In this document: in pieces, positions 1 through 64,000 of the stretch
How positions within the stretch are numbered: the first letter of the stretch is position 1
Layout of the letters: every line of letters starts with the position of its first letter
Assembly: GCA_050115495.1 (NCBI GenBank)
Contig: JASFQK010000010.1
Location: 1 to 64,000, forward strand
Reading direction: 5' to 3'
Origin: Phycisphaerae bacterium
GTDB taxonomy: Bacteria; Planctomycetota; Phycisphaerae; UBA1845; Fen-1342
Length of the DNA: 64,000 nucleotides
Made by a program: the position numbers and the translations under genes
Notes under the pieces: model-generated
What the model was told of the DNA's origin: nothing
The model's database searches: none
What the model saw: the letters and a program-made list of their open reading frames with translations, nothing else

Positions 1-2
1 CG

Positions 3-1016
3 CGTCGTTACTCTCGTGCATCGGCGTACTCCTCTGCCCAGCGTGGGCGGCTCGGAACCAATCTTGATCCCGAGAGTACGCCGCCTTTTTTCATCCCGCC
101 ATCAACGAAATTCGGTTATAGCTCCACCTCGCTCGCAGAGCTGGACAACGACACGCTTCAGCAGATCAAGGAGTTACGGGACTTCCGCAAGTGGCTTAGA
201 GCGGAAGGCAAGTGCCTGGACTGTGGGTTTGCCTCGGCGAAGGGGTCGGTGGATGCGCTCGACTGCAGACTGCGGGCCCATGTTGTCGACTACGTGGATA
301 GGCAGCCGTCTGTCCATCCTGCTTTGCCCATGGATCTGGGGTATGTCGACTTCTTCTGTCCAGATGCCGCAGATGTTCAGCAGCGGGCCGTCAAGAAAGC
401 CGCTTGCCTCACGGTGGAGAAGAGAGCTGTAAGACTCGTGGCCCACGTCGGGCGTTCCTATTTGCAGGAAGAGGGGCATCGTTTCAGGGATGAAGTCATC
501 GGCCTCCTTGGGAGGGGAGGGACCTTCAGGCTTCTGGCTCAGAATCCCTGGTCTGAGATCGGTTTCATGATCGCCGTGGGAGAGGCCGATGTGCGGGAAG
601 GGTGGGGTAGCCGCATCGTCGATGCAAGTCGAGGTTCTCCCGCGGCCATGGTCACAGCCATCGCGAAGAGCAAGTACTACAGCACGAGTTTCTGCCCGGT
701 AATGAAGCAGTATCGAGAACTGCGATCGCAGTATCCAGGGCTCATTGACTGCAGGCTGTCCAACGTGGATATTCCTGTAACATGCATGCTCACTAGCAGC
801 GATGGATTTCTGGAGCCCTACCTAACCGTCGATATACCGGGGCGTTATCGGTGGTCTATGAACACGTTCGAGCTTCATTTCACGGAGGAGTGCTCGTTGT
901 ACAGAACGGCCTCGAACTGGTTCGAACGGCTCTGGGACATGTCCCTTGAATATGATAGGTTCACTGAGGCCGAGGAAGACCTGAAGCAGCGGTTTATGGC
1001 GCGCTACCGGGCGTGA
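3..1016 (+). CDS. Hypothetical protein, 5'-truncated by the window edge; possible DUF4062/TIR-like N-terminal part plus DUF5919/PLD-like C-terminal domain
   Basis: The frame of the 249..1016 ORF stays open back to position 3 (...QQIKELRDFRKWLRAEGKCLDCGFASAKGSVDAL...). The C-terminal half (FRLLAQNP...LEPYL...WFERLW) resembles DUF5919-type domains. More AT-rich than neighbours. Confidence 0.6.
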   Translation, partial: RRYSRASAYSSAQRGRLGTNLDPESTPPFFIPPSTKFGYSSTSLAELDNDTLQQIKELRDFRKWLRAEGKCLDCGFASAKGSVDALDCRLRAHVVDYVDRQPSVHPALPMDLGYVDFFCPDAADVQQRAVKKAACLTVEKRAVRLVAHVGRSYLQEEGHRFRDEVIGLLGRGGTFRLLAQNPWSEIGFMIAVGEADVREGWGSRIVDASRGSPAAMVTAIAKSKYYSTSFCPVMKQYRELRSQYPGLIDCRLSNVDIPVTCMLTSSDGFLEPYLTVDIPGRYRWSMNTFELHFTEECSLYRTASNWFERLWDMSLEYDRFTEAEEDLKQRFMARYRA

Positions 1017-1188
1017 GTTGTGACATTCGCGGGCCAGCAACAGGACTCCGCATCGGAGAACAGATACGGAGCAGAGGGGGCATGGCGCTCGATGGCGGGA
1101 GCGGCCCGATGCGGCGGGTGTGCTCCCGTGCCCCGAGCCGTTCGCGCGGTTGGCGGCGAGTCGCTGTGCGGGCATCGAAGTGCGACAC

Positions 1189-1251
1189 CCCCCGCTGGGT
1201 CGTCTTCCGCGACGGCAAAGGCGGGTCGGCGATCGTGGCCGTTCGGGGCGT
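1189..1251 (-). pseudogene. Degenerate N-terminal remnant of a REP-associated tyrosine transposase (RAYT)
   Basis: Translates TPRTATIADPPLPSRKTTQRG (ACG where ATG is expected), resembling the RAYT start consensus MPRxARxxxPGxPHHxTQRG; no recognisable continuation. Confidence 0.35.
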
Positions 1252-1539
1252 GAGGGACGGGTGATCGATAGTCGGAAGAAAAGGGGCCATGGAGGGGGAG
1301 GACTCTCTGCCTATTGGTGCTAGTGGCTCGGCTAACGAACGTGGCGGAGCGGCTGAATGGAGCGGGGCTGGATGCGGAGTTGGGGCATCCCACGTCGCTG
1401 TGGATCGCAGTCGGCCGAAGAAGAGGTCTAAGGAGGTGGGGCATCCCCGTTTCTCTTGCGAAGAAGAACGCAGCCCTTTCCATTTGTCCGTTCTCCCACG
1501 CCCCTTTTCCACGCCGTACGCACGGGCTATGTTGAGTCC

Positions 1540-2238
1540 ATGATGTCCCGCAACGTCACGCGAACTCGCGCCTTGATTGCCTTGTTGCTGCTGGTCCCTG
1601 CTCCGTCACTGGGATCCGCCATGGGGCTGTGGGTGGCGCCGGGGCCGGTCGGCAAGACCGTCTACGCTGTCTGCAAGATCTGGATCCTGGTCCTGCCGCT
1701 GGTCTGGCTGCTCGCGGTTGAGAGGGGGAAGCTCTCGCTGTCGCCGGCGCGGCGTGGTGGGTTCGGTTTCGGCGTGCTGTCCGGCGTGCTGATCGGCGCC
1801 CTGATCGTGGGTGCGTATTACCTCTTCGCTGCAGCGCAGATCGATCCGGCGACGTTGCGCGAACTGGCCGCCGCCAACGGCTTTGATCGTCGCCCGGTCT
1901 TCCTGGCGTTCGCGGCCTACCTGATCCTCGTCAACGCGCTGCTTGAGGAATACGTCTGGCGCTGGTTCGTGTATACGCGCTGGGAAACGATCGTGGCCGG
2001 GCCCGTGGCGGTGGCCCTGGCTGCGGTCTGTTTCACGTTGCACCACATCCTGGTGCTCGCCTCGTTCGTGCCGTGGAGTCTCACGATACTGGGTGCGTCC
2101 GGCGTGTTCGTGGGTGGTGTGGTGTGGAGCTGGTCGTATCGCCGGTATCGCTCGATTTGGCCCGGCTACGTCAGTCACGCCATCGTCGACGCCGCCATCT
2201 TAGCGCTCGGCTGGCGCCTGCTCTTCAGCCCGGCGTGA
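1540..2238 (+). CDS. CPBP (Abi/CAAX) family intramembrane glutamic endopeptidase
   Basis: Multiple TM helices; motifs EEYVWR (EExxxR), FTLHH (FxxxH), HAIVD (HxxxN/D). Confidence 0.9.
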   Translation: MMSRNVTRTRALIALLLLVPAPSLGSAMGLWVAPGPVGKTVYAVCKIWILVLPLVWLLAVERGKLSLSPARRGGFGFGVLSGVLIGALIVGAYYLFAAAQIDPATLRELAAANGFDRRPVFLAFAAYLILVNALLEEYVWRWFVYTRWETIVAGPVAVALAAVCFTLHHILVLASFVPWSLTILGASGVFVGGVVWSWSYRRYRSIWPGYVSHAIVDAAILALGWRLLFSPA

Positions 2239-2322
2239 CACGTCCCTGCGTTGTTCTCTTCGCATGAGAAGAGTGCCGGCGATTAAGTGAAGAGAAGCGG
2301 AGTTCCCCCCTGCCTTCCCGCG

Positions 2323-2733
2323 TCACGCCGACCTGGGCGCTCCGATGAAGTGGAGCACCAGCACGAGCACGACCGCCCAGAACATCACCTTCAGTGCTGC
2401 GTTGGCCACGCGTTTCTCTACCGACTGCGTGCGGCGGATCGGCGAGCCTCTCTTCGCCAGGACCTTCTCGATCTCCAACGCCCAGAAGCTCGCGACGACG
2501 CCGGGGAGTGCCAGGACGATGCTGGCGAGACTGGCGACGACGAGCACGATCAGAGAGACAGTCCCGGAACTGGGCAAAAGGACGAACTTGGCACAGGCCG
2601 AGACAGCAGTCACAGCACTTGCCATCGAGGCGTACGTCACCGCCCGGGTGATCCGATAATGGCGGCGCAGCTTCGACTCGGGTGTGGCCGGGTCGTATTG
2701 CCAGATGACGATGTTCCTGAGATTCCCCAGCAT
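2323..2733 (-). CDS. Hypothetical small membrane protein (about 3 TM)
   Basis: Hydrophobic helices; ATG at 2733 with TATAAT 6 nt upstream (leaderless configuration). Confidence 0.65.
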   Translation of the reverse strand: MLGNLRNIVIWQYDPATPESKLRRHYRITRAVTYASMASAVTAVSACAKFVLLPSSGTVSLIVLVVASLASIVLALPGVVASFWALEIEKVLAKRGSPIRRTQSVEKRVANAALKVMFWAVVLVLVLHFIGAPRSA

Positions 2734-2854
2734 GCCGCCATTATACACGAACGACGAAGGTGCTGTGTCGTGTCCATGGGCGGCAGTGGTATGGACCGGA
2801 CGGGGGTAGCGCCCGCTTGACACGCAGGTCTCCCTTCGCTACATTCACATCGCA

Positions 2855-2980
2855 AGCATCAAGAGACCCGGGAGGGCTTCTTCTCCCGGGCGGCAACCGA
2901 GCAGCCGATCCTCCGACTGCCGCGGTGCCGAGGCCAGCCCTGACGTAGGGAATGATGCGGTCGGAGCCGAGTGATCGGTG
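2855..2980 (+). ncRNA. SAM-clan riboswitch (SAM-I/IV-like)
   Basis: GCATCAAGAG, P2 hairpin CCCGGGAG/CTCCCGGG, CGGCAACC...GGTGCC, P4 CCCT/AGGG, then GATGC closing P1; directly upstream of methionine biosynthesis genes. Confidence 0.85.
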
Positions 2981-3058
2981 GCCGGCAAAAACACAGCGAC
3001 GTTCGCTGGGTCCCGCGTTCCATCTGGAAGCTCTTGGTGCCGTGAAGGAGATCACGGC

Positions 3059-4282
3059 ATGGGGCAGTCTACCTACGCTCCAAACGTGGACACGCTGTGT
3101 GTCCGCGCCGGCAGCAGGAACGGCGACGGCGAACCGCTCGTCGCCCCGCTGATTCAATCCACCACGTTCTGCCGCAGCAGTGTCGAAAGCGACGTAACGC
3201 ACGCCTATTCGCGCGTTTCGAACCCGACCGTGGCGGCGCTCGAACTGACGCTCGGCAAGCTGGAAGATGCACCGCCGGCGGTGTGCTTTTCGTCCGGACT
3301 GGCGGCGGAAACCGCACTGTTTACGGCGGTGCTCAGCGCGGGGACGCACGTCGTCTGCGGGCAGGCCGTCTACGGCGGCACGACGCGCCTGCTGCTGGAT
3401 GTGCTGTCGCGGCTGGGTGTCGAGACGACGTTCGTCGACGCGACGCAGGCCACAGCCGTACGCGCGGCCATGCGCGACAATACACGCCTGGTATTCGCCG
3501 AAACGCCGGCCAATCCGACGCTGGAGTTGACCGATCTCGCAGCGGTGGCGGCGATCGCGCACGAGGCGGGGGCACTGCTGGCCGCCGACAACACGTTCAT
3601 GACGCCGGTGTTGCAGCAGCCGCTCGCGTGCGGGGCGGGCGTGTCCGTGTACTCGACGACGAAGTTCGTGGAAGGGCACTCCGTCGCCGTGGGTGGGGCC
3701 CTGGTGAGCCGCGATGACGAGCTGCTCGAACGGCTACGCTTCGTGCGCAAGTCCACGGGCGGTATCCAGACGCCGATGAATGCGTGGCTGACGTTACAGG
3801 GGCTGAAGACGCTGCCGTTGCGCATTCGCCGGCAGTCCGACACGGCGGCGCAGGTGGCGGCGTGGCTTGGGGGGCGTGAAGACGTATCGCGCGTGTATTA
3901 CCCGTCGCCGGTGTGTGGGGCGGATGCGTCGCTGGCCGAGCGGCAACACCGCGGCGGCCATGGAGCGGTGGTTTCGTTCGAGCTACGCGGCGGGTTTCAG
4001 ACGGCACGTCGGTTCGTGCAGCGTTTGCGGCTGTGCCGGTTGGTCGAGCACGTGGGCTCGGTGGAGACGCTCATCACGCACCCGGCGAGCATGACGCACG
4101 CGGATGTTCCGCTGGAGCAACGCCGGCGGGTTGGCATCGGCGATGGGCTGTTGCGGCTGTCGGTTGGACTGGAGGAATCCGAGGCCATCATCGACGACCT
4201 CCGCCGGGCGCTCGCCGAGCTCTCGGCCGGCGGTGCGGCACGCATTCGAAAGGGGGGACCGCTGTGTCCGGACGTCCTGTAA
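3059..4282 (+). CDS. metB: PLP-dependent trans-sulfuration enzyme (cystathionine gamma-synthase-like)
   Basis: YSRVSNPT, FSSGLAA, YGGT, ETPANP, DNTF, YSTTKFVEGH (PLP lysine), HPASMTH, LRLSVGLE; RBS AAGGAG. Confidence 0.85.
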   Translation: MGQSTYAPNVDTLCVRAGSRNGDGEPLVAPLIQSTTFCRSSVESDVTHAYSRVSNPTVAALELTLGKLEDAPPAVCFSSGLAAETALFTAVLSAGTHVVCGQAVYGGTTRLLLDVLSRLGVETTFVDATQATAVRAAMRDNTRLVFAETPANPTLELTDLAAVAAIAHEAGALLAADNTFMTPVLQQPLACGAGVSVYSTTKFVEGHSVAVGGALVSRDDELLERLRFVRKSTGGIQTPMNAWLTLQGLKTLPLRIRRQSDTAAQVAAWLGGREDVSRVYYPSPVCGADASLAERQHRGGHGAVVSFELRGGFQTARRFVQRLRLCRLVEHVGSVETLITHPASMTHADVPLEQRRRVGIGDGLLRLSVGLEESEAIIDDLRRALAELSAGGAARIRKGGPLCPDVL

Positions 4283-5955
4283 TCGTCTTGAAGTTCGGCG
4301 GCTCGGTGCTCAGGGATGAGGATTCGCTCCGCCTGGCCGTGCACGAGATCTACCGTTGGCGTCGCGACGGATACGGCGTCGTGCCCGTCGTGTCGGCGTT
4401 GAACGGCGTGACCGATGTGCTGCTGGGCCGATCGCAGCGGCTGTGTGAACGCGCAGCGCCGGCGTCGATCGCGGCGCTGGCGTCGATCGGCGAGTTGCAG
4501 AGCGCGGCGCTGCTGGGGCTGCACCTGGACCGTGCCGGCATTCCGGCGTCGGTGCTGACGCCGGACGCGCTGCGACTTGTGGCGCGTGGTCCGTCGCTCG
4601 ACGCGGCACCGCTGGATGCGTGCGTGTGCTCGGTGCAGCGGGGGCTGCATCGGGACGGTGTGGTCGTCATCGCCGGGTATGTGGCCGAGGACGCCGACGG
4701 GCGGGCGGTCGTGCTCGGTCGAGGCGGTTCGGATCTGACGGCGTTGTTCGTCGCGCATCGGCTCAGCGCGCAGCGTTGCCGCCTCATCAAGGATGTGGAA
4801 GGGCTGTACGAGCGCGATCCGGCACAGGCAGGACCGCCACCGCGGCGATACGCCCGGGCATCCTGGGCGGATGCGCTGGCGACGGATGGATCGATCATCC
4901 AGCACAAGGCGGTGCGGTTCGCGGCGTCGTACGGCATTCGGTTCGAACTCGGCGGGCTGAACGGCTGCGCACCGACGCTGATCGGCGACGGTTCGACGGC
5001 TTTCGCCGAGCCGGACCGGCCGCGACGGCGGTGGCGCGTGGCGCTGCTGGGGCTGGGCGTCGTCGGCGTCGGTGTGTACGAGGCGCTCCGCCGACTGGAG
5101 CCACTGTTCGAAGTGGTGTCGGTCGCGGTGCGTGACGTCGCCAAGCTGCGCGGGATCGACGTGCCGGAGACGCTGCTGTCAAACCGGGCTGAGTCCGTCG
5201 TCGGGCGGGACGTCGACTTGGTGATCGAGGTCATGGGCGGTGTCGAGCCGGCGGGGGCGGTCGTGGAGGCGGCGCTCGCCAGGGGCGTGCACGTCGTTAC
5301 CGCGAACAAGCGGTTGATCGCCGAACGCGGGGAGCGTTTGCGCAGTCTCGCCGCGTCGCACGATTGCCGGTTGCTCTATTCGGCGGCGGTGGGCGGCAGC
5401 GTGCCCTTGCTCGAACGCGTACGCGAGAACGGCGCAGCGGCCGTTCGCTCTATCCGCGCGGTGCTGAACGGTACGACGAACTTCGTGCTGGATCGGATCG
5501 CCGAGGGTGACACGTTTGCGGAGGCGGTGAGCGAGGCGCAGCGGCTCGGTCTGGCCGAGGCCGATCCTTCGCGCGACCTCGACGGCCGTGACGCCGGCGA
5601 CAAGCTGTGCGTGCTGGCGGGCGAGTTGGGGCTGAAGGGTGTCGGGCCGGAGCGCGTGCACCGTGAGCCGCTCACGCCGGAGCTGATCGCTGCCCGGCGG
5701 AAGAAAGTCCAGAACGGCCACGTGTTGCGTCACGTGGCGACGTTGCGTGGCGCGGGCGACGAGGTTGAGGCAGATGTGCGTCTGACCTCGCTCGAATCGA
5801 CGGACGACCTTGCCAGTGTCCATGGCGAGCACAACGCGGCTGTGATCGAGCGAGCGGACGGGCGCTGCGACGTGGTTCGCGGCAAGGGCGCCGGCCGCTG
5901 GCCGACGGCCGAAGTCGTGATCGCGGATGTGTTGGAGATTGTGCGAGGGGCATGA
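4264..5955 (+). CDS. Bifunctional aspartate kinase-homoserine dehydrogenase without ACT domains
   Basis: AK motifs KFGGS, VVSA, GRGGSD, DVEGLYERDP; HSDH motifs GLGVVG, VTANK, NGTTN, AEADP..DLDG.DAGDK, GKGAG; GTG start overlaps the end of metB. Confidence 0.9.
   Translation: MSGRPVIVLKFGGSVLRDEDSLRLAVHEIYRWRRDGYGVVPVVSALNGVTDVLLGRSQRLCERAAPASIAALASIGELQSAALLGLHLDRAGIPASVLTPDALRLVARGPSLDAAPLDACVCSVQRGLHRDGVVVIAGYVAEDADGRAVVLGRGGSDLTALFVAHRLSAQRCRLIKDVEGLYERDPAQAGPPPRRYARASWADALATDGSIIQHKAVRFAASYGIRFELGGLNGCAPTLIGDGSTAFAEPDRPRRRWRVALLGLGVVGVGVYEALRRLEPLFEVVSVAVRDVAKLRGIDVPETLLSNRAESVVGRDVDLVIEVMGGVEPAGAVVEAALARGVHVVTANKRLIAERGERLRSLAASHDCRLLYSAAVGGSVPLLERVRENGAAAVRSIRAVLNGTTNFVLDRIAEGDTFAEAVSEAQRLGLAEADPSRDLDGRDAGDKLCVLAGELGLKGVGPERVHREPLTPELIAARRKKVQNGHVLRHVATLRGAGDEVEADVRLTSLESTDDLASVHGEHNAAVIERADGRCDVVRGKGAGRWPTAEVVIADVLEIVRGA
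5854..5948 (+). repeat. Direct repeat copy 1 (3' end of the AK-HSDH gene)
   Basis: GCGGACGGGCGCTGCGACGTGGTTCGCGGCAAGGGCGCCGGCCGCTGGCCG...GTGATCGCGGATGTGTTGGAGATTGTGCGAGG recurs at 7150-7237. Confidence 0.95.
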
Positions 5956-6208
5956 CAGGGAAGAGGAGGAGCAGGACAAGAGAGAGAGGCAAGAGAAGAC
6001 AGGAAGGCGGGGGATGTTCCTGCTGTGCAGGAAACCCTGACGCTTGTTCGGGTTCCCTGCAGAGCGAGGGTGTCCCCTTCCCTTCGTGGGCCAGGAAACC
6101 ACTTCGACAGCCCGCCAATGCTAGACTACCATGGGTGCAATGTGTCCGGACGTTCGTGCCGGACGAAGACAGATGCTCGTTCATATCTGCTGGATTCGGA
6201 GGTGGAAG

Positions 6209-7135
6209 ATGAGTCCTCAGGCGGCCTGGATCTGCTTCGCCATCAGCACAGGCTTGGCTCTACTGTCAGTTGCCATCAACGCCATCCAATTTCACAGTCA
6301 CCAGAAGGAGAAGGCCAGCCTTCGCGGCCGACTATCGGCATGGTGGCACGAATTAGGAGCCATGCATGTATCAATAGAGAGACACTGGCTTGCGGTCGTT
6401 AGGAATGAGAACCCGGACTTCCGGTATGCGAACGCGAATGGGCTGATCAGCTCCTTGGCCGAGCACACGGAATCCCTCGCGGCGGACATGGCGCAGGCGG
6501 GGATGGCCATCGGGCTGCCCACACTGAACGCCGAGAAGACGACGAAGCAGGCGGAACGTCACGATCGCAATCCTCCAAGGGATGTTGGGGAGCAGCTTCT
6601 CGCGGGTCACTCGATGACAGTGCACCACTCAAGCGGCACGCACGCACGGGCGGACGATTACGAGTTTCGGCCGGATGACGATACGAAGTCCAAGGTTGGC
6701 ACTGAATCTTGTTCGACCGAGTTCATCGACGGCGTCCTGCGCATCGTGCGGCCTGCCTCCAGAGGACGATATATCGCCATAGTGCACCATTACGCCGGCG
6801 GAGAGAGTATTCCTGCGTCCCACGTGCCGGGGCGCTGCATCCGGATTGCGTTCGACTACGCGACGACTGGGGCCGCCTTCTCGATGCTCGTCCGTCTGCG
6901 TTATCCAGGCGGGGGGTGGGTCAAGAAAGAAGACGGCAAGTGGTGTGAGCGGCTGTTGAAGCTCTCCAGCGCTGAGTGGACACATGTTGACGACGTCAGG
7001 TTGTTACCTGTCGCCTCCGACAAGCCCCTCTTCGTGTCCTTTGAGCTGACGAACGGCAGAGTCGGAGGGCAGCCCGGGCCGGCCGAAGCGCTGTCGCTCA
7101 GGAACATATGGGTCTGGGAGGCGGAGACGGTGTGA
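6209..7135 (+). CDS. Hypothetical protein: N-terminal TM helix, helical region, C-terminal beta-rich domain
   Basis: RBS GGAGGT before ATG 6209; TM AAWICFAISTGLALLSVAINAI; atypical, more AT-rich codon usage. Confidence 0.7.
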   Translation: MSPQAAWICFAISTGLALLSVAINAIQFHSHQKEKASLRGRLSAWWHELGAMHVSIERHWLAVVRNENPDFRYANANGLISSLAEHTESLAADMAQAGMAIGLPTLNAEKTTKQAERHDRNPPRDVGEQLLAGHSMTVHHSSGTHARADDYEFRPDDDTKSKVGTESCSTEFIDGVLRIVRPASRGRYIAIVHHYAGGESIPASHVPGRCIRIAFDYATTGAAFSMLVRLRYPGGGWVKKEDGKWCERLLKLSSAEWTHVDDVRLLPVASDKPLFVSFELTNGRVGGQPGPAEALSLRNIWVWEAETV

Positions 7136-7149
7136 GTGAGGCAACACAG

Positions 7150-7237
7150 GCGGACGGACGCTGCGAGGTGGTTCGCGGCAAGGGCGCCGGCCGCTAGCCG
7201 AGGCCGTGATCGCGGATGTGTTGGAGATTGTGCGAGG
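7150..7237 (+). repeat. Direct repeat copy 2 (degenerate duplicate of the AK-HSDH 3' end)
   Basis: Near-identical to 5854-5948 but with TGG>TAG and a net ~7-nt deletion. Confidence 0.95.
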
Positions 7238-7328
7238 AACGTGATGGAGGTGAATGGCGATACAAGCGGACGGCGATGCGATTGCGGGAGGAACTGGCGA
7301 AGACTGTGCCCCCTCGCCGCCATGTCCC

Positions 7329-7817
7329 TCAAGCGAGTGGCTCTGATTGGGGACCGATGGCTTTGCGAAATACCACGCGGTCCTGGCCGGGGCCGGCGTA
7401 GTCGCGAACGACGGGTACGCCGTGTTCGTTGGCTTCGTCGTCGAGCTGCATGCCGATGCTGCGATGGAACGCGATGGACGCGTGGTTGTGGGGAGAGGTG
7501 ATTGCCTTCAGGGCGCGGCAGCCGCGAGCGATGGCGAACTCGGTGAAGTGTGCGTAGAGCCGCCGCGCCAGGCCGCGTCCGCGATACTCCGGTCGTACGG
7601 CGAGCAGATGGACGTAGCCGGTCGGCGTGGTCTGAGCGATGAAGCCGAACAGGTAGGCGACGACACGTCCCGCGTCGCGGATTACCCAGGCCGTGTCGCC
7701 GAACTCGTGCAGGAACATCGGGTGGTGTACCGCACGGGCGCGGTCACTGCCCCAGAAATCGGTCAGGTCTCGCAGGATCTCGGCGAAGTCGGTGGCGGTG
7801 CAGGGCTGCGGCTGCAT
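7329..7817 (-). CDS. GNAT family N-acetyltransferase
   Basis: VRPEYRGRGLA (acetyl-CoA motif A), N..SIAFH..IG. Confidence 0.9.
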   Translation of the reverse strand: MQPQPCTATDFAEILRDLTDFWGSDRARAVHHPMFLHEFGDTAWVIRDAGRVVAYLFGFIAQTTPTGYVHLLAVRPEYRGRGLARRLYAHFTEFAIARGCRALKAITSPHNHASIAFHRSIGMQLDDEANEHGVPVVRDYAGPGQDRVVFRKAIGPQSEPLA

Positions 7818-7897
7818 GGGCGCCAGCATAGTGACTCGGTGCCGCGGGGCAAGCGGACTCCGGCTTGCTGCCGTGGGCTTGCTGTAACGCCGGCCTG

Positions 7898-9952
7898 CTA
7901 CGGGATCGGCACAGGGCGCGGGGGGGCGCGCCAGGCCTCGCCGCGCTCGTAGGCGGCGATGTGATCGCGGATCGCGGTTGCTTTGGCCGTGTCGCCAGCT
8001 TGGTCGGCCAGGCGGGCGGCGGCGTGGGCGGCGCTCACGGCGTCGGGGAAGCGGCCGGCTTCGGCGTACGCGGCGCCGAGGGTGTCCAGCACATCGATGT
8101 CGTCGGCGGAGACGAGGCGCTGGGCGGCTTCGGCGTGCGTGACGGCCTCGGCGCCGTTGCGCACACTCGCGTCGGGATGGGTCGCGAGGATCCAGGCGAG
8201 CGTCAGGTGCGTTCCGGGGACCTTGTCATCGGTTCTGATCGCCCGGCGGAGCGCTTCGGCGGCGTCCGCCGGCCGGTGTTGACCCAGCAGCACCTCGTAC
8301 AGGTGGCGGAAGCACAGATCTAGCCCGTATTCCCAACCGGGGTAGCGGAACTCGCGGTAGTCCCGCACCGCGATCACCAGCATTTCGAGCGCCTGCTGAT
8401 ACTCGTGGCGTTCGGCGTACACGGCGCCGAGTTGGCGGTGGGCCATGGCGTTGTTCGGCACGATGTGCAGGGCGCCGCTGTACCAACGGGCGGCGGCATC
8501 CAGCCGGTCTTCGGCGAATTCGTGATCGCCCGTCTTCACGAAGGCCACGGACAGCGTCCGCATGTACGGCTGCCGAATCTCCGCCCGCGTGTCGAAGCTG
8601 ATTTGGTGATTCAGAATCGCCAGCGGTAACGGCAGCAGGCCCAGGCCAATCACCAGTGCCGGCCGCCAGCGCGACGCGCGCCACTGCACGAGCGCTCCCG
8701 CCGCCAGGCCGCACATCACCGGCACCGCCGGCAGCCGGTAGCGTGGGCTGTAGAAGAACAGGATGACGGCGATCAGCGGGATGAAGAAGAGCACAATCTC
8801 CGGTGTGAAGCGCACCGGCCGGCGCAGAGCAAGCACGAAGCCGGCCAGCGCCAGGCCCATCAGCCACGCTGTGGGCAGCGGGGCGAGCAGGGCGCGATCG
8901 GCTACGCCGGCTTCGCGCTCGACGAAGTAGGGCATGATCTCGTGGTAGTAGCGGCCGGTCAGGAACCAGTAAGCCTTGAGGGCGAAGAGCCGCAGCGCTC
9001 GCGCCGGTTGTTCACGCCAGAAGGATGTAGCTCGGCCGCGCATATACGCATCGACCTCTTGCCACGTGCCCTGTCGCCCGGTAGCGTCGTGGAAGACCTT
9101 GGCCACCGTCTCATGCATTCGCATGCGGGCCGTGCTGATGCCCTCGACCTCGGTGTAGACGCCACGGGAGTCGGGCGCGTTGCCCTGGAGCATCGTGATG
9201 CCCGAGTGGGCCGAGATGGGGATGAACTCGCCGCAAGCCAGACCGTTGTGCAGCGCGGCCAGCGAGATCGGCAGAACCGCCGTCAGCAGGCCGAGTGCGG
9301 CCTGTCCCAGCGCTCGTCGTCCGCGTCCGCCGGCCCACCACAGCCAGCCGGCGTACAGGGGCAGGGCCAACAGCATGGCCGGGTAGCTCAATGTCGCCGC
9401 GCCGAGCAAAGCGCCGAGCACCGCTGTATCACGCCAGCCCGGGCGCTCGCTCTCGGCCAGAACGACCCAGCGCCACCACACGAGCGCTACGAGCAGCAAT
9501 TGGAGCGTGTTGGCGAGAAGCCGCAACGTTGAGGCCGCCGGTTCTTCGAGCAGGAGGAACGCCGCCGCCGCCAGGATGCCGGCCAGCGCTCCGTACCGCC
9601 GGCGGGTGGCCACCGCGATCAGCACCGTCGTGGCCAGGTACAGGAGGATCTGGAGAGCGCGTACGACGGTGAGGCCCGCGCCAAGGAAGCGCAGCAGGCC
9701 GACGAAGTAGGGGTACAGCGGCGCGGACAGGAAGGGTGTGTCGCCGATGATGTGGCCCGCGGCGATGTGCCCGGCCCACTGCCAGTAGGTCCATGCATCA
9801 CTCGGCGGGACGAGAGCGAACGGGCTCTTGTGGAGGAACTCGACGAGGGCCAGCAGCCGCAGCACGAAGGCCAGCAGGACCAGGCCGGCGAGGCACAGCC
9901 AGAACGTGCGGTTGGTCGGGCGGGACGCGGCACGTTTTGGGTTCGACATCAT
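7898..9952 (-). CDS. GT-C fold (ArnT/PMT-like) membrane glycosyltransferase with C-terminal TPR repeats
   Basis: DAWTYWQWA..I, PLYPYF, many TM helices, RYRLP; C-terminal TPR-like helices (LAWILATHPD, LDTLGAAYAEAGRF). Start uncertain. Confidence 0.8.
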   Translation of the reverse strand: MMSNPKRAASRPTNRTFWLCLAGLVLLAFVLRLLALVEFLHKSPFALVPPSDAWTYWQWAGHIAAGHIIGDTPFLSAPLYPYFVGLLRFLGAGLTVVRALQILLYLATTVLIAVATRRRYGALAGILAAAAFLLLEEPAASTLRLLANTLQLLLVALVWWRWVVLAESERPGWRDTAVLGALLGAATLSYPAMLLALPLYAGWLWWAGGRGRRALGQAALGLLTAVLPISLAALHNGLACGEFIPISAHSGITMLQGNAPDSRGVYTEVEGISTARMRMHETVAKVFHDATGRQGTWQEVDAYMRGRATSFWREQPARALRLFALKAYWFLTGRYYHEIMPYFVEREAGVADRALLAPLPTAWLMGLALAGFVLALRRPVRFTPEIVLFFIPLIAVILFFYSPRYRLPAVPVMCGLAAGALVQWRASRWRPALVIGLGLLPLPLAILNHQISFDTRAEIRQPYMRTLSVAFVKTGDHEFAEDRLDAAARWYSGALHIVPNNAMAHRQLGAVYAERHEYQQALEMLVIAVRDYREFRYPGWEYGLDLCFRHLYEVLLGQHRPADAAEALRRAIRTDDKVPGTHLTLAWILATHPDASVRNGAEAVTHAEAAQRLVSADDIDVLDTLGAAYAEAGRFPDAVSAAHAAARLADQAGDTAKATAIRDHIAAYERGEAWRAPPRPVPIP

Positions 9953-10078
9953 GTGGCAGTCGGGGGACAGTCGCCGGTTCGTCGCTGGAGCCCATTGGCT
10001 CACGAGCGTTCATCATATCGCATGCGGTCGCGGTGATTAACGGAGGAAGGTCGGAAGCTGTCTGGTGACAGCGGTGGC

Positions 10079-11365
10079 TCAGTCCGCCGACTCGGTCGGG
10101 GCTGCGGGCAGGTCGAAGAAGAGCGCGACGGTCGAAGGCAAGATGGGGTATTCGATGCGGCAGCGGTAGACGTCGAAGCGATCGCCGTCCCAGCCGAGCT
10201 GCTCGAACGCGTAGCGGCCGAGCTCCGGATACCGCGGGTAGTCCGGCGTATACAGGACCGAGGGCCCGCGGCCGAGGCACGCAACCGGCGCGAATGGCTC
10301 GATACGCTGCCACGGGGCGAACGTCCCGGGTGGCTGCACCTCGGCCAGGTGGTCGGCGGACACGCGGGCGGTCGGGTTGATGGGCCCGCACGTATCCTCG
10401 CGAATGACCAGGTCGAGCAGCAGCGTTTCGCACGGAATACGCATTTCGGCCAAGTGAGCGCCAACCTCGTTGCCCGGCTCGCGAAAGCGTGGCACGGCGG
10501 CCCGGTTCAGATGGCCTTCGACGCACGTTACGGCCGCCGTCTTGCCCACGCCGACGCCGGCGAGTTCGCCGTACACGCGTCCGGGCGCACCGGGGACCGT
10601 TTGCAGCCGCAGGGTCGGTTCGCTGCAGAAATCGCGCAGTAGGGCGACGCCGGCCGTTTGGTCTGGCGTGGGGATGAGCGGCTCGCGCTGCACGTTGCGC
10701 AGCGTGCCGTCGTCGTTCATCGTGTACGCCGGCGTCAGCACGATCGGCGCTCGCGTCGGTCGCAGCCGGCGGAGCGAGACGAAACCGGTCACGTTCGCCA
10801 GGTCGAGCAGACGCGGATCTTGCTCCGACGGCTGCACGATCAGGCATTTCATGTGCACCTGCACGTCGAGGCCGAACAGGTGGCGCTGGCCGCGGAAGGT
10901 GGCCCGCCGATGCTGGAACGTGATCTGGGCAGCTTCCTCATCGTCGACGAGGGCGCTGACCATGGAGTCGAAAGTGGTTCGGTCGTCGGCGTGCTTGTTG
11001 ACGAGCTCTTCGAACTCGTCGGTGGCCTGGGCCGCGGCCTCGACCGCCGGCTCGCGCACGCCGGCCTTGCGGGCGGCCTTGAGGAACATGCGGAGGGCCA
11101 TGATGCCGGGCAGGTGCAGGCTGGCCGACAGCGGCCCGGAAGCCGAGATGACGCGGAGCATCTTGCAGCAGACGTTCATGTCGACGCCGAGGGCTCGCTG
11201 GAGGTCGGTGGCCTTGGAAACACGACCCCGCACGCCGGCGATCAGCTCCGCGAGGGTGGTGCGCAGCCGTTGCACCGCGGCGGCGGTCTCGGCCTCGAAG
11301 GTCTGCTCTTCGGGCGAGGGCGCCGTCGGCGTCAGTGGGGCTCGGTCTGTTTGGTCTGCAGTCAC
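10079..11365 (-). CDS. Uncharacterised protein with an N-terminal HTH-like segment (putative transcription regulator)
   Basis: ATDLQRALGVDMNVCCKMLR resembles XRE helix2-turn-helix3; beta-rich C-terminal region; host-like codon usage; start estimated at GTG 11365. Confidence 0.7.
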   Translation of the reverse strand: MTADQTDRAPLTPTAPSPEEQTFEAETAAAVQRLRTTLAELIAGVRGRVSKATDLQRALGVDMNVCCKMLRVISASGPLSASLHLPGIMALRMFLKAARKAGVREPAVEAAAQATDEFEELVNKHADDRTTFDSMVSALVDDEEAAQITFQHRRATFRGQRHLFGLDVQVHMKCLIVQPSEQDPRLLDLANVTGFVSLRRLRPTRAPIVLTPAYTMNDDGTLRNVQREPLIPTPDQTAGVALLRDFCSEPTLRLQTVPGAPGRVYGELAGVGVGKTAAVTCVEGHLNRAAVPRFREPGNEVGAHLAEMRIPCETLLLDLVIREDTCGPINPTARVSADHLAEVQPPGTFAPWQRIEPFAPVACLGRGPSVLYTPDYPRYPELGRYAFEQLGWDGDRFDVYRCRIEYPILPSTVALFFDLPAAPTESAD

Positions 11366-11551
11366 GTTCGCGTAAGTGCTCCACCAACAGCGGGTTGCGA
11401 CGAATCCCCCCGTCGGAGGATCGCGTCGGACGTCGGCGCCCCGGCGCCGGGCGGCAGGCCCCGGCGTGCTGGCCAGTATCCATCCTATCGTTTGTGAACG
11501 GTGGTGCAAGCCCGGATAACCTTCGAGACAGAATTCCGCTCATAATCACGT

Positions 11552-11575
11552 CTGAAATTACGTACGTAATTACAG
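11552..11575. promoter_or_regulatory. Palindromic operator candidate
   Basis: CTGAAATTACGTACGTAATTACAG; perfect 16-bp core AATTACGTACGTAATT (11556-11571) in an AT-rich divergent intergenic region. Confidence 0.7.
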
Positions 11576-11584
11576 TCGTAATCG

Positions 11585-11613
11585 TTGACACAACTTTGTA
11601 CGTTCATTAACAT
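11585..11613 (+). promoter_or_regulatory. Sigma70-type promoter of the PEP-CTERM gene
   Basis: TTGACA-17 nt-TAACAT. Confidence 0.7.
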
Positions 11614-11772
11614 GGTCTCAAGAGCGTGGGCAGTGCGGCCCCGTCGGTCGAGCCGCCCGTGCGTCTCAAGGACCGCAACGACATGCCGCCGGCGAGTGGG
11701 CGTGTGTCCCGCCGCCGGGGCAGAAGATCGCCCTCGGTACGTCCGAGGGCTCACCCCAGAGGAGGAAGGATC

Positions 11773-12567
11773 ATGCGAAGAGTCTTGTTGGTTGCCGTGG
11801 CGGCGCTCGCCGTCGCCTCGACGGCCTGGGCCATCGAGCCAGGCCTGTACGGCATTCAGTCCGGCAACGACGGTAACAACGGTCTGTTCCGAATCGACGC
11901 GCAGACGGGTGCGGCCACCAAGCTCACGGCCCTCGACAAGGACCCGAGCTGCACCGGTGCGTCGTTCCTCAACGGCGAGCTCTACGTGACGGACGTCCTC
12001 AACTGGACCGGTGGCGGCTACCTCCTCTATGACAAGCTGAACATGGACACGGGCGTCTTCACCGGCGTCCACGATCAGGACTGGGATTTCAACTGGCACG
12101 GTCTGGCGTCGTGTGACACGCTCGGCGTCACCTGGGCCATCGGGCAGGACACCAACCGCTCGCTCATTCAGACGGACCTCGCCGGCAACATGACGGTCAT
12201 CGGTCCGACCGGGATCGACGGCCGCGGCATGGCCTACGACGACACGCACGGCATCCTCTACGCGACCAACTACGATGATTCCGGTCTGTACACGGTCGAC
12301 ATCAACACCGGCGTGGCGACGTACATCGGCGACACCGGCGTGCGCTGCGATATCGTCGGGCTCGCCTATGACGAGTGGACGCAGACGCTGTATCTGAACG
12401 AGGCGGATGTGGCCCAGGGGCTCTACACGGTCGACGTCACCACCGGCCGCGCCGAACTGGTCGGGGCGAACAACTACCCGTGGATCGACGGTTTGGCCTG
12501 GATTCCCGAGCCGACGTCGCTCGTCCTGCTGGTCTTCGGCGTGCTGGCCACGGCGCGTCACCGGTAG
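11773..12567 (+). CDS. PEP-CTERM sorting-domain protein, probable beta-propeller
   Basis: Signal peptide; repeated GLAYD...LY...GLYTVDxxTGxA blades; C-terminus IPEPTSLVLLVFGVLATARHR; strong RBS. Confidence 0.9.
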   Translation: MRRVLLVAVAALAVASTAWAIEPGLYGIQSGNDGNNGLFRIDAQTGAATKLTALDKDPSCTGASFLNGELYVTDVLNWTGGGYLLYDKLNMDTGVFTGVHDQDWDFNWHGLASCDTLGVTWAIGQDTNRSLIQTDLAGNMTVIGPTGIDGRGMAYDDTHGILYATNYDDSGLYTVDINTGVATYIGDTGVRCDIVGLAYDEWTQTLYLNEADVAQGLYTVDVTTGRAELVGANNYPWIDGLAWIPEPTSLVLLVFGVLATARHR

Positions 12568-12608
12568 TTCGGCAAGTCGCGTCCAGACAACGCATTTCGG
12601 GGGACCGC

Positions 12609-12643
12609 GCGTCTCGCCCGTCGACCTCCGGCGGGCGAGACGC
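12609..12643 (+). terminator. GC-rich hairpin after the PEP-CTERM gene (terminator or RNA stabiliser)
   Basis: GCGTCTCGCCCGTCG-ACCTC-CGGCGGGCGAGACGC, 15-bp stem with one G-U; weak U tract. Confidence 0.5.
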
Positions 12644-12786
12644 TGCGTTAGCCAGTCGTTGACGATTCGTCTTCACACCTGGGTTTACGCCGCGAGCACG
12701 GGGGCAGCGTCTTCTTGTCTGTGCGCAGGGGCGTAATCCGCGCGGTCTGCCTTCCCACGCGGCGACTGGTCTTGTAGAACGGGGGC

Positions 12787-13131
12787 ATGTCTGCGAGCGA
12801 TGCCGACGACAAACTGGACCGGGAACGCGCATCTGAAGTACGGCACCGGTACGATTGGCTGGCCATGCTCCTGCTCGGACTGCTTCTGCTGGCGGGCGGT
12901 GCGGTGATGGCTGCGATCTACACGGGGCTGATGGCGGGCGTGGGATGGGTCCATATGGCCGGCGGCTTGGTGTGGATCTGGATGTGTTCTCGGGTGTTTC
13001 GAAAGGCGCGCCTCCGCCGCGAGCGAGCGTGGCAGGGGCACTGCGTGAATTGCGGTTACAACCTGACTGGGAATACAAGCGGCGTTTGCCCGGAATGCGG
13101 CACGGCCGTACAACGGGCGGAGCGGGAGTAG
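12787..13131 (+). CDS. Small 2-TM protein with C-terminal Zn ribbon
   Basis: HCVNCGYNLTGNTSGVCPECG after two TM helices. Confidence 0.8.
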   Translation: MSASDADDKLDRERASEVRHRYDWLAMLLLGLLLLAGGAVMAAIYTGLMAGVGWVHMAGGLVWIWMCSRVFRKARLRRERAWQGHCVNCGYNLTGNTSGVCPECGTAVQRAERE

Positions 13132-13622
13132 TGCTGCGAAGCCTGAAGCGCACGTTCTATATCGCGACCATCATCGGTCTCATGTTGAGCTGCGTGCCGA
13201 GTCCATTGTGGTTCACGCAACGGCACGAGATCGGCGTGCCCCTGTCGTGGCTGGATCTGCGTCCACTGCTTTTCAACGGGCGCCTTACGCCGCAGCAGTA
13301 TCAGGCGACGGTCGACCAGTTGTGGAAGGCTGAGAAGATCGGTCCCACTGGGGCCCGCACGCTTGACGGCTGGGGGTGGCGGTGGGCGCGGTTGTGGAAT
13401 GGGCGGGTCATCGCTTTTCGCGTCGAGGCGATCGCGGGCAACGTGCTGCTGATGATGGCGGCGGGCGTGCTGTTGCGGCGGACGGTGGAAGCCTGGGCAC
13501 ATCGCCGGGACCCACGCTATCGGCCCGGTCACTGCTGCGGCTGCGGCTATGACCTGACGGGGAACGAAACGGGGGTGTGCCCCGAGTGCGGAAGGGATGT
13601 CCGATCGGCGGAAGAAACGTAG
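13131..13622 (+). CDS. Membrane protein with C-terminal Zn ribbon
   Basis: HCCGCGYDLTGNETGVCPECG; GTG start overlaps the upstream TAG by 1 nt. Confidence 0.75.
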   Translation: MLRSLKRTFYIATIIGLMLSCVPSPLWFTQRHEIGVPLSWLDLRPLLFNGRLTPQQYQATVDQLWKAEKIGPTGARTLDGWGWRWARLWNGRVIAFRVEAIAGNVLLMMAAGVLLRRTVEAWAHRRDPRYRPGHCCGCGYDLTGNETGVCPECGRDVRSAEET

Positions 13623-13659
13623 CGCGCCGGGCGGGCCATCGTTTTCCCGTCGGGCGAGG

Positions 13660-13747
13660 GGGGCAGAGGGGCAAAGGATCAAAGGATCAAAGGGGCAGAG
13701 GATCAGAGGATCAAAGGAGCAAATGAGCAGAGGGTCGGAGGATCAAA
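13660..13747. repeat. Degenerate 8-bp tandem repeat, 11 units (consensus GGRKCARA)
   Basis: GGGGCAGA GGGGCAAA GGATCAAA GGATCAAA GGGGCAGA GGATCAGA GGATCAAA GGAGCAAA TGAGCAGA GGGTCGGA GGATCAAA. Confidence 0.9.
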
Positions 13748-13753
13748 GGGGGG

Positions 13754-13784
13754 CCTCCCCCCTCCGTGCGCGGGAGGGGGGAGG
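13754..13784. terminator. Perfect 12-bp hairpin between convergent genes
   Basis: CCTCCCCCCTCC-GTGCGCG-GGAGGGGGGAGG. Confidence 0.6.
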
Positions 13785-13818
13785 GCGTGGTTGTGATGCT
13801 CACGGGCGGCGGTGGGTC

Positions 13819-14955
13819 CTAGCGTCGGCGCAGGACGGCGGCCGCGGCGATGAGCAGTGCGGTCAACGTGGTCGGCTCCGGGACGGGCGTGACCCAGAGG
13901 AGCGGGTCGGAGGTATAGCCGGGGCGAACGCCCATGCCGGCGATGTACCAGTTCACGCCGTCATTCCAGATGCCGTAAGCCGTCGAGCGGAAGTACACAC
14001 CCTCCGGCAGGAAATCGTGGAGGTCGATGTAGTCGTCCGCTGCTCCGTCCCACACGAGCGCGTGGTATTCGATGTCCAACGACGGGCGGGCGTAGCCGAC
14101 CTGCCGGCCCTCAAAGACGGCAATGGCCTTGCCATCGCGCCAGCCGGAAGGGAGCAGATCGACGTAGCTCTCCGCGGAGCCGGACCACAGAGCCGGATGA
14201 TCGATGATCCCGCCTTGGTTGAAGATCGACCAGCCGACCTGCTGCACGCCGTCGGTCCCGCGGCCCTGCGAGGCGAACGCGAAGTCCGGATGGAGATCAA
14301 CCCACGAGTCCGCCGTCCCCTCCCACATGCAGGCGTGCGACAGCGGCACGGTGGCGTAGCCGACCTGGAAGCCGCCGCTCATGCCTTCGATGTACGAATC
14401 GCCGGCAACGTCGGGGTGGAGGTCCTTGAAGCTCTCGGCAGTGCCGGACCACAGCGCGGCGTGATTGGACTCATTGAAGCGGGCGACGCCGCCCTGGTAG
14501 TTGCCGCTGATCGCCTTGCCGATCGACTGGCAAGCCCCGGCCCAGGCGGGGTGCAGGTCGACGTAGTTCGCCGCCGAGCCGAGCCAGAGTGCGGCGCGGC
14601 TGTAGTCGTTCTCCTCTTCATCAAGTTCGCCGGTCGAACCCACGATGTTCGAGCCCCAGTTGCCAGCGGCCAAAGAGCCGCAGGTGAACTCCGGGCTGTC
14701 CAGGTCGACCCACGATTCGGCGGTTCCATTCCAGTAGCACGCGTGGGGGCGGCCGCTAAAGGAGGTCATACCGGCCTGATAGCCTCCTTGTACGCTGTAC
14801 ACGTGGGACGACGTGACCCCGGCCGGCAGCAGATTGATGACCGACCATTCCGCCGCGACGGCGGGGGACAGCAGCGGCAAAGCGATGGCTGCGACGAGCA
14901 GCGCCGCTGCGCTCCGCACGAGCGCAGCACTCCCGAGACGAGAACGTGATTGCAT
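13819..14955 (-). CDS. PEP-CTERM protein with about six HAxLWxGTAESxVDLHP repeats (HAF-like propeller)
   Basis: Signal peptide, ~42-aa repeats, C-terminus VPEPTTLTALLIAAAAVLRRR. Confidence 0.9.
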   Translation of the reverse strand: MQSRSRLGSAALVRSAAALLVAAIALPLLSPAVAAEWSVINLLPAGVTSSHVYSVQGGYQAGMTSFSGRPHACYWNGTAESWVDLDSPEFTCGSLAAGNWGSNIVGSTGELDEEENDYSRAALWLGSAANYVDLHPAWAGACQSIGKAISGNYQGGVARFNESNHAALWSGTAESFKDLHPDVAGDSYIEGMSGGFQVGYATVPLSHACMWEGTADSWVDLHPDFAFASQGRGTDGVQQVGWSIFNQGGIIDHPALWSGSAESYVDLLPSGWRDGKAIAVFEGRQVGYARPSLDIEYHALVWDGAADDYIDLHDFLPEGVYFRSTAYGIWNDGVNWYIAGMGVRPGYTSDPLLWVTPVPEPTTLTALLIAAAAVLRRR

Positions 14956-15500
14956 GGGGACTCCTCCTACTCCCCCCCCGATACTGAATCGCCGGAAGCC
15001 AGTCCGGACGTTCCGGGTACCGCTGACGCAGCGAGCACAAATCTCCCGGCGGTTTCAGTCTATCGATCGCGCCGGGCGCAATCAACGGAAAGTTGTGTGA
15101 AGCCCGCGGAACCGGCGGTCGGAGTATGTGCGATGGTTCGAGCACGTCGGTCAATCTCCAACCACCGTGCTGCGGTGGCGAGAGTTGTGCAGGAGTGACG
15201 CGCGTGTGCAGGTCTTTGCAGATGCGATGGTTGTGACGGTTGCGGGCTCCGCGAGCGCGATCGTGTGTGACGCTGTATAACTTTAGGCCGATCCGGTTTT
15301 CGTGCGTAGACTGCGTGCCGGTGTTTCTTCATGACCATGAACGCCTTAACGATCGCATGCCCCCGCCGTGGCCGAGGCCGACCGGAAACCGGGGCGTAGC
15401 ACGTCCCCAGGTTCCAAGTAGAATGCGTGCTTCGTTTCGACGCTCCTGCTGACGCCGTCGGCCGCGGGCCGGGGCGAGTGTGTACTTGCGAGGTGGGTCT

Positions 15501-17528
15501 ATGGACGTTGCTGAGCATGTGTACCGGGACGATCCGGCGGTGGGGCCGGCGGATGTGAAGACGACGCTGGCCGGCGTGGAGTATTTCTTCGTCGGGAACG
15601 GGCTGATCCAGGCGGCGGTGCAGGTGTGCACATCCGGCGAGGGGACGCCGGTGGGGCTGCTCGTTCTGCACCCGCAACGGCTGGGGCCGAAGCGGCAGGC
15701 GCTGACGTTTGACGCGGAATGCGGCCTCACGCCAACGGCGGTGACGATTCACGCCGGCTCGGGCGTGCTGGCGCCGCAGGCGACGTCGCTCGACGCGCAG
15801 TGGACCGAGGTCGGCGGCGTGCCGGCGGCGCGGGTCACGTGGCGGGACGGGGACGTGCAGGTCGCGGAGACGTTCTACTGCCACGATCGGCGGACGGCGT
15901 GTCTGACACGCGTCATCGAGGTGCGGAAGACGTCGTTGGGGAGCGTGCGGGCGACGCTGCGCACCGGTCCGGAGCGTGAGCCGCTGGAGCGGGCGATCGA
16001 GCTGGCAGAGGGGACGCCGGTTGAAGCGGCGCTCGTGTACGAGCTTCGCCAGAGCGGGGACGAGTGGCGGGTGGACGTGCGCTGGGCGGATGCGGCGCCG
16101 GTGCGTGCGGACGCCACCGGCTATTGGGAGCAGTGCGGCACGCTGTCATCGTCATCGCCGGCGCTGGACCACCTCTTCCGCGCCGCCTGGAACCAACTGT
16201 CGGCGACGATCACGTCGACCGGCATGATGGACGGCAGCATCTGGCAGTACAACCTGGAGTGGGTGCGCGATCAGTCCGCCACGGTCGCAGCGCTGGTATC
16301 GGTCGGCGCAGTCGAGCTGGCGCGGACCATGGTCGAGCGCATGCTGACGCAGTTCGTCAGCAGCGAGGGCGATTGCATCGACTCCGGCAAGCGGCGTGGG
16401 CCGGAAGAGGTCGAGCTCGATCAGAACGGGTATCTCCTGACGGCGCTGGAGACGTATGTCAACTGGACCGGCGATGTGGATATGGTGCGGCGGCTCTGGC
16501 CGCGCATCGCCGCCTGCGCGGAGTTTCCGCTGCGCGGTACGTTCCGCCACGAGCCGTCGGGTCTGCTATGCAACCGGCGGGATTACTGGGAACGCCACGA
16601 CGTACACGGGATTCAGAGCGGAATGGAGCTGACGCAGCAGCTTTACGTCGCGGTCGGCTTGGAGAGTGCAGCGCGGCTGGCCCGGCTGGTGGGGCAGTCG
16701 GAGCAGGCCGAGCGCTGGACGCGCGAGTCGCAGCGCATTCGCGAGGCCATGCTCAACGACCCGCGCTACAGCTTGGTGGAGCGGGAGTGCTTCATCAAGC
16801 GGCGCGACGTGAGCGGCGCCGTGCAGGAGACGATCACGCCGACGGGGGCTGCCGGCGTTCCGACAGGCGTGCCGCTGGCCGGCGACGAGCCCCACTACCT
16901 CAACCCGGACACGGAGGCCTCGCTGCCGATCGCGCTGGAGTTCATCGACCCGCGCGGCGAGCTGGCGCGGAACACGCTGGCGGACATCGAGCGACTCTGG
17001 AATCAACGGTGGGATTGCGGCGGCTACGGGCGGTACCACGTCAGCTCCGAGCCGGATTCGCCGGGACCGTGGCCGTTTGCGTCGCTGTTCGTGGCCCAGG
17101 CGTATTTCGAGGCGGGGGACGATGAGAAGGTCTGGCGGATCCTGAACTGGCTGGGGAGCGTGCCGGGCGGCCGGGCCGGGTCGTGGTTTGAGTTCTACGG
17201 TCCGCGGCCGGTTCCGCCGTGTCCGCAGATCGGCGTGATTCCGTGGACGTGGGCGGAGGTGTTGCGCTTCTTCATTCATCATCTGCTGGGCGTGCGGCCG
17301 GGTTATGCGGAACTGCTGCTGCGACCGCGGCTGCTGGCGGGGCTGGAGCACGTTGAGGCCCGGCTGCGCCTACGCGGGCACGCGCTGCGCATCGACGTTC
17401 GGCGAGCGCGGGCGGGCGAAAAGGCCGAGATGATCATCGGCGGCAAACCGCAACCGTACACGCCGGCGGGCGCTCGTGTGCCGTTGCCGACGGCGGATCT
17501 GGACGTGCAGGTCATCGTGCCGGCGTAG
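15501..17528 (+). CDS. Six-hairpin (alpha/alpha)6 glycoside hydrolase, GH15-like
   Basis: YNLEWVRD, ELDQNG, DYWER, GYGRY and GPWP motifs; no signal peptide. Confidence 0.7.
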   Translation: MDVAEHVYRDDPAVGPADVKTTLAGVEYFFVGNGLIQAAVQVCTSGEGTPVGLLVLHPQRLGPKRQALTFDAECGLTPTAVTIHAGSGVLAPQATSLDAQWTEVGGVPAARVTWRDGDVQVAETFYCHDRRTACLTRVIEVRKTSLGSVRATLRTGPEREPLERAIELAEGTPVEAALVYELRQSGDEWRVDVRWADAAPVRADATGYWEQCGTLSSSSPALDHLFRAAWNQLSATITSTGMMDGSIWQYNLEWVRDQSATVAALVSVGAVELARTMVERMLTQFVSSEGDCIDSGKRRGPEEVELDQNGYLLTALETYVNWTGDVDMVRRLWPRIAACAEFPLRGTFRHEPSGLLCNRRDYWERHDVHGIQSGMELTQQLYVAVGLESAARLARLVGQSEQAERWTRESQRIREAMLNDPRYSLVERECFIKRRDVSGAVQETITPTGAAGVPTGVPLAGDEPHYLNPDTEASLPIALEFIDPRGELARNTLADIERLWNQRWDCGGYGRYHVSSEPDSPGPWPFASLFVAQAYFEAGDDEKVWRILNWLGSVPGGRAGSWFEFYGPRPVPPCPQIGVIPWTWAEVLRFFIHHLLGVRPGYAELLLRPRLLAGLEHVEARLRLRGHALRIDVRRARAGEKAEMIIGGKPQPYTPAGARVPLPTADLDVQVIVPA

Positions 17529-17543
17529 ACGCGATGCGGAATG

Positions 17544-17571
17544 TTGACAGGCACCGCCAAGTGCGTACACT
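17544..17571 (+). promoter_or_regulatory. Sigma70-type promoter for the cobalamin-riboswitch operon
   Basis: TTGACA-16 nt-TACACT ending just before the aptamer. Confidence 0.7.
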
Positions 17572-17577
17572 GGTGAA

Positions 17578-17790
17578 TGGTCGCTGGTGCCCGGTCGCTT
17601 GTTGCCGCCGGGAGAATAGGGAATCCGGTGTGAATCCGGAACGGCCCCGCCGCTGTGACCGGGAACGAAAGCCGCCACATACCATTGGCTGGTCGCCCTG
17701 ACCGGCCGAGAAGGTGCGGTGAGTAGCTGCGAGGATCAGCGTGACGCTGGTTCGAGCCTGCCCGGGAGTCAGAAGACCTGCCAGTGTGAC
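17578..17790 (+). ncRNA. Cobalamin riboswitch
   Basis: GGTGC...AATAGGGAATCCGGTGTGAATCCGGAACGGCCCCGCCGCTGTGA...ACCATTG...GAGAAGGT...GAGTCAGAAGACCTGCC (B12 box). Confidence 0.95.
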
Positions 17791-18028
17791 CGTAAGTCGG
17801 CTTGGCTCGTGGGAAGGTCAACCGGCGTGACGGCAACACGCGTTTTTCCTGATTCTGATTGAAGTCCGCGTATTTCCAGGCGACATGGCTACGCAATGTG
17901 CCCGTACGGTTGGCATGCGTGGCATGTGTCTCCGGAGATGATGCCGCCCACCTGCTGATACAGCTTCCTCGGTCAGGCGTTGTTTGTGGACCGCTGGCTG
18001 GCAGTTGGTCCAATGGAGGAGAACGGCT

Positions 18029-18970
18029 GTGTCTTGGTATTTGAGAGGAATGTGGACGGTTGCTGGGATCGGTGTGCTGGTCGGAATCGCGGGCACGGCG
18101 GCGGGGGCGTCGGGTCCGTGGGCGTCGAGCGTCGTCTACGAGCACAACGGGACGCCGTTGACGTTCGGACCGTTTCACGCCAGCCCGCTGTGGAGTGATC
18201 CGGAGGCCGTGATCGGCAAAGTCAACACCATCGACCGCGACGACACGGGCTCGGGGACGTTCCGTGAGATTCACATGTGTTGGCCAGCCTGGTACAAGGG
18301 TTCGAACGACCTGAACCTGACCGGCCAGCCGTACGATCAGTCGCTCGGAACGAACAATGGTACCGGGCTTCGGCAGAACGGCCAGATCGTCGTGGCGTTC
18401 GACGAGCCGGTCGTGAACAACCCTGACGACGGTGGGGCGTACAACTGGGGCATCGACTTCATCGTCCACGGCAACTCGTTCTTCACCGGGCGTGAAGGGA
18501 TAAACGAACCCGACACGAACATGGAGGATTACCACATCGCGGCCGGTGGCGGCGTGTTCGCCGAGCCGGTCACGGTCAGTGTGGCCCAGACGCTGGACGG
18601 TCCGTGGTACACGTTCGAGACGCCGACGGCGGACAACTACTTCCCCACACAGCCGTGGGCGTGGGACCGGGACGCGCACGACTGGTCGACGCAGGAGCTG
18701 GATTGGGCCAAGCCGGTTAATCCGAGCCTCACCGGCGACGATTTCGGTGGCTTGTGCGTCGCCGATGCCATCGAACTCTACGACGGCTCTGCCGGTGGTA
18801 CGGGTTTCGACCTCGACGAATTCGGACTGGACTGGATTCAGTACGTCATGGTCTCAGACCCTCTGGGGCGGCAAGGTGAGATCACCGGCTTCGCGGACGT
18901 GGCCGTGCCTGAGCCGGCCACGTTGGCGCTCTTGGTTGTTGGATCCGCGGTAGCCGCGCGGCGCCGCTAG
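18029..18970 (+). CDS. PEP-CTERM surface protein with a BtuH-like domain (putative B12 binding)
   Basis: RBS GGAGGA; signal peptide; GQIVVAFDEPVVN...DFIVHGNSF...EPVTVSVAQ...WY...GFDL; C-terminus VPEPATLALLVVGSAVAARRR. Alternative ATG at 18050. Confidence 0.8.
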   Translation: MSWYLRGMWTVAGIGVLVGIAGTAAGASGPWASSVVYEHNGTPLTFGPFHASPLWSDPEAVIGKVNTIDRDDTGSGTFREIHMCWPAWYKGSNDLNLTGQPYDQSLGTNNGTGLRQNGQIVVAFDEPVVNNPDDGGAYNWGIDFIVHGNSFFTGREGINEPDTNMEDYHIAAGGGVFAEPVTVSVAQTLDGPWYTFETPTADNYFPTQPWAWDRDAHDWSTQELDWAKPVNPSLTGDDFGGLCVADAIELYDGSAGGTGFDLDEFGLDWIQYVMVSDPLGRQGEITGFADVAVPEPATLALLVVGSAVAARRR

Positions 18971-19044
18971 CCAGCGAGCGGAATCGGGGCCGGGCCGGCT
19001 TGTGCGCCGGCCTGGCCTCGCCCTTTTTCGCGAGGAGTATGCCC

Positions 19045-20658
19045 ATGACGAAACGACCTGCGATTGCCCTGGTTGTGACCTCGCTGGTTCTAGCAGTGTT
19101 TGGCGTGGGAATCGTGACCGGTCAGGGCACACCATGGACGCATTGGGCGGGGGATGCGGCGCACTCGAGTTCGGCAACTGAGGCTCCCGCGAGCCTGGAC
19201 AACATCGCCTGGGTTGCCACACCGGAGGCCCCACCGGGCGAGCTTGAGGAATTCGTGTGGCGCGGCGGTGTCGTTACGGCGGACAATCGTGCGTTCATCA
19301 CCGCCCGCCGTTACGTCGATGATGGCACCGGTTTGTGGGAGCACACCAACAACGTCGTTATCTGCTACGACGCTACGAATGGCACGCGGCTGTGGGACGA
19401 GTTCGTGGACGCGGACATCTACGAGTACGACAGTTGGGCGACGCCGGTGATCGACCGCAACGACGGCGTCGTCATCGTGGCGTCGCACTTCAGCGTCCAC
19501 GCGCTGGGCCTGGCTGACGGCGAGATCCAGTGGCGGCGCGAGTTGCCGCAAGTGCTCGTCAACGCCTCGCCGACGGTGAGCGAGGACCTTGTGAACGTCG
19601 GCGTGCCCGCCAACCGCGTGTTCATCACTGATTACACCGGTTTCACGCCGTCCGGTGGCGGGATCTACGCCATCAACGTGTCGCCTTTCGACGCGGTCGG
19701 TAATCCGTACGAGCCGGGCGACATCGTCTGGCAGGACCGCGCGCTGCCGGGCACGTGCGGCAACACGGTGGCGTATGCCGATGGCTACGTCTATGTCGGC
19801 ACCACTCACGGCGGCGTGATCCGCCGGTACGTCGCGCTCGACGGCGGCGCCCCGGGCCTCGACGCTGTGCCGGACTGGGAGACGGATACGGGTATATCGC
19901 AGATTGCCCAGTACGCCGGGTTCTACGGTGGCGTGACGGTGCACGGCGGGTATGTCTATGCCGCGGCCTACCAGTTCTACGGCACCGGTAACAGCAGCCG
20001 CATGTACAAGCTGGCTGCGGACGGTGGCGAGCTGATCTGGGAGCAACCGTGCGAGCGGACCGACTGCATCCCTGTCGTCACGGATGACGGCCGCATCTAC
20101 CTTGCCGGCGGGATCGAGGGCTTCGGTTCTGCAGTGAAGGTCCAGGCGTTCCAGGACCACGGCACCTATGCCACGCAGCTCTGGGACACGTATGACGACA
20201 CCGGCGGAAGCCTGACTGTCGGCGGTTGGACGCATCAGCCGCTTCTGGCCGGGGGTCGGTTGTATTGCGGCACGCCGGACGAGACGGAGTTCTTCGCGCC
20301 GTACACGGATCTGTACATCCTGGACGTGTCTCTGACGCCGACCGATGCCGGTTTCATCGCCGGCCACGTCTCGGGTAGCGGTGGCAGCCCGGCTTCGACC
20401 GGGCAGTACCTCTACTCAGTGGGTACCAGCGGTCTCGTCGCGTACCGCGGCGGTAACGCGGGTGATATGGACGGAGACGGCGACGTTGACGCAGATGATT
20501 TCGTCCTTTGGGCTCCTTGTATGGCCGGGCCGGAGGTGACGACGCCGCCTCCCGGCTGCGAACCGGCGGCGTTCCAGCGCGCGGATCTCGATAGCGACGG
20601 CGATGTTGATCTGCGCGACTTCGCCGAACTCCAGCGTGTTGCCGGTCAGAGCCTGTGA
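19045..20658 (+). CDS. Secreted PQQ-like/BamB-like beta-propeller protein with C-terminal dockerin-like duplicated Ca-binding loops
   Basis: WTHWAGDAAHS start; blades such as YDATNGTRLW and LADGEIQW; GDMDGDGDVDADDF...ADLDSDGDVDLRDF. Confidence 0.85.
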   Translation: MTKRPAIALVVTSLVLAVFGVGIVTGQGTPWTHWAGDAAHSSSATEAPASLDNIAWVATPEAPPGELEEFVWRGGVVTADNRAFITARRYVDDGTGLWEHTNNVVICYDATNGTRLWDEFVDADIYEYDSWATPVIDRNDGVVIVASHFSVHALGLADGEIQWRRELPQVLVNASPTVSEDLVNVGVPANRVFITDYTGFTPSGGGIYAINVSPFDAVGNPYEPGDIVWQDRALPGTCGNTVAYADGYVYVGTTHGGVIRRYVALDGGAPGLDAVPDWETDTGISQIAQYAGFYGGVTVHGGYVYAAAYQFYGTGNSSRMYKLAADGGELIWEQPCERTDCIPVVTDDGRIYLAGGIEGFGSAVKVQAFQDHGTYATQLWDTYDDTGGSLTVGGWTHQPLLAGGRLYCGTPDETEFFAPYTDLYILDVSLTPTDAGFIAGHVSGSGGSPASTGQYLYSVGTSGLVAYRGGNAGDMDGDGDVDADDFVLWAPCMAGPEVTTPPPGCEPAAFQRADLDSDGDVDLRDFAELQRVAGQSL

Positions 20659-20661
20659 CCG

Positions 20662-21501
20662 ATGGTACTCGCGAAGCGGCAGAGTCCATGGGGCTTCACG
20701 CTCGTCGAGCTTCTCGTAGTCATCGCGGTGATCGCGGTGCTGCTGGCCATTCTGCTCCCATCGCTTTCGGCTGCGCGGGCCCAGGCGCGACAGGTGGTCT
20801 GCGGCAGTAACCTGCGTCAACTCGGTTTCGGTTTCTGCATGTATGCCGGCGATTACGACGGTCGGGCCATGCCGCTGGCCTACACCGATCCGGAGATCGT
20901 CGGCACGGGGCCGCCCATCTACTGGTGGGGCACGTGTGATATGAGTGGCATCGATCACGCCCGTGGCTTCCTCTGGCCGTATCTGCGCAGCGACCTTCGC
21001 GCCTGCGGCGTCTATGAATGCCCCGACCAACCTTGGGGCTCGTACACGCCGCAGGGCGCTGCGCAGACGGATGTCACGAGCACGTACGGCTACAACGGCT
21101 ACTTCCTGTGCCCGCCGCACACGCCCGGGTGGAGCTACCAGATCGGCCACCGGCCGTGGCAGAACCTCGACACGTTGTCTGATCCCGCGCGGCTGTTCGT
21201 CTTCGGCGACACGATGCTGGCGTGGGCCGGAGGTATGCAGAACAACGCACTGCTCGATCCGCCGCGCCTGTATCAGCGGCCGCTCTGGCGGTTGAACGCC
21301 AGCCCGACGACAAGCTTTCGCCATCGCCGGCGAACGCAGACGGCACATGCGGACGGCCATGTCGACCTGTACGGGCCCGAGGACAACCTTCCGCCACCGG
21401 GTGGTAACCCGGCATTGCAGGCATTATGGGACGAGCACGGCATCGGCTCGGTCGGCAAGTACAACGATCCGCACTACGTACCCGACTGGCGGGAGTGGTG
21501 A
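20662..21501 (+). CDS. Prepilin-type N-terminal cleavage/methylation protein, DUF1559/H-X9-DG type
   Basis: [29 protein letters not shown]...[29 protein letters not shown]. Confidence 0.92.
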
Positions 21502-21911
21502 CGGCGCTGCCGACAGCAGCCGGTCGGCGGTGACCGCGACGTTCGCGATCCGCGTTGGGCATCTTCAGCGTGGCGCCGGCGGCGTGCTGACGATCTCGTT
21601 TGACATCGCGGGCACGTTCGATTTCAAGGACTATCACGACGACACGACCGCGGCGGACGGGCAGTGGAAGATCCGGCAGGACGCCGGCATCCACCCGTTC
21701 CCGCCGGGGATTTCGTGTACGGCGGAGTAGGATTCATTGCGGGGGTGGCCGAAGGACCAAGAGGGGGGTAGCGTCTCCTCATCGTGCGAGGCTGCTTCGC
21801 CTGTGGCTAGGCGGAGGCGGCGGGCGTACACTGTGTTCACACGGCGGTTTGCCGTCTGGCCTGAGTTGCCGGGCCGCCGGTTGGACGGGGCACGTTTAGG
21901 GGAGACGAATC

Positions 21912-22430
21912 ATGCGAATAGGACAGATTGCTCTGTGTCTGGTTGTGCTGGCCTTGCCGGCGTCGCGGCTTCTCGGTCTGGAGCAGGGCTCGCCGGTGAC
22001 GCGGGAGTGCGTCCCGAAGCTGCGCGTGTCGGCACCACACGCGCCCTTTGCCGGCGCGGACGGGAACGTCGCCATATCGCTCGCCCTGCATAACGACGGC
22101 AGCCGGGCGCTGTCCATCCACTACGGGAACCTGCCGTGGGTCAAGATGTCCGGCGAGAACCTGCTTGTCTTCAGGGATGGCGAGCGCGTGTCGCCGGAGG
22201 GACTCCAGGTGGGGCGGCCGTACGGGGAGCCGCTCAGCCCGCTGGACGTGCTGGGGCCAGGAGAGGAGAGAAGCGGCATGACGGGGCTGTCGCATCTCCC
22301 GGCCGGCCGGTACGAACTGGTCGGACTGGTGCCCTGTGAGGTGCGCTTCGCCGGGGAGACGCAGTCGATCAGAGTGTTCCTCCCGATCCCGCACCTGAGT
22401 TTCGAGGTGGCGAAGAGCGATTCGAAGTGA
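21912..22430 (+). CDS. Hypothetical secreted beta-sandwich protein
   Basis: RBS GGGAG, signal peptide, Ig-like pattern (ISLALHNDG...LGPGEER...PAGRYEL). Confidence 0.7.
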   Translation: MRIGQIALCLVVLALPASRLLGLEQGSPVTRECVPKLRVSAPHAPFAGADGNVAISLALHNDGSRALSIHYGNLPWVKMSGENLLVFRDGERVSPEGLQVGRPYGEPLSPLDVLGPGEERSGMTGLSHLPAGRYELVGLVPCEVRFAGETQSIRVFLPIPHLSFEVAKSDSK

Positions 22431-22580
22431 AGCGGCGATGACCGCGTACGAATGCGCGCCCGACAATCGGCGGGGCGATGGGGAGCGCGGTTGGTCGGGG
22501 AGCGGACAACAGAAGCAGGATGTTCCCCGTCTTGACCCCGTTTCCTGAGATCAAGGAGGACCTAAGGTGGGGGCTGGAAT

Positions 22581-23309
22581 GTGCCAAGGATGAAGTACTT
22601 CACACTGGGGCCGTTACCAGGCCGGTACTACGCCGATGCGCTGCGTGATAGGAAACGATCGGTCATGGAAAGGCCAGGGGGTTCTCCTTGCGTGGCCTGC
22701 GGGAGGTCTCCGGCTGGCGTGAGGTTTGGGCCGCCGCACTACATGGAGCTTCTGGAGGTCAAGCGCTTCGGGGACTACCTGGCGGTCTACGGGAACGCCG
22801 ATTTTGGTGCATCGGAACGTTTTCTAGACGTCTGCAACGAGGAGGGCATCCGCGGGCTGGAGATCGTCCATCCGCCCGTGGTCGTAACCCGCGTTGGCAC
22901 GCGGGGGCGGCGAGAGGGAGGTCATCCGGTTTACCACTTGGTCGAGATCGCGCGCGAAGGGGCCGACCTCGATGATGAGGGCTCGGAGATTACTCGTAGC
23001 GAGGTCGTGTGCTCCCGCTGCCGGGCAGGCCCAATCGACGGGTACCAGCGTATCGTGCTGAAGCCGGGGAGCGAGTGTGGCTTGGACATTTTCTACGCTC
23101 TCGGCCTGCCGGGCGATATTCTCGTGTCGGAGAAGTTCGTCGACGTCTGCCTCCGCCATCGAATCAGCAATACCTACTTCACGCCGTGCGAGGTGGCCAG
23201 GTACTGGTGGTCTACCGGGAAGGACATATTCAAAGATCCTCTCGGCGTAGTCATACCGGTCGATCCGCGAAGCGCGCGCGTGCGCAAGCGCGCCAGGGGC
23301 GAAGCGTGA
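22581..23309 (+). CDS. Double-CXXC(G) protein, resembling SitI6/Imm11-like immunity proteins (paralog 1)
   Basis: CVACG and CSRC; GASERFLD; LDIFYALGLPGDILVSEKFVDVC...ISNTYF. Confidence 0.7.
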   Translation: MPRMKYFTLGPLPGRYYADALRDRKRSVMERPGGSPCVACGRSPAGVRFGPPHYMELLEVKRFGDYLAVYGNADFGASERFLDVCNEEGIRGLEIVHPPVVVTRVGTRGRREGGHPVYHLVEIAREGADLDDEGSEITRSEVVCSRCRAGPIDGYQRIVLKPGSECGLDIFYALGLPGDILVSEKFVDVCLRHRISNTYFTPCEVARYWWSTGKDIFKDPLGVVIPVDPRSARVRKRARGEA

Positions 23310-23522
23310 CGGCCGGGCACCCTGCGGCCCGGGAGCAGACGGGATAGTCCGCTCGGTGAGAACGGCGGCGTAGCTGCAGGGCGAGGTCGGACGGCAGGCG
23401 CGAGTGCAGAGGAGCTCATTGAGGAGCTCGCAGAGCAATTGCCGACATTCTCTGGAGATTGCGGGACGCGGTGGGTAGGTTGAAGTGCGTGTGGTAGTGA
23501 TTGGCGTGTCAGGCGAAGAAGA

Positions 23523-24278
23523 ATGGCAGAGAAGCACTACACATTGGCGCAGTTCCCGCCTTGGGGTCTGTACTTCGCGGAAGGGCTGCTCGACAACAAA
23601 CGTGTCGTCCCCGAGAGGCCGGGGCCCCATCCCTGCGTGGTGTGCGGACGGGCTGCGAGCGCATTGAGGTTTGGGCCGCCGCACTACGTCGAACTCGTGG
23701 ACGTCAAGCGCTTCGGGGATTACCTCTACGTCTACGGACAAACTGACTTCGGTATCTCTGAACGATTCTTGGGTATTTGCGAGAAGGAGGCGGTGCGTGG
23801 TATCGAAGTGGTCTATCCACCAATCGTGGTTACGCGCGTGGGTCGGCGACACCGCGAGGGCCGGGTCCCGCCCGTCTATCACATGGTCGAGATCGCCCGC
23901 GAGGGGGCCGACCTGGACGATGAAGCCTCGGGTGTTGTGCGGACGAAGATCCTGTGCCCGCGATGTCGCTTCGGCGGAGTTGACGCATATCAGCGCATCG
24001 TGCTGAAGCCGGAAAGCGACCGCGGTCTGGACATCTTCTGCGTGCTTGGCCTGCCAGGCGATTTCATCGTGTCGGAGAAGTTCGTCGACATGTGTGTCCG
24101 CCATCAGATCAGCAACACGTACTTCACGCCCTGCGAGGTAGCCACGTGGGACGCGTATGCCAAGATTGAGCAGCCCCCGGACCCGCCGGGTGTGGTGATC
24201 CCTGTTAATCCTCGGAGCGCTCGGGCGCAGGCGCGCGCTGAGGGGAGAACGGCGGTTGATCGGCGCCGGAAGGGGTAG
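23523..24278 (+). CDS. Double-CXXC(G) protein, resembling SitI6/Imm11-like immunity proteins (paralog 2)
   Basis: CVVCG and CPRC; LDIFCVLGLPGDFIVSEKFVDMC...ISNTYF; clear paralog of 22581-23309. Confidence 0.7.
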   Translation: MAEKHYTLAQFPPWGLYFAEGLLDNKRVVPERPGPHPCVVCGRAASALRFGPPHYVELVDVKRFGDYLYVYGQTDFGISERFLGICEKEAVRGIEVVYPPIVVTRVGRRHREGRVPPVYHMVEIAREGADLDDEASGVVRTKILCPRCRFGGVDAYQRIVLKPESDRGLDIFCVLGLPGDFIVSEKFVDMCVRHQISNTYFTPCEVATWDAYAKIEQPPDPPGVVIPVNPRSARAQARAEGRTAVDRRRKG

Positions 24279-24637
24279 GGATCTGCCCGCGCCGGTCGCA
24301 AGGCGCGGCTGCGTCAGTGGGCGGACGACAGGGCGTTGGGGACACTGGCCGGCGCGGGGGCGGTCGGGCTGTACGGGTGGCGCCAGGGCGGTTTGACGAT
24401 GGGCGTGGGGGACACGATAATCTCATGAGGACATTTCAGGCCCCGTTCGGGATGGTTGCCTGACGGGGTTGGCAGGGACGCCCGGGGGTGACGAGCGACC
24501 TCGTTGGTACGCCAGTTTGGGGTGCGGCGGTGGTTGCAGCCGGCGCGCCGCCGACGGCGGGCCGAGAGCGGAGCGACGAGGGTCTCATTTCTGCCGGCAC
24601 TCCGCCGGCGCACGACGACACTGGCCGAGGACAAGCC

Positions 24638-27031
24638 ATGAACGCGGGTAGCGCCAAGCCACACGGGCCGCATCCGGCGGTCGGTTCCGCCGACCCGACC
24701 AGCTCGGCCGCCGGCGACGCGTCGACGATTCGGCGAGGGCCACAGGAATCGCCGGCGGCGCGGAGCGAGACGGAAGGCGGCGCGACGGGGCAGTCGGTCG
24801 GGCCGCTGCCGGCGCAGATCGGGCGATACAAAGTCCGCCGAATCATCGCCTCCGGCGGGATGGGGACGGTGTACGAGGCGACGCAGGAGAAGCCGCGGCG
24901 GGCCGTCGCCGTCAAGGTCATGAAGCACGGTATCGCCTCGCCCTCGGCGATGCGGCGGTTTGAGTACGAGGCGCAACTGCTGGCCCGGCTGCACCACCCG
25001 GGCATCGCCCAGATCTACGAAGCCGACACGTTCGACGACGGGAGCGGCTGCGTCCCGTACTTCGCGATGGAGTACATCCTGGGGGCCCGGCCGATCACGA
25101 AGTACGCCGACGAGAAGAAGCTCGGCACGCGGCAGCGGCTCGAGCTGTTCGTCCGCGTCTGCGACGCCGTGCAGCACGGCCACCAGAAGGGCATCATCCA
25201 CCGCGACCTGAAGCCGGGGAACATCCTGGTCGACGCGCAAGGCGAGCCGAAGATCATCGATTTCGGCGTCGCCCGCGGAACCGACTCGGATCTGGCGGTG
25301 ACCACGCTGCAGACGGACGTTGGCCAACTCGTCGGGACGCTGCAATACATGAGCCCGGAGCAGTGTGCCGCCGACCCGCACGACATCGACGTACGCAGCG
25401 ACGTGTACGCCCTGGGCGTGGTGCTGTACGAGCTGCTGTCGGGCAAGCTGCCGTACGACGTGCGCAACAAGCCGGCGTACGAGTGCACGCGGGTGATTCG
25501 GGAGGAGACGCCGGACCGGCTGAGCACGGTGGACCGGACGCTGCGCGGCGACGTGGAGACGATCGTCGCCAAGGCGCTCGAGAAGGACCGCGACCGGCGG
25601 TACCAGTGTGCGGTCGAGTTGGCGCAGGACATCCGCCGGTACCTGGCCGGCCAGGCAATCGTGGCGCGGACGCCGAGCATGGCGTACCAGCTTCGCCTCT
25701 TCGCCCGGCGACATCGGGCGTTGCTGACGGGGGCGGCGGTGGTGGCCGGCGTGCTGGTGGTCGGGGCGGGCGTGAGTACGTGGCTGGCGGTGTGGGCCAT
25801 GCGGGCGGAGCGGCAGGTGAGTGCGCTGCTCGATCAGACGGAAAAGGCTCGCCAGCAGGCGGTGCACAAGGCAGCCGTGGCGCAGAGAGCGAACGACTTC
25901 GTCTCCGAGATTCTGGCATCGGTGGCGCCGACGCAGGCGGGGTTGCGCACGGCCCGCGACGTCCTGGACGATGCGGCGAAACGCGTCGACCGCGAGTTCG
26001 CGCAGGAGCCGCTGGCCAAAGCGCTGATTCACCTGACGCTGGCGAACACGTATTGGGAACTCGGGGTGTACGAGGTGGCGCTCCACCACGCCGACCAGGC
26101 GGTGCGTCTGCGTCGGGCGGAGCTCGGCGAGGGTCATCGCGACACGCTGACCGCGATGAACACGCTGGCGGTGCTGTATCGCTACGTCAAGCGCTACGAC
26201 GAGGCCAGGGAGTTGCAGGCCGAGACGCTCGATCTGCGCGAGAAGCACCTGGGACCGGAGGATCCGGACACGTTAGGGTCGATGAACAACCTCGCCGTGG
26301 TACTGCGGAGCCTGGGGCGGCTTGATGAAGGGGAGTGGTTGCATCGGAAGGCGCTGGAGACTCGGCGACGCGTATTGGGGCCCGAGCACGTGGATACGCT
26401 CAGCTCGATGACGAACCTGGCGGCGCTGCTGTCGGACAAGGGCGAACTGAACGAGGCGGTGGCGCTCACGCGAGAGGCGCTGGACATCCGCCGGCGAGCG
26501 TTGGATGCGGGGCATCCGGATACGCTCCAGTCGATGAACAACCTGGCCAAGCTGCTGGTCGAGCGTGGCGAGTGGGACGAGGCCGAGCGGCTGTATCGTG
26601 AAGCGCTGCCGCTGGCCCGCCGGACGTTCGGGGATCGGCATCCGCGCGTGGCGACGTTGCAGCGCAATCTCGCGGAGGTCCTTGCTCGCCAGGGGAACGA
26701 TGCGGCGGCGATCCCGTACTTCGAGGAAGCCCGCCGGCTCAGGCAGGACGCCCGGCCGCCCGACGACGAGACCGTGGTCGACATCATGGCCGATCTCGGC
26801 GCGTGTTGGACGCGGCTCAAGCAGTACGAGACGGCCGAGCGGATTCTGCTGGAGGCGTGGGAGCGTCTGGAGCGGCCCGAGGTGCAGAGCGGCCCGCAGA
26901 CCCGGGCGGACGTGGTGCGGGCGCTCGTCGAGCTGTATGACGCGTGGGGCAGGGCGGACCAGGCGGCGGAGTGGCGCCCGCGGCTTCCGGCGGCGGAAGT
27001 GCCGGCGACGCGGCCGAGCGACGACGAATAG
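24638..27031 (+). CDS. Ser/Thr protein kinase with TM segment and TPR repeats
   Basis: GGMGTVY, AVKVM, HRDLKPGN, DFG, YMSPEQ; repeated LGPEHxDTLxSMNNLA TPRs; RBS GAGGA. Confidence 0.95.
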   Translation: MNAGSAKPHGPHPAVGSADPTSSAAGDASTIRRGPQESPAARSETEGGATGQSVGPLPAQIGRYKVRRIIASGGMGTVYEATQEKPRRAVAVKVMKHGIASPSAMRRFEYEAQLLARLHHPGIAQIYEADTFDDGSGCVPYFAMEYILGARPITKYADEKKLGTRQRLELFVRVCDAVQHGHQKGIIHRDLKPGNILVDAQGEPKIIDFGVARGTDSDLAVTTLQTDVGQLVGTLQYMSPEQCAADPHDIDVRSDVYALGVVLYELLSGKLPYDVRNKPAYECTRVIREETPDRLSTVDRTLRGDVETIVAKALEKDRDRRYQCAVELAQDIRRYLAGQAIVARTPSMAYQLRLFARRHRALLTGAAVVAGVLVVGAGVSTWLAVWAMRAERQVSALLDQTEKARQQAVHKAAVAQRANDFVSEILASVAPTQAGLRTARDVLDDAAKRVDREFAQEPLAKALIHLTLANTYWELGVYEVALHHADQAVRLRRAELGEGHRDTLTAMNTLAVLYRYVKRYDEARELQAETLDLREKHLGPEDPDTLGSMNNLAVVLRSLGRLDEGEWLHRKALETRRRVLGPEHVDTLSSMTNLAALLSDKGELNEAVALTREALDIRRRALDAGHPDTLQSMNNLAKLLVERGEWDEAERLYREALPLARRTFGDRHPRVATLQRNLAEVLARQGNDAAAIPYFEEARRLRQDARPPDDETVVDIMADLGACWTRLKQYETAERILLEAWERLERPEVQSGPQTRADVVRALVELYDAWGRADQAAEWRPRLPAAEVPATRPSDDE

Positions 27032-27200
27032 TGCCAGAATCCGCCAGAAGACGCGTTCCGGCGACACACGAGTGTTGTCTGGCGCTCGCGGGGGAATCGG
27101 TCGGCAGCGCGGAATCAGCGGAGCAGGTCACTGGCGTGCGCGGACCGCCACGCCGATGTAATCTGCGGCGGAGGGTGAGTGCGGCCGTGCTGCCGCCGGT

Positions 27201-27644
27201 CTAGACGGGCCTCTCCAGCCAGTCCGGGTCTTCGATCGACTTGATGACCCAGCCCAGGATGTCCGGTGGAGGTGGCGTATCCTGGTTCACCGGGGAGTTG
27301 CCGCCCGTGTCCAGCCATTCCTTGACCCTGTCGGGCATCGCCTTGCCGTGCTCTTCGGCCCGCTTGCGGCATCGTGCCGCAACCCATTCACCCATGCGTG
27401 TCTCGTAGCTGTAGTCGTACTCGTTCATCTTTCTCCAGTCCGGGTTCACGATGGACTTGACGAGCCAGCCCAGTACCTCCGCGGGCGCCCGGGTATCTTG
27501 GTCGATCGGCGTATCGCCGTGGCTGTCCAGCCAGGCCCTGACTGCCTTGGGCATTGGCCGGTGGTGCACTTCGGCCCGTTTGCGGCATCGCGCCGTGATC
27601 CACGCACCGACTCGCTGCTCATGTTTGTGTTTGTCCCCGTGCAT
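27201..27644 (-). CDS. Hypothetical 147-aa protein made of two tandem ~72-aa repeats
   Basis: EQRVGAWITARCRKRAE...LGWLVKSIVNPDW vs ETRMGEWVAARCRKRAE...LGWVIKSIEDPDW; TATACT 7 nt upstream of ATG. Confidence 0.85.
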   Translation of the reverse strand: MHGDKHKHEQRVGAWITARCRKRAEVHHRPMPKAVRAWLDSHGDTPIDQDTRAPAEVLGWLVKSIVNPDWRKMNEYDYSYETRMGEWVAARCRKRAEEHGKAMPDRVKEWLDTGGNSPVNQDTPPPPDILGWVIKSIEDPDWLERPV

Positions 27645-27915
27645 GGTCTTGAGTATACGGTGCGGCGTGGGCGGGGCAATGCAGCGGACAGGCGCACGGT
27701 TGTTGAAGGTTGCTTGTCTGTGTCGACGAAGCCGGTGGCCTGCGGTCCGCGGCGGTAGGTGATGTGGGGGACGTCGGGAACGGTTCCGGCGGCGGGGGCG
27801 GACGCGGCAACCTCGGCGACTCGGACGTGTACAAGGGAGTGGGCGGCGTTTGGAATGAGCTTGCCGGCGTGCGGGGCTCGACGTTGACTCCAGTGTGCGA
27901 TTCGGGAGGTGTGGG

Positions 27916-28461
27916 ATGACCAGGGCACGACGTCTGTTGGTTTGTCTGGTGGGTGTGGTGGTGATTCTGGCGGGTGCCCGCGGCGACAGTGCCCTGGAAT
28001 ATCCTGCTCGCCGGATCTTCGCGTGTGCCTCTGGGAAGTACGGCTTCAATGTGGCGGCGACGGTGCAACGGGGTGTGATCAAGGAAATCAAAGGACGGCT
28101 TTTCACGTACGACGACAAAGGGAACGAGCGGACGCTGTGGGAACACGCGCTACCCTTCCTTCCAAAGAACGTACTGGTCAGCAATGATGGCGTCGTCGTG
28201 TCAATCGATGAGTGGTACCGGTCTGGTTATGCGCACTCGCTCGTGGTGATCGATGCGGCGGGGGGCGTCGTGGCCGATCATGCGCTGGAGGCGATCCTCA
28301 CGCCGGGGGAGATTCGCGACCGCGTGTTTCACACGGTGTCGAATCGCGTCTGGGCGAGCGGCGCGAAGTACGACTTCGAGAAGACGCGGTTGGTGATCAC
28401 GTTGAGCTGGGGCGAGCGCGTGCTGGTCGATCTGGCGACGGGTGAGATCACGCGGGATTGA
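27916..28461 (+). CDS. Hypothetical secreted protein (partial propeller-like)
   Basis: RBS GGGAGGT, signal peptide, VLVSNDGVVVSIDEW, VDLATGEI. Confidence 0.75.
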   Translation: MTRARRLLVCLVGVVVILAGARGDSALEYPARRIFACASGKYGFNVAATVQRGVIKEIKGRLFTYDDKGNERTLWEHALPFLPKNVLVSNDGVVVSIDEWYRSGYAHSLVVIDAAGGVVADHALEAILTPGEIRDRVFHTVSNRVWASGAKYDFEKTRLVITLSWGERVLVDLATGEITRD

Positions 28462-28469
28462 GGGCCGAC

Positions 28470-28599
28470 GTAGAGGTCGGACGCCACGTTGGCGTGCGGG
28501 GCGTTTGTTGGTATTCGACGTCGGCCACGGGGGGCCGACGCTACCAGATGACCGACGCAACGTGCGGCCGTCAACACACCGGTTACAAACCGGTGCTAC
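28470..28599. repeat. Cluster of GTAG-type REP-like palindromes
   Basis: Minus strand GTAG-CGTCGGCC-CCCCGT-GGCCGACG (28519-28544) and GTAG-CACCGGT-TTGTA-ACCGGTG (28577-28599); plus strand GTAG at 28470 followed by an ACGCCA/TGGCGT hairpin. Confidence 0.65.
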
Positions 28600-28634
28600 A
28601 GAGAAGACGTTCGGTGCGGGGACCGACGCTGCGA

Positions 28635-30020
28635 CTAGCGCTTGATTGAGCGGATGAACTCCTGCACCTCGGGGATCTGGCCCTGGTAGATGAGGTAGCC
28701 GTTGTAGGGCTCACGCAGCGTGATCTCGTCGCTGACGGGGGTGAGCATGATGCGGCGGACCTCGTCGCGGTCGTCGGACTGGCCGAGCGCCCAGCAGAGC
28801 TTCATGTAGGCGACCTCGGGCAGCATGTTCGCCGCCGGGACGACGCCGAGTTCCATGATCTCGCGGCCCGTCTCGTACACGTACATCTGCACGTAGCCCC
28901 AGAGCGTCTGCACCGTCATGTACATGTGCACGCCGGCGGCGGTCGCTCGGGCCAGGGCGTCGTACAGCGGCTTGTTCACGTGGCCGAGACCCGTGCCGGC
29001 GATGATGATGCCGCGATAGCCCTTCTCGACGATCGCGTCGACGATGTCGGGGTTCATGTTCGGGTAGTAGTAGAGGATGGTCACCTTCTCTTCGAACGCC
29101 GTGTTGATGGTGACCTCGCGGTCCGTTCGTCGATGACGGTAGTCGGGCCGTAGCGGCGTGATCTTGCGCGGGTCGACCGTGGCCAGCGGCACGTCGCCGA
29201 TCGTGCGGAAGGTCGAGCGATAGCTGGAGTGCATCTTGCGGACGCGCGTGCCGCGGTGCAGCAGGCCGTACTCGTCCGACGTCGGGCCGAACATGCAGAC
29301 CATCACCTCGGCGAGGTCGCTCTCGGCGGCGGCCTTCACGGCGTTGATGAGATTGAGGGCAGCGTCGGATGAGGGGCGGTCGCTCGAACGCTGCGAGCCG
29401 ACCATGACGATGGGCACCGGCGGGTTCTGCACCATGAAGGTGAGGATGGCCGCGGTGTGGTGCATCGTGTCGGTGCCGTGGCCGACCACGACACCGTCGA
29501 CGCCGTTGGCGATCTCCTCACCGATGCGCTGGGCCAGCTTGATGTACTGCTCGGGGCCCATGTTCTCGCTGAAGACGCCGTAGAGCTTCTCGGTGCGCAG
29601 GTTGCAGATGTCGGCCAGCTCGGGCACGGAGCCGTAGAGCTCGCCGGGGGAGAAGGCGGGAATGACGGCGCCGGTGCGGTAGTCGAGGCGGCTGGCGATG
29701 GTGCCGCCGGTACCGAAGAGGACGATGTTCGGCTTGCGCTCGTCGAAGGGGAATTCCTTCTCGGGGATCTTGTAGTGGGCCTCGCGGCGGCCGCGCTCGT
29801 GGATCTTGGTGATGGTGTCCGCGGCGATGCCGATGTTGTAGCCGCTGATCAGCTTGATGACGATGTGCTTGTCATCGGCCGTTTCGGAGCGGGGGAGGAT
29901 GATGCCGGCGAACTGACCGCCGGTGGATTCGATCTCGACGTCGCTCCACACGCCGACGTTGAACTTCTTCAGCGTGGCGGCGCCGGGGCCGCGGTAGCCT
30001 TTCAGGTCGTTGTTACTCAT
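28635..30020 (-). CDS. gatD: Glu-tRNA(Gln) amidotransferase subunit D (archaeal type)
   Basis: GatD N-domain (GIILPRSE..DDKHIVIKLISGYNIGI) plus asparaginase domain with GTGGTIASRLDYRTGAV, HGTDT, SQRSSDRPSSDA, RKMHSS, GTGLGH, VYETGR, MLPEVAYMKL. Confidence 0.95.
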   Translation of the reverse strand: MSNNDLKGYRGPGAATLKKFNVGVWSDVEIESTGGQFAGIILPRSETADDKHIVIKLISGYNIGIAADTITKIHERGRREAHYKIPEKEFPFDERKPNIVLFGTGGTIASRLDYRTGAVIPAFSPGELYGSVPELADICNLRTEKLYGVFSENMGPEQYIKLAQRIGEEIANGVDGVVVGHGTDTMHHTAAILTFMVQNPPVPIVMVGSQRSSDRPSSDAALNLINAVKAAAESDLAEVMVCMFGPTSDEYGLLHRGTRVRKMHSSYRSTFRTIGDVPLATVDPRKITPLRPDYRHRRTDREVTINTAFEEKVTILYYYPNMNPDIVDAIVEKGYRGIIIAGTGLGHVNKPLYDALARATAAGVHMYMTVQTLWGYVQMYVYETGREIMELGVVPAANMLPEVAYMKLCWALGQSDDRDEVRRIMLTPVSDEITLREPYNGYLIYQGQIPEVQEFIRSIKR

Positions 30021-31996
30021 CGTTTCGCGGTTTCCTTGCGAATCTGGTCGGAGGGGACGTCGAGCTCGGCCCGGAGCAGGCTGGCCAGGCGCGTGCCGGC
30101 GAAGCGGCCGACGTAGGCGGTCATAAGCTCACCCATGAGATAGCGGTACTTCTTGCCGCGGTTGGCGAAGCGCTCGTCGCCGCGCTTGGCGATCAGGGCG
30201 CTCATGCTGTCGCGCACTTCCTGCTCGGCGGCGGGTTGTATGTTCAGGGCGGCCAGGGCGGTCGTGACGCGCTCGTCGCCGTTGCCGTTGGGCGGCTCGT
30301 GCTGAAGGAGGTAGAGCAGAAGCTCGGCGATGCCCTCGCGGGCCAGCTTGCCGCCGGCGTGGGCCCGGAAGACGGCGAAGATCTCGTCATCCGTCAGGCG
30401 GTCGGGGTTGAGCCCCTGGCGGCGGTAGGCCTTCAACTGGCGGCAGAGCGTGACCGCCGCCAGCGTCGGGGCGATCTTCAACTCGTCGACCAGGCGGCCG
30501 AAGAGCGTCGTGCGGTCGGAGAGGGCCAGCGGGACGATGGTGTCCTCGGGGATGCCCAAGTCGCGGTACTGCGCCTCGCGCTCCCAGATGTACACGGGCA
30601 GGTCGGTCCGGGTGCGCTCGACGCGGGCGGGCTCGATGGCCAGCGGGGGCAGGTCGGTGTCGGGGTACATGCGCTCGGCACCGGGCAGGACGCGCTCGAA
30701 GCCGGTGGTACCGTCCTGGAGGACCTGGCGGGTATCGTTGGGCACGCCCTGCGTGGCCTCGCGGGCGCGGATGATGATCTCGTCGCAGGCGGTCGTCGTG
30801 TCGCGCTCGTCGCCCCAGACGAGGAGCAGGGCATCGTGCTCGTCGGCCCGGGTGCGGCGGCGGAGAGCCTTCCAGTCGCGGGCGGCGAGGGCCTCGGTGG
30901 CTGTGTCGGAGTGCACGAGGTTGGGCAGTCGCGTCAGGCAGGCGATGACCCGCACGCGGTCGGAGAACTCCTTCGCGAAGGTGGTGTGCTCCTGCGTGTC
31001 GGTGTTGAGGATGCCGGCGAAGCCCTTGAGCACGACGCACTTGACCCTCAGGCCGTCGGCCAGGGCGTTGCGGATCGGCTCGTAATGGACCTTGGTCAGC
31101 ATGCCGGTGACGTCGTGCGTGCTGTGGGCGAAGCTCTCCGGCGTGACGCCGCGGTCCTTCAGCGTTTCGCGAATCTGGAGGAGCGACCACTGCCGGCGGG
31201 CCTCGTTGTAGACCAGGCGCGGGATGCGCCAGATCTGGGGCACGCCCTTGATCTCGACGCGCGTGCCGCCACGGATGCTGACGTTGACGTCCTCGCGGGC
31301 GGCGCCGTAGCCGGTGCGGACCTTGTGCGTGCTGCGGCAGATCTTGCGGATGATCTGGCAGACGTCGGCGGTCTCCTGCGGCGTGTGCATGTCGGGCTCG
31401 GTGACGGCCTCGATCAGCGGCATGCCCAGCCGGTCGGTGAGCAGGACGCGGTCGTGGCCGCTGTCGGAGACCTCACGGCAGGAATCCTCCTCGATGGAGA
31501 GCTGCCGCATGCGGATCCGCCGGCCGGCGTAGGGCAACCAGCCGCCGACGCCGACGATCCCGGTGCGCTGAAAACCGGTGGGGATCGAGCCGTCGAGATA
31601 TTGTTTGCGGGCGATGTGCAGCTCACTGACGATATTCATATGCAGGAGCAGGCAGACTTCGAGCGTGATGTCGAGGGCCTCGTCGTCGATGAAGAACGGC
31701 GGGGTGTCGTCAAACTCGTAGGTGCAGACCGTGCTGTGATGGATGCGGTAATAGATGTTCTTCCGGGTCTTTTTCTCCATCAAGGCGGTGCCGTCGTACT
31801 CGCCGAGCTCGGAGAGCGTGGGCCGCATGTGACGGAGAATCTCGGCGTCGTACTCGCCGCTGTAGCGCCCGGCGGGGCAGCGGCAGAAGAGCTTGGTGCG
31901 CGTGAGAAGCTGTTGATGAACCTCCAGGCCGGACATCAGGCCGATATTGGCATAGTCCTCGGCGGTCATCTCCTCGAACGGCTTGAACGACGTCAT
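30017..31996 (-). CDS. gatE: Glu-tRNA(Gln) amidotransferase subunit E (archaeal type)
   Basis: GLEVHQQL..KLFCRCP, RPTLSELGEYD, DGSIPTGFQRT, EEDSCR, DRLGMPLIE, REDVNVSIRGGTRVEIKGV, AspRS-like GAD insertion, PGAERMYPDTDLPP; RBS AGGAGA; ATGA overlap with gatD. Confidence 0.95.
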   Translation of the reverse strand: MTSFKPFEEMTAEDYANIGLMSGLEVHQQLLTRTKLFCRCPAGRYSGEYDAEILRHMRPTLSELGEYDGTALMEKKTRKNIYYRIHHSTVCTYEFDDTPPFFIDDEALDITLEVCLLLHMNIVSELHIARKQYLDGSIPTGFQRTGIVGVGGWLPYAGRRIRMRQLSIEEDSCREVSDSGHDRVLLTDRLGMPLIEAVTEPDMHTPQETADVCQIIRKICRSTHKVRTGYGAAREDVNVSIRGGTRVEIKGVPQIWRIPRLVYNEARRQWSLLQIRETLKDRGVTPESFAHSTHDVTGMLTKVHYEPIRNALADGLRVKCVVLKGFAGILNTDTQEHTTFAKEFSDRVRVIACLTRLPNLVHSDTATEALAARDWKALRRRTRADEHDALLLVWGDERDTTTACDEIIIRAREATQGVPNDTRQVLQDGTTGFERVLPGAERMYPDTDLPPLAIEPARVERTRTDLPVYIWEREAQYRDLGIPEDTIVPLALSDRTTLFGRLVDELKIAPTLAAVTLCRQLKAYRRQGLNPDRLTDDEIFAVFRAHAGGKLAREGIAELLLYLLQHEPPNGNGDERVTTALAALNIQPAAEQEVRDSMSALIAKRGDERFANRGKKYRYLMGELMTAYVGRFAGTRLASLLRAELDVPSDQIRKETAKR

Positions 31997-32143
31997 AAGC
32001 GGCACTCTCCTGCTTCCGCGGACTTCGAGCCCGGTATCTTAACGCGGCGCGGCCAAACACCCAAACGGCCCGCCGGCGGTCGGCGAATCCCCAGCGGCCG
32101 GCCGGGCGGTTACAATGCGGCCCGGTGCAAAAGGAGGTGCCGG

Positions 32144-32914
32144 GTGCGGATTGTGTGTGAACCCAGCGTGTACCTGGTGGGCCGGCAGACGGTGGACGCC
32201 GCGGCCGTGGCCCGTTTCCTGGACGAACACGGCCTGTCCTGGTCGACGGATACCGAGGTCGGGGCCGAGACGCTCTGCGAGATGGCCGGCCGGGTCTGCT
32301 ACATGTCCTTCGGCCAGGGCCGCAAGACCAACGCCGAGTACCTGGGCAATATCATCGATTCGGAGCACGGCTCGGTCCTGGAGCATGCCGCCTGGAACGT
32401 GCTGATCACCGGCGTGTCGCGATCGTTCACGCACGAACTGGTGCGGCACCGGGCCGGGTTCGGCTATTCACAGCTCTCGCAGCGGTACGTGGACGAGAGC
32501 ACGGCCGATTTCATCGAGCCGGACTGCATCGCCGAGGACCCGGAACTGCACACCGTTTGGCAGGAGGCGATCGAGCAGGCCCATGCGGCGTACGTGCGGC
32601 TGGTCGCCGGCTTGCAGCGGCGGTTCGCGGATGAGCCGTCGGGGACGATGCGGCGGAAGATGGCCCGGCAGGCGGCGCGGAGCGTGCTGCCTAACGCCAC
32701 GGAGACGAAGATCTTCGTGACGGGGAACGGGCGGGCTTGGCGCCATTTCATCGAGATGCGGGCCAGCGAGCACGCCGAGGTGGAGATCCGCAAGGTGGCC
32801 CTGAAGATCCTGCGGCTACTCCAGGTGGAGGCGCCGCACGTGTTCGGCGATTACGAGGTTATCAGACTGGACAGCGGGGTGGAGGTGGCCCGCACCGGGC
32901 ATCGGAAGGTTTGA
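32144..32914 (+). CDS. thyX: FAD-dependent thymidylate synthase
   Basis: AGRVCYMS, HGSVLEH, RSFTHELVRHRAGFGYSQLSQRYV, ARSVLPNATET, HAEVEIR; RBS AGGAGG and TACAAT upstream. Confidence 0.97.
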   Translation: MRIVCEPSVYLVGRQTVDAAAVARFLDEHGLSWSTDTEVGAETLCEMAGRVCYMSFGQGRKTNAEYLGNIIDSEHGSVLEHAAWNVLITGVSRSFTHELVRHRAGFGYSQLSQRYVDESTADFIEPDCIAEDPELHTVWQEAIEQAHAAYVRLVAGLQRRFADEPSGTMRRKMARQAARSVLPNATETKIFVTGNGRAWRHFIEMRASEHAEVEIRKVALKILRLLQVEAPHVFGDYEVIRLDSGVEVARTGHRKV

Positions 32915-32947
32915 GCCGGCCGGCTGAAGGAGCAGCTTGTGAGGACG

Positions 32948-34045
32948 ATGCGGAGGTTCCCGGGCCGGTGGCTGGCGCTGCTGGTCGTGGTCGGCGGGGC
33001 GGCGCTGGCGCTGGCCGAGCTGGCCGACGTGTACCTGCGCAATGGCCTGCGCCTGCGCGGGGATGTGGAGATGACCGAGGAAGAGGTCATCATCCGCACA
33101 GAGTTGGGCGAGTTGCGCTATCCGCGGGACATGGTCGAACGGGTTGTGCCGGCGACGTCCAGCCAGCCGGCCCCGGAGACGCAGCCGGCGACGACGCAGC
33201 CCACCGAGCTAGCCGAGCCGGCCGAGCCCACGGAAGAGACCGGGCGAGCCGCGCCGCCGATGCTCTCGGCCCTGGACATCCAGCGGCTGAAGCTGTCTGA
33301 GCTGCGCGTCGACGGCGACCCGGAGAAGGTGCGCGTGCGCTTCGCCGGCCGGAACCAGCGCGAGTTGCCAGCCGAAGTGCTGACCGAGCTGACGACGCGG
33401 CCGAACTACCGGGATGTGTGGGAGGAGACCCTGTTGAGAGGCACGCCGCAGGAGAAGCTCCAGCTCATCGCCGCCACGACCGGCCTGAAGTACGTGGACC
33501 GCATCACGATCAACAACGACCCGGAGGTGTTCGCGGCATTTCGCAGCGGCGTGTTGCCGACGGTCGTGAAGTCGTGTGCCCGGCGGGGTTGCCACTCGGG
33601 CGACGATGCGGTGGACTTCCGGTTTCCGAAGGGGCCGACGACGAGCGAGGCGTACGCGTACACGACGTTCGCCCTGCTGGAACGGATGGAGACGAAGCAG
33701 GGGGTGATGATCAACCGCGACAATCCGGAGGGTGGCGTGCTGGATGGCAGCGTGCTACTCAGCTACCTGCTGCCACAGCGGGACAACCCGCAGGCCCATC
33801 CGCCGGTGCCGGGCACGCGGCAGTTCAAGCCGGGGCTGCGCGGGCGCGATAACGTGCTGTACGAGCGGATCCGCGACTGGATCAACCTGTTGCGTACGCC
33901 GCACCCGAAGTACGAGCTCGAGTACGAATTCCCGGCGGACCTGCCGGGGCTGACGCTGCACGAGGGCGAGGAGGAAGCGCCCGCGCCGGCGACGGAGCCG
34001 CGGCCGGCAGGGCCGTTCGACAAGCCGCCGGCGCCGCAGCCGTAG
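32948..34045 (+). CDS. Hypothetical exported protein with CX4CH motif
   Basis: Signal peptide; DVYLRNG..LRG N-terminal motif; ATTQP linker; SCARRGCHSG. Confidence 0.8.
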   Translation: MRRFPGRWLALLVVVGGAALALAELADVYLRNGLRLRGDVEMTEEEVIIRTELGELRYPRDMVERVVPATSSQPAPETQPATTQPTELAEPAEPTEETGRAAPPMLSALDIQRLKLSELRVDGDPEKVRVRFAGRNQRELPAEVLTELTTRPNYRDVWEETLLRGTPQEKLQLIAATTGLKYVDRITINNDPEVFAAFRSGVLPTVVKSCARRGCHSGDDAVDFRFPKGPTTSEAYAYTTFALLERMETKQGVMINRDNPEGGVLDGSVLLSYLLPQRDNPQAHPPVPGTRQFKPGLRGRDNVLYERIRDWINLLRTPHPKYELEYEFPADLPGLTLHEGEEEAPAPATEPRPAGPFDKPPAPQP

Positions 34046-34230
34046 CAGTTTCTATGGGTCGTGGGGCGCAGCGATTGCGCGGCCGGGAAAGTTGTATCGG
34101 GGTGGCCCCATAATTGGTGCATGCTGGAGCCTGCAAGCGGCGCGGTCGCGACGTTGTCGCCGCTGCGCCGAAATGGCCTTTCCTTTTGCCGGCGAGCAGT
34201 GCTATCGTTTGGTGAGAGAGTGTAGTCAGC

Positions 34231-34758
34231 ATGCCTCGAAACTACTTTGCCATTCTGGGACTCGCGCCCGGTCAGTACGACCCCGCCGAGATCACCAAGC
34301 GCTTTCAGCGCGAGCGGGAACGCCTGCTGCAAGCGCTCAGTGATCCGCGCAGCTACGCGCGAGCCCGGCGGCAACTCGACGACCTGCACCTGGCCTACGC
34401 GGCGCTGCGTCGGCCGCAGGCACAGGCGGCCGTGCTGGCGCCGCCGCCGGCAGCAGAGGAAAGCGGCGACGTCGCCCGCCTGCGGCGGATGATCGCGGCT
34501 TCGCTCGAAGACGGGCTGCTGCGTTACTCCCGGCGGCGCGACATTCTCGCCGCCGCTCAGGAGTTGGGTTTCTCCGACTTTCAGACACAACTGCTCATTG
34601 CCCAGGTGCAGTTCGGCGATGATCAGATTCCGTTTGGCACCGGGGCGGCCCGGCGTCAGCCGGCGAGTGCGGCGGCGCGGGCCTGGGCCGGGGCGACAGC
34701 CGTCGGTGTGCTGGCCATGATGATGTTCTTCGTGCTGATGCACTGGCTGGCGGGGTGA
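34231..34758 (+). CDS. J-domain-like membrane-anchored protein (no HPD motif)
   Basis: NYFAILGL...AEITKRF...LHLAYAALR; C-terminal TM. Confidence 0.75.
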   Translation: MPRNYFAILGLAPGQYDPAEITKRFQRERERLLQALSDPRSYARARRQLDDLHLAYAALRRPQAQAAVLAPPPAAEESGDVARLRRMIAASLEDGLLRYSRRRDILAAAQELGFSDFQTQLLIAQVQFGDDQIPFGTGAARRQPASAAARAWAGATAVGVLAMMMFFVLMHWLAG

Positions 34759-34932
34759 ATCCTTCCTGATCCTGACGAGCATGATGTGCGGATGATCCGC
34801 GCCGCGGGGCCTTTCGGTTCCGCCGACGAGCGGGTAGGGTCCGCGTAATCAGCTCGGCGTGCGCCCTCACGGGCCCGGTGATAAGGCCCTGGGGCGGGGG
34901 CGGCGAGCGATCAGCAACGTTCAGGAGCCGTC

Positions 34933-37380
34933 ATGACGACCCAGCCCAACACCGACAGTCCCGAGACGGGCGCCGGCGCGACTGCGGCCGCCCACGAGCA
35001 CAGAGCCTTCGGCCGCTCGTACTGGATGCTCAACAGCATCGAGATGTTCGAGCGGCTGGCCTATTTCGGCATCCGGGCCGTGGTGCCCCTCTACATCATG
35101 CAGGCCACCGAGCCGGGCGGCCTGCATCTCAGCGCCCTCCACAAAGGCTGGATCTACATGTGGTGGGCACTGTTCCAGTCGTTCCTGCCGATCGTCACCG
35201 GCGGCATCGCCGACCGGTACGGGTACAAGCGGGTTCTGTTCTTCTCCATCTCGGCCAACATCGTCGGCTACCTGATGATGGCGAACCTGCACAACTACTA
35301 CGGCTTCTTCGCCGGGATCCTGGTGCTGGCGACGGGGACGGCGTTCTTCAAGCCGGCATTACAGGGTTCCCTGGCGCAGAATCTGACGAAGGAGAACTCG
35401 TCGCTCGGCTGGGGCATCTTCTATTGGGTGGTGAACGTGGGGGCGGTGTCGGCGCCATTTGTGTCGACGGCCATTCTCGGCAAGCCGCACAGCCTCGAGG
35501 GCTGGCAGACGCTGTTCTACGCCTGTGCGATCTTCACGGCGTTCAACCTGCTGCTGCTGCTCACGTTCCGCGACGTGCCCTCGGGCGCGGACAAGAGCGA
35601 GTCGCCCTTCAAGGTGCTCTACAACACGATCGCCAACATCTTCGAGGTGCGGCTGGTCATCTGGCTGCTGATCATGTCGTGCTTCTGGCTGATGATGTAC
35701 CAGCTCTGGGACCTGCATCCGAACTTCATCACGGATTGGGTGGACAGCTCGGCGGTGGCAGCCCACATGCCCTTCGACGCGTGGTGGGAGTGGGGCGACC
35801 GCGGCCTCATCCAGGTGCCGCAGCAGATTCTGCTGAACCTCAACGCCGCCCTGATCATCGTGCTGATGGTGCCGATGTCGTGGATCTCGGGAAAGATGCG
35901 CACGCTCAGCGCCATGATGGTCGGCATGTCGGTGGCCACGCTCGGCGTGCTCGTTGCCGGCTGGACGATGAGCGGTTGGATGTTCCTGGCCGGCGTCGTG
36001 TTCTTCTCGCTCGGCGAGATGTGGACCGGGCCCAAGAAGAACGAGTATCTCGGCCTGATCGCCCCGCCCGGGAAGAAGGGGCTCTATCTCGGATACGTGA
36101 ACATACCGGTCGGTATCGGCGTCGGCATTGGCTCCTACTTCGGCGGCTGGCTGTACGACAACTACGGCGAGAAGGCCACGCTGGCGCTGAAGGAGCTGGC
36201 GACGCAGCCGGCGCTGGTGGCGCGGGCGGCGCAATCGGCGGACTGGAGCGACGCGCTGGACAAGCTGCCGGGGCTGCTGCACATCGAGCGCGGGCAGGCG
36301 TTCGCCAATGCCCGTGACGAGATGGGGCTCGATGACGCCGCCGCCGGGGAGCGGATACGTGGGTTCTTCCGGTACGACCGCGGTCAGGCGATCAACCTGT
36401 GCCTGTTGTATCTGGCCGAGCAGGAGGCCTATCGCCCGGCGGTGGAGCAGGGCCGGGCGCAGGCGGTGAAGTCCGGCAAGCTGCCGGACGGCGTCGGCGT
36501 GGGGCGGTGCATCGAGCTGATCCCGGGCTGGATCGGAAAGAAGCGCATCGAGGTCCTCGATCTCGTACGCGAAGCGATCCACGAGCAGGACGCTCAGGCG
36601 GGCGACGCGGAGATCGAAGCGCAGCTCTGGGAACGCTTCGGCGGCGATCCCGAAGTGCTCAACAACCTCGCCCTCGAGTATCTGGCGCAAGGGACCAACC
36701 GCCTGCGCGATGCCGTCGCCGAGTTCGAGCTGAAGAGCCCGCCCGAGCAGATCAAGCAGCGCGTGCGGGAGATCGAGGACACTATCGGCATTGGCAGGAC
36801 GAAGTCGTTCGCCGCATTGACGGCGGCGCTGGGCGTGGATGACGCCGCACTGGACAAGGCGGTCGCCGAGAGCGGGGCGGCGGATGTCTATTGCTACCTG
36901 GCGGGTCTGGATCATCGCCGATTCCTGGCCGTCGCCCGGCGGGACTGGACGAATGATGTGGGGCTGTTGCGGGAGATGATCGAGACCGACGCCGAGGCGA
37001 AGGCGTATGTCGAGCAGCACGTGTGGGAGAAGAGCGTTTGGGAGCGTCTCGGGTCGTTGTTTGGCGAGCAAGAGCAGCAGGACGTATACGCGCGGCTGGC
37101 GGGGAAGCAGGATCTGATTCAGCGGGCGCTGGAGCGGAAGGACTGGTCGAAGGCGTCGGCGCAGGCCGCCGGCCTGTTGCAGCTCAATCCGTTCGAGGCG
37201 CGGGCGCTGGCGGCCGCCGAGGTGAATCACGCGGCGCAGACGGCGACGGGGATGCTGTGGGAGAAGTACCAGCCGAACCGGTACGTATGGTTGCCGATTG
37301 TGGGGATCGGAGTTGTGGCAACAATTGCGCTAGGCGTGTTCGGGCAGATGGCCCGGCGTTGGAACGACATGAACGCGTAG
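34933..37380 (+). CDS. POT/PTR-type MFS transporter with a large soluble insertion before the last TM helix
   Basis: EMFERLAYFGIR (ExxER motif), GGIADRYGYKR, FFKP, FYWVVNVG, SLGEM..P. Confidence 0.88.
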   Translation: MTTQPNTDSPETGAGATAAAHEHRAFGRSYWMLNSIEMFERLAYFGIRAVVPLYIMQATEPGGLHLSALHKGWIYMWWALFQSFLPIVTGGIADRYGYKRVLFFSISANIVGYLMMANLHNYYGFFAGILVLATGTAFFKPALQGSLAQNLTKENSSLGWGIFYWVVNVGAVSAPFVSTAILGKPHSLEGWQTLFYACAIFTAFNLLLLLTFRDVPSGADKSESPFKVLYNTIANIFEVRLVIWLLIMSCFWLMMYQLWDLHPNFITDWVDSSAVAAHMPFDAWWEWGDRGLIQVPQQILLNLNAALIIVLMVPMSWISGKMRTLSAMMVGMSVATLGVLVAGWTMSGWMFLAGVVFFSLGEMWTGPKKNEYLGLIAPPGKKGLYLGYVNIPVGIGVGIGSYFGGWLYDNYGEKATLALKELATQPALVARAAQSADWSDALDKLPGLLHIERGQAFANARDEMGLDDAAAGERIRGFFRYDRGQAINLCLLYLAEQEAYRPAVEQGRAQAVKSGKLPDGVGVGRCIELIPGWIGKKRIEVLDLVREAIHEQDAQAGDAEIEAQLWERFGGDPEVLNNLALEYLAQGTNRLRDAVAEFELKSPPEQIKQRVREIEDTIGIGRTKSFAALTAALGVDDAALDKAVAESGAADVYCYLAGLDHRRFLAVARRDWTNDVGLLREMIETDAEAKAYVEQHVWEKSVWERLGSLFGEQEQQDVYARLAGKQDLIQRALERKDWSKASAQAAGLLQLNPFEARALAAAEVNHAAQTATGMLWEKYQPNRYVWLPIVGIGVVATIALGVFGQMARRWNDMNA

Positions 37381-37564
37381 CGGCCGTATCGAGAGCGGGG
37401 GGGGCTGGGACGCCCGCGGTAACGCGCCCTGTCTAGACGACTTGCGTGTCTCAATTGCCGTCGGTGGCTGGTTTGCCCGGGGCGGTGGTGTGACCTGTTT
37501 GACCGAAGGCCGCGACGGGCTAGAATGAGGTAAGCCCGGAGCAGCACATCCCCGAGGCACCCAC

Positions 37565-40500
37565 ATGTCAGAGCCGTTGCCGGCCCGGAGACCTGCAGAA
37601 GCGGAGCGGGGAGGGGATAGTTCTTGCGCTGGCAGTGCGGGGGGGAGGGTAGGCGTCGATCCCAAACTGGAGCATACACGGTTGCTGCTCGAAGCGATCC
37701 TGGAGCAATGGCCCGTTCCGACCGTAGTGGCCAGCGTTCCCGACCAGATGATCCTCTACGCGAACCGGGCCGCGGTCGAGGCCCTGTGCGTGGCGGACGA
37801 ACCCAGCTACATCGGGATCACGCTGAGTGAAGCCATGGCCCGGCAGACGTGGCGGGATCTCCGGCCGGATGGGACACCCATTCCTCTGACTGACTTGCCC
37901 CTGGCCCGCGCCGCCCGTGGTGAGCTCACGCGCAATGAGGAGTACATCATCGTCCGCAAGGATGGCACGCGACGCTGGCAACTGGTGAGCGGTACGCCCA
38001 TCCACGATCACGATGGTGTCCTGATCGCCGGCTTGGTCGTTTTCCCGGATATCACCGACCGGAAGCTGGCGGAGGACGACCGGGCGCGGCTGACCGCCAT
38101 CGCGGAAGGCACGAGCGACCTGGTCGCGACGGCGACGCCGGCCGGTCGCATCACGTACATGAACGCGGCGGGGCGGCGATTGCTGGGCTGGTCTGAGGCA
38201 GACGACGAGAGCTGTACGATCGACGACAACCATCCGGCCTGGGCGGCCGAGCAAATCCGCAACGTGGCGATTCCGACGGCGATCGCGCAGGGCGTGTGGC
38301 AGGGCGAGACGGTCGTCCGCACGCGGGCGGGCCGCGAGGTCCCCGTCTCGCAGGTTATCCTGTCGCACCGCGACGCGGGCGGCGAGGTACAGTACCTGTC
38401 GACGATCATGCGCGACATGGCGGAGCGCAAGCAGGCGGAGGATGAGATCAAGGCCGCCGCTCGGGAGTGGCAAACGACGTTCGATGCGGTCAGCGACGTG
38501 GTGTGGCTGCTGGACCCGCAATTCCGTGTGGTGCGATGCAATGCGGCGACGCTGCGGCAGTTCAACCGCCCGGTCGACGAGGTTGTGGGCAGACACTGCT
38601 GGGAGATCGTGCACGGCACGCGCAGGCCAATTCCGGAGTGTCCGGTGCTGCGCATGAAGCAGAGCAAACGCCGCGAGTCCACGGAGCTGAAGATCGGCGA
38701 GCGCTGGTACAGTGTCAACGTGGATCCGATCCTGGATGAGGCCGGCAACCTGATTGGGGCCGTCCACATCGTTAGCGATATGACGGACCGCAAGCAGACC
38801 GAACAAGCGCTGCAGAGCCGCATCGTTGCCATGACGCGGCCGCTGGACGATGCGTCGTCGATCGCCTTCTCCGACCTGTTCGATCTGGAGGAGATCCAGA
38901 AGCTCCAGGACGCGTTCACAGAATCCAGCGGCGTGGCGCAGTTGATCACCGACCCTGAGGGCAACCCGATCACGCGTCCGAGCGGGTTCTGCCGTCTGTG
39001 CGCCGAGTTCGTGCGGCAGAGCGAGAAGGGGCGTCAGCGGTGCGCGATCTCCGATGCGTCGCTGGGGCACCTCTGCATCGAAGGCCCCACCGTGCGACCG
39101 TGTCTGAGTGCCGGCTTGTGGGGGGCCGGGGCCAGCATCATGGTCGGGGGAAAGCACATCGCCAACTGGCTGATCGGGCAGGTGCGCAACGAGTCCCTCG
39201 ACTTGAACCAGATCAACCAGTATGCGGCGGAGATTGACGCCGATCCGGAGGAGTTCCGGAAAGCCCTGCTGGAAGTGCCGGTCATGTCGGAGGAGCAGTT
39301 CCGCAAGGTCGCCCGGACGTTGTTCATTCTGGCGAACGAGCTTTCGGCCAAGGCCTATCAGAACGTGCAGCAGGCGCGTTTCATCGCGGAGCGCAAGCAG
39401 GCCGAACAGACGCTGCGCGAAAACGCGGAGCGCCTGCGGCTGGCCATGCAGGCCGCGTCCATGGGCACATGGGAATGGGACCTGGTCGCAGAGCGGGTCA
39501 CCTGGTCGCCGGAGACGCTGGACATCTTCGGCGTCAGTGCCGAGGCATTCGGCGGGACCTACGAGGCTTACCGGGCGTTCGCCGTTCCCGAGGCCCGCGC
39601 GGAAGTGGACGAGATGGTCCGGCGGTTTCTCAGCACCGCCCGCGAAGGCGCGGTGATCCAGTACGAGCACGAGATCGTCCGCGGTGACGGGCGATCCGGC
39701 TGGATTGAAGTGCGGGGCACGATGTTTGTGGACAGCCAGCAGAAGCCGGTGCGCATGACCGGTATCTGCACCGACATCACCGCCCGCAAGGTGGCTGAAC
39801 AGGAGCGGGCCAAGCTGGAAGCGCAACTGCGCCAGTCACAGAAGCTGGAGGCCGTCGGCCAGTTAGCCGGTGGTGTGGCCCACGACTTCAACAACATCCT
39901 GACGGCGGTCTTCGGCAACGTGGAGCTGGCCATCTCCGAGCTGCGGACCAACCACCCCGGCGCCGATGGTGTGCTCGACGGTTTGCAGCAGATCGAGCGC
40001 AGCGCCGAGCGAGCTTCGGCCCTGACGCGGCAACTGCTGGCCTTCAGCCGCCGGCAGGTCACGCGCCCAGAGTTGCTCGACCTGAACCGCACGCTGCGCG
40101 ACCTGGAGAAGATGCTCCGGCGGCTGATCACGGAGAACATCACGCTGACGCTCCATCTCACGACGGACCGCGCGACGGTCCGGGCCGACCCGGGGCAGTT
40201 GGAGCAGGTCATCGTGAACCTGGTGGTCAACGCCCGCGACGCGATGCCCGAGGGCGGCAAGCTCGCCATCGAGACGCAGAACGTCGTCCTGGACGCGTCC
40301 TACGCCGCCACCCATCCGGAGGCCCGCCCCGGGGCCCACGTCCTGCTGGCCGTGAGCGACACGGGCTGCGGCATGGAGCGGGCGACGCAGGAGAAGGTTT
40401 TCGAGCCGTTCTTCACCACCAAGCCCGTCGGCCAGGGCACCGGACTCGGCCTGCCCACCGTCTACGGCATCGTGAAGCAGGCCGGCGGCCACGTGGCCCT

Positions 40501-40999
40501 GTACAGCGAACTCGGGCAGGGCACGACCTTCCGCATCTACCTCCCTCTACTGGATCAGGTGGCCGCCCTCCGCACGCACCAGAAGGCAGACACGCCTCCG
40601 CCGTCGGGTACGGAGACCATCCTCATCTGCGAGGACGACCTGGCGGTGCGGGAACTGGCAGCGTGCATGCTGCGCGAAGCCGGCTACAGCGTGCTGGCTG
40701 CGCCCGACGCCGGCAAGGCCCTGAAACTCGCGGCGGATCATCCGGCGGAGATCGACCTGCTGGTCACCGACGTCATTATGCCGGATATGAACGGCCGCCG
40801 GCTCTCCGACGCCCTGCGACAGGTTCGCCCCGGGTTGCGCACGCTCTTCATGTCCGGCTACCCGTCGAACGTCATCGCTCACCACGGCGTGCTGGAGGAT
40901 GACGTCGAGTTCCTGGAGAAGCCCTTCAGCCGCCGGCTGCTCCTGCAACGCGTCCGCGAAGTGCTGGACCGGGCCAAGTCGCGTGGCGTGCGCGCATAA
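37565..40999 (+). CDS. Cytoplasmic hybrid histidine kinase: PAS x3, PocR, PAS, HisKA, HATPase, REC
   Basis: PAS/PAC ends (DITDRK); PocR region (IQKLQDAF...FCRLC...C..SD...C.SAGLW...I.VGGKHIANWLIGQV); AHDFNNIL; GTGLGL; DVIMP. Confidence 0.93.
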   Translation: MSEPLPARRPAEAERGGDSSCAGSAGGRVGVDPKLEHTRLLLEAILEQWPVPTVVASVPDQMILYANRAAVEALCVADEPSYIGITLSEAMARQTWRDLRPDGTPIPLTDLPLARAARGELTRNEEYIIVRKDGTRRWQLVSGTPIHDHDGVLIAGLVVFPDITDRKLAEDDRARLTAIAEGTSDLVATATPAGRITYMNAAGRRLLGWSEADDESCTIDDNHPAWAAEQIRNVAIPTAIAQGVWQGETVVRTRAGREVPVSQVILSHRDAGGEVQYLSTIMRDMAERKQAEDEIKAAAREWQTTFDAVSDVVWLLDPQFRVVRCNAATLRQFNRPVDEVVGRHCWEIVHGTRRPIPECPVLRMKQSKRRESTELKIGERWYSVNVDPILDEAGNLIGAVHIVSDMTDRKQTEQALQSRIVAMTRPLDDASSIAFSDLFDLEEIQKLQDAFTESSGVAQLITDPEGNPITRPSGFCRLCAEFVRQSEKGRQRCAISDASLGHLCIEGPTVRPCLSAGLWGAGASIMVGGKHIANWLIGQVRNESLDLNQINQYAAEIDADPEEFRKALLEVPVMSEEQFRKVARTLFILANELSAKAYQNVQQARFIAERKQAEQTLRENAERLRLAMQAASMGTWEWDLVAERVTWSPETLDIFGVSAEAFGGTYEAYRAFAVPEARAEVDEMVRRFLSTAREGAVIQYEHEIVRGDGRSGWIEVRGTMFVDSQQKPVRMTGICTDITARKVAEQERAKLEAQLRQSQKLEAVGQLAGGVAHDFNNILTAVFGNVELAISELRTNHPGADGVLDGLQQIERSAERASALTRQLLAFSRRQVTRPELLDLNRTLRDLEKMLRRLITENITLTLHLTTDRATVRADPGQLEQVIVNLVVNARDAMPEGGKLAIETQNVVLDASYAATHPEARPGAHVLLAVSDTGCGMERATQEKVFEPFFTTKPVGQGTGLGLPTVYGIVKQAGGHVALYSELGQGTTFRIYLPLLDQVAALRTHQKADTPPPSGTETILICEDDLAVRELAACMLREAGYSVLAAPDAGKALKLAADHPAEIDLLVTDVIMPDMNGRRLSDALRQVRPGLRTLFMSGYPSNVIAHHGVLEDDVEFLEKPFSRRLLLQRVREVLDRAKSRGVRA

Positions 41000-41053
41000 C
41001 CTCACTCGCGCCGGCGGGGGCGCAGCAGCTTCATTAGCGGCGGGGTCCGCCCG

Positions 41054-44000
41054 CTACGGATTTGACAGCAGGTCCACGAACGGGCTGATGTCGAAGTTGT
41101 CGACGGCGCCGTCGTTGTTCACGTCACCCAGCATGTGGTCGCAGTCGGGGTACAGGGCGTAATACTCGGGGTAGTCCGGCGGCGTGGCCGTCAGAGCCAC
41201 CACGAACGCCCGGATGTCGAAGTTGTCGACGGTCCCGTCGCAGTTGAGGTCGCCGGGCACGAACACCGAGTTGCATTGGAACGCGGTCAGCTCGATGTCA
41301 TCGACGTTCCAGCCGCAGAACTGCCACGAGGTGTCCGTGGTGCCCATCGTCCAGCGGAGGTAGAGCGTCGGCTCATCGTCGGCGATGTCGGCGATGTCGA
41401 AGGTCATCTGCGTCCAGGCCGTGTCGGCAACCTGCCCGCCGTTCTCCCACAGCGTGGTCCACGAGCTGCCGTTGGTGCTCACGCGGAAGTAGGCGTGATC
41501 CCAGGTGGGCGTCTCGACGCCCAGCCAGCGCCAGAAGCTCAGCGTCGTGGATTCACGGCCGGCGCAGTCGATGGCCGTGCTGGTCAGGTGCCGCTCGGAC
41601 AGGTTGTTCTCGTAGTCGCCGCTGAGGTTGTAGCCGTAGACGTAGGACCCCGTGTAACCGCTGGTCGGGTCCGGCCCGCCGTACTGTCCGCCGCCGCCGG
41701 TCGGTGTGCCGAAGGCCCACAGGCCCTGCGTGGTCCAGCCCGGGTTGCTGTCGAGCATCTCCGAGTAGAAGGCGCCGATCACGCCGATGTCGAAGGAGAA
41801 CGTGCTGTCCGGGGCGCCGGGCGGCAGCGTGCGCACCGTGCCCAGACTACCTTCGGCCTGGACGTAATACTCGGGGTTGTGCAGGCAGTTCACACGCGGC
41901 AGGTCGGCCGTGTAGCGATCGCCCTCGACGTACGTGAGCGGGATGGCGTGGAACTCGCCGGGCCCGTAGCGGTAGTATAACGTCTCGCTGCCGGGCACGA
42001 TCGTCTCGGTGCCGGGGATGATGTCGGCCGTGACCGTCGGCAGTGTTCCGGGCGACACCAGGCCGCTCGGCCCGCTGATAAGGCGGAGCGTGAACGGCGG
42101 CGGCTCGGCCGTTCCGCCGGTGACCACCAGGGCATAATCGGCGTCCACCTGGCCGGTCTCGACGTGGCTGTCTTCGTTGATCTCGTCGGCGATGACCTCG
42201 ACGATCCACTCGCCGTTTTCGGGGTTGGGGATGAAGACGTTCTCAACCGTGTCGAGCGTGTTGGAGACGCCGTCGGCCGTCGAGACGTTGCCGCTGGTCA
42301 GCCCGTTGTTGCCCCAGTAGATTGTGCCGCTGGGACTGTAGACCCGCAGCGAAAGGTCATTGATGCGGTGCTCGCCCGCGCTGGGGTTGCCGCGCGGGTC
42401 GGCGTAGACGAGGGTCGCCCGGAAGTTCGGCTCGTCGGGGGCGACGTTGATGCTGTATTGCGTCGAGCCCAGCTCGGTTAGCACGTCCGTCTCGTCCACG
42501 ATCAGCATGAGGTCGCGGATGTCGTAGAGCTCCTCCAGGTTGGGTACGCCCCAGCCCTGCTTGTAGCGGTCGATGTCGCCGTTCGGGCCGCCCGCCAGCC
42601 AGTTGTAGCGGTAGGCGGTGTTGATCATGACGGCCTTGGCCGTGGTCATGTGCGGCCGGTCGTCGAAGACCGACAGGCCACCGCCGAAGCCGGGGAACAC
42701 GCCTTCGTGCCACATCTGGAAGAACAGGCCGAAGTGGCCGGCGATGCTGGGGGTGGCCCCGCTCGTCCCGCCGAACTCGGTGTAATCATTGCCCGTCGCG
42801 GTGGTGTAGGTGTCGTCGTAGAAGAACGAGAGATCGGGCTTGATGCGGCCGTCGTCGGCCGGGCCGATGCTGCCGCTGTAGTCCCAGTGGTCGTCGGACC
42901 GGTCGAGCGTATTGTAGTGCTTGAACGCGCCGCCGGAGACGATGTTCTTCGCCCAGGCCTGCGGGCGGGAGTCCTGGTTGCCGGCGTTGGACTGCGACTG
43001 GCAGATCAGGATGTCGTAGAGGAACAGGATGTCGTCCATCTCGGCCGAGATCGTCGTGTAATAGTACGTGCGCGAATCGCCGGTGCTGTTCGTCTGGAAG
43101 ACGGCGCGGTAAGGGCCGGCCGGATCAACCAGCTCTGCCGTGCGTGTGTAGCGCGTCGTTCCGCCGCCGAGCAGGCTGCTGCTCTGGGAGTAGATGCCGG
43201 TGCCGTCGGGGAGCAGGCCGCGGGCCTGCGGGACCACGCCCTGGGCGAAAAGGACGCCGTAGCAACTGGAGCCGTGGGGCGGGTAGACGTCGCCGGCGAT
43301 GTGGATGAGCGGCGGCTGCGACCACTCCTGGTGGTCCAGGTCGAGCTCGGTGTCGGCGACCTCGCCGCGCACGCCCTGACCGGTGAAGCCGAGCGTGTTC
43401 TCGATGTAGTTCGCCCCGCCCGTCTGGCGGACGATATCCATGTCCACCTCGAGCTGGCCCTTGCGGTCGATGAACATGACGTCGTCGAGGCCGGCCAGCG
43501 CCAGCACCTGCTCGAGCGACAGCGTGGCTTCGATGCGGAAGCCCGCCGGCGTCGTGCCGTGCACCGTCCCGCCCAGGCCGTCGATCACGCTGCAGACGCG
43601 ATCCTGCGCCGCCGTGCCGCGCTCGTAGAGCATGATGGAATAGCGCCGCGGCTCGACCTGCTCACCGGTGGCCAACTGATCCAGGATCACCCCTTCCAGC
43701 TTGTACGCCGGCTGCACGGGCCCGACCCAGCGCACGAACGGCAATCCGGCGACGGCGTCGCGGACGCCCGCGGCCATGCGCACCACGTAGGCGTGGTCGG
43801 GCTGGAAGATCAGAATGTCGACGCCCAGGTCGCGCAGGGCCTGGCGATAGCCGTCGAGCGGCTGCGTGACGAACTGCACGTAGTACAGCTCTGACTCGGG
43901 CCGGGCTTGCAGGTACGGCGGGACCACCGCCGCGCCGACCGCCGGATCGAACCGGGCGCAGTGCAGCTTCAGGTCGTACGTCGCTTCCCGCACGCGGGAG

Positions 44001-44299
44001 AACGTTTGGCCGTCGAGGCTGATGGCGCAGAAGTGTGTGCTCTCGCCGTTGGTTCCGAGCTCGTCCCAGACGGCAGCAACGCCCGGCGAATCGGGGATGG
44101 CCACCAGTTGTGCGTGAGCGACTTCATTGGTCGTGGCGTGGAAGGGCAGTGCCCCGTCCAGGGCCAGCGTCGTCTGCGCCAGACCCGGCCGCACGACGAG
44201 CGCCGGCTGGAGATCCTGGGCGGCCAGGGGAACGGCGATCAGAGCCAGGAGCACGATCGTCCCGGCGAGTCTGCCGAGCCGGAGTGTACGCGCGGTCAT
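41054..44299 (-). CDS. Secreted S8 (subtilisin-like) serine peptidase with accessory beta domains and C-terminal dockerin
   Basis: Triad EVADTE / HGSSCYG / GGTSGATP; GRIKPD; GDLNCDGTVDNFDI...GDVNNDGAVDNFDI. Confidence 0.92.
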   Translation of the reverse strand: MTARTLRLGRLAGTIVLLALIAVPLAAQDLQPALVVRPGLAQTTLALDGALPFHATTNEVAHAQLVAIPDSPGVAAVWDELGTNGESTHFCAISLDGQTFSRVREATYDLKLHCARFDPAVGAAVVPPYLQARPESELYYVQFVTQPLDGYRQALRDLGVDILIFQPDHAYVVRMAAGVRDAVAGLPFVRWVGPVQPAYKLEGVILDQLATGEQVEPRRYSIMLYERGTAAQDRVCSVIDGLGGTVHGTTPAGFRIEATLSLEQVLALAGLDDVMFIDRKGQLEVDMDIVRQTGGANYIENTLGFTGQGVRGEVADTELDLDHQEWSQPPLIHIAGDVYPPHGSSCYGVLFAQGVVPQARGLLPDGTGIYSQSSSLLGGGTTRYTRTAELVDPAGPYRAVFQTNSTGDSRTYYYTTISAEMDDILFLYDILICQSQSNAGNQDSRPQAWAKNIVSGGAFKHYNTLDRSDDHWDYSGSIGPADDGRIKPDLSFFYDDTYTTATGNDYTEFGGTSGATPSIAGHFGLFFQMWHEGVFPGFGGGLSVFDDRPHMTTAKAVMINTAYRYNWLAGGPNGDIDRYKQGWGVPNLEELYDIRDLMLIVDETDVLTELGSTQYSINVAPDEPNFRATLVYADPRGNPSAGEHRINDLSLRVYSPSGTIYWGNNGLTSGNVSTADGVSNTLDTVENVFIPNPENGEWIVEVIADEINEDSHVETGQVDADYALVVTGGTAEPPPFTLRLISGPSGLVSPGTLPTVTADIIPGTETIVPGSETLYYRYGPGEFHAIPLTYVEGDRYTADLPRVNCLHNPEYYVQAEGSLGTVRTLPPGAPDSTFSFDIGVIGAFYSEMLDSNPGWTTQGLWAFGTPTGGGGQYGGPDPTSGYTGSYVYGYNLSGDYENNLSERHLTSTAIDCAGRESTTLSFWRWLGVETPTWDHAYFRVSTNGSSWTTLWENGGQVADTAWTQMTFDIADIADDEPTLYLRWTMGTTDTSWQFCGWNVDDIELTAFQCNSVFVPGDLNCDGTVDNFDIRAFVVALTATPPDYPEYYALYPDCDHMLGDVNNDGAVDNFDISPFVDLLSNP

Positions 44300-44540
44300 C
44301 CTGTGTTCCTCCTTGCGGGAGAGGCGGTGTGGGCCTCGATTGGCGGTGGTTGAATTGGCACCTCAGCGCATTACGCGACGGGACGACATACGCCTGCCCT
44401 CCCGTCATTGGCGTCTTTCCGCATAATCGCCGGTCGACCGGCCCAAAGCAACAGCAAAGTGCGCGGGCCGGGTACGTTGAGACCGGCGGTGGGGCCCCCT
44501 GTTAAGGTCCGGTAACCGTAACGCCGACCGGCCGTCGCCA

Positions 44541-46796
44541 TCAATGCGCGGCCACCGGCCGCGCGGCGCCACGTCGAGCGCAGGCTGCGTCGCGGTGCAA
44601 CGCCGCGTCGATCGCGCTGAGCAGGGCCTGCATGGCGAACGGCTTGCCGAGGAAGGCGACGGGTTCGGCCTCACCGCAACGGATGGGCGTCTGCTCGTGG
44701 CTGTAGCCGCTGGCGACGATGACGGGGATACCCGGCCGGATGTTGACCATCTCGCGGAACACATCCGCACCGCCGAGCCCCGGCATGGTCATATCCAGAA
44801 TGACCAGGTCGATATCGGCGGCGTGGTCTCGGAAGCAGTCGATGCCGGCCTGGCCGTCCGGAGCGGTTAGCACGGCGAGATCGCGCGTGCTCAGCATGTC
44901 CCGGATCACCTCACGGACCTCTTCCTCGTCGTCGATGACCAGCACGAGCGGCTGACCCTGTTGGCCCGGGCGCTCGCCGGCTGCACCGGCCACCCCGGAA
45001 GGCGCCTGCTGGATCGGCAGGGCAATGGTGAACCGCGTGCCTTTTCCCGGCTCGCTCTCCACGCGTACACCTCCGTGGTGGGCTCGCACCACTCCATGCA
45101 TCGCCGAGAGTCCGAGGCCGCGCCCGGTACCCTTCGCCGAGTAGAACGGCTCGAAGATGCGCTTGACCGTTTCTGGTGTCATTCCGCAGCCGGTGTCGTC
45201 CACGTGGATGGTGACGTACTTGCCGGCTGTCAGGCCCTGTCCAGAATATTTGCGCAGGATGTCCCCATCCGTCAACTCAATTAGCGAAGTACATAGGGTG
45301 ATACGCCCGGAATTTTCGCCGATGGCGTCGGCGGCGTTGACCAGCAGACTCGTCATTGTCTGCTGGAATTGTCCGGCATCGACGGCCACCAATGGCAGAT
45401 TGGCTTCGAGCTGTGTATCCAGCGTGATGCGGTCGGGAATCGCCGCTCGCATGAACTCGGCCGTGTCGCGAATCAGCCGATTCAGATCGAGCGCGTTGGG
45501 TTCGCAGGTGACGTGTCCAGAATAGGTTAGGATCTGCCGAATCACGCGGGAGGCCCGCTCGCAGGCCCGCACAATCCGCCGCAATCGGTCGCCGACCCCG
45601 CTCTCCGAAGGGACCTCGGTGAGGGCCAGGCAGGCGTGGCCCTGCACGCCGGCGAGGATATTGTTCAGGTCGTGAGCAATGCCGCCGGCGAGCAGCCCCA
45701 GGCTTTCGAGCTTCTGGGCCTGTTGAATTTGAGACTCCAGTGCTCGCCGTTCCTGTTCCGCCCGGCGGCGCTCCGACATGTCGCGAAACACCAGCACAGC
45801 CGCGAGGTGGTCCGGGCTTTCCGTCAGCGAGCTCAGCGAATAATCGACGGGGAACTGCGAGCCGTCTTCGCGCAGGAAGCTGGCCTCGCTGCGCAGGGCG
45901 CGGCCGCCGCCACTCAGCACGGCGCAGATGGGGCAGCCGTCACGGCCTGCGTCAGCCTCGTGCACCATCGTGGGGAAGAACACGTCGTGCGCCGAGCGGC
46001 CGATCAGTTGTCCGGTCGTCGTGCCCAGCAGGCGGGCCCCCGCCGGATTGACCAGCGTGATCCATCCAGCGGTGTCCACGCCGACGATACCCTCAGCGGC
46101 GGCGTCGAGGATGAGCTGCTGTTGCCGCGTCAGGCGGACCAGCTCTTCCTTGGCGCGCACGCGCTCGGTTACGTCGCGGGCCAGCCCGACGAGGATCTTC
46201 ACGCCGTCGTCGTGCAGCACGTTGATACTGATGTCCAGGTGGACGATGTGGCCGTCCTTGTGCCGGTGCGCCGTCGGGAAGTGGTGCAGGCCGGTGCGGG
46301 TGTGCGAGGGCACGCCGCCGCTGGGGTGCTCGTCCACTTCGAGGTCGCTGATGCGCATGCGCAGCAATTCGCCGGCGCTGTAGCCGGTCATAGCGCAGAA
46401 CGCCTCGTTTGCCTCGAGGAAGCGGCAGTCGGCGTCCACGACGAAGAAGCCGTCGATCGTGCTGCGCAGAATGGCTTCGTTTCGCCGGGCCAGGTTGCGG
46501 AACCGGTCGAGCGACGTGTCGAACTCGGCGGCGTCGTGCAGCACAACCAGCGCCGGCGGATCGCCACTCTCGGTGACGGCCAGCGGCAGAATGTCCACGA
46601 CGACCAGCGGCCGCTCCGGCTGAACGATGCTCAGCCGCCGCCGTGACCGCTCGCGACATGCCTCGTCCAACAGCCGCAGCAACTCCTCCTGCGATTCGGC
46701 GGGCAGATGTGCCATTACGCTACGCATGGCGGCGGGGTAGCCATCCATCGGCGAACCCAGGCACTTGCCGCTGCGATCCACCAGGGCCCAGTTCAT
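44541..46796 (-). CDS. PAS-domain hybrid histidine kinase with receiver domain
   Basis: Two PAS domains; AHDLNNIL; DTGCGM; GRGLGL; DLVILDMTMP. Confidence 0.92.
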   Translation of the reverse strand: MNWALVDRSGKCLGSPMDGYPAAMRSVMAHLPAESQEELLRLLDEACRERSRRRLSIVQPERPLVVVDILPLAVTESGDPPALVVLHDAAEFDTSLDRFRNLARRNEAILRSTIDGFFVVDADCRFLEANEAFCAMTGYSAGELLRMRISDLEVDEHPSGGVPSHTRTGLHHFPTAHRHKDGHIVHLDISINVLHDDGVKILVGLARDVTERVRAKEELVRLTRQQQLILDAAAEGIVGVDTAGWITLVNPAGARLLGTTTGQLIGRSAHDVFFPTMVHEADAGRDGCPICAVLSGGGRALRSEASFLREDGSQFPVDYSLSSLTESPDHLAAVLVFRDMSERRRAEQERRALESQIQQAQKLESLGLLAGGIAHDLNNILAGVQGHACLALTEVPSESGVGDRLRRIVRACERASRVIRQILTYSGHVTCEPNALDLNRLIRDTAEFMRAAIPDRITLDTQLEANLPLVAVDAGQFQQTMTSLLVNAADAIGENSGRITLCTSLIELTDGDILRKYSGQGLTAGKYVTIHVDDTGCGMTPETVKRIFEPFYSAKGTGRGLGLSAMHGVVRAHHGGVRVESEPGKGTRFTIALPIQQAPSGVAGAAGERPGQQGQPLVLVIDDEEEVREVIRDMLSTRDLAVLTAPDGQAGIDCFRDHAADIDLVILDMTMPGLGGADVFREMVNIRPGIPVIVASGYSHEQTPIRCGEAEPVAFLGKPFAMQALLSAIDAALHRDAACARRGAARPVAAH

Positions 46797-46858
46797 CAGG
46801 CGGTCCTCCCCGGGGCGACCACGTCGATCGGGCGTCCCTCATGTACCGGCTTCATTCC

Positions 46859-49321
46859 TCAATCCTCCTCCGTGACCCGCGTGTGCGCGAGGCACGCCGC
46901 GGCTTCATCGACGCGGCCGGCCAGGCGGAGCGCTTCCGCCTTCTGCCGCCACGCGGCGATCTCCATACTCCGATTCGCGTGCCGCCGGGCCAGCTCGATG
47001 CGGCGTTCCGCACAGGTCACCGCCGCTGTGCAGTTCGACAGCCGCAGGTTCAGGTCGGCCATGTACTCGTACACGCGTGCCAGACCGTTCCAGAAGCTCG
47101 TCTGCTCGAGGATGTTCAGCGCCGTGGCCAGCTCGGCCTTGGCTTCACCCAGCCGCCCCTGCAACAACGCACAATGCCCCACGTTCATATGGGCGATGCC
47201 CATGTTCACGTAGTCGTCGCTCTCCTGGGCCAGGCCCAGCGCCCGGCGGAAGTAGCCGCGAGCCTCTTCGTAGCGCTTCTGCTCGCGGAGCACGTGGCCC
47301 ATACCGTTGTAAGGCCCGATCAGCGCCACGATCGCGCCGTAGCGCTTGTGCGTCTCCACCGCTCGCAGGTACGTCTCTTCCGCCTCCGCCTGCCGCCCCA
47401 GTTGCAGCAGCACGAAGCCCAGGTTGTTCCGGATCGAGGCCAGCTCCGCCGTCATCCCCAGCCGCTCAGCCGCCTGCACGGCCCGCCGCAGGCAATCGTT
47501 CGCGGCGTCGTATTGCCCGCGGAAGTAGTGCATCGAGCCCAGGTTGGCCAGGGCCTCGACCTTCAGCCGTTTGTCCTTCCTCGTCTGGGCCAGTGCTTGC
47601 TGGCGCTGGTTGTAGGCGATGGCCTCGTCGTATCGTCCCATCCGGCCGCAGCACACGCCGACGAAACCGATCGCCTCGCCCAGCTCGGGCTCGAGGGCGA
47701 GTGCTTCCTCCGCCAACTGCATCGCCGTCGCGTAGTCGCCACGCAGAAACGCCCGCTTCGCTGAGAAGAAGCGTTCCTCCGCGGCCAGCCCGCCGACGCC
47801 CACAGCCCTCTTCGCCGGCGGTTCGATGCCGTCGCTCAGTCCGAGCGCCGCCGCCAGCCGCGTGCCCAACTCTGTCTCCAGGTCGGCCAGCGTGGACAGC
47901 GGCCCTTCGACCGCGGGCACGCCGGCGGCGTTGTCCTGACCGACCTGATGGATGCGGACTGCCAGCCGGATCGCGTCGCCCTGTCGGCGGAACGTGCCCT
48001 CCACCACGCGAGCCGCACCGCACAGCCGCCCCGCCTCCAGAAGCTGCCCGCCGCGCGGTCGGTCCGCCCGGGCGCGGATGTGTTCGAACGTCTCCAGGAA
48101 CTGGTCCGCGGCCACCACGTAAGCTTCCGGCGAACGGGCCAGGGTCCGAGCCAGGTGGTCCGCGACGGCGTGGCCCAGCCAGTCGTCGTCGGACGTTCCC
48201 GACTCGCTCTCGAACGGGAGCACCGCCAAGCCGTGTGCCGCCGGCGCCGTGCCGCCCATGCTCGTCGTGGCGGTGGGTCGCTCCGCGGGTTGTTCCAGGT
48301 GGGCGGCCAGCGTCGCGGCCGACTCGAAGCGGACCGATGGCTTGGGCGCCAGCAGCCGCAGAATCGTCTCGATCAACCAGTCGGGGATGTCCGTCGGCGC
48401 GTCCTCCGGCCAGGAGACGGCGTGTGGTCCACCCGCCAGGAGCGTGCGATAGACGCTGTTGCCGCGGGGCGGTCGGCCGGTCAGCAGCTCGAACGCGGTG
48501 GCGCCGAGGGAGTACAGGTCGGCCGCCGGCCCGATGTTCTGCGCGTCGGCCAGCACCTCCGGGGCGGCGTAGGCGAGTGTGCCGTCGCGGCCCTCGCCGG
48601 GGACCAGGGTCAGACGCGGCTGGGCATGCGCCAGACAAACCACGCCAAGATCCGCCACGCGGAGCCGGCCGTCGACACCCAGCAACAAATTGCCCGGCTT
48701 CACGTCGCGGTGGACCAAACCCGCCGCATGGATGGCTTCGAGTCCGCCGGCGGCGTCGAGGAGGAAGCGGATGACCTGTCGCCAGTCGGTGCGGGTTGTG
48801 CCGCCGACCGCGGGCGAGAGATCCGTCCCCTCGACGTACTCCATGACGAAGTACCACATGCCGTCGAGCTCGTCGCCATCGAGCACGCGGACGACGTTCG
48901 GGTGGTTCACGCGGAAGCCGGCGGAAGCCTCGTTGCGCAGCCGGCGGGCGGCGGCGTCACTGGCGTGCTGTACGCGATAGGGGAGCACCTTCACCACGCA
49001 GGGGTGGTTCAGGAACTCGTGATGGGCAAGGAACGTGAGGCCGTGCGCGCCACGGCCGATAAGGTCGACCAGCCGGTATCGCTCGCGAAGCACCGTTCCT
49101 GGCGAGAGAGGCAACGCCGCCGTCAGCACCTGCGTGGTGGGGGCCGGGCCGGCGATGCGCGGGAGGGCGACCAGGAAGCCGCACACCTCGCAGCGGCCGA
49201 GAGACGGTGCCACCGCCTGCAACGTTCCCGCCTCGCCGCAGTTCGTGCAGCGGCCGTTCTGCGCCGCCGGGCGTGAGCCCGGGGTCGACGTGGGGAAGCG
49301 ATGAGTGGAAGCGCCGGTCAT
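46859..49321 (-). CDS. Ser/Thr kinase with N-terminal Zn ribbon, TolB-N-like domain and TPRs
   Basis: CTNCG...CEVCG; GRGAHG, HRDVKPGN, DLG, YAAPE; LAVLPFE..DDWLG; C-terminal TPRs. Confidence 0.9.
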   Translation of the reverse strand: MTGASTHRFPTSTPGSRPAAQNGRCTNCGEAGTLQAVAPSLGRCEVCGFLVALPRIAGPAPTTQVLTAALPLSPGTVLRERYRLVDLIGRGAHGLTFLAHHEFLNHPCVVKVLPYRVQHASDAAARRLRNEASAGFRVNHPNVVRVLDGDELDGMWYFVMEYVEGTDLSPAVGGTTRTDWRQVIRFLLDAAGGLEAIHAAGLVHRDVKPGNLLLGVDGRLRVADLGVVCLAHAQPRLTLVPGEGRDGTLAYAAPEVLADAQNIGPAADLYSLGATAFELLTGRPPRGNSVYRTLLAGGPHAVSWPEDAPTDIPDWLIETILRLLAPKPSVRFESAATLAAHLEQPAERPTATTSMGGTAPAAHGLAVLPFESESGTSDDDWLGHAVADHLARTLARSPEAYVVAADQFLETFEHIRARADRPRGGQLLEAGRLCGAARVVEGTFRRQGDAIRLAVRIHQVGQDNAAGVPAVEGPLSTLADLETELGTRLAAALGLSDGIEPPAKRAVGVGGLAAEERFFSAKRAFLRGDYATAMQLAEEALALEPELGEAIGFVGVCCGRMGRYDEAIAYNQRQQALAQTRKDKRLKVEALANLGSMHYFRGQYDAANDCLRRAVQAAERLGMTAELASIRNNLGFVLLQLGRQAEAEETYLRAVETHKRYGAIVALIGPYNGMGHVLREQKRYEEARGYFRRALGLAQESDDYVNMGIAHMNVGHCALLQGRLGEAKAELATALNILEQTSFWNGLARVYEYMADLNLRLSNCTAAVTCAERRIELARRHANRSMEIAAWRQKAEALRLAGRVDEAAACLAHTRVTEED

Positions 49322-49469
49322 TGGAATTCACGCAATCAGCTTGACAAAAGAGGCATTATCGGTACTTTAGAAACTGAGCGAGGTTGTTGAACGTTCATAG
49401 ACACCCAGGGAGCGCGTCTCAAAGCGCGCATCACAGGGACCCGTGGAAGGTCTGCGCTCCCATGGGGCA

Positions 49470-49499
49470 ATTATAGCCCGTTGCGCGCACCTCGTGCAA
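49470..49499 (-). promoter_or_regulatory. Sigma70-type promoter for the kinase-HK operon
   Basis: Minus strand TTGCAC-18 nt-TATAAT. Confidence 0.55.
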
Positions 49500-50012
49500 G
49501 TGGTTCTGCCCTGCGGTTCCCTTCCGGAGTACCAGAGATGTTTCTGCAACTCACCGCCGGTGGCCTCGACGCCTTGCAGTCATTCATTGACATCATCACG
49601 CGTATGCTGGCAGGTGGCTAAATGATCGTCGTCATCACCGAAGTCGACCATATCGTCACCACCTGACCGATCTGAGGCCGGACCGTGCCGTGCGCGGTTC
49701 GGGCGTCAGCGGCGACGATCCGAAGAGAGGGAGCGGGGGCGCTATCGGCGCACACCGCGGCCTTCTATCCCCATCGATCAATCGAGTGCATGCGCTGAAA
49801 TTGTGTGCGCACTGCGGCGGTGACGGTATGCCGACAGTGCCATGTTCTTCCTGCGCTGACGGAAACCCGTCGCGTTGTTGCGCATGGTGTGGGCCGCACG
49901 TTCTGCGCACGTGCCCCCATTTCGGTTGACGCGACTTGCGCGGGGGGCGTACGATCCGCTTGAACGTACGGGGTTGGAGTACGCCGCCTCGCAACGCACG
50001 GAAGCGCCCCTA

Positions 50013-51875
50013 GTGTCGCTATCACCAGCAGGACAATCGCCGGGCGAACCGGGTGCGGTCGAGCCGCAGCCGACGCCGGCCGACGCCACGCCGGCGGATT
50101 CCGGGGGACTCGCTCCGCTCCCGCTCGACACGACGTCGCCGCAGCTCACGTGGCGGGCCGTGCTGACCGGGATGGTCCTGGGGGGGCTGTTCGCCGTCTG
50201 CAACGTCTACGTGGGGTTGAAGACCGGGACGGTGTCCAGCATGTCCCTCGCGGCGGCACTGCTGGGATACGGCGCGTGGGCTGGGTTGCGCACGGCGAGC
50301 GGGCGGCGAATCCGCTCGTTGGGGATGTTGGAAAACAACATCTGCCAGACGGCGTCATCAGCCGGGGCGAGCGCAGCGTCGGCGGGCCTGGTCGCGGCGA
50401 TACCGGCGCTGACGCTGCTGACGGGACAAACACTCTCGTGGGGCTGGCTGTCGGCGTGGGTGCTGTCGGTCATGCTGGTGGGCATCGTCGTGGCCGTGCC
50501 GCTGCGGCGGCGGATGATCGTCAAGGATCGCCTGCGGTTCCCGGCTGGCGTGGCCTGCGCCGAAATGCTCCGCGATCTGCACACGCGCGGCCGTGGCATG
50601 CTCGCCCGCGGGATCGTGCTTGTCGGCTCCGGCGTGGCGGCGGTAGTGACGCTTCTGCTCGCGGAGGCGAAGGTGCTGTTGCCGTGGATGCCTTCGCTGA
50701 AGATTCGCGGCATCTCGATCGGCACGTTGTCGTTTGGGCTGAGTCCATCGCTGATGCTTGTTGGGATCGGTGGCCTGATCGGCTTGCGTGTCTGCGCGGC
50801 GCTGCTTCTCGGCGCGGTCGTCGCGTATGGCCTGTTGGGGCCCTCGTTTCCCGAGTACGGGCACTTTCAACAGAACGGGCAACTGAGTTTCGCCGGGATG
50901 CAGAGCTGGCTCATCTGGCCCGGTGTGACGCTGATGGTCGTCGGCTCGTTGGCTTCGTTGTGCCTGTCCTGGCGTGTTGTCGCGGGGATGTGGCGGCGTC
51001 GACGGCCGGAGGAGGTGGAAGCGTCGGTTAGGGCGGAAGGCGTTCGGCGATCGTGGTACGTGCTGGCCCTGCTGGTCGTTGGCGGGCTGGCGGTGAGTCT
51101 GCAGATATCACTGTTCGGGATCGTCTGGTGGCTGGCGGTGCTGGCTGTGCTGTTGACGTTCGCCCTGGCGGCGGTGGCCGCTCGCGTGAACGGCGAGGTC
51201 GGCCTGGCGATGGTGGGGGCGATGGGCAAGATCACGCAACTCATGTTTGGGGCTATCGCACCGCAGAGCGCAGTGCCCAACTTGATGGCGGCAAACGTCA
51301 CCGGCGGAGCGGCGAGCCAGTGTGCCGACCTGATGGATGACCTGAAATGTGGATACCTGCTCGGGGCGAGTCCGCGCCGGCAGACGTTAGCTCAGATCTG
51401 TGGTGCGGTCGTGGGGGCGATGGTCGGATCGGCGGCGTACCTCGTGCTGCTTCCCGACCCGAAAGTGATATTCCGGCCGGAAGGCGGGTGGGGGGCGCCC
51501 GCCGTGAAATCCTGGAAGGCCGTTGCCGAGTTGTTTCTCAATGGCTTCGACGCATTGCCGAGAGGGGCGGGGGGCGCGATGGTGCTGGCGGCGGTGGCGG
51601 GAGTCCTGCTGCCCGTGGTTCAGCAGTTGTTGCCGAATCGGTTGCGGGCGCTCGTGCCGAGCCCTGCGGCTCTGGGCCTGGGTTTCCTGCTGGGGGGGGC
51701 AATGGCCATGACGATGTTTGTGGGCGGGTTGCTGGCGGCGGTCGCGGGACGGCTGTTCAAAGGCTGGGCGGCGCGATTCGCCATGGTGATCTGCGTTGGC
51801 CTGGTCGTCGGCGAGAGCCTGACTGGCACCGCAACGGCCCTGTTGAAGGCACTCTGGGGTATCTCCCTTTCCTAA
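50013..51875 (+). CDS. OPT family oligopeptide transporter
   Basis: QLTWRAV..G, NVYVGLKTG, LENNICQT..SA, LRFPAG.A.AE, DLMDDLKCGYLLGASPR.Q; start estimated. Confidence 0.9.
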   Translation: MSLSPAGQSPGEPGAVEPQPTPADATPADSGGLAPLPLDTTSPQLTWRAVLTGMVLGGLFAVCNVYVGLKTGTVSSMSLAAALLGYGAWAGLRTASGRRIRSLGMLENNICQTASSAGASAASAGLVAAIPALTLLTGQTLSWGWLSAWVLSVMLVGIVVAVPLRRRMIVKDRLRFPAGVACAEMLRDLHTRGRGMLARGIVLVGSGVAAVVTLLLAEAKVLLPWMPSLKIRGISIGTLSFGLSPSLMLVGIGGLIGLRVCAALLLGAVVAYGLLGPSFPEYGHFQQNGQLSFAGMQSWLIWPGVTLMVVGSLASLCLSWRVVAGMWRRRRPEEVEASVRAEGVRRSWYVLALLVVGGLAVSLQISLFGIVWWLAVLAVLLTFALAAVAARVNGEVGLAMVGAMGKITQLMFGAIAPQSAVPNLMAANVTGGAASQCADLMDDLKCGYLLGASPRRQTLAQICGAVVGAMVGSAAYLVLLPDPKVIFRPEGGWGAPAVKSWKAVAELFLNGFDALPRGAGGAMVLAAVAGVLLPVVQQLLPNRLRALVPSPAALGLGFLLGGAMAMTMFVGGLLAAVAGRLFKGWAARFAMVICVGLVVGESLTGTATALLKALWGISLS

Positions 51876-51975
51876 CGCAACACGCACCGCCGCAGTCGGG
51901 TCGACCGCAGGCGGTGCGTGTGTTGTTCGGTCCGTCCGGCGGCCGCACGGGGCGGCCGGGCCGGCGGTTCAGCGG

Positions 51976-53046
51976 CTATTCCTCGGGCTCGACCAGCTTG
52001 AACTCTCGCTCGATGATCGGCGCCTCGTTCCCGATCGAGAACAGCTTGGCGACGAACTTCTCGCCACCGGCAGCCACCAGGTCAGCCACCGGCACGGCGA
52101 CGGCCACGCCGCGCTTGCCGAGGCTGGGCGACCAGGTGAACTCGTGCTCGACGAGGTACTCGGTGCCGTCCTTGGGCGAGATCGCCAGCCGGAAGTCGTT
52201 GCGGTCGCAGGGCTTGGGCAGGTCGCGGGCCACCAGCAGGATCTCGGCCACGTTGGTCGGGACCTTGCTGGTTTCCTCGTAGCGGCCTTCGTAGTAGCCA
52301 GTGGCGACGATGAGGCAATCGCCGTCCAGCTTCACGCTCACTTCGATCGGGGCAACGGCCTTGTTCAGGGCCGCCGCCACCTCGAGGGCGACGTCCTCAG
52401 CCAAGTCTTCGGGCGAGGAGCCCGGCGGGCTGTTCCACTGCGAGTCGTCCTTCTCGATCGGCTGCGTCGTGTAGCTCACCAGCACGTGCCCGGTGGCTGC
52501 ATCGATGACCCGCACGTTGCCGGCGAGGCGGGCGATGTGCCGGTACTCGGTGTACACGTCCTCGCCGACCACGACTGGCCGTCCGGCGCGGTCGCGGATC
52601 ACGCGGCCCCGGCGGTCCTTGGCGTAGCGGGGCACGCGTCGCTCGTGCTGTTCGCGCGCGAGGTCGTATTGCGTGATGCGCCCGATGACCAGGGCCTGGG
52701 CGACCTCGACCATGCCCTCGGGCATAGCGGTGCCGGGATCAGACACGCCAGCGAGCCGCGCCAAGTCCTGTTCGGTCATGACGGCGGCCAGATCGCTCCG
52801 TGTGGCCACGTGGAACGCGCCGCTCTGCGTCAGGAGATCCACGAAATAGAACTCGGCTTGGCGGGCGGCCTCGGCTGCTTCCGGCTTGTCCGCCGGCACC
52901 TGGAAGGGCAGCACAGCGATACGCCGGTAGCTCTCATACTGCCACTCTGGATGGGAAACGATGTTGGCCGACCGCCGCTTGGCACAGCCGGCGCAGACAA
53001 GCAGCGCCATGCCCAGTACAAGTAACCACTTCCCTGCGCGCACCAT
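51976..53046 (-). CDS. CsgG/HfaB-like lipoprotein
   Basis: Lipobox CAGC; RIAVLPF; F.VATRSDLAAVMTEQDL; VRVIDAATG. Confidence 0.8.
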   Translation of the reverse strand: MVRAGKWLLVLGMALLVCAGCAKRRSANIVSHPEWQYESYRRIAVLPFQVPADKPEAAEAARQAEFYFVDLLTQSGAFHVATRSDLAAVMTEQDLARLAGVSDPGTAMPEGMVEVAQALVIGRITQYDLAREQHERRVPRYAKDRRGRVIRDRAGRPVVVGEDVYTEYRHIARLAGNVRVIDAATGHVLVSYTTQPIEKDDSQWNSPPGSSPEDLAEDVALEVAAALNKAVAPIEVSVKLDGDCLIVATGYYEGRYEETSKVPTNVAEILLVARDLPKPCDRNDFRLAISPKDGTEYLVEHEFTWSPSLGKRGVAVAVPVADLVAAGGEKFVAKLFSIGNEAPIIEREFKLVEPEE

Positions 53047-53120
53047 GGGCATCTCCTTGAGGGGGCTCTGTGAATGGACAGCCGGAGGGCGACGAGGTCG
53101 CCCCCGGCCGCGTGCTCAGA

Positions 53121-53306
53121 TCAGTTGGTGCCCGTCAGTCCGCCGAGAAGGGCGCTGACCAGGCCCGAAAGCCCGGTCGAGAGCACCGTTTGCAGGATCG
53201 AAGAGAGCTGCCGATCGCTGAGGCCCGAGCAGCCACCAGCGCTCATCAACGTCATGCAGCCCAGGCAGAACATCATCATCCGACCGCGCCAAACTGGATT
53301 CTTCAT
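53121..53306 (-). CDS. Small 61-aa putative lipoprotein
   Basis: Strong RBS (GAGGAAAGGA), AGGC lipobox, amphipathic helical tail; TATAAT upstream. Confidence 0.75.
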   Translation of the reverse strand: MKNPVWRGRMMMFCLGCMTLMSAGGCSGLSDRQLSSILQTVLSTGLSGLVSALLGGLTGTN

Positions 53307-53362
53307 GTTCCTTTCCTCTTACAGGCTAAGTGAAAACCACCCACGGGCGCATTATAGCCCGT

Positions 53363-54562
53363 TCAAGGATTCCGGCGAGCGGGCTGGCTGGTGGGTTCGC
53401 CGCGTTTGAGGATCTCGATCTCCGTCGCTCGCACCACGTCCGCTCCCAGGGCCGCGTCGTGCCGTTTTTCGCCCCGGACGCCGACGTATTGCCCGATGAA
53501 CGGGGTCATGTCGATAGTTGTCGCCGGCGCCAACTCGACGTAGGCGACGACCCGTTTGGCCAGAGGGTCGAGGATCTCGAATCCGGGGCGGCTCGGTTCT
53601 GAACCGGTCGCGTAGCTGCGTAGCAACTGGCCGCGGGCGGCGTACGCCGGCCGGCTGGTGGCACCTTCGCGGGCCCGGCGGATCTGCTCCATCTCCCGCT
53701 GGAAACGGGCCCGGGCGTCGCGGGAGCGGTCGGCGATGTCGCGGGCCTGGCCCAGCGCCGCCTGTTCCGCCTCCCGCTGCTGCAAGCGGGTGATCCACTC
53801 CGCCGCCAGCCGGGCCACGCGGGGCTCCTCCCGCTGTTCGGCCAGGGGGCGAAGCTCCTCCCGGGCTCCGGTCCATTCCTGTTCGAGTGGCGGCTTGCGG
53901 CTTTCGGCGTCGATGACGGCCTCGATCAGGACGAGCCGCTGGGCCCATTTGCCCGTCAAGTCGAGTTCGTCGCTGGGTTGCGAGGTGGCCGCCGGCTCGG
54001 TGGTCGCGCCGGGCTGGGCCGCGGCCTTCTCCTCCCGGAGCCGCTGGGCGGTCTCGGCGTCAATGCGCTCGACGAACTCATTCGAGATGTAGAAGAACAC
54101 ATTCGGCGGCGGCACGATCTGGAGCCAGTCGCCGTCGCGGCCGACGATCCGCACTTCGGTGCCGCGGGACAAGCGGGTCTGCACCTCGCTGCGGAGGGGT
54201 TCGAGCGTGGTCAGGCGGCTGCCGACGCGGACGCGGAGCCGGCCGCTGGCCACGGATACGACGCCGCGGTCCGCGTCGAGCTGGTCGATGTAGGTCGCTG
54301 AGACGTAGGAGAACACGCCTTCCGGCGGCACGATGCGGTGCCAGCCGTACTGCTCGTCGATCGCCTCAAGCACCGCGTCGTGGTCGAACTGCTCGACGGC
54401 CGTGCTGTTCCGGTCGGGACGGTTGCGGAGGTGGACGCGGTCGGCGGTGACCCGCAGCCAGTAGTGGGCGGGCTCCGGCTCGGCGGGAGGCGTCTGCCCG
54501 AGACCAGCGATGGCCATCGCGGCCCACGACAGGGCAAGCGCCGCCTGGAACAACCTTCTCAT
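53363..54562 (-). CDS. Exported protein with two bacterial SH3 domains and a coiled coil
   Basis: VTADRVHLRNRP...GWHRIVPP..FSYVS; LRVRVGS...DWLQIVPP..FYIS. Confidence 0.85.
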   Translation of the reverse strand: MRRLFQAALALSWAAMAIAGLGQTPPAEPEPAHYWLRVTADRVHLRNRPDRNSTAVEQFDHDAVLEAIDEQYGWHRIVPPEGVFSYVSATYIDQLDADRGVVSVASGRLRVRVGSRLTTLEPLRSEVQTRLSRGTEVRIVGRDGDWLQIVPPPNVFFYISNEFVERIDAETAQRLREEKAAAQPGATTEPAATSQPSDELDLTGKWAQRLVLIEAVIDAESRKPPLEQEWTGAREELRPLAEQREEPRVARLAAEWITRLQQREAEQAALGQARDIADRSRDARARFQREMEQIRRAREGATSRPAYAARGQLLRSYATGSEPSRPGFEILDPLAKRVVAYVELAPATTIDMTPFIGQYVGVRGEKRHDAALGADVVRATEIEILKRGEPTSQPARRNP

Positions 54563-54776
54563 GGCGAATCCTCACCTTCAGCCGACGGGCCGGGGTGCTG
54601 ACCGCACACCAACGCGGAGGCTAGCTCTCCGCCGGTCCGGTGTCAATTTATCCGGGGGCGGGCTCATGGCTTACGGCTCTGCCTGCTCGCGGCTCACAGC
54701 TTGCGGCAGGATTCCGCGCTGTCGGCGGTCGGCGCCCTTGGCGCACAGGCCTAGTTGCGGGCATTCTACCCGCACG

Positions 54777-55829
54777 ATGCCACGCACGGCGGGCCAATCC
54801 GACTCTCTGACGCTGCTGTTCACCTGTGTGGGGCGGCGGATCGAGCTGTTGCAGGCGTTCCGGGCTGCGGCCCGCCGCCTGCGGATCGGTCTGCGCCTGG
54901 TCGCCGTGGACAGCGACGTAACCGCGCCCGGGCTAACCTGCGCCGATGAGGGCGTGGTGCTGCCGCGCGTCGACGATCCGGCGTACATCCCGGCGCTGCT
55001 CGACACCGTGCGGCGGGTCGGGGCCCAGGCCCTCGTGCCGACGGTGGACACCGACCTCATCCTGCTGAGCGAACACCGTCAGACGCTGGTCGATCTCGGC
55101 TGCGTGCCGCTCATCGCCGAGCCGGACGTCATCGGCAACTGCCGGAACAAGCTGCGGACGTTCGAGTTTCTGCGGGCGCAGGGGATCGACACGCCACAGA
55201 CGTACACGCCGGAGCAGACCCGGGCCCTGGCTGAGCCGCCGTTTCCGCTGTTTGGCAAGCCGCTGTGCGGCAGTGCGAGTCAGCGGGTGCGGAAGCTGGT
55301 CGATCGCCTCGACCTGGACTACTACCTCCAGCGGTACAACGACGTCATTATCCAGGAGTTCATCGAGGGGCAGGAATACACGCTCGACGTGTACGTCGGG
55401 CTGACGGGGGAGCCGCGCTGCGTGGTGCCCCGCGCCCGCTGGCAGACGCGCACCGGTGAAGTGTGCAAGGGCGTGGTCGTCAAGGATCCGGCGATCATGG
55501 AGGCCGGCCGCCGCGTCGTAACCGCTCTCGGTCCGTCGCCGCGCGGGTTGGTCACGCTGCAATGCATCGTCACCAAGGCCGGCCGGATCTGCTTCATCGA
55601 GATTAACCCCCGGTTTGGGGGTGGGGCGCCGCTAGGGATTGCCGCGGGGGCGGACTACCCAGCGTGGATCCTGCAGGAGCTGCTGGGGCGGAAGCCGCGG
55701 ATTCAATTCGATGGCTTCCGGCACGGCCTGGCCATGTTGCGGTACGACTGGTCCGTGTTCCTGCAACTCGACGACGACCTGCACCCGAAGCTGACCACGC
55801 CACTGCGGCCCTGGCCGCCGTTCAAGTAG
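54777..55829 (+). CDS. ATP-grasp protein (carbamoyl-phosphate-synthase-like, polysaccharide-associated type)
   Basis: LLFTCVGRR, P.VD.DL, C.NK..T..FL, KP..GSAS, QEFIEGQEYT, EINPRFGGG. Confidence 0.88.
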   Translation: MPRTAGQSDSLTLLFTCVGRRIELLQAFRAAARRLRIGLRLVAVDSDVTAPGLTCADEGVVLPRVDDPAYIPALLDTVRRVGAQALVPTVDTDLILLSEHRQTLVDLGCVPLIAEPDVIGNCRNKLRTFEFLRAQGIDTPQTYTPEQTRALAEPPFPLFGKPLCGSASQRVRKLVDRLDLDYYLQRYNDVIIQEFIEGQEYTLDVYVGLTGEPRCVVPRARWQTRTGEVCKGVVVKDPAIMEAGRRVVTALGPSPRGLVTLQCIVTKAGRICFIEINPRFGGGAPLGIAAGADYPAWILQELLGRKPRIQFDGFRHGLAMLRYDWSVFLQLDDDLHPKLTTPLRPWPPFK

Positions 55830-55843
55830 GGGGAGGGCAGGCG

Positions 55844-56902
55844 CTACTCGTAGCGCTCGCCGTGGTGCTTCCGCCGAACGTCCACCAGGTCCCTGATCCG
55901 CTGCACGTGATCCCGGTGACAAACCAGCGTGGCGTCCGCGCTGTGCACGATGACCAAGTCGTCGACGCCGAGCGTCACCAGCAGGTGGTCGTCCTCGGCG
56001 ACGAGCACGTTCTGCTTGCCATCGACGACGAGAGCGTTCGACGCGACGGCGGCGTTGCCGGCGTGGTCGGCATCGCGCGTGGCGGCGATGGCCAGCCACG
56101 AGCCGAGGTCGAGCCAGCGGCAGTTCATCTCGACGAGCAGCACGCTGGCGGCTTTCTCCATCACGCCGAAGTCGATCGAGATCTTGGGCAGGCTCTCGAA
56201 GCCGGCCCTGGTCGTTGGCTGTGACCATCCCGCCGCCAACTCGGTAAGCTTCGCCGCATTCTCCGGCAGGTGCTCGCGCAGCGCCGCCAGGATCGCCGGC
56301 AGCTTCCAGGCGAACATGCCGCTGTTCCACAGGTAATCGCCGGAAGCGACGTACTCGCGGGCGACGTCGAGCGAAGGCTTTTCCTTGAAGGCTTGGACGC
56401 GGTAGGTCTGCGGGGCGACCTGCTCACCGCGGTGCAGGTAGCCGTAGCCGGTGTGCGGCTCGGCGGGCGTGATGCCGAAGGTGACGAGGCTTTCCGGGAA
56501 CTGCTCAGCCGCGGTCAGGCCGGCCTCGATCGCCGCGGCGAATTTGTCCTGCGGGCTGATCAGATGGTCGGCGGTGAAGACGGCCATCGTGCCGTCGGCG
56601 TCACGGCGGGCGAGCAGGTTCGCCGCCAAGCCGATGGCGTTTGCCGTGTCGCGGCCGATCGGCTCACCGATGAGGTTCTCGCGCGGCACATCGGGCAGCT
56701 CGGCGGCGACCTGGTCGATGTAGTCGGCCGAGGTGATGACCCAGGTGTTCTCGGCGGCGAAGAGGCCGTCGAGGCGTTCGCGGGCGATCTGCAGCAGCGA
56801 GCGACCGTCGAAAAGTCGCAGGAGCTGTTTCGGTCGGAGTCGGCGGCTGAGTGGCCACAGGCGCGTGCCCGCGCCGCCGGCCATGATTACGGCGTGTCGC
56901 AT
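55844..56902 (-). CDS. manC: Mannose-1-phosphate guanylyltransferase (monofunctional, no PMI cupin)
   Basis: VIMAGGAGTRLWPLSR..PKQ, EPIGRDTA, TADH, GYGY, FKEKP, WNSGMF, SIDFGVME, WLDLGSW. Confidence 0.93.
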   Translation of the reverse strand: MRHAVIMAGGAGTRLWPLSRRLRPKQLLRLFDGRSLLQIARERLDGLFAAENTWVITSADYIDQVAAELPDVPRENLIGEPIGRDTANAIGLAANLLARRDADGTMAVFTADHLISPQDKFAAAIEAGLTAAEQFPESLVTFGITPAEPHTGYGYLHRGEQVAPQTYRVQAFKEKPSLDVAREYVASGDYLWNSGMFAWKLPAILAALREHLPENAAKLTELAAGWSQPTTRAGFESLPKISIDFGVMEKAASVLLVEMNCRWLDLGSWLAIAATRDADHAGNAAVASNALVVDGKQNVLVAEDDHLLVTLGVDDLVIVHSADATLVCHRDHVQRIRDLVDVRRKHHGERYE

Positions 56903-56943
56903 CAGCAATACTCCCTGTCGTGGGCGTCCGGTTCGCGTCCGGC

Positions 56944-58356
56944 TCAGACGACGTGCTTGCCGCCGCGGGCGCTTTGGCGGGCGAGGTCTTTCGCCTGCTT
57001 CTCGTAACCAGGCCGGCCCATCAGGGCGAAGGTGTATTCCTTGCCCAGTTGCACCGCCGGCTGGTCGTAGGGGTTGATGTTGAGCAGCCCGCCGGCGATG
57101 GTCGTGGCTGCTTCCCACAGCATGATGAACTGCCCGACGGTCTCCTCGGTGATCTTCGGCAGCTTGATTGTCAGGCACGGCCGGCCGCTGGCGACGAGAG
57201 CGGCCTCGGTGGCGAGCTTCTCCGCGTTGAGCAGCTTGCCGAGCGTCGAGCCCGCCAGGTAGCGGACCGCGTCGGGCGTGCCGGACCGGCGGGGGATCTT
57301 CACGTTGCGGGCGAACTTGTCGACTTCGAGGAAGATCAGCACCTTGTCGTTCGGGCCTTCGCGGTAGAGCTGGACCTGCGAATGCTGGTCGGTTGCACCC
57401 AGGGCCTTGATCGGCGTCGGGCCGACGGAGGCGGGGCGGCCCTGGAGGTCCTGCTGCTTGCCGAGGCTCTCGGCCCAGAGCTGCCGGTACCAGTCGGCCA
57501 GGTCGCGCAGTTGCTGGCTGTAGGGCATCATGACGTGCAGCCGCTTGCCGCGCACGTAGAAGGCGTGCAGCAGCAGGGCCAGCATCGCGGCGGGGTTCTG
57601 TTTCACGCGCGGCGTCGCCACGCGCTTGCTCATTTCGGCCGCACCGGCGAGCAGGCGGTCGATGGCGATGCCGCACATGCCGGCGGAGAACAGACCGACC
57701 GCGGACAGCACGGAGAAACGGCCGCCGACACCATCTGGCACCGGCAGGGCTTCGTAGCCTTCGCCTGTGACCGTGTCGCGCAGCGTGCCGCTTTCGGCGT
57801 CGGTGGTGACGAGGATCTGCCGCGTGAGGGCCTTCGCGCCGAGCTTGCGGGCCAGCAGGTCCTGGATGATGAGGAACTGGGCGGCGGTTTCGGCGGTCTC
57901 GCCCGACTTGCTGATCACGTTGAAGAGCGTTCGCCGCAGACCCGTGCCGAGCGCGTCCACCAGACCGGCGAACTGCACCGGATCGACGTTGTCCATCACG
58001 AACAGCCGCGGGCCGCGCCGCTTGGCCGTCGGCAGCAGGTTGTGCTGTTGCGGGTTCAGGGCACTCTGCAGGGCGATGTTGCCCAGGGCCGAGCCACCGA
58101 TGCCGAGCACGACGAGGTTCTCCACGCCCGGGCGGTGCTTGCGGACGGCGGTCTTGACGGCGGCGAGCATCGCCTTGTCGGCCGGCAGGTCGCGGTAGCG
58201 GTGCTGGCCGGTCTTGCGCTCGCGCTCCACCCGGCGGATGATCTCCGCCACGGCGGGCTCGGCGCGCTTGATCTCCGCCGGCGCCAGGCCGTGCACGGGC
58301 CCGATCGCGGCCGCCAGGACGTTTCCGTACTCGATAGACAGCATGTCTCGCGCCAT
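56944..58356 (-). CDS. pgi: Glucose-6-phosphate isomerase
   Basis: GIGGSALG, SKSGETAET, VGGRFSVLS, QLWAESLGK, GATDQHS, YDQPAVQLGK. Confidence 0.96.
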   Translation of the reverse strand: MARDMLSIEYGNVLAAAIGPVHGLAPAEIKRAEPAVAEIIRRVERERKTGQHRYRDLPADKAMLAAVKTAVRKHRPGVENLVVLGIGGSALGNIALQSALNPQQHNLLPTAKRRGPRLFVMDNVDPVQFAGLVDALGTGLRRTLFNVISKSGETAETAAQFLIIQDLLARKLGAKALTRQILVTTDAESGTLRDTVTGEGYEALPVPDGVGGRFSVLSAVGLFSAGMCGIAIDRLLAGAAEMSKRVATPRVKQNPAAMLALLLHAFYVRGKRLHVMMPYSQQLRDLADWYRQLWAESLGKQQDLQGRPASVGPTPIKALGATDQHSQVQLYREGPNDKVLIFLEVDKFARNVKIPRRSGTPDAVRYLAGSTLGKLLNAEKLATEAALVASGRPCLTIKLPKITEETVGQFIMLWEAATTIAGGLLNINPYDQPAVQLGKEYTFALMGRPGYEKQAKDLARQSARGGKHVV

Positions 58357-58440
58357 CTGCGTGTTCTCCCTTCAGGATCGGCGGGCTGCACCACGGAGCA
58401 TACCGGCCGGCACTGCGGCTGGCCACGCACGCACCGCGGA

Positions 58441-61416
58441 CTACTTCTCCCGCAACTCGATCGCGCCGGACCAGTCGGGTCCCGGCGGTGTATTGCCGAA
58501 CGCGTCGATCGCTTCCACGTAACGCTGCGCCGCCAAGTCCGCTGACCGTTGCTCGCGACACGCCGTGAACGCCGAGCGGGCCGGTTCCCAGGCCCGCTCC
58601 TGGAAGAGCGCCACAGCCTGTCCGAATCTATCGGCGTATTCGCGGTCGTCGGCGTTGATTTCGTCGGCACGCCCGAGGAGCTCGAAGATGGGGACGGGCT
58701 GGCGTTTGCCGATGACCTGCACGCCGCCGAGCGGGCGGAAGCCGAAGCTCTCGCCGACGACGTCGTGGGTGCTGCCGGCTACGAGGCTGCGCGTGCCGTA
58801 GAACTTGTTGGCCGATTCGAGCCGGGCGGCGAGGTTCACCGTGTCGCCGATGCAGGTGTAGTCGTATTTCTGCTCAGAGCCGCACGGCCCGACGACGGCC
58901 GGCCCGGTGGCCACGCCTACGCGGAGCACCAGTTCGGCGAAGGTCTCGTCACCGCCGGCGCGGCGCTGCTCGTCGGCGAGATCACGCAGGGCGCGGTGCA
59001 GGTCGACGGCGGTTTCGCAGGCCCGGCGGGCGTGGTCGGGCTGCGGATAGATCAGCGGGTTCCAGAAGACGAAGATGCCGTCGCCGATGAATTTGCTGAT
59101 GGGGGCCTCGTAGGCGAGCATCACTTCGCTACACCGGCCGAGGCAGGTATTGAGCACGTGCTGGGTGCGTTCGGCGCCGATGCGCTCCGAGATCGCCGTG
59201 AAGCCTTTGAAATCGGTGAAGACGGCGGTTACGACGCGGGTCTCCGCCCGGCGGCAGAGCTCGGCGTCCTCGGACATCTTGCGGGCCAGCGTCGCCGACG
59301 TGTACTGGCTCAGCGCGGTTGCCAACTGCCGCTGCTCCCGCTCGATGAACACGTAGCGATAGCCGGCGATGGCGAGGTGGCTGAGCAGCATGGCCGCGAC
59401 CGCCGGCGTGATGGCGATCCAGAACGTGTACGCGCGGAACGCCCACCAGCCGGCCACGCCGACCAGCAGGAGGAGCAGCACTGCGACCCGCAGTCCGGCC
59501 ACGCGCGGCGAACGATGCACGCTCAACAGGCTGGCCAGTACGCCGCAGCAGGCGGCCAGCAGGATGTTCACCGCCGGTGGGGCCCAGCGCACCATCCGTC
59601 CGGTCAGCAGGCCGTTGAGCAGGTTGGCGTGGGCCATGATGCCCGGGGCCATCGACATCGTCGGGAACGGTCGCAGGTCGGCCAGCGACGTCGCCGTGTA
59701 GCCGATCATGCAGATCTTGCCCGAGACGCGCGAGCGCAGCAGCTTCAGGGCTTCGTCGATCGTCGTGTCGTATTCCTTGTTGGCGGCGAGGACGCGCTCG
59801 ATGTCGCGCAGGTCGCGCAGGGCTTCGGCCTCGACGCCGCCGTCCGCTTCCAGCCGGGCGATCTCCGCCGCCGCGTCTGCTGCCAGTTGCGGCCAGGCTT
59901 CCGTGAGCAGGGTCTGGTACTGCGAAATCCAGTTGTCGATTTCCGCCGTTGTCTCGGCATCGTCGCGGTAGCGGGCCAGTCGCCGTTCGGAGCCGAGCTC
60001 GAGGTAGCGTTTCAGGTCGCCGTGCAGTTGCTCGTGGCTCGTCAGCCGGCCGACGACGAGTAGTCGGCCCAGGGCGTCCAGGAGCAGTCCCTCGTTGTGC
60101 GAGATGGCCAGTCGGTTGTCACAGACTTGCCAGACGGCGCCCGCCGGCACGTGCTCGCCGAATTGCTCCGTCCACGCCGATTTCGTGGTCCAGGGGACGA
60201 CCGCCTGACCGTGCTCGTCGAGTTGCACGGTGAGCGTGCCGCCCGTGTCGCCACGCCGCACGGTCAGCACGCCGGGGCGGGCGCTCAGGCCGTCCGTGGT
60301 CACCTGCATGGCGTCGAGGGCGACGGCGAAGGCCAGCTCGGGCAGGACGTGCCCTTCGTGCTGCACGACCAGGCGGATCCGCCGCACGACGCCGTCCACA
60401 TCGTCCTTGAACACGACGAACCCGCAGCCCCTCGCGGCCCGGGCCAGCGGGAAGTACACGGGGGCGATCTCGGCGACGGGCTCGGCGACGGGGGCCAGGG
60501 TATCCAGCGGAACCGTTCCCGGTCGTGTGGTCGCCGCGTAGCTGAGCACGCTGCGCAAGGCCTTGGCCACGTCCAGCCGGTAGCGACCGCGGGTAGCCTC
60601 GGCGGGTTCGATCAGCTCGGCGTGCAGGGCGGCGAACAGGTCATACGCCGGCTGCTGCCAGCGCTGCGGGTCGGCGGCCAGCCACTCCCGAATCCAGCCG
60701 ATCAGCGCCATCTGGCGGCAGTCCTGCACTCGGCTCGTGGGTTCGAGCGGCGATGTGCCCACCGCGTCGGCGAGGGCGTGCTCGTCGAGCAGCGGCTGCG
60801 TCTCAAGAGCGTGCACGATCTTCGCCCAGAGCAGCGGCCGGTCGGCGCCCTGTGATGCCAGGGTGGCGGCTCGCTCGCGGGCGGCGGTCTCGTCGCCGGC
60901 GCGCACGGCGTCGAGCAGTCCGGCGAACTCCGCGCTCTGCAGCAGCCCGCCGGCGCCGTAGTCGAATGCCAGGTAGACACCGCCGACGTCGGCGATCGTC
61001 GTGCGCAGCTCGTGGTCGGGGAAGGCCAGCAGCGCGTCCTGGGCCTCCCAGTGCAGCGGATCGCCGCCCACGTCGGCCTGTTCGGCGACGATCGAACGCA
61101 TCGCTTCCGGCTCGCTGAGCGTGATGTCGTAGAGCAGGGCTGAGGCGCCGGCCTCGTGTAAGACGCTGAGAATGCCGGCCTGCACGTCGCGCGGCCAGGG
61201 CCAGCGGCCGACGAGTTGCAGGGCCTCGTCGTCGATATCCACGCAGGCAAGGCGCTCATCCTCGGGGACGTCCCCCGCGATCTGGCAGCGCCAGTCGAAC
61301 GTCTTCAGCTCGATCCAGTCGAGGCCCCCCAGGGCGTAGACGACCAGCGTGGCCGCCGTGGCGGCGAGGCCGATCAGCAGGGCGGTCAGGTTGGCGCGTC
61401 GCTGTCGCCGGGTCAC
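58441..61416 (-). CDS. CHASE2-domain class III adenylate/guanylate cyclase
   Basis: VDIDD..L..VGRWPWPR, DVDGVVRR, PG...HAN; 3 TM; FTDFKGFT, KFIGDG, YTCIGDTVNLAARLE. Confidence 0.93.
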   Translation of the reverse strand: MTRRQRRANLTALLIGLAATAATLVVYALGGLDWIELKTFDWRCQIAGDVPEDERLACVDIDDEALQLVGRWPWPRDVQAGILSVLHEAGASALLYDITLSEPEAMRSIVAEQADVGGDPLHWEAQDALLAFPDHELRTTIADVGGVYLAFDYGAGGLLQSAEFAGLLDAVRAGDETAARERAATLASQGADRPLLWAKIVHALETQPLLDEHALADAVGTSPLEPTSRVQDCRQMALIGWIREWLAADPQRWQQPAYDLFAALHAELIEPAEATRGRYRLDVAKALRSVLSYAATTRPGTVPLDTLAPVAEPVAEIAPVYFPLARAARGCGFVVFKDDVDGVVRRIRLVVQHEGHVLPELAFAVALDAMQVTTDGLSARPGVLTVRRGDTGGTLTVQLDEHGQAVVPWTTKSAWTEQFGEHVPAGAVWQVCDNRLAISHNEGLLLDALGRLLVVGRLTSHEQLHGDLKRYLELGSERRLARYRDDAETTAEIDNWISQYQTLLTEAWPQLAADAAAEIARLEADGGVEAEALRDLRDIERVLAANKEYDTTIDEALKLLRSRVSGKICMIGYTATSLADLRPFPTMSMAPGIMAHANLLNGLLTGRMVRWAPPAVNILLAACCGVLASLLSVHRSPRVAGLRVAVLLLLLVGVAGWWAFRAYTFWIAITPAVAAMLLSHLAIAGYRYVFIEREQRQLATALSQYTSATLARKMSEDAELCRRAETRVVTAVFTDFKGFTAISERIGAERTQHVLNTCLGRCSEVMLAYEAPISKFIGDGIFVFWNPLIYPQPDHARRACETAVDLHRALRDLADEQRRAGGDETFAELVLRVGVATGPAVVGPCGSEQKYDYTCIGDTVNLAARLESANKFYGTRSLVAGSTHDVVGESFGFRPLGGVQVIGKRQPVPIFELLGRADEINADDREYADRFGQAVALFQERAWEPARSAFTACREQRSADLAAQRYVEAIDAFGNTPPGPDWSGAIELREK

Positions 61417-61650
61417 AAGGGGTTATGTTGCCCCATCCGCGGAAAGTCGCAAGTCCCCGGGGGCGTTTGGGTCCGTGCTGGATGTCCGTGGGGAGCCTTC
61501 AGCCGTCAGCCTTCAGCTACGGAGCCTTGAGCCGAAGGTAGTGCAATGTGGGCGAGTCCGGGACGCGGTTGGCATGCGGTGGTGACCCGCTCGCTGCCGC
61601 TCGGGGCTCGGATTGGCGTGGACACGCCTTGCCCGTCGCTACCGCCCGCG

Positions 61651-62541
61651 CTAGTTCATGGCGACGATGGCTGCTTCGAGGCGCTTGAGGTTGCCGCGGA
61701 CGAGCTCGCGATCGGTGGCCTGGGGGGCGCGATCGAGGTAGACGCGCAGGAAGCCGTACGCACCGCGGACGTCGCCGAGACGCGTGGAGACCGCGGCGAG
61801 ATCCTGGAAGTGCCGGCCGTTGCGCGGCTCGAGCGCCGCCAGCCGGCGGAGCACCGTGGCCAGGTTGTGCCAGGCGCCTTCGGCCAGGTAGATGCCGCGG
61901 AGGTTCAGGAGGATGCGCGAGAGGATGGCCCGCGTGCCGAGCGGCTTCAGCATCTTGCGGGAGAAGCGCATCGGACGCTCGATGTGCTCGGCCACGAGGT
62001 GAATGCAGTCGTCGACTGAGAGCGACTGCCCCTCATTGAAGGGATCGGCGAGCACGAAGCGCTCGGGATCATCGATGCGGACGAGGAAGTGCCCGGGCAG
62101 GGCGATGCCGCCCACGGGCCATTTCAGCCGGCGAGCTACCTCAATCCACAACGCGGACAGCGTGACGGGGACGCCGAGCTGGCGGTCGAGGACGCGGTTG
62201 AAGTAGCTGTTCTGCGGATCGTAGTAGTCCTGGTCGTTGCCGCGGAAGCCGTGCAGGCCGACGAGGACGTCGCGCAGGGCACGATAGCGGGCGATGGCGG
62301 CCAGGCCGGGCCGCCGGGCCGCTACCTCTTCCGCCAGGTTGTCGAGCTGGCGCAGGTACGAGGCGACTTCGATCCTCGGGAAGATGTCGCGGGCGAGGTG
62401 CAGCGCAGCGCAATCGAGGCGGATGTGCCGCGTGTCCAACTGCACGAGCAAGTCGAAAGGATGGCGATTCACGCCTTCGTCCCCCTCCAAGGGGTACATG
62501 AGAAGCTGTGTCGTCCGTACGCGCATGATAGTCAGCGACAC
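61651..62541 (-). CDS. SirB1 / transglutaminase-like TPR protein
   Basis: GFRGNDQDYYDPQNSYFNRVLDRQLGVPVTLS, LPGHFLVR, DPFNEG, RILLNL; start uncertain (ATGs at 62526 and 62499). Confidence 0.9.
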   Translation of the reverse strand: MSLTIMRVRTTQLLMYPLEGDEGVNRHPFDLLVQLDTRHIRLDCAALHLARDIFPRIEVASYLRQLDNLAEEVAARRPGLAAIARYRALRDVLVGLHGFRGNDQDYYDPQNSYFNRVLDRQLGVPVTLSALWIEVARRLKWPVGGIALPGHFLVRIDDPERFVLADPFNEGQSLSVDDCIHLVAEHIERPMRFSRKMLKPLGTRAILSRILLNLRGIYLAEGAWHNLATVLRRLAALEPRNGRHFQDLAAVSTRLGDVRGAYGFLRVYLDRAPQATDRELVRGNLKRLEAAIVAMN

Positions 62542-62931
62542 CCCACGGAAGCGAGCTTTTTTTCTAGCGTGCCGTTATCAGACGAGTGCGGCGCAGTCGC
62601 GCAGAACGTAGCGCGCAGAGCGGCGCGCGCGGACGTGAGCACGCGCTGATTCGTGCGTCATCGCATGTCCGAAACCGCATGCGGCGGCGTGCGACGCCGT
62701 GACGGAAATCCGTCCATGATGGTCCATGAGGCTCGACATTTGTCGTGAAAAGCTGATACCGCCGGTTGTATCCGGACGTAGGTCTGGTAGCATGCCTCGC
62801 GGTGTATTGGTATTGGCGCTCGGCGCGGTCACGTTGCGGGCGACTACCCTGCCGCCGTCAGTCCGGTTCCGCCGGACGACGTCGCTGACCGAGGCCGGGT
62901 CGAGTAAGGTCTTGAACCAAGGAGGTCGTTC

Positions 62932-64000
62932 ATGTCCAAGCTTGGCCGTAGACGTACATTGACAGTCCTGGCCGCCGGGTTGGTTGTGTCGCTGGCATGC
63001 GCTGCGCCCGGGGTGGCGGGCAGCGACGACGACGTGGCCCAGCTCCAGGCACTGCTGGAAGCCCAGCAGCAGCGGATCGATTCCCTTCAACAGCAGGTGG
63101 CCGACGCCAGCACGCAGGATTCGGACGCGGCCCGACTGGACGCGATGCGCAACCAGATCCGGGAGATCCTGGGTGAGCAGGAGTTCCGTGAGAGCCTGAT
63201 GCCGTCGATGCTGCAAGCCGGTTACGACAACGGCTTCTTCATCCGCAGTAGCGACGACCAGTTCCTGATGAAGTTCCACGGCCGCATGCAGTTCCGCTGG
63301 AACCACTACGCGACGCGGTCGGACAACCGCTACCTCCTGCCGCGGACCGAGCGTGACGATCAGACCGGCTTCGACATCAAACGCGTGCGCTTCCACATCG
63401 ACGGCCACGTGTACACGCCCGACCTGACCTACTTCCTGAAATTCTTCGCCGATGCTCCGGCCGGCTACGATGTGCAGGTGCTCTACGCCTGGTTGAACTA
63501 TCGCTTCCGCGATGAGTTCCAGATGAAGTTCGGTATGTTCCAGTTGGCGTCGACCCGGGCCGGCTTCGCCTCGAGCGGGAACATGCAGTTCGTCGAGTAC
63601 CCGGAGACGGTTGCCGTCTTCGACCCCGGTGAGGGTCTGGGCGTGCGGATCTGGGGCCAGCTCTTCGAGAAGAAGCTGGAATACTTCCTGGACATCGCCA
63701 ACTCGCTGAACGGCCGCGCCAACCGCACCATTACGACGGACGGGGCCCGCGAGCTGGATAACAACCCGGCGATCGTCTTCCGCGCCGTGTGGCACGCCAT
63801 CGGCGAAGAGCCCACGCGTGACTTCGTTTCCTGGGCCGACATCGACCACAAGGAAACCCCCTGCCTCGACCTCGGCTTCCACTACATGTTCAACGATGAC
63901 GCCGGCGACCTGCGCACCACCCGCGTCGTCTTCGGTCGCCGCACGCCGCTTGAGGGTGGCTTCGGCGTGACGAATTCCAACGGCGTGCAGATCAACCAGT
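62932..64000 (+). CDS. Outer-membrane porin (OprO/P-like), 3'-truncated by the window edge; absent from the supplied ORF track
   Basis: RBS AAGGAGGT; MSKLGRRRTL... signal peptide and coiled coil, then AGYDNGFFIRSSDDQFLMKFHGRMQFRW...GFDIKRVRF..DGHVY; frame open to the end. Confidence 0.85.
   Translation, partial: MSKLGRRRTLTVLAAGLVVSLACAAPGVAGSDDDVAQLQALLEAQQQRIDSLQQQVADASTQDSDAARLDAMRNQIREILGEQEFRESLMPSMLQAGYDNGFFIRSSDDQFLMKFHGRMQFRWNHYATRSDNRYLLPRTERDDQTGFDIKRVRFHIDGHVYTPDLTYFLKFFADAPAGYDVQVLYAWLNYRFRDEFQMKFGMFQLASTRAGFASSGNMQFVEYPETVAVFDPGEGLGVRIWGQLFEKKLEYFLDIANSLNGRANRTITTDGARELDNNPAIVFRAVWHAIGEEPTRDFVSWADIDHKETPCLDLGFHYMFNDDAGDLRTTRVVFGRRTPLEGGFGVTNSNGVQINQ

Follow-up and report, generated by a model that had tools for sequence, protein, structure and literature searches.

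A gatE-gatD operon in a Phycisphaerae bacterium and its place in a large bacterial group of GatDE amidotransferases

The tRNA-dependent amidotransferase GatDE has been called archaea-only, and this restriction underlies arguments on the amidotransferases of LUCA and on the co-evolution of GatDE with the archaeal tRNA-Gln (PMC2330236, PMC2811023, PMC9499178). The Mg-binding catalytic residues of the M. thermautotrophicus GatE are His15, Glu157, and Glu184, the asparaginase of GatD has a Thr-Lys-Asp triad, and amidotransferases tell tRNA-Gln from tRNA-Glu by the first base pair and the D-loop (PMC2330236). A motif in the GatE tail, GXXAXGX, is said to let archaeal GatDE reject Asp-tRNA(Asn) (PMC2811023). 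According to a review, GlnRS is encoded by no archaeon (PMC9499178). Our literature searches found no characterized bacterial GatE or GatD, in agreement with the original prediction, made from the DNA sequence alone, that started this analysis. Here we describe a gatE-gatD pair located in a 64,000-nucleotide stretch of DNA from a Phycisphaerae bacterium, the whole of which is referred to as the window.

The gatE-gatD locus and its two proteins

Both genes are on the minus strand of the window. The gatE gene (30017..31996) codes for the tRNA-dependent kinase/amidotransferase subunit, 659 amino acids long from the ATG at 31996, and gatD (28635..30020) for the glutaminase/asparaginase subunit of 461 amino acids, its start overlapping the gatE stop. 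The predicted four-base ATGA overlap was read directly from the DNA (gatE ends AAA CGA TGA and gatD opens ATG AGT AAC). As called, the gatE ORF begins at an in-frame GTG at 32005 (30017..32005, minus strand, 662 amino acids). The true start is likely the ATG at 31996 rather than this GTG; the database copy of the protein has 659 amino acids. A ribosome binding site had been claimed as well, and a Shine-Dalgarno-like AGGAGA (32006..32011, minus strand) is read from the sequence nine bases 5′ of the ATG. Neither ORF contains stops or frameshifts, and the GC3 of the pair, 0.93-0.94, is at the upper end of the window range (0.75-0.94) and matches that of the flanking genes, as expected from the reported similarity in codon usage. 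The flanking gene was correctly named thyX. This FAD-dependent thymidylate synthase gene (32144..32914, plus strand; TIGR02170, 162.7 bits on 32150-32914, cut-off 87.9), a neighbor outside the GatDE system, lies upstream of gatE in divergent orientation, with a spacer of 147 bases, and its putative GTG start at 32144 is preceded by AAGGAGG at 32131-32137. The thyX frame runs on as a long antisense ORF across gatE. Downstream of gatD, approximately 90 bases past its stop codon, there is a REP-like palindrome with the core CGTCGGCC-N6-GGCCGACG (28514..28545, not assigned to a strand). ORF/Pfam and tRNA scans of the window found no transposase or tRNA gene adjoining the pair, consistent with the claim that no mobile element is present. 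At the locus we found no sigma-70-like promoter and no convincing candidate for a terminator on the gene strand.

Family membership, domain architecture, and conservation of catalytic residues are firmly established for both proteins. GatE scored 526.3 bits against NF003107 (cut-off 456) and 476.2 bits against TIGR00134 (cut-off 319.55), the curated-model match covering model positions 3-625 of 630, and only 138 bits against the best GatB model (cut-off 338), which supports its original assignment as GatE and not GatB. Its Pfam GatB_N domain (residues 25-462) is split at residues 311-406 by a GAD domain (PF02938, 31.6 bits, cut-off 23.4), the AspRS-like insertion absent from GatB that had been noticed in the sequence. 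The GatB_Yqey tail is weak (19.5 bits, under the cut-off of 27). Over residues 17-648 the protein matched the PDB chains 2d6f_C (E 5e-98) and 1zq1_C (E 8e-95). Residues H30, E172/E173, and E199 align with His15, Glu157, and Glu184 of the M. thermautotrophicus protein; H30, E172, and E199 are invariant in the GatE alignment A1, and conservation of H30, E172/E173, E199, and R237/D239/N241/S243 reaches 98% or more in each of two sets of rows, 129 bacterial and 77 archaeal-like. The REDVNVS that had been contrasted with the archaeal RQDVNVS is indeed present at residues 237-243, but it is not a signature, as the second position among the bacterial rows is more commonly Q (81/129) than E (44/129). 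GatD scored 507.4 bits against NF003217 (cut-off 310) and 500.9 bits against TIGR02153 (cut-off 324), well in excess of its match to asparaginase models. A GatD_N domain (PF18195, score 54.3, residues 26-73) followed by the N and C domains of asparaginase confirmed the proposed fusion of a GatD-specific N-domain to a type I asparaginase. The best structural matches were 1zq1_A (E 2e-117) and 2d6f_A (E 9e-116). The motifs GTGGTIAS, HGTDTM, and VRKMH are retained in GatD, with GTGGTIAS, HGTDTM, and RKMH identical to those in both structures, and in our own reading of the alignment these three would hold the Thr-Lys-Asp triad.

The window pair is like archaeal GatDE (M. thermautotrophicus, 2D6F; Pyrococcus abyssi, 1ZQ1) in its two subunits, domain order, GatD N-domain, GAD insertion, Mg-binding His/Glu/Glu and R-x-D-x-N-x-S of GatE, and asparaginase Thr and Thr-Asp-Lys motifs of GatD. 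It differs in its bacterial host and in a GatE that is only about 30-37% identical to archaeal-like representatives, has another first-pair loop, and is without the tail GXXAXGX. The loop reads V-K-R-G-L-G-T-I in the archaeal-like rows (R in 74/77, I at position 236 in 71/77) and V-R-T-G-x-G-A in the bacterial ones (T at position 231 in 74/129, R in 46/129), a change that we count as a probable adaptation of the bacterial clade to bacterial tRNA. The window tail reads ..NRGKKYRYLMG.. where that of M. thermautotrophicus reads ..ERGMGAMGPLMG..; no G/A conservation was found at this motif across the 129 bacterial rows, whereas the 77 archaeal-like rows have G in 64% and A in 67%. With bacterial GatCAB, GatDE would share the reaction on U1-A72 tRNAs, and GatB and GatE have the cradle domain in common. 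However, the glutaminase of GatCAB is the amidase GatA, whereas the window pair has the asparaginase-type GatD and no GatC; the 3-10 turn of GatB (KMEE in S. aureus) is a short loop in GatE; and the Lys-rich tail motif of GatB is absent from GatE.

Distribution and origin of bacterial GatDE

A search of species genomes gave at least 600 matches; the 80 best were all bacterial, with none titled archaeal. Carriers include Phycisphaerae, Bacteroidota, Ignavibacteriota, Krumholzibacteria, and Myxococcota, and the closest relatives of the window GatE are more than 100 proteins from Phycisphaerae/Planctomycetota at 63-74% identity, one of them from the complete chromosome CP070718.1. Since the host contig is of planctomycete type, the closest relatives belong to Phycisphaerae/Planctomycetota, and these best 80 matches are bacterial, GatDE, considered an archaeal signature protein, is not confined to archaea. 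Bacterial copies already carry the name GatE in the NCBI and JGI databases, a possibility that had been anticipated. The window operon has the same gatE-gatD order as those annotated by NCBI PGAP and JGI in Phycisphaerae, Bacteroidota, other MAGs, and the isolate Perlabentimonas gracilis, and differs from them in nothing of note. The pair is kept throughout the genus, with gatE in all six other genomes; further out, gatE was detected in 13 of 24 genomes from the family and, elsewhere in the order, in 4 of 16. The overall distribution is patchy, with many transfers among bacterial phyla.

Of 80 named bacterial loci, 61 have gatD behind gatE in the same orientation, 18 showed no gatD within the fetched stretch, and one has another arrangement. 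Apart from gatD there are no conserved neighbors across clades. In a comparison of 100 related loci, a GlnA or GlnA-like protein was encoded next to gatE in seven and glnS in five; thyX was not a conserved neighbor, and no tRNA-Gln gene was found beside gatE, only one tRNA-Thr and one tRNA-Leu. LolE-like, Rex, and CoA-pyrophosphatase neighbors were set aside, their synteny being confined to single lineages. Four genomes from a single planctomycete family have glnS directly ahead of gatE-gatD, and in the three loci with resolvable ORFs (L027, L029, and L030) this gene, a YqeY fusion, overlaps the gatE start (NF011291, about 1092 bits in L027 and L030).

A GatE tree was built with FastTree after dropping an outgroup row (L153_GatB, an incorrectly chosen ORF; branch length 3.70). 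Bacterial GatE forms one clade over many phyla, and its nearest archaeal neighbors are labelled as Asgard. The best tree nests this clade inside archaea, and an AU test run on 40 rows did not reject reciprocal monophyly (p 0.265). The old archaea-to-bacteria transfer that had been proposed, with a phylogeny as its check, is therefore the history drawn by the best tree and is not proven, as the alternative stands. The part of the proposal that made the transfer specific to this lineage did not hold: the pair is part of a single extensive bacterial clade that spans many phyla.

Host translation machinery and possible roles of the pair

The host genome encodes GlnRS (763.2 bits, above cut-off), a separate and complete GatCAB (GatB 459, GatA 594.1, and GatC 89.3 bits, all above their cut-offs), AsnRS (453.7 bits), and AsnB (478.7 bits). 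Since all these are already in the genome, a need for GatDE cannot be read from gene content. The original prediction had GatDE as an archaeal Gln-tRNA route for this host, or else as a repurposed pair; with GlnRS and GatCAB also present, it is not the sole route to Gln-tRNA(Gln). It had also been stated that a complete GlnRS route, together with inactivity on the host tRNA(Gln), would refute a translational role, and one half of this, the GlnRS route, was found in addition to GatCAB, AsnRS, and AsnB. The host is a clean case of full redundancy, with GlnRS, GatCAB, AsnRS, AsnB, and GatDE together. At the level of the phylum, we surveyed 301 genomes, 29 GatE-positive and 272 GatE-negative. GatDE does not stand in for GlnRS, because the latter is equally common with (15/29) and without GatE (139/272). 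The window pair is unremarkable within the very large group of bacterial GatDE, and it accompanies the usual bacterial routes without replacing them, whereas archaeal GatDE is reported to have no GlnRS at its side.

The tRNAs of the host also set it apart from archaea. The archaeal partner tRNA-Gln has A1-U72, while both host tRNA-Gln genes have U1-A72 with G73, so the archaeal-type recognition of A1-U72 that had been considered cannot apply unchanged in this host. In the tRNA-Glu genes the first pair is G1-C72 and the D-loop is longer; tRNA-Asn(GUU) has U1-A72 and G73. Aragorn calls of 86-97 bases (Gln on contig C3; Glu on C13 and C46; Asn-AUU on C46) were set aside as likely false positives. 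Elsewhere in the phylum, the tRNA-Gln genes found in 23 further genomes with GatE also have U1-A72, and A1-U72 occurred in none of 27 rows. The single GluRS of the host is bacterial-type, unlike the archaeal-type partner of archaeal GatDE, and has Gly427 at the position of Arg358 in the T. thermophilus D-GluRS; the E. coli and 5h4v enzymes have Arg. According to PMC2978374, R358Q makes the T. thermophilus D-GluRS non-discriminating; the Arg358 rule fails for the H. pylori GluRS1 (PMC3927822).

The reading that we favor, with moderate confidence, is that the intact operon specifies a bacterial-clade GatDE that would be catalytically competent as a tRNA-dependent amidotransferase, with an accessory Glu-tRNA(Gln) role. 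By homology to the archaeal enzyme, GatE would bind the mischarged aminoacyl-tRNA and phosphorylate its side-chain carboxyl with ATP, Asn or Gln would give up ammonia on GatD, and the ammonia would travel through a tunnel to GatE and amidate the intermediate. The substrate would most likely be a bacterial U1-A72 Glu-tRNA(Gln), presumably supplied by the single bacterial-type GluRS without the discriminating arginine. GatDE would then act beside GatCAB and GlnRS, either supplying Gln-tRNA(Gln) by an additional, accessory route or cleaning up Glu-tRNA(Gln). Accessory amidation of Glu-tRNA(Gln), by an enzyme adapted to tRNAs of the bacterial kind, is the likeliest role, and the glnS and glnA neighbors point to Gln-tRNA. 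Nonetheless, the bacterial clade does not conserve the tail GXXAXGX, and this counts against a settled Glu-tRNA(Gln) specificity. Observations on the opposite side of the accessory Glu-tRNA(Gln) reading are the host gene content, the Arg358 exception, the GlnRS survey, and two Bacteroidales genomes (G301 and G302, complete or isolate) that have GlnRS and GatDE and no GatB. For the clade as a whole, we tentatively picture a single ancient transfer from an Asgard (Heimdall-like) donor, followed by re-tuning from A1-U72 to U1-A72 through the first-pair loop and tail; with a bacterial-type non-discriminating GluRS, the pair might provide an asparagine-capable second Gln-tRNA route, possibly dual for Glu and Asp, kept beside GlnRS/GatCAB for fidelity or nitrogen-limited growth.

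Asparagine could instead be the product on tRNA, if GatDE amidated Asp-tRNA(Asn), either alone or, as bacterial GatCAB does, together with Glu-tRNA(Gln). We regard this as unlikely, even though the host tRNA-Asn(GUU) shares U1-A72 and G73 with tRNA-Gln and the motif against Asp-tRNA(Asn) has been lost from the tail in the bacterial clade. GatB is also rarer in GatE-positive (20/29, 69%) than in GatE-negative genomes (246/272, 90%), a contrast confounded by genome relatedness and incompleteness, and the four GatE-positive genomes without GatB at a completeness of at least 90% all have GlnRS. However, the host has AsnRS, AsnB, and a full GatCAB, its one AspRS is bacterial-type and no archaeal-type AspRS2 was found in the genome, all but one of the 28 other GatE-positive genomes have AsnRS, and it is glnS and glnA that recur next to gatE rather than asn genes. 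Recruitment of the pair outside routine translation, whether to amidate some other carrier of an acyl or aminoacyl group or to serve as a regulated stress or nitrogen-status route, appears improbable. It would fit the apparent surplus of GatDE in many carriers, its patchy distribution with repeated transfers among phyla, the divergent tail, and the GatB_Yqey score under the cut-off; but the tRNA-facing domains (cradle, AspRS-like insertion, helical domain, and tail) are full length, no biosynthetic-cluster genes recur beside gatE in the 100 related loci, and the glnS/glnA neighbors again indicate Gln-tRNA.

Residence in the host genome and meaning of the bacterial clade

The Phycisphaerae-type residence of the pair is clear. 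The draft host genome comprises 85 contigs, and the contig in question carries the planctomycete-type genes DUF1559 and N_methyl. The REP-like core occurs in 135 copies in the genome, three of them on this contig. Logan contigs stop at the 30-base repeat behind gatD, where the summed depth is up to 1482. A 10,296-base contig obtained with another assembler from the probable source run matches positions 29756-34000 with 0 differences and takes in the 5′ end of gatD, gatE, and thyX; thus, the thyX-gatE junction, which was to be checked, is spanned by one independent contig. The genome's own 135-copy repeat, the presence of gatE in 6/6 other genomes of the genus, and the contig with 0 differences support the view that gatE-gatD is native to the host genome. 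An artefact (archaeal contamination, a chimeric MAG join, or a decaying relic) is highly improbable, because the draft state of the assembly and a join behind gatD that crosses the repeat where independent contigs end are outweighed by the identical 10,296-base contig, a repeat that belongs to the genome, GC3 in line with the flanking genes, the numerous planctomycete relatives, including a complete chromosome, and uninterrupted ORFs. As for expression, a wetland metatranscriptome library contained two identical 151-base contigs inside gatD, a weak hint only, since DNA carry-over is possible. Two further runs say nothing about absence: the RNA run X3 left most of gatE uncovered and run X2 gave only short pieces that bridge nothing.

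The window operon is one more carrier and not a new discovery, as databases annotate hundreds of such genes. Nonetheless, a large monophyletic bacterial GatDE clade, with U1-A72 tRNA-Gln and GlnRS alongside, alters the premises of the arguments on LUCA and co-evolution. The clade is also a natural experiment on the switching of tRNA identity elements by an amidotransferase.

The gatE-gatD operon and its residence in the host genome

Two ORFs were found on the minus strand of the window at 28635-32005. The product of the upstream one, P0001, is a full-length match to the GatE equivalog models NF003107 (526.3 bits, cut-off 456) and TIGR00134 (476.2 bits, cut-off 319.55), while all GatB models stayed far under their cut-offs (best score 138, cut-off 338). 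In Pfam, a GAD (AspRS-like) domain (residues 311-406) splits its GatB/GatE catalytic domain, and the YqeY-like tail is weak (19.5 bits, under the cut-off of 27). The downstream product, P0002, scored 507.4 against the GatD model NF003217 (cut-off 310) and 500.9 against TIGR02153 (cut-off 324), and has the two asparaginase domains after its GatD N-domain. The DNA reads ATGA where the gatE stop and the gatD start are shared. The gatE start is likely the ATG at 31996, which has AGGAGA nine bases before it and gives a protein of 659 amino acids, as long as its database copy, P0003. Window GatE matched chain C of the Methanothermobacter thermautotrophicus (2D6F, E 5e-98) and Pyrococcus abyssi (1ZQ1, E 8e-95) structures, and GatD matched the D chains of the solved structures with E about 1e-116 to 1e-117. 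In M. thermautotrophicus, mutation of the Mg-binding GatE residues His15, Glu157 and Glu184 abolishes the enzyme (PMC2330236). A structure-sequence alignment identified H30, E172 and E199 as their counterparts in window GatE, and the asparaginase motifs GTGGTIAS, HGTDTM and RKMH are present in GatD. The intact operon claimed by the original prediction was thus confirmed by the model scores and by the conserved catalytic residues and motifs.

The GC3 of both genes (0.93-0.94) is at the upper end of the window range (0.75-0.94). The operon is flanked by DUF1559/N_methyl and PEP-CTERM genes and by Ser/Thr kinases with TPR repeats, which are planctomycete hallmarks. Upstream of gatE and divergent from it is thyX (about 32144-32914; TIGR02170 162.7, cut-off 87.9), and the junction between them is bridged by a 10,296-base contig of the probable source run that covers 29756-34000 with 0 differences. 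About 90 bases 3' of gatD, at 28514-28545, lies a palindrome resembling a REP element, its core CGTCGGCC-N6-GGCCGACG set in a consensus some 30 bases long. It is found in both orientations throughout the host genome (also at 116370 and 119525 of host contig C10), with 135 copies of the core. Public contigs from three wetland runs end at this site, where the summed depth is 1482, about 70-fold that of the flanks; because they break at the repeat, the join downstream of gatD rests on the original assembly. Short pieces from an independent wetland sample are identical to the window. Two 151-base contigs of a metatranscriptome library are identical to the gatD interior, a weak hint that gatD is transcribed. 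The operon is very unlikely to be an artefact; it is a bona fide, intact and resident GatDE. Elsewhere in the window, a 368-amino acid ORF immediately 3' of thyX (32939-34045, plus strand, GC3 0.91) had no match in Pfam or NCBIfam, and a weak match to the Imm11 immunity family (26.7 bits) was seen at 23523-24278 (plus strand), where gene calls are ambiguous.

A bacterial GatDE clade

The operon belongs to a large bacterial GatDE clade. The gatE gene was found in all six other genomes of the genus, in 13 of 24 genomes of the family and in 4 of 16 other genomes of the order, and in none of 16 sampled genomes from other orders of the class. Among 301 sampled genomes of the phylum, 29 (the host included) matched GatE at E <= 1e-40, 26 of them over the cut-off. 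More than 120 relatives sharing 63-74% identity came from a search of 5.8 billion proteins; those that have a name are called 'Glu-tRNA(Gln) amidotransferase subunit GatE' and belong to MAGs of Phycisphaerae or Planctomycetota. When each prokaryote species was represented by one genome and scanned with a profile, at least 600 matches were obtained. The best 80 of these loci carry bacterial or unassigned titles, none archaeal, and include Phycisphaerae, Bacteroidota/Bacteroidales, Ignavibacteriota, Rhodothermota, Aminicenantes, Krumholzibacteria, Fermentibacteria, Cloacimonadota, Zixibacteria, Omnitrophota, Myxococcota and Lentisphaeria, as well as the isolate Perlabentimonas gracilis M08_MB. 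In 61 of the 80, gatD is located 3' of gatE on the same strand; 18 had no gatD within the retrieved sequence, and one is arranged differently.

When 100 related loci were compared, the only recurrent gatE neighbours beyond gatD were glutamine synthetase (GlnA) or GlnA-like genes, in seven loci from several bacterial GatE subclades (L036:4596-6095(+), L037:8239-9744(-), L073:158-1591(+), L093:2544-3968(+), L034:9569-10999(+), L019 and L020), and glnS, in five. A GlnA-like paralogue near gatE scored 222 bits, under the GlnA cut-off of 429. In four genomes of one planctomycete family (loci L027, L028, L029 and L030), gatE and gatD lie directly 3' of glnS (L027:4526-10502, minus strand; L030:3667-9790, plus strand), and glnS overlaps the gatE start in the three loci with resolved ORFs (L027, L029 and L030). 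This glnS encodes a GlnRS fused to a C-terminal YqeY/GatB-tail domain, like that of Deinococcus, and scored about 1092 bits against NF011291 in L027 and L030. GatB was not found in three of these four genomes.

Trees were built from 150 representatives at 50% identity and the GatE ORFs of named and unnamed loci, with GatB from the host's phylum as outgroup. Locus ORFs shorter than 600 amino acids, representatives outside 590-720 amino acids, the duplicate loci L018 and L021 and, later, a wrong outgroup ORF (L153) were left out. FastTree (212 rows) and an IQ-TREE quick search (LG+C20 PMSF, 75 rows x 631 columns) agreed on a single bacterial clade, its sister and the next branches, and a 40-row tree was consistent with them. 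The 36 bacterial rows were all united in a single clade (SH-aLRT 100) on a stem of length 0.46. Sister to it is P0157 (SH-aLRT 99), whose 90% cluster contains a MAG protein named Candidatus Heimdallarchaeota; the next branches are P0201 (Thorarchaeota), P0231 (Odinarchaeota) and unnamed rows (SH-aLRT 96-98). Rooted on GatB, the bacterial clade is nested within the archaeal tree, in agreement with the archaea-to-bacteria transfer originally proposed. However, a tree holding 21 archaeal-like rows together, a set partly defined by tree position because 7 of 20 looked-up representatives had an organism name, was not rejected by the AU test (lnL 7.09 lower, p-AU 0.265), and the rooting is not secure. 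Window GatE groups with Phycisphaerae sequences, including that of the complete chromosome CP070718.1 (71% identity), and this group adjoins one of Bacteroidota/Ignavibacteriota/Rhodothermota (SH-aLRT 87). The GatE proteins of other genomes of the phylum lie elsewhere in the bacterial clade, which argues for transfers among bacteria.

Routes to Gln-tRNA(Gln) in the host and in other GatE carriers

The host genome (G000) encodes GlnRS (C20:4087-5673, 763.2 bits), GatB (C18, 459), GatA and an adjoining GatC (C25, 594.1 and 89.3), AsnRS (C2, 453.7), asparagine synthetase AsnB (C14, 478.7) and one copy each of bacterial-type GluRS (C1, 464.3) and AspRS (C12, 823.6 with NF001750); archaeal-type AspRS2 was not found in it. 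With this complement, GatDE is surplus on paper. Contig C38 also carries a 448-amino acid paralogue of the AsnRS catalytic core (L158:751-2097, minus strand), which covers model positions 120-399 only (113 bits, well under the cut-off) and lacks the anticodon-binding part. Gly427 of the host GluRS is at the position of Arg358 in the Thermus thermophilus D-GluRS, where E. coli GluRS and 5h4v have Arg. R358Q makes the Thermus enzyme non-discriminating (PMC2978374), but the Arg358 rule did not hold in Helicobacter pylori GluRS1 (PMC3927822). Judging from this residue, the host GluRS is probably non-discriminating.

Two credible host tRNA-Gln genes were identified with aragorn. The CUG gene (C20:3682-3756), 330 bases from glnS, has U1-A72, G2-C71, G3-C70 and G73, and the UUG gene (C36:10649-10720) has U1-A72, A2-U71, C3-G70 and G73; the archaeal A1-U72 is absent from both. 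Their acceptor stems are quite different, and the two tRNAs might be served by separate routes. The host tRNA-Asn has U1-A72 as well, and tRNA-Glu has G1-C72 and a nine-base D-loop, versus seven bases in tRNA-Gln(UUG). The aragorn calls also comprised two tRNA-SeC(UCA) genes and several apparent false positives, 'tRNAs' with an excessive length of 86-97 bases. In the other GatE-positive genomes, tRNA-Gln was found in 23 of 28 (27 rows), with a U-A first pair in 25 rows and A1-U72 in none; the remaining two, both from G047, read U-G from an extra 5' base and become U1-A72 when shifted by one. Most of the 24 UUG rows have A2-U71 and C3-G70. The host thus combines parallel routes with bacterial-type tRNA-Gln.

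By raw genome counts uncorrected for relatedness, GlnRS is present in 14 of 28 other GatE-positive genomes (15/29 with the host) versus 139 of 272 GatE-negative ones (51%; 154/301 overall), and GatB in 19 of 28 (20/29 with the host, 69%) versus 246 of 272 (90%; 266/301 overall). AsnRS was found in 27 of the 28. Five GatE-positive genomes, only 73-88% complete, have neither GlnRS nor GatB; four that are at least 90% complete have no GatB, and all four have GlnRS. Five further genomes were chosen from the named loci. GlnRS was present and GatB not found in the P. gracilis isolate (G301), a Bacteroidales chromosome (G302) and a complete GatDE-bearing metagenome-assembly chromosome (G304). The G304 GlnRS match (C1:1611797-1613362) has one in-frame TAA. 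The Phycisphaerales chromosome nearest the window (G303) has GatB, with GlnRS not found, and a Krumholzibacteria genome (G305) has both. GatDE therefore occurs on every background.

Substrate and significance

At the position of the 3-10 turn with which GatB reads U1-A72, GatE has a short loop that is conserved and positively charged, and a GXXAXGX motif in the GatE tail is implicated in Asp-tRNA(Asn) rejection (PMC2811023). In an alignment of 129 bacterial and 77 archaeal-like rows, the loop reads V-K-R-G-L-G-T-I-R-Q-D in the archaeal-like proteins (R in 74, I in 71) and V-R-T-G-x-G-A-x-R-Q-D in the bacterial ones (R230 in 124; T in 74 and R in 46 at position 231; A235 in 97). Other motifs differ between archaeal-like and bacterial rows, namely RMYPETD (E 93%) versus RMYPDTD (D 99%) and EEDAA versus EEDSC (C 96%). 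The REDVNVS pointed out in the original prediction is present in window GatE and is an ordinary variant, with E in 44 of 129 bacterial and 3 of 77 archaeal-like rows. The tail motif (G 64%, A 67% in archaeal-like rows) has no counterpart in bacterial ones. This loss, together with the lower frequency of GatB in GatE-positive genomes, is in line with the main rival explanation, a specificity for Asp-tRNA(Asn) or a dual one, although AsnRS, AsnB and GatCAB are all present in the host. A role outside translation is also conceivable. We infer from the sequence comparisons that GatDE would be an accessory Glu-tRNA(Gln) amidotransferase with re-tuned tRNA recognition, amidating Glu-tRNA(Gln) made by the probably non-discriminating GluRS.

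The original interpretation was partly supported: GatDE is genuine, and it is part of a large bacterial clade, in a host with parallel routes and U1-A72 tRNA-Gln. Published accounts state of GatDE that it 'is an archaeal signature protein' (PMC2330236) and that it 'occurs exclusively in archaea' (PMC2811023). A search of the GatDE literature, with subscription journals outside its reach, found no publication on bacterial or Planctomycetes/Phycisphaerae GatDE, and no title or abstract dealt with bacterial GatDE among the papers combining GatDE, bacteria and horizontal gene transfer or among the GatDE papers listed since 2013. The operon is one more member of a database-annotated, uncharacterized group ignored in the searched literature. 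Its significance stems less from this single window than from the entire clade and from what the clade means for the 'archaea-only' statement.
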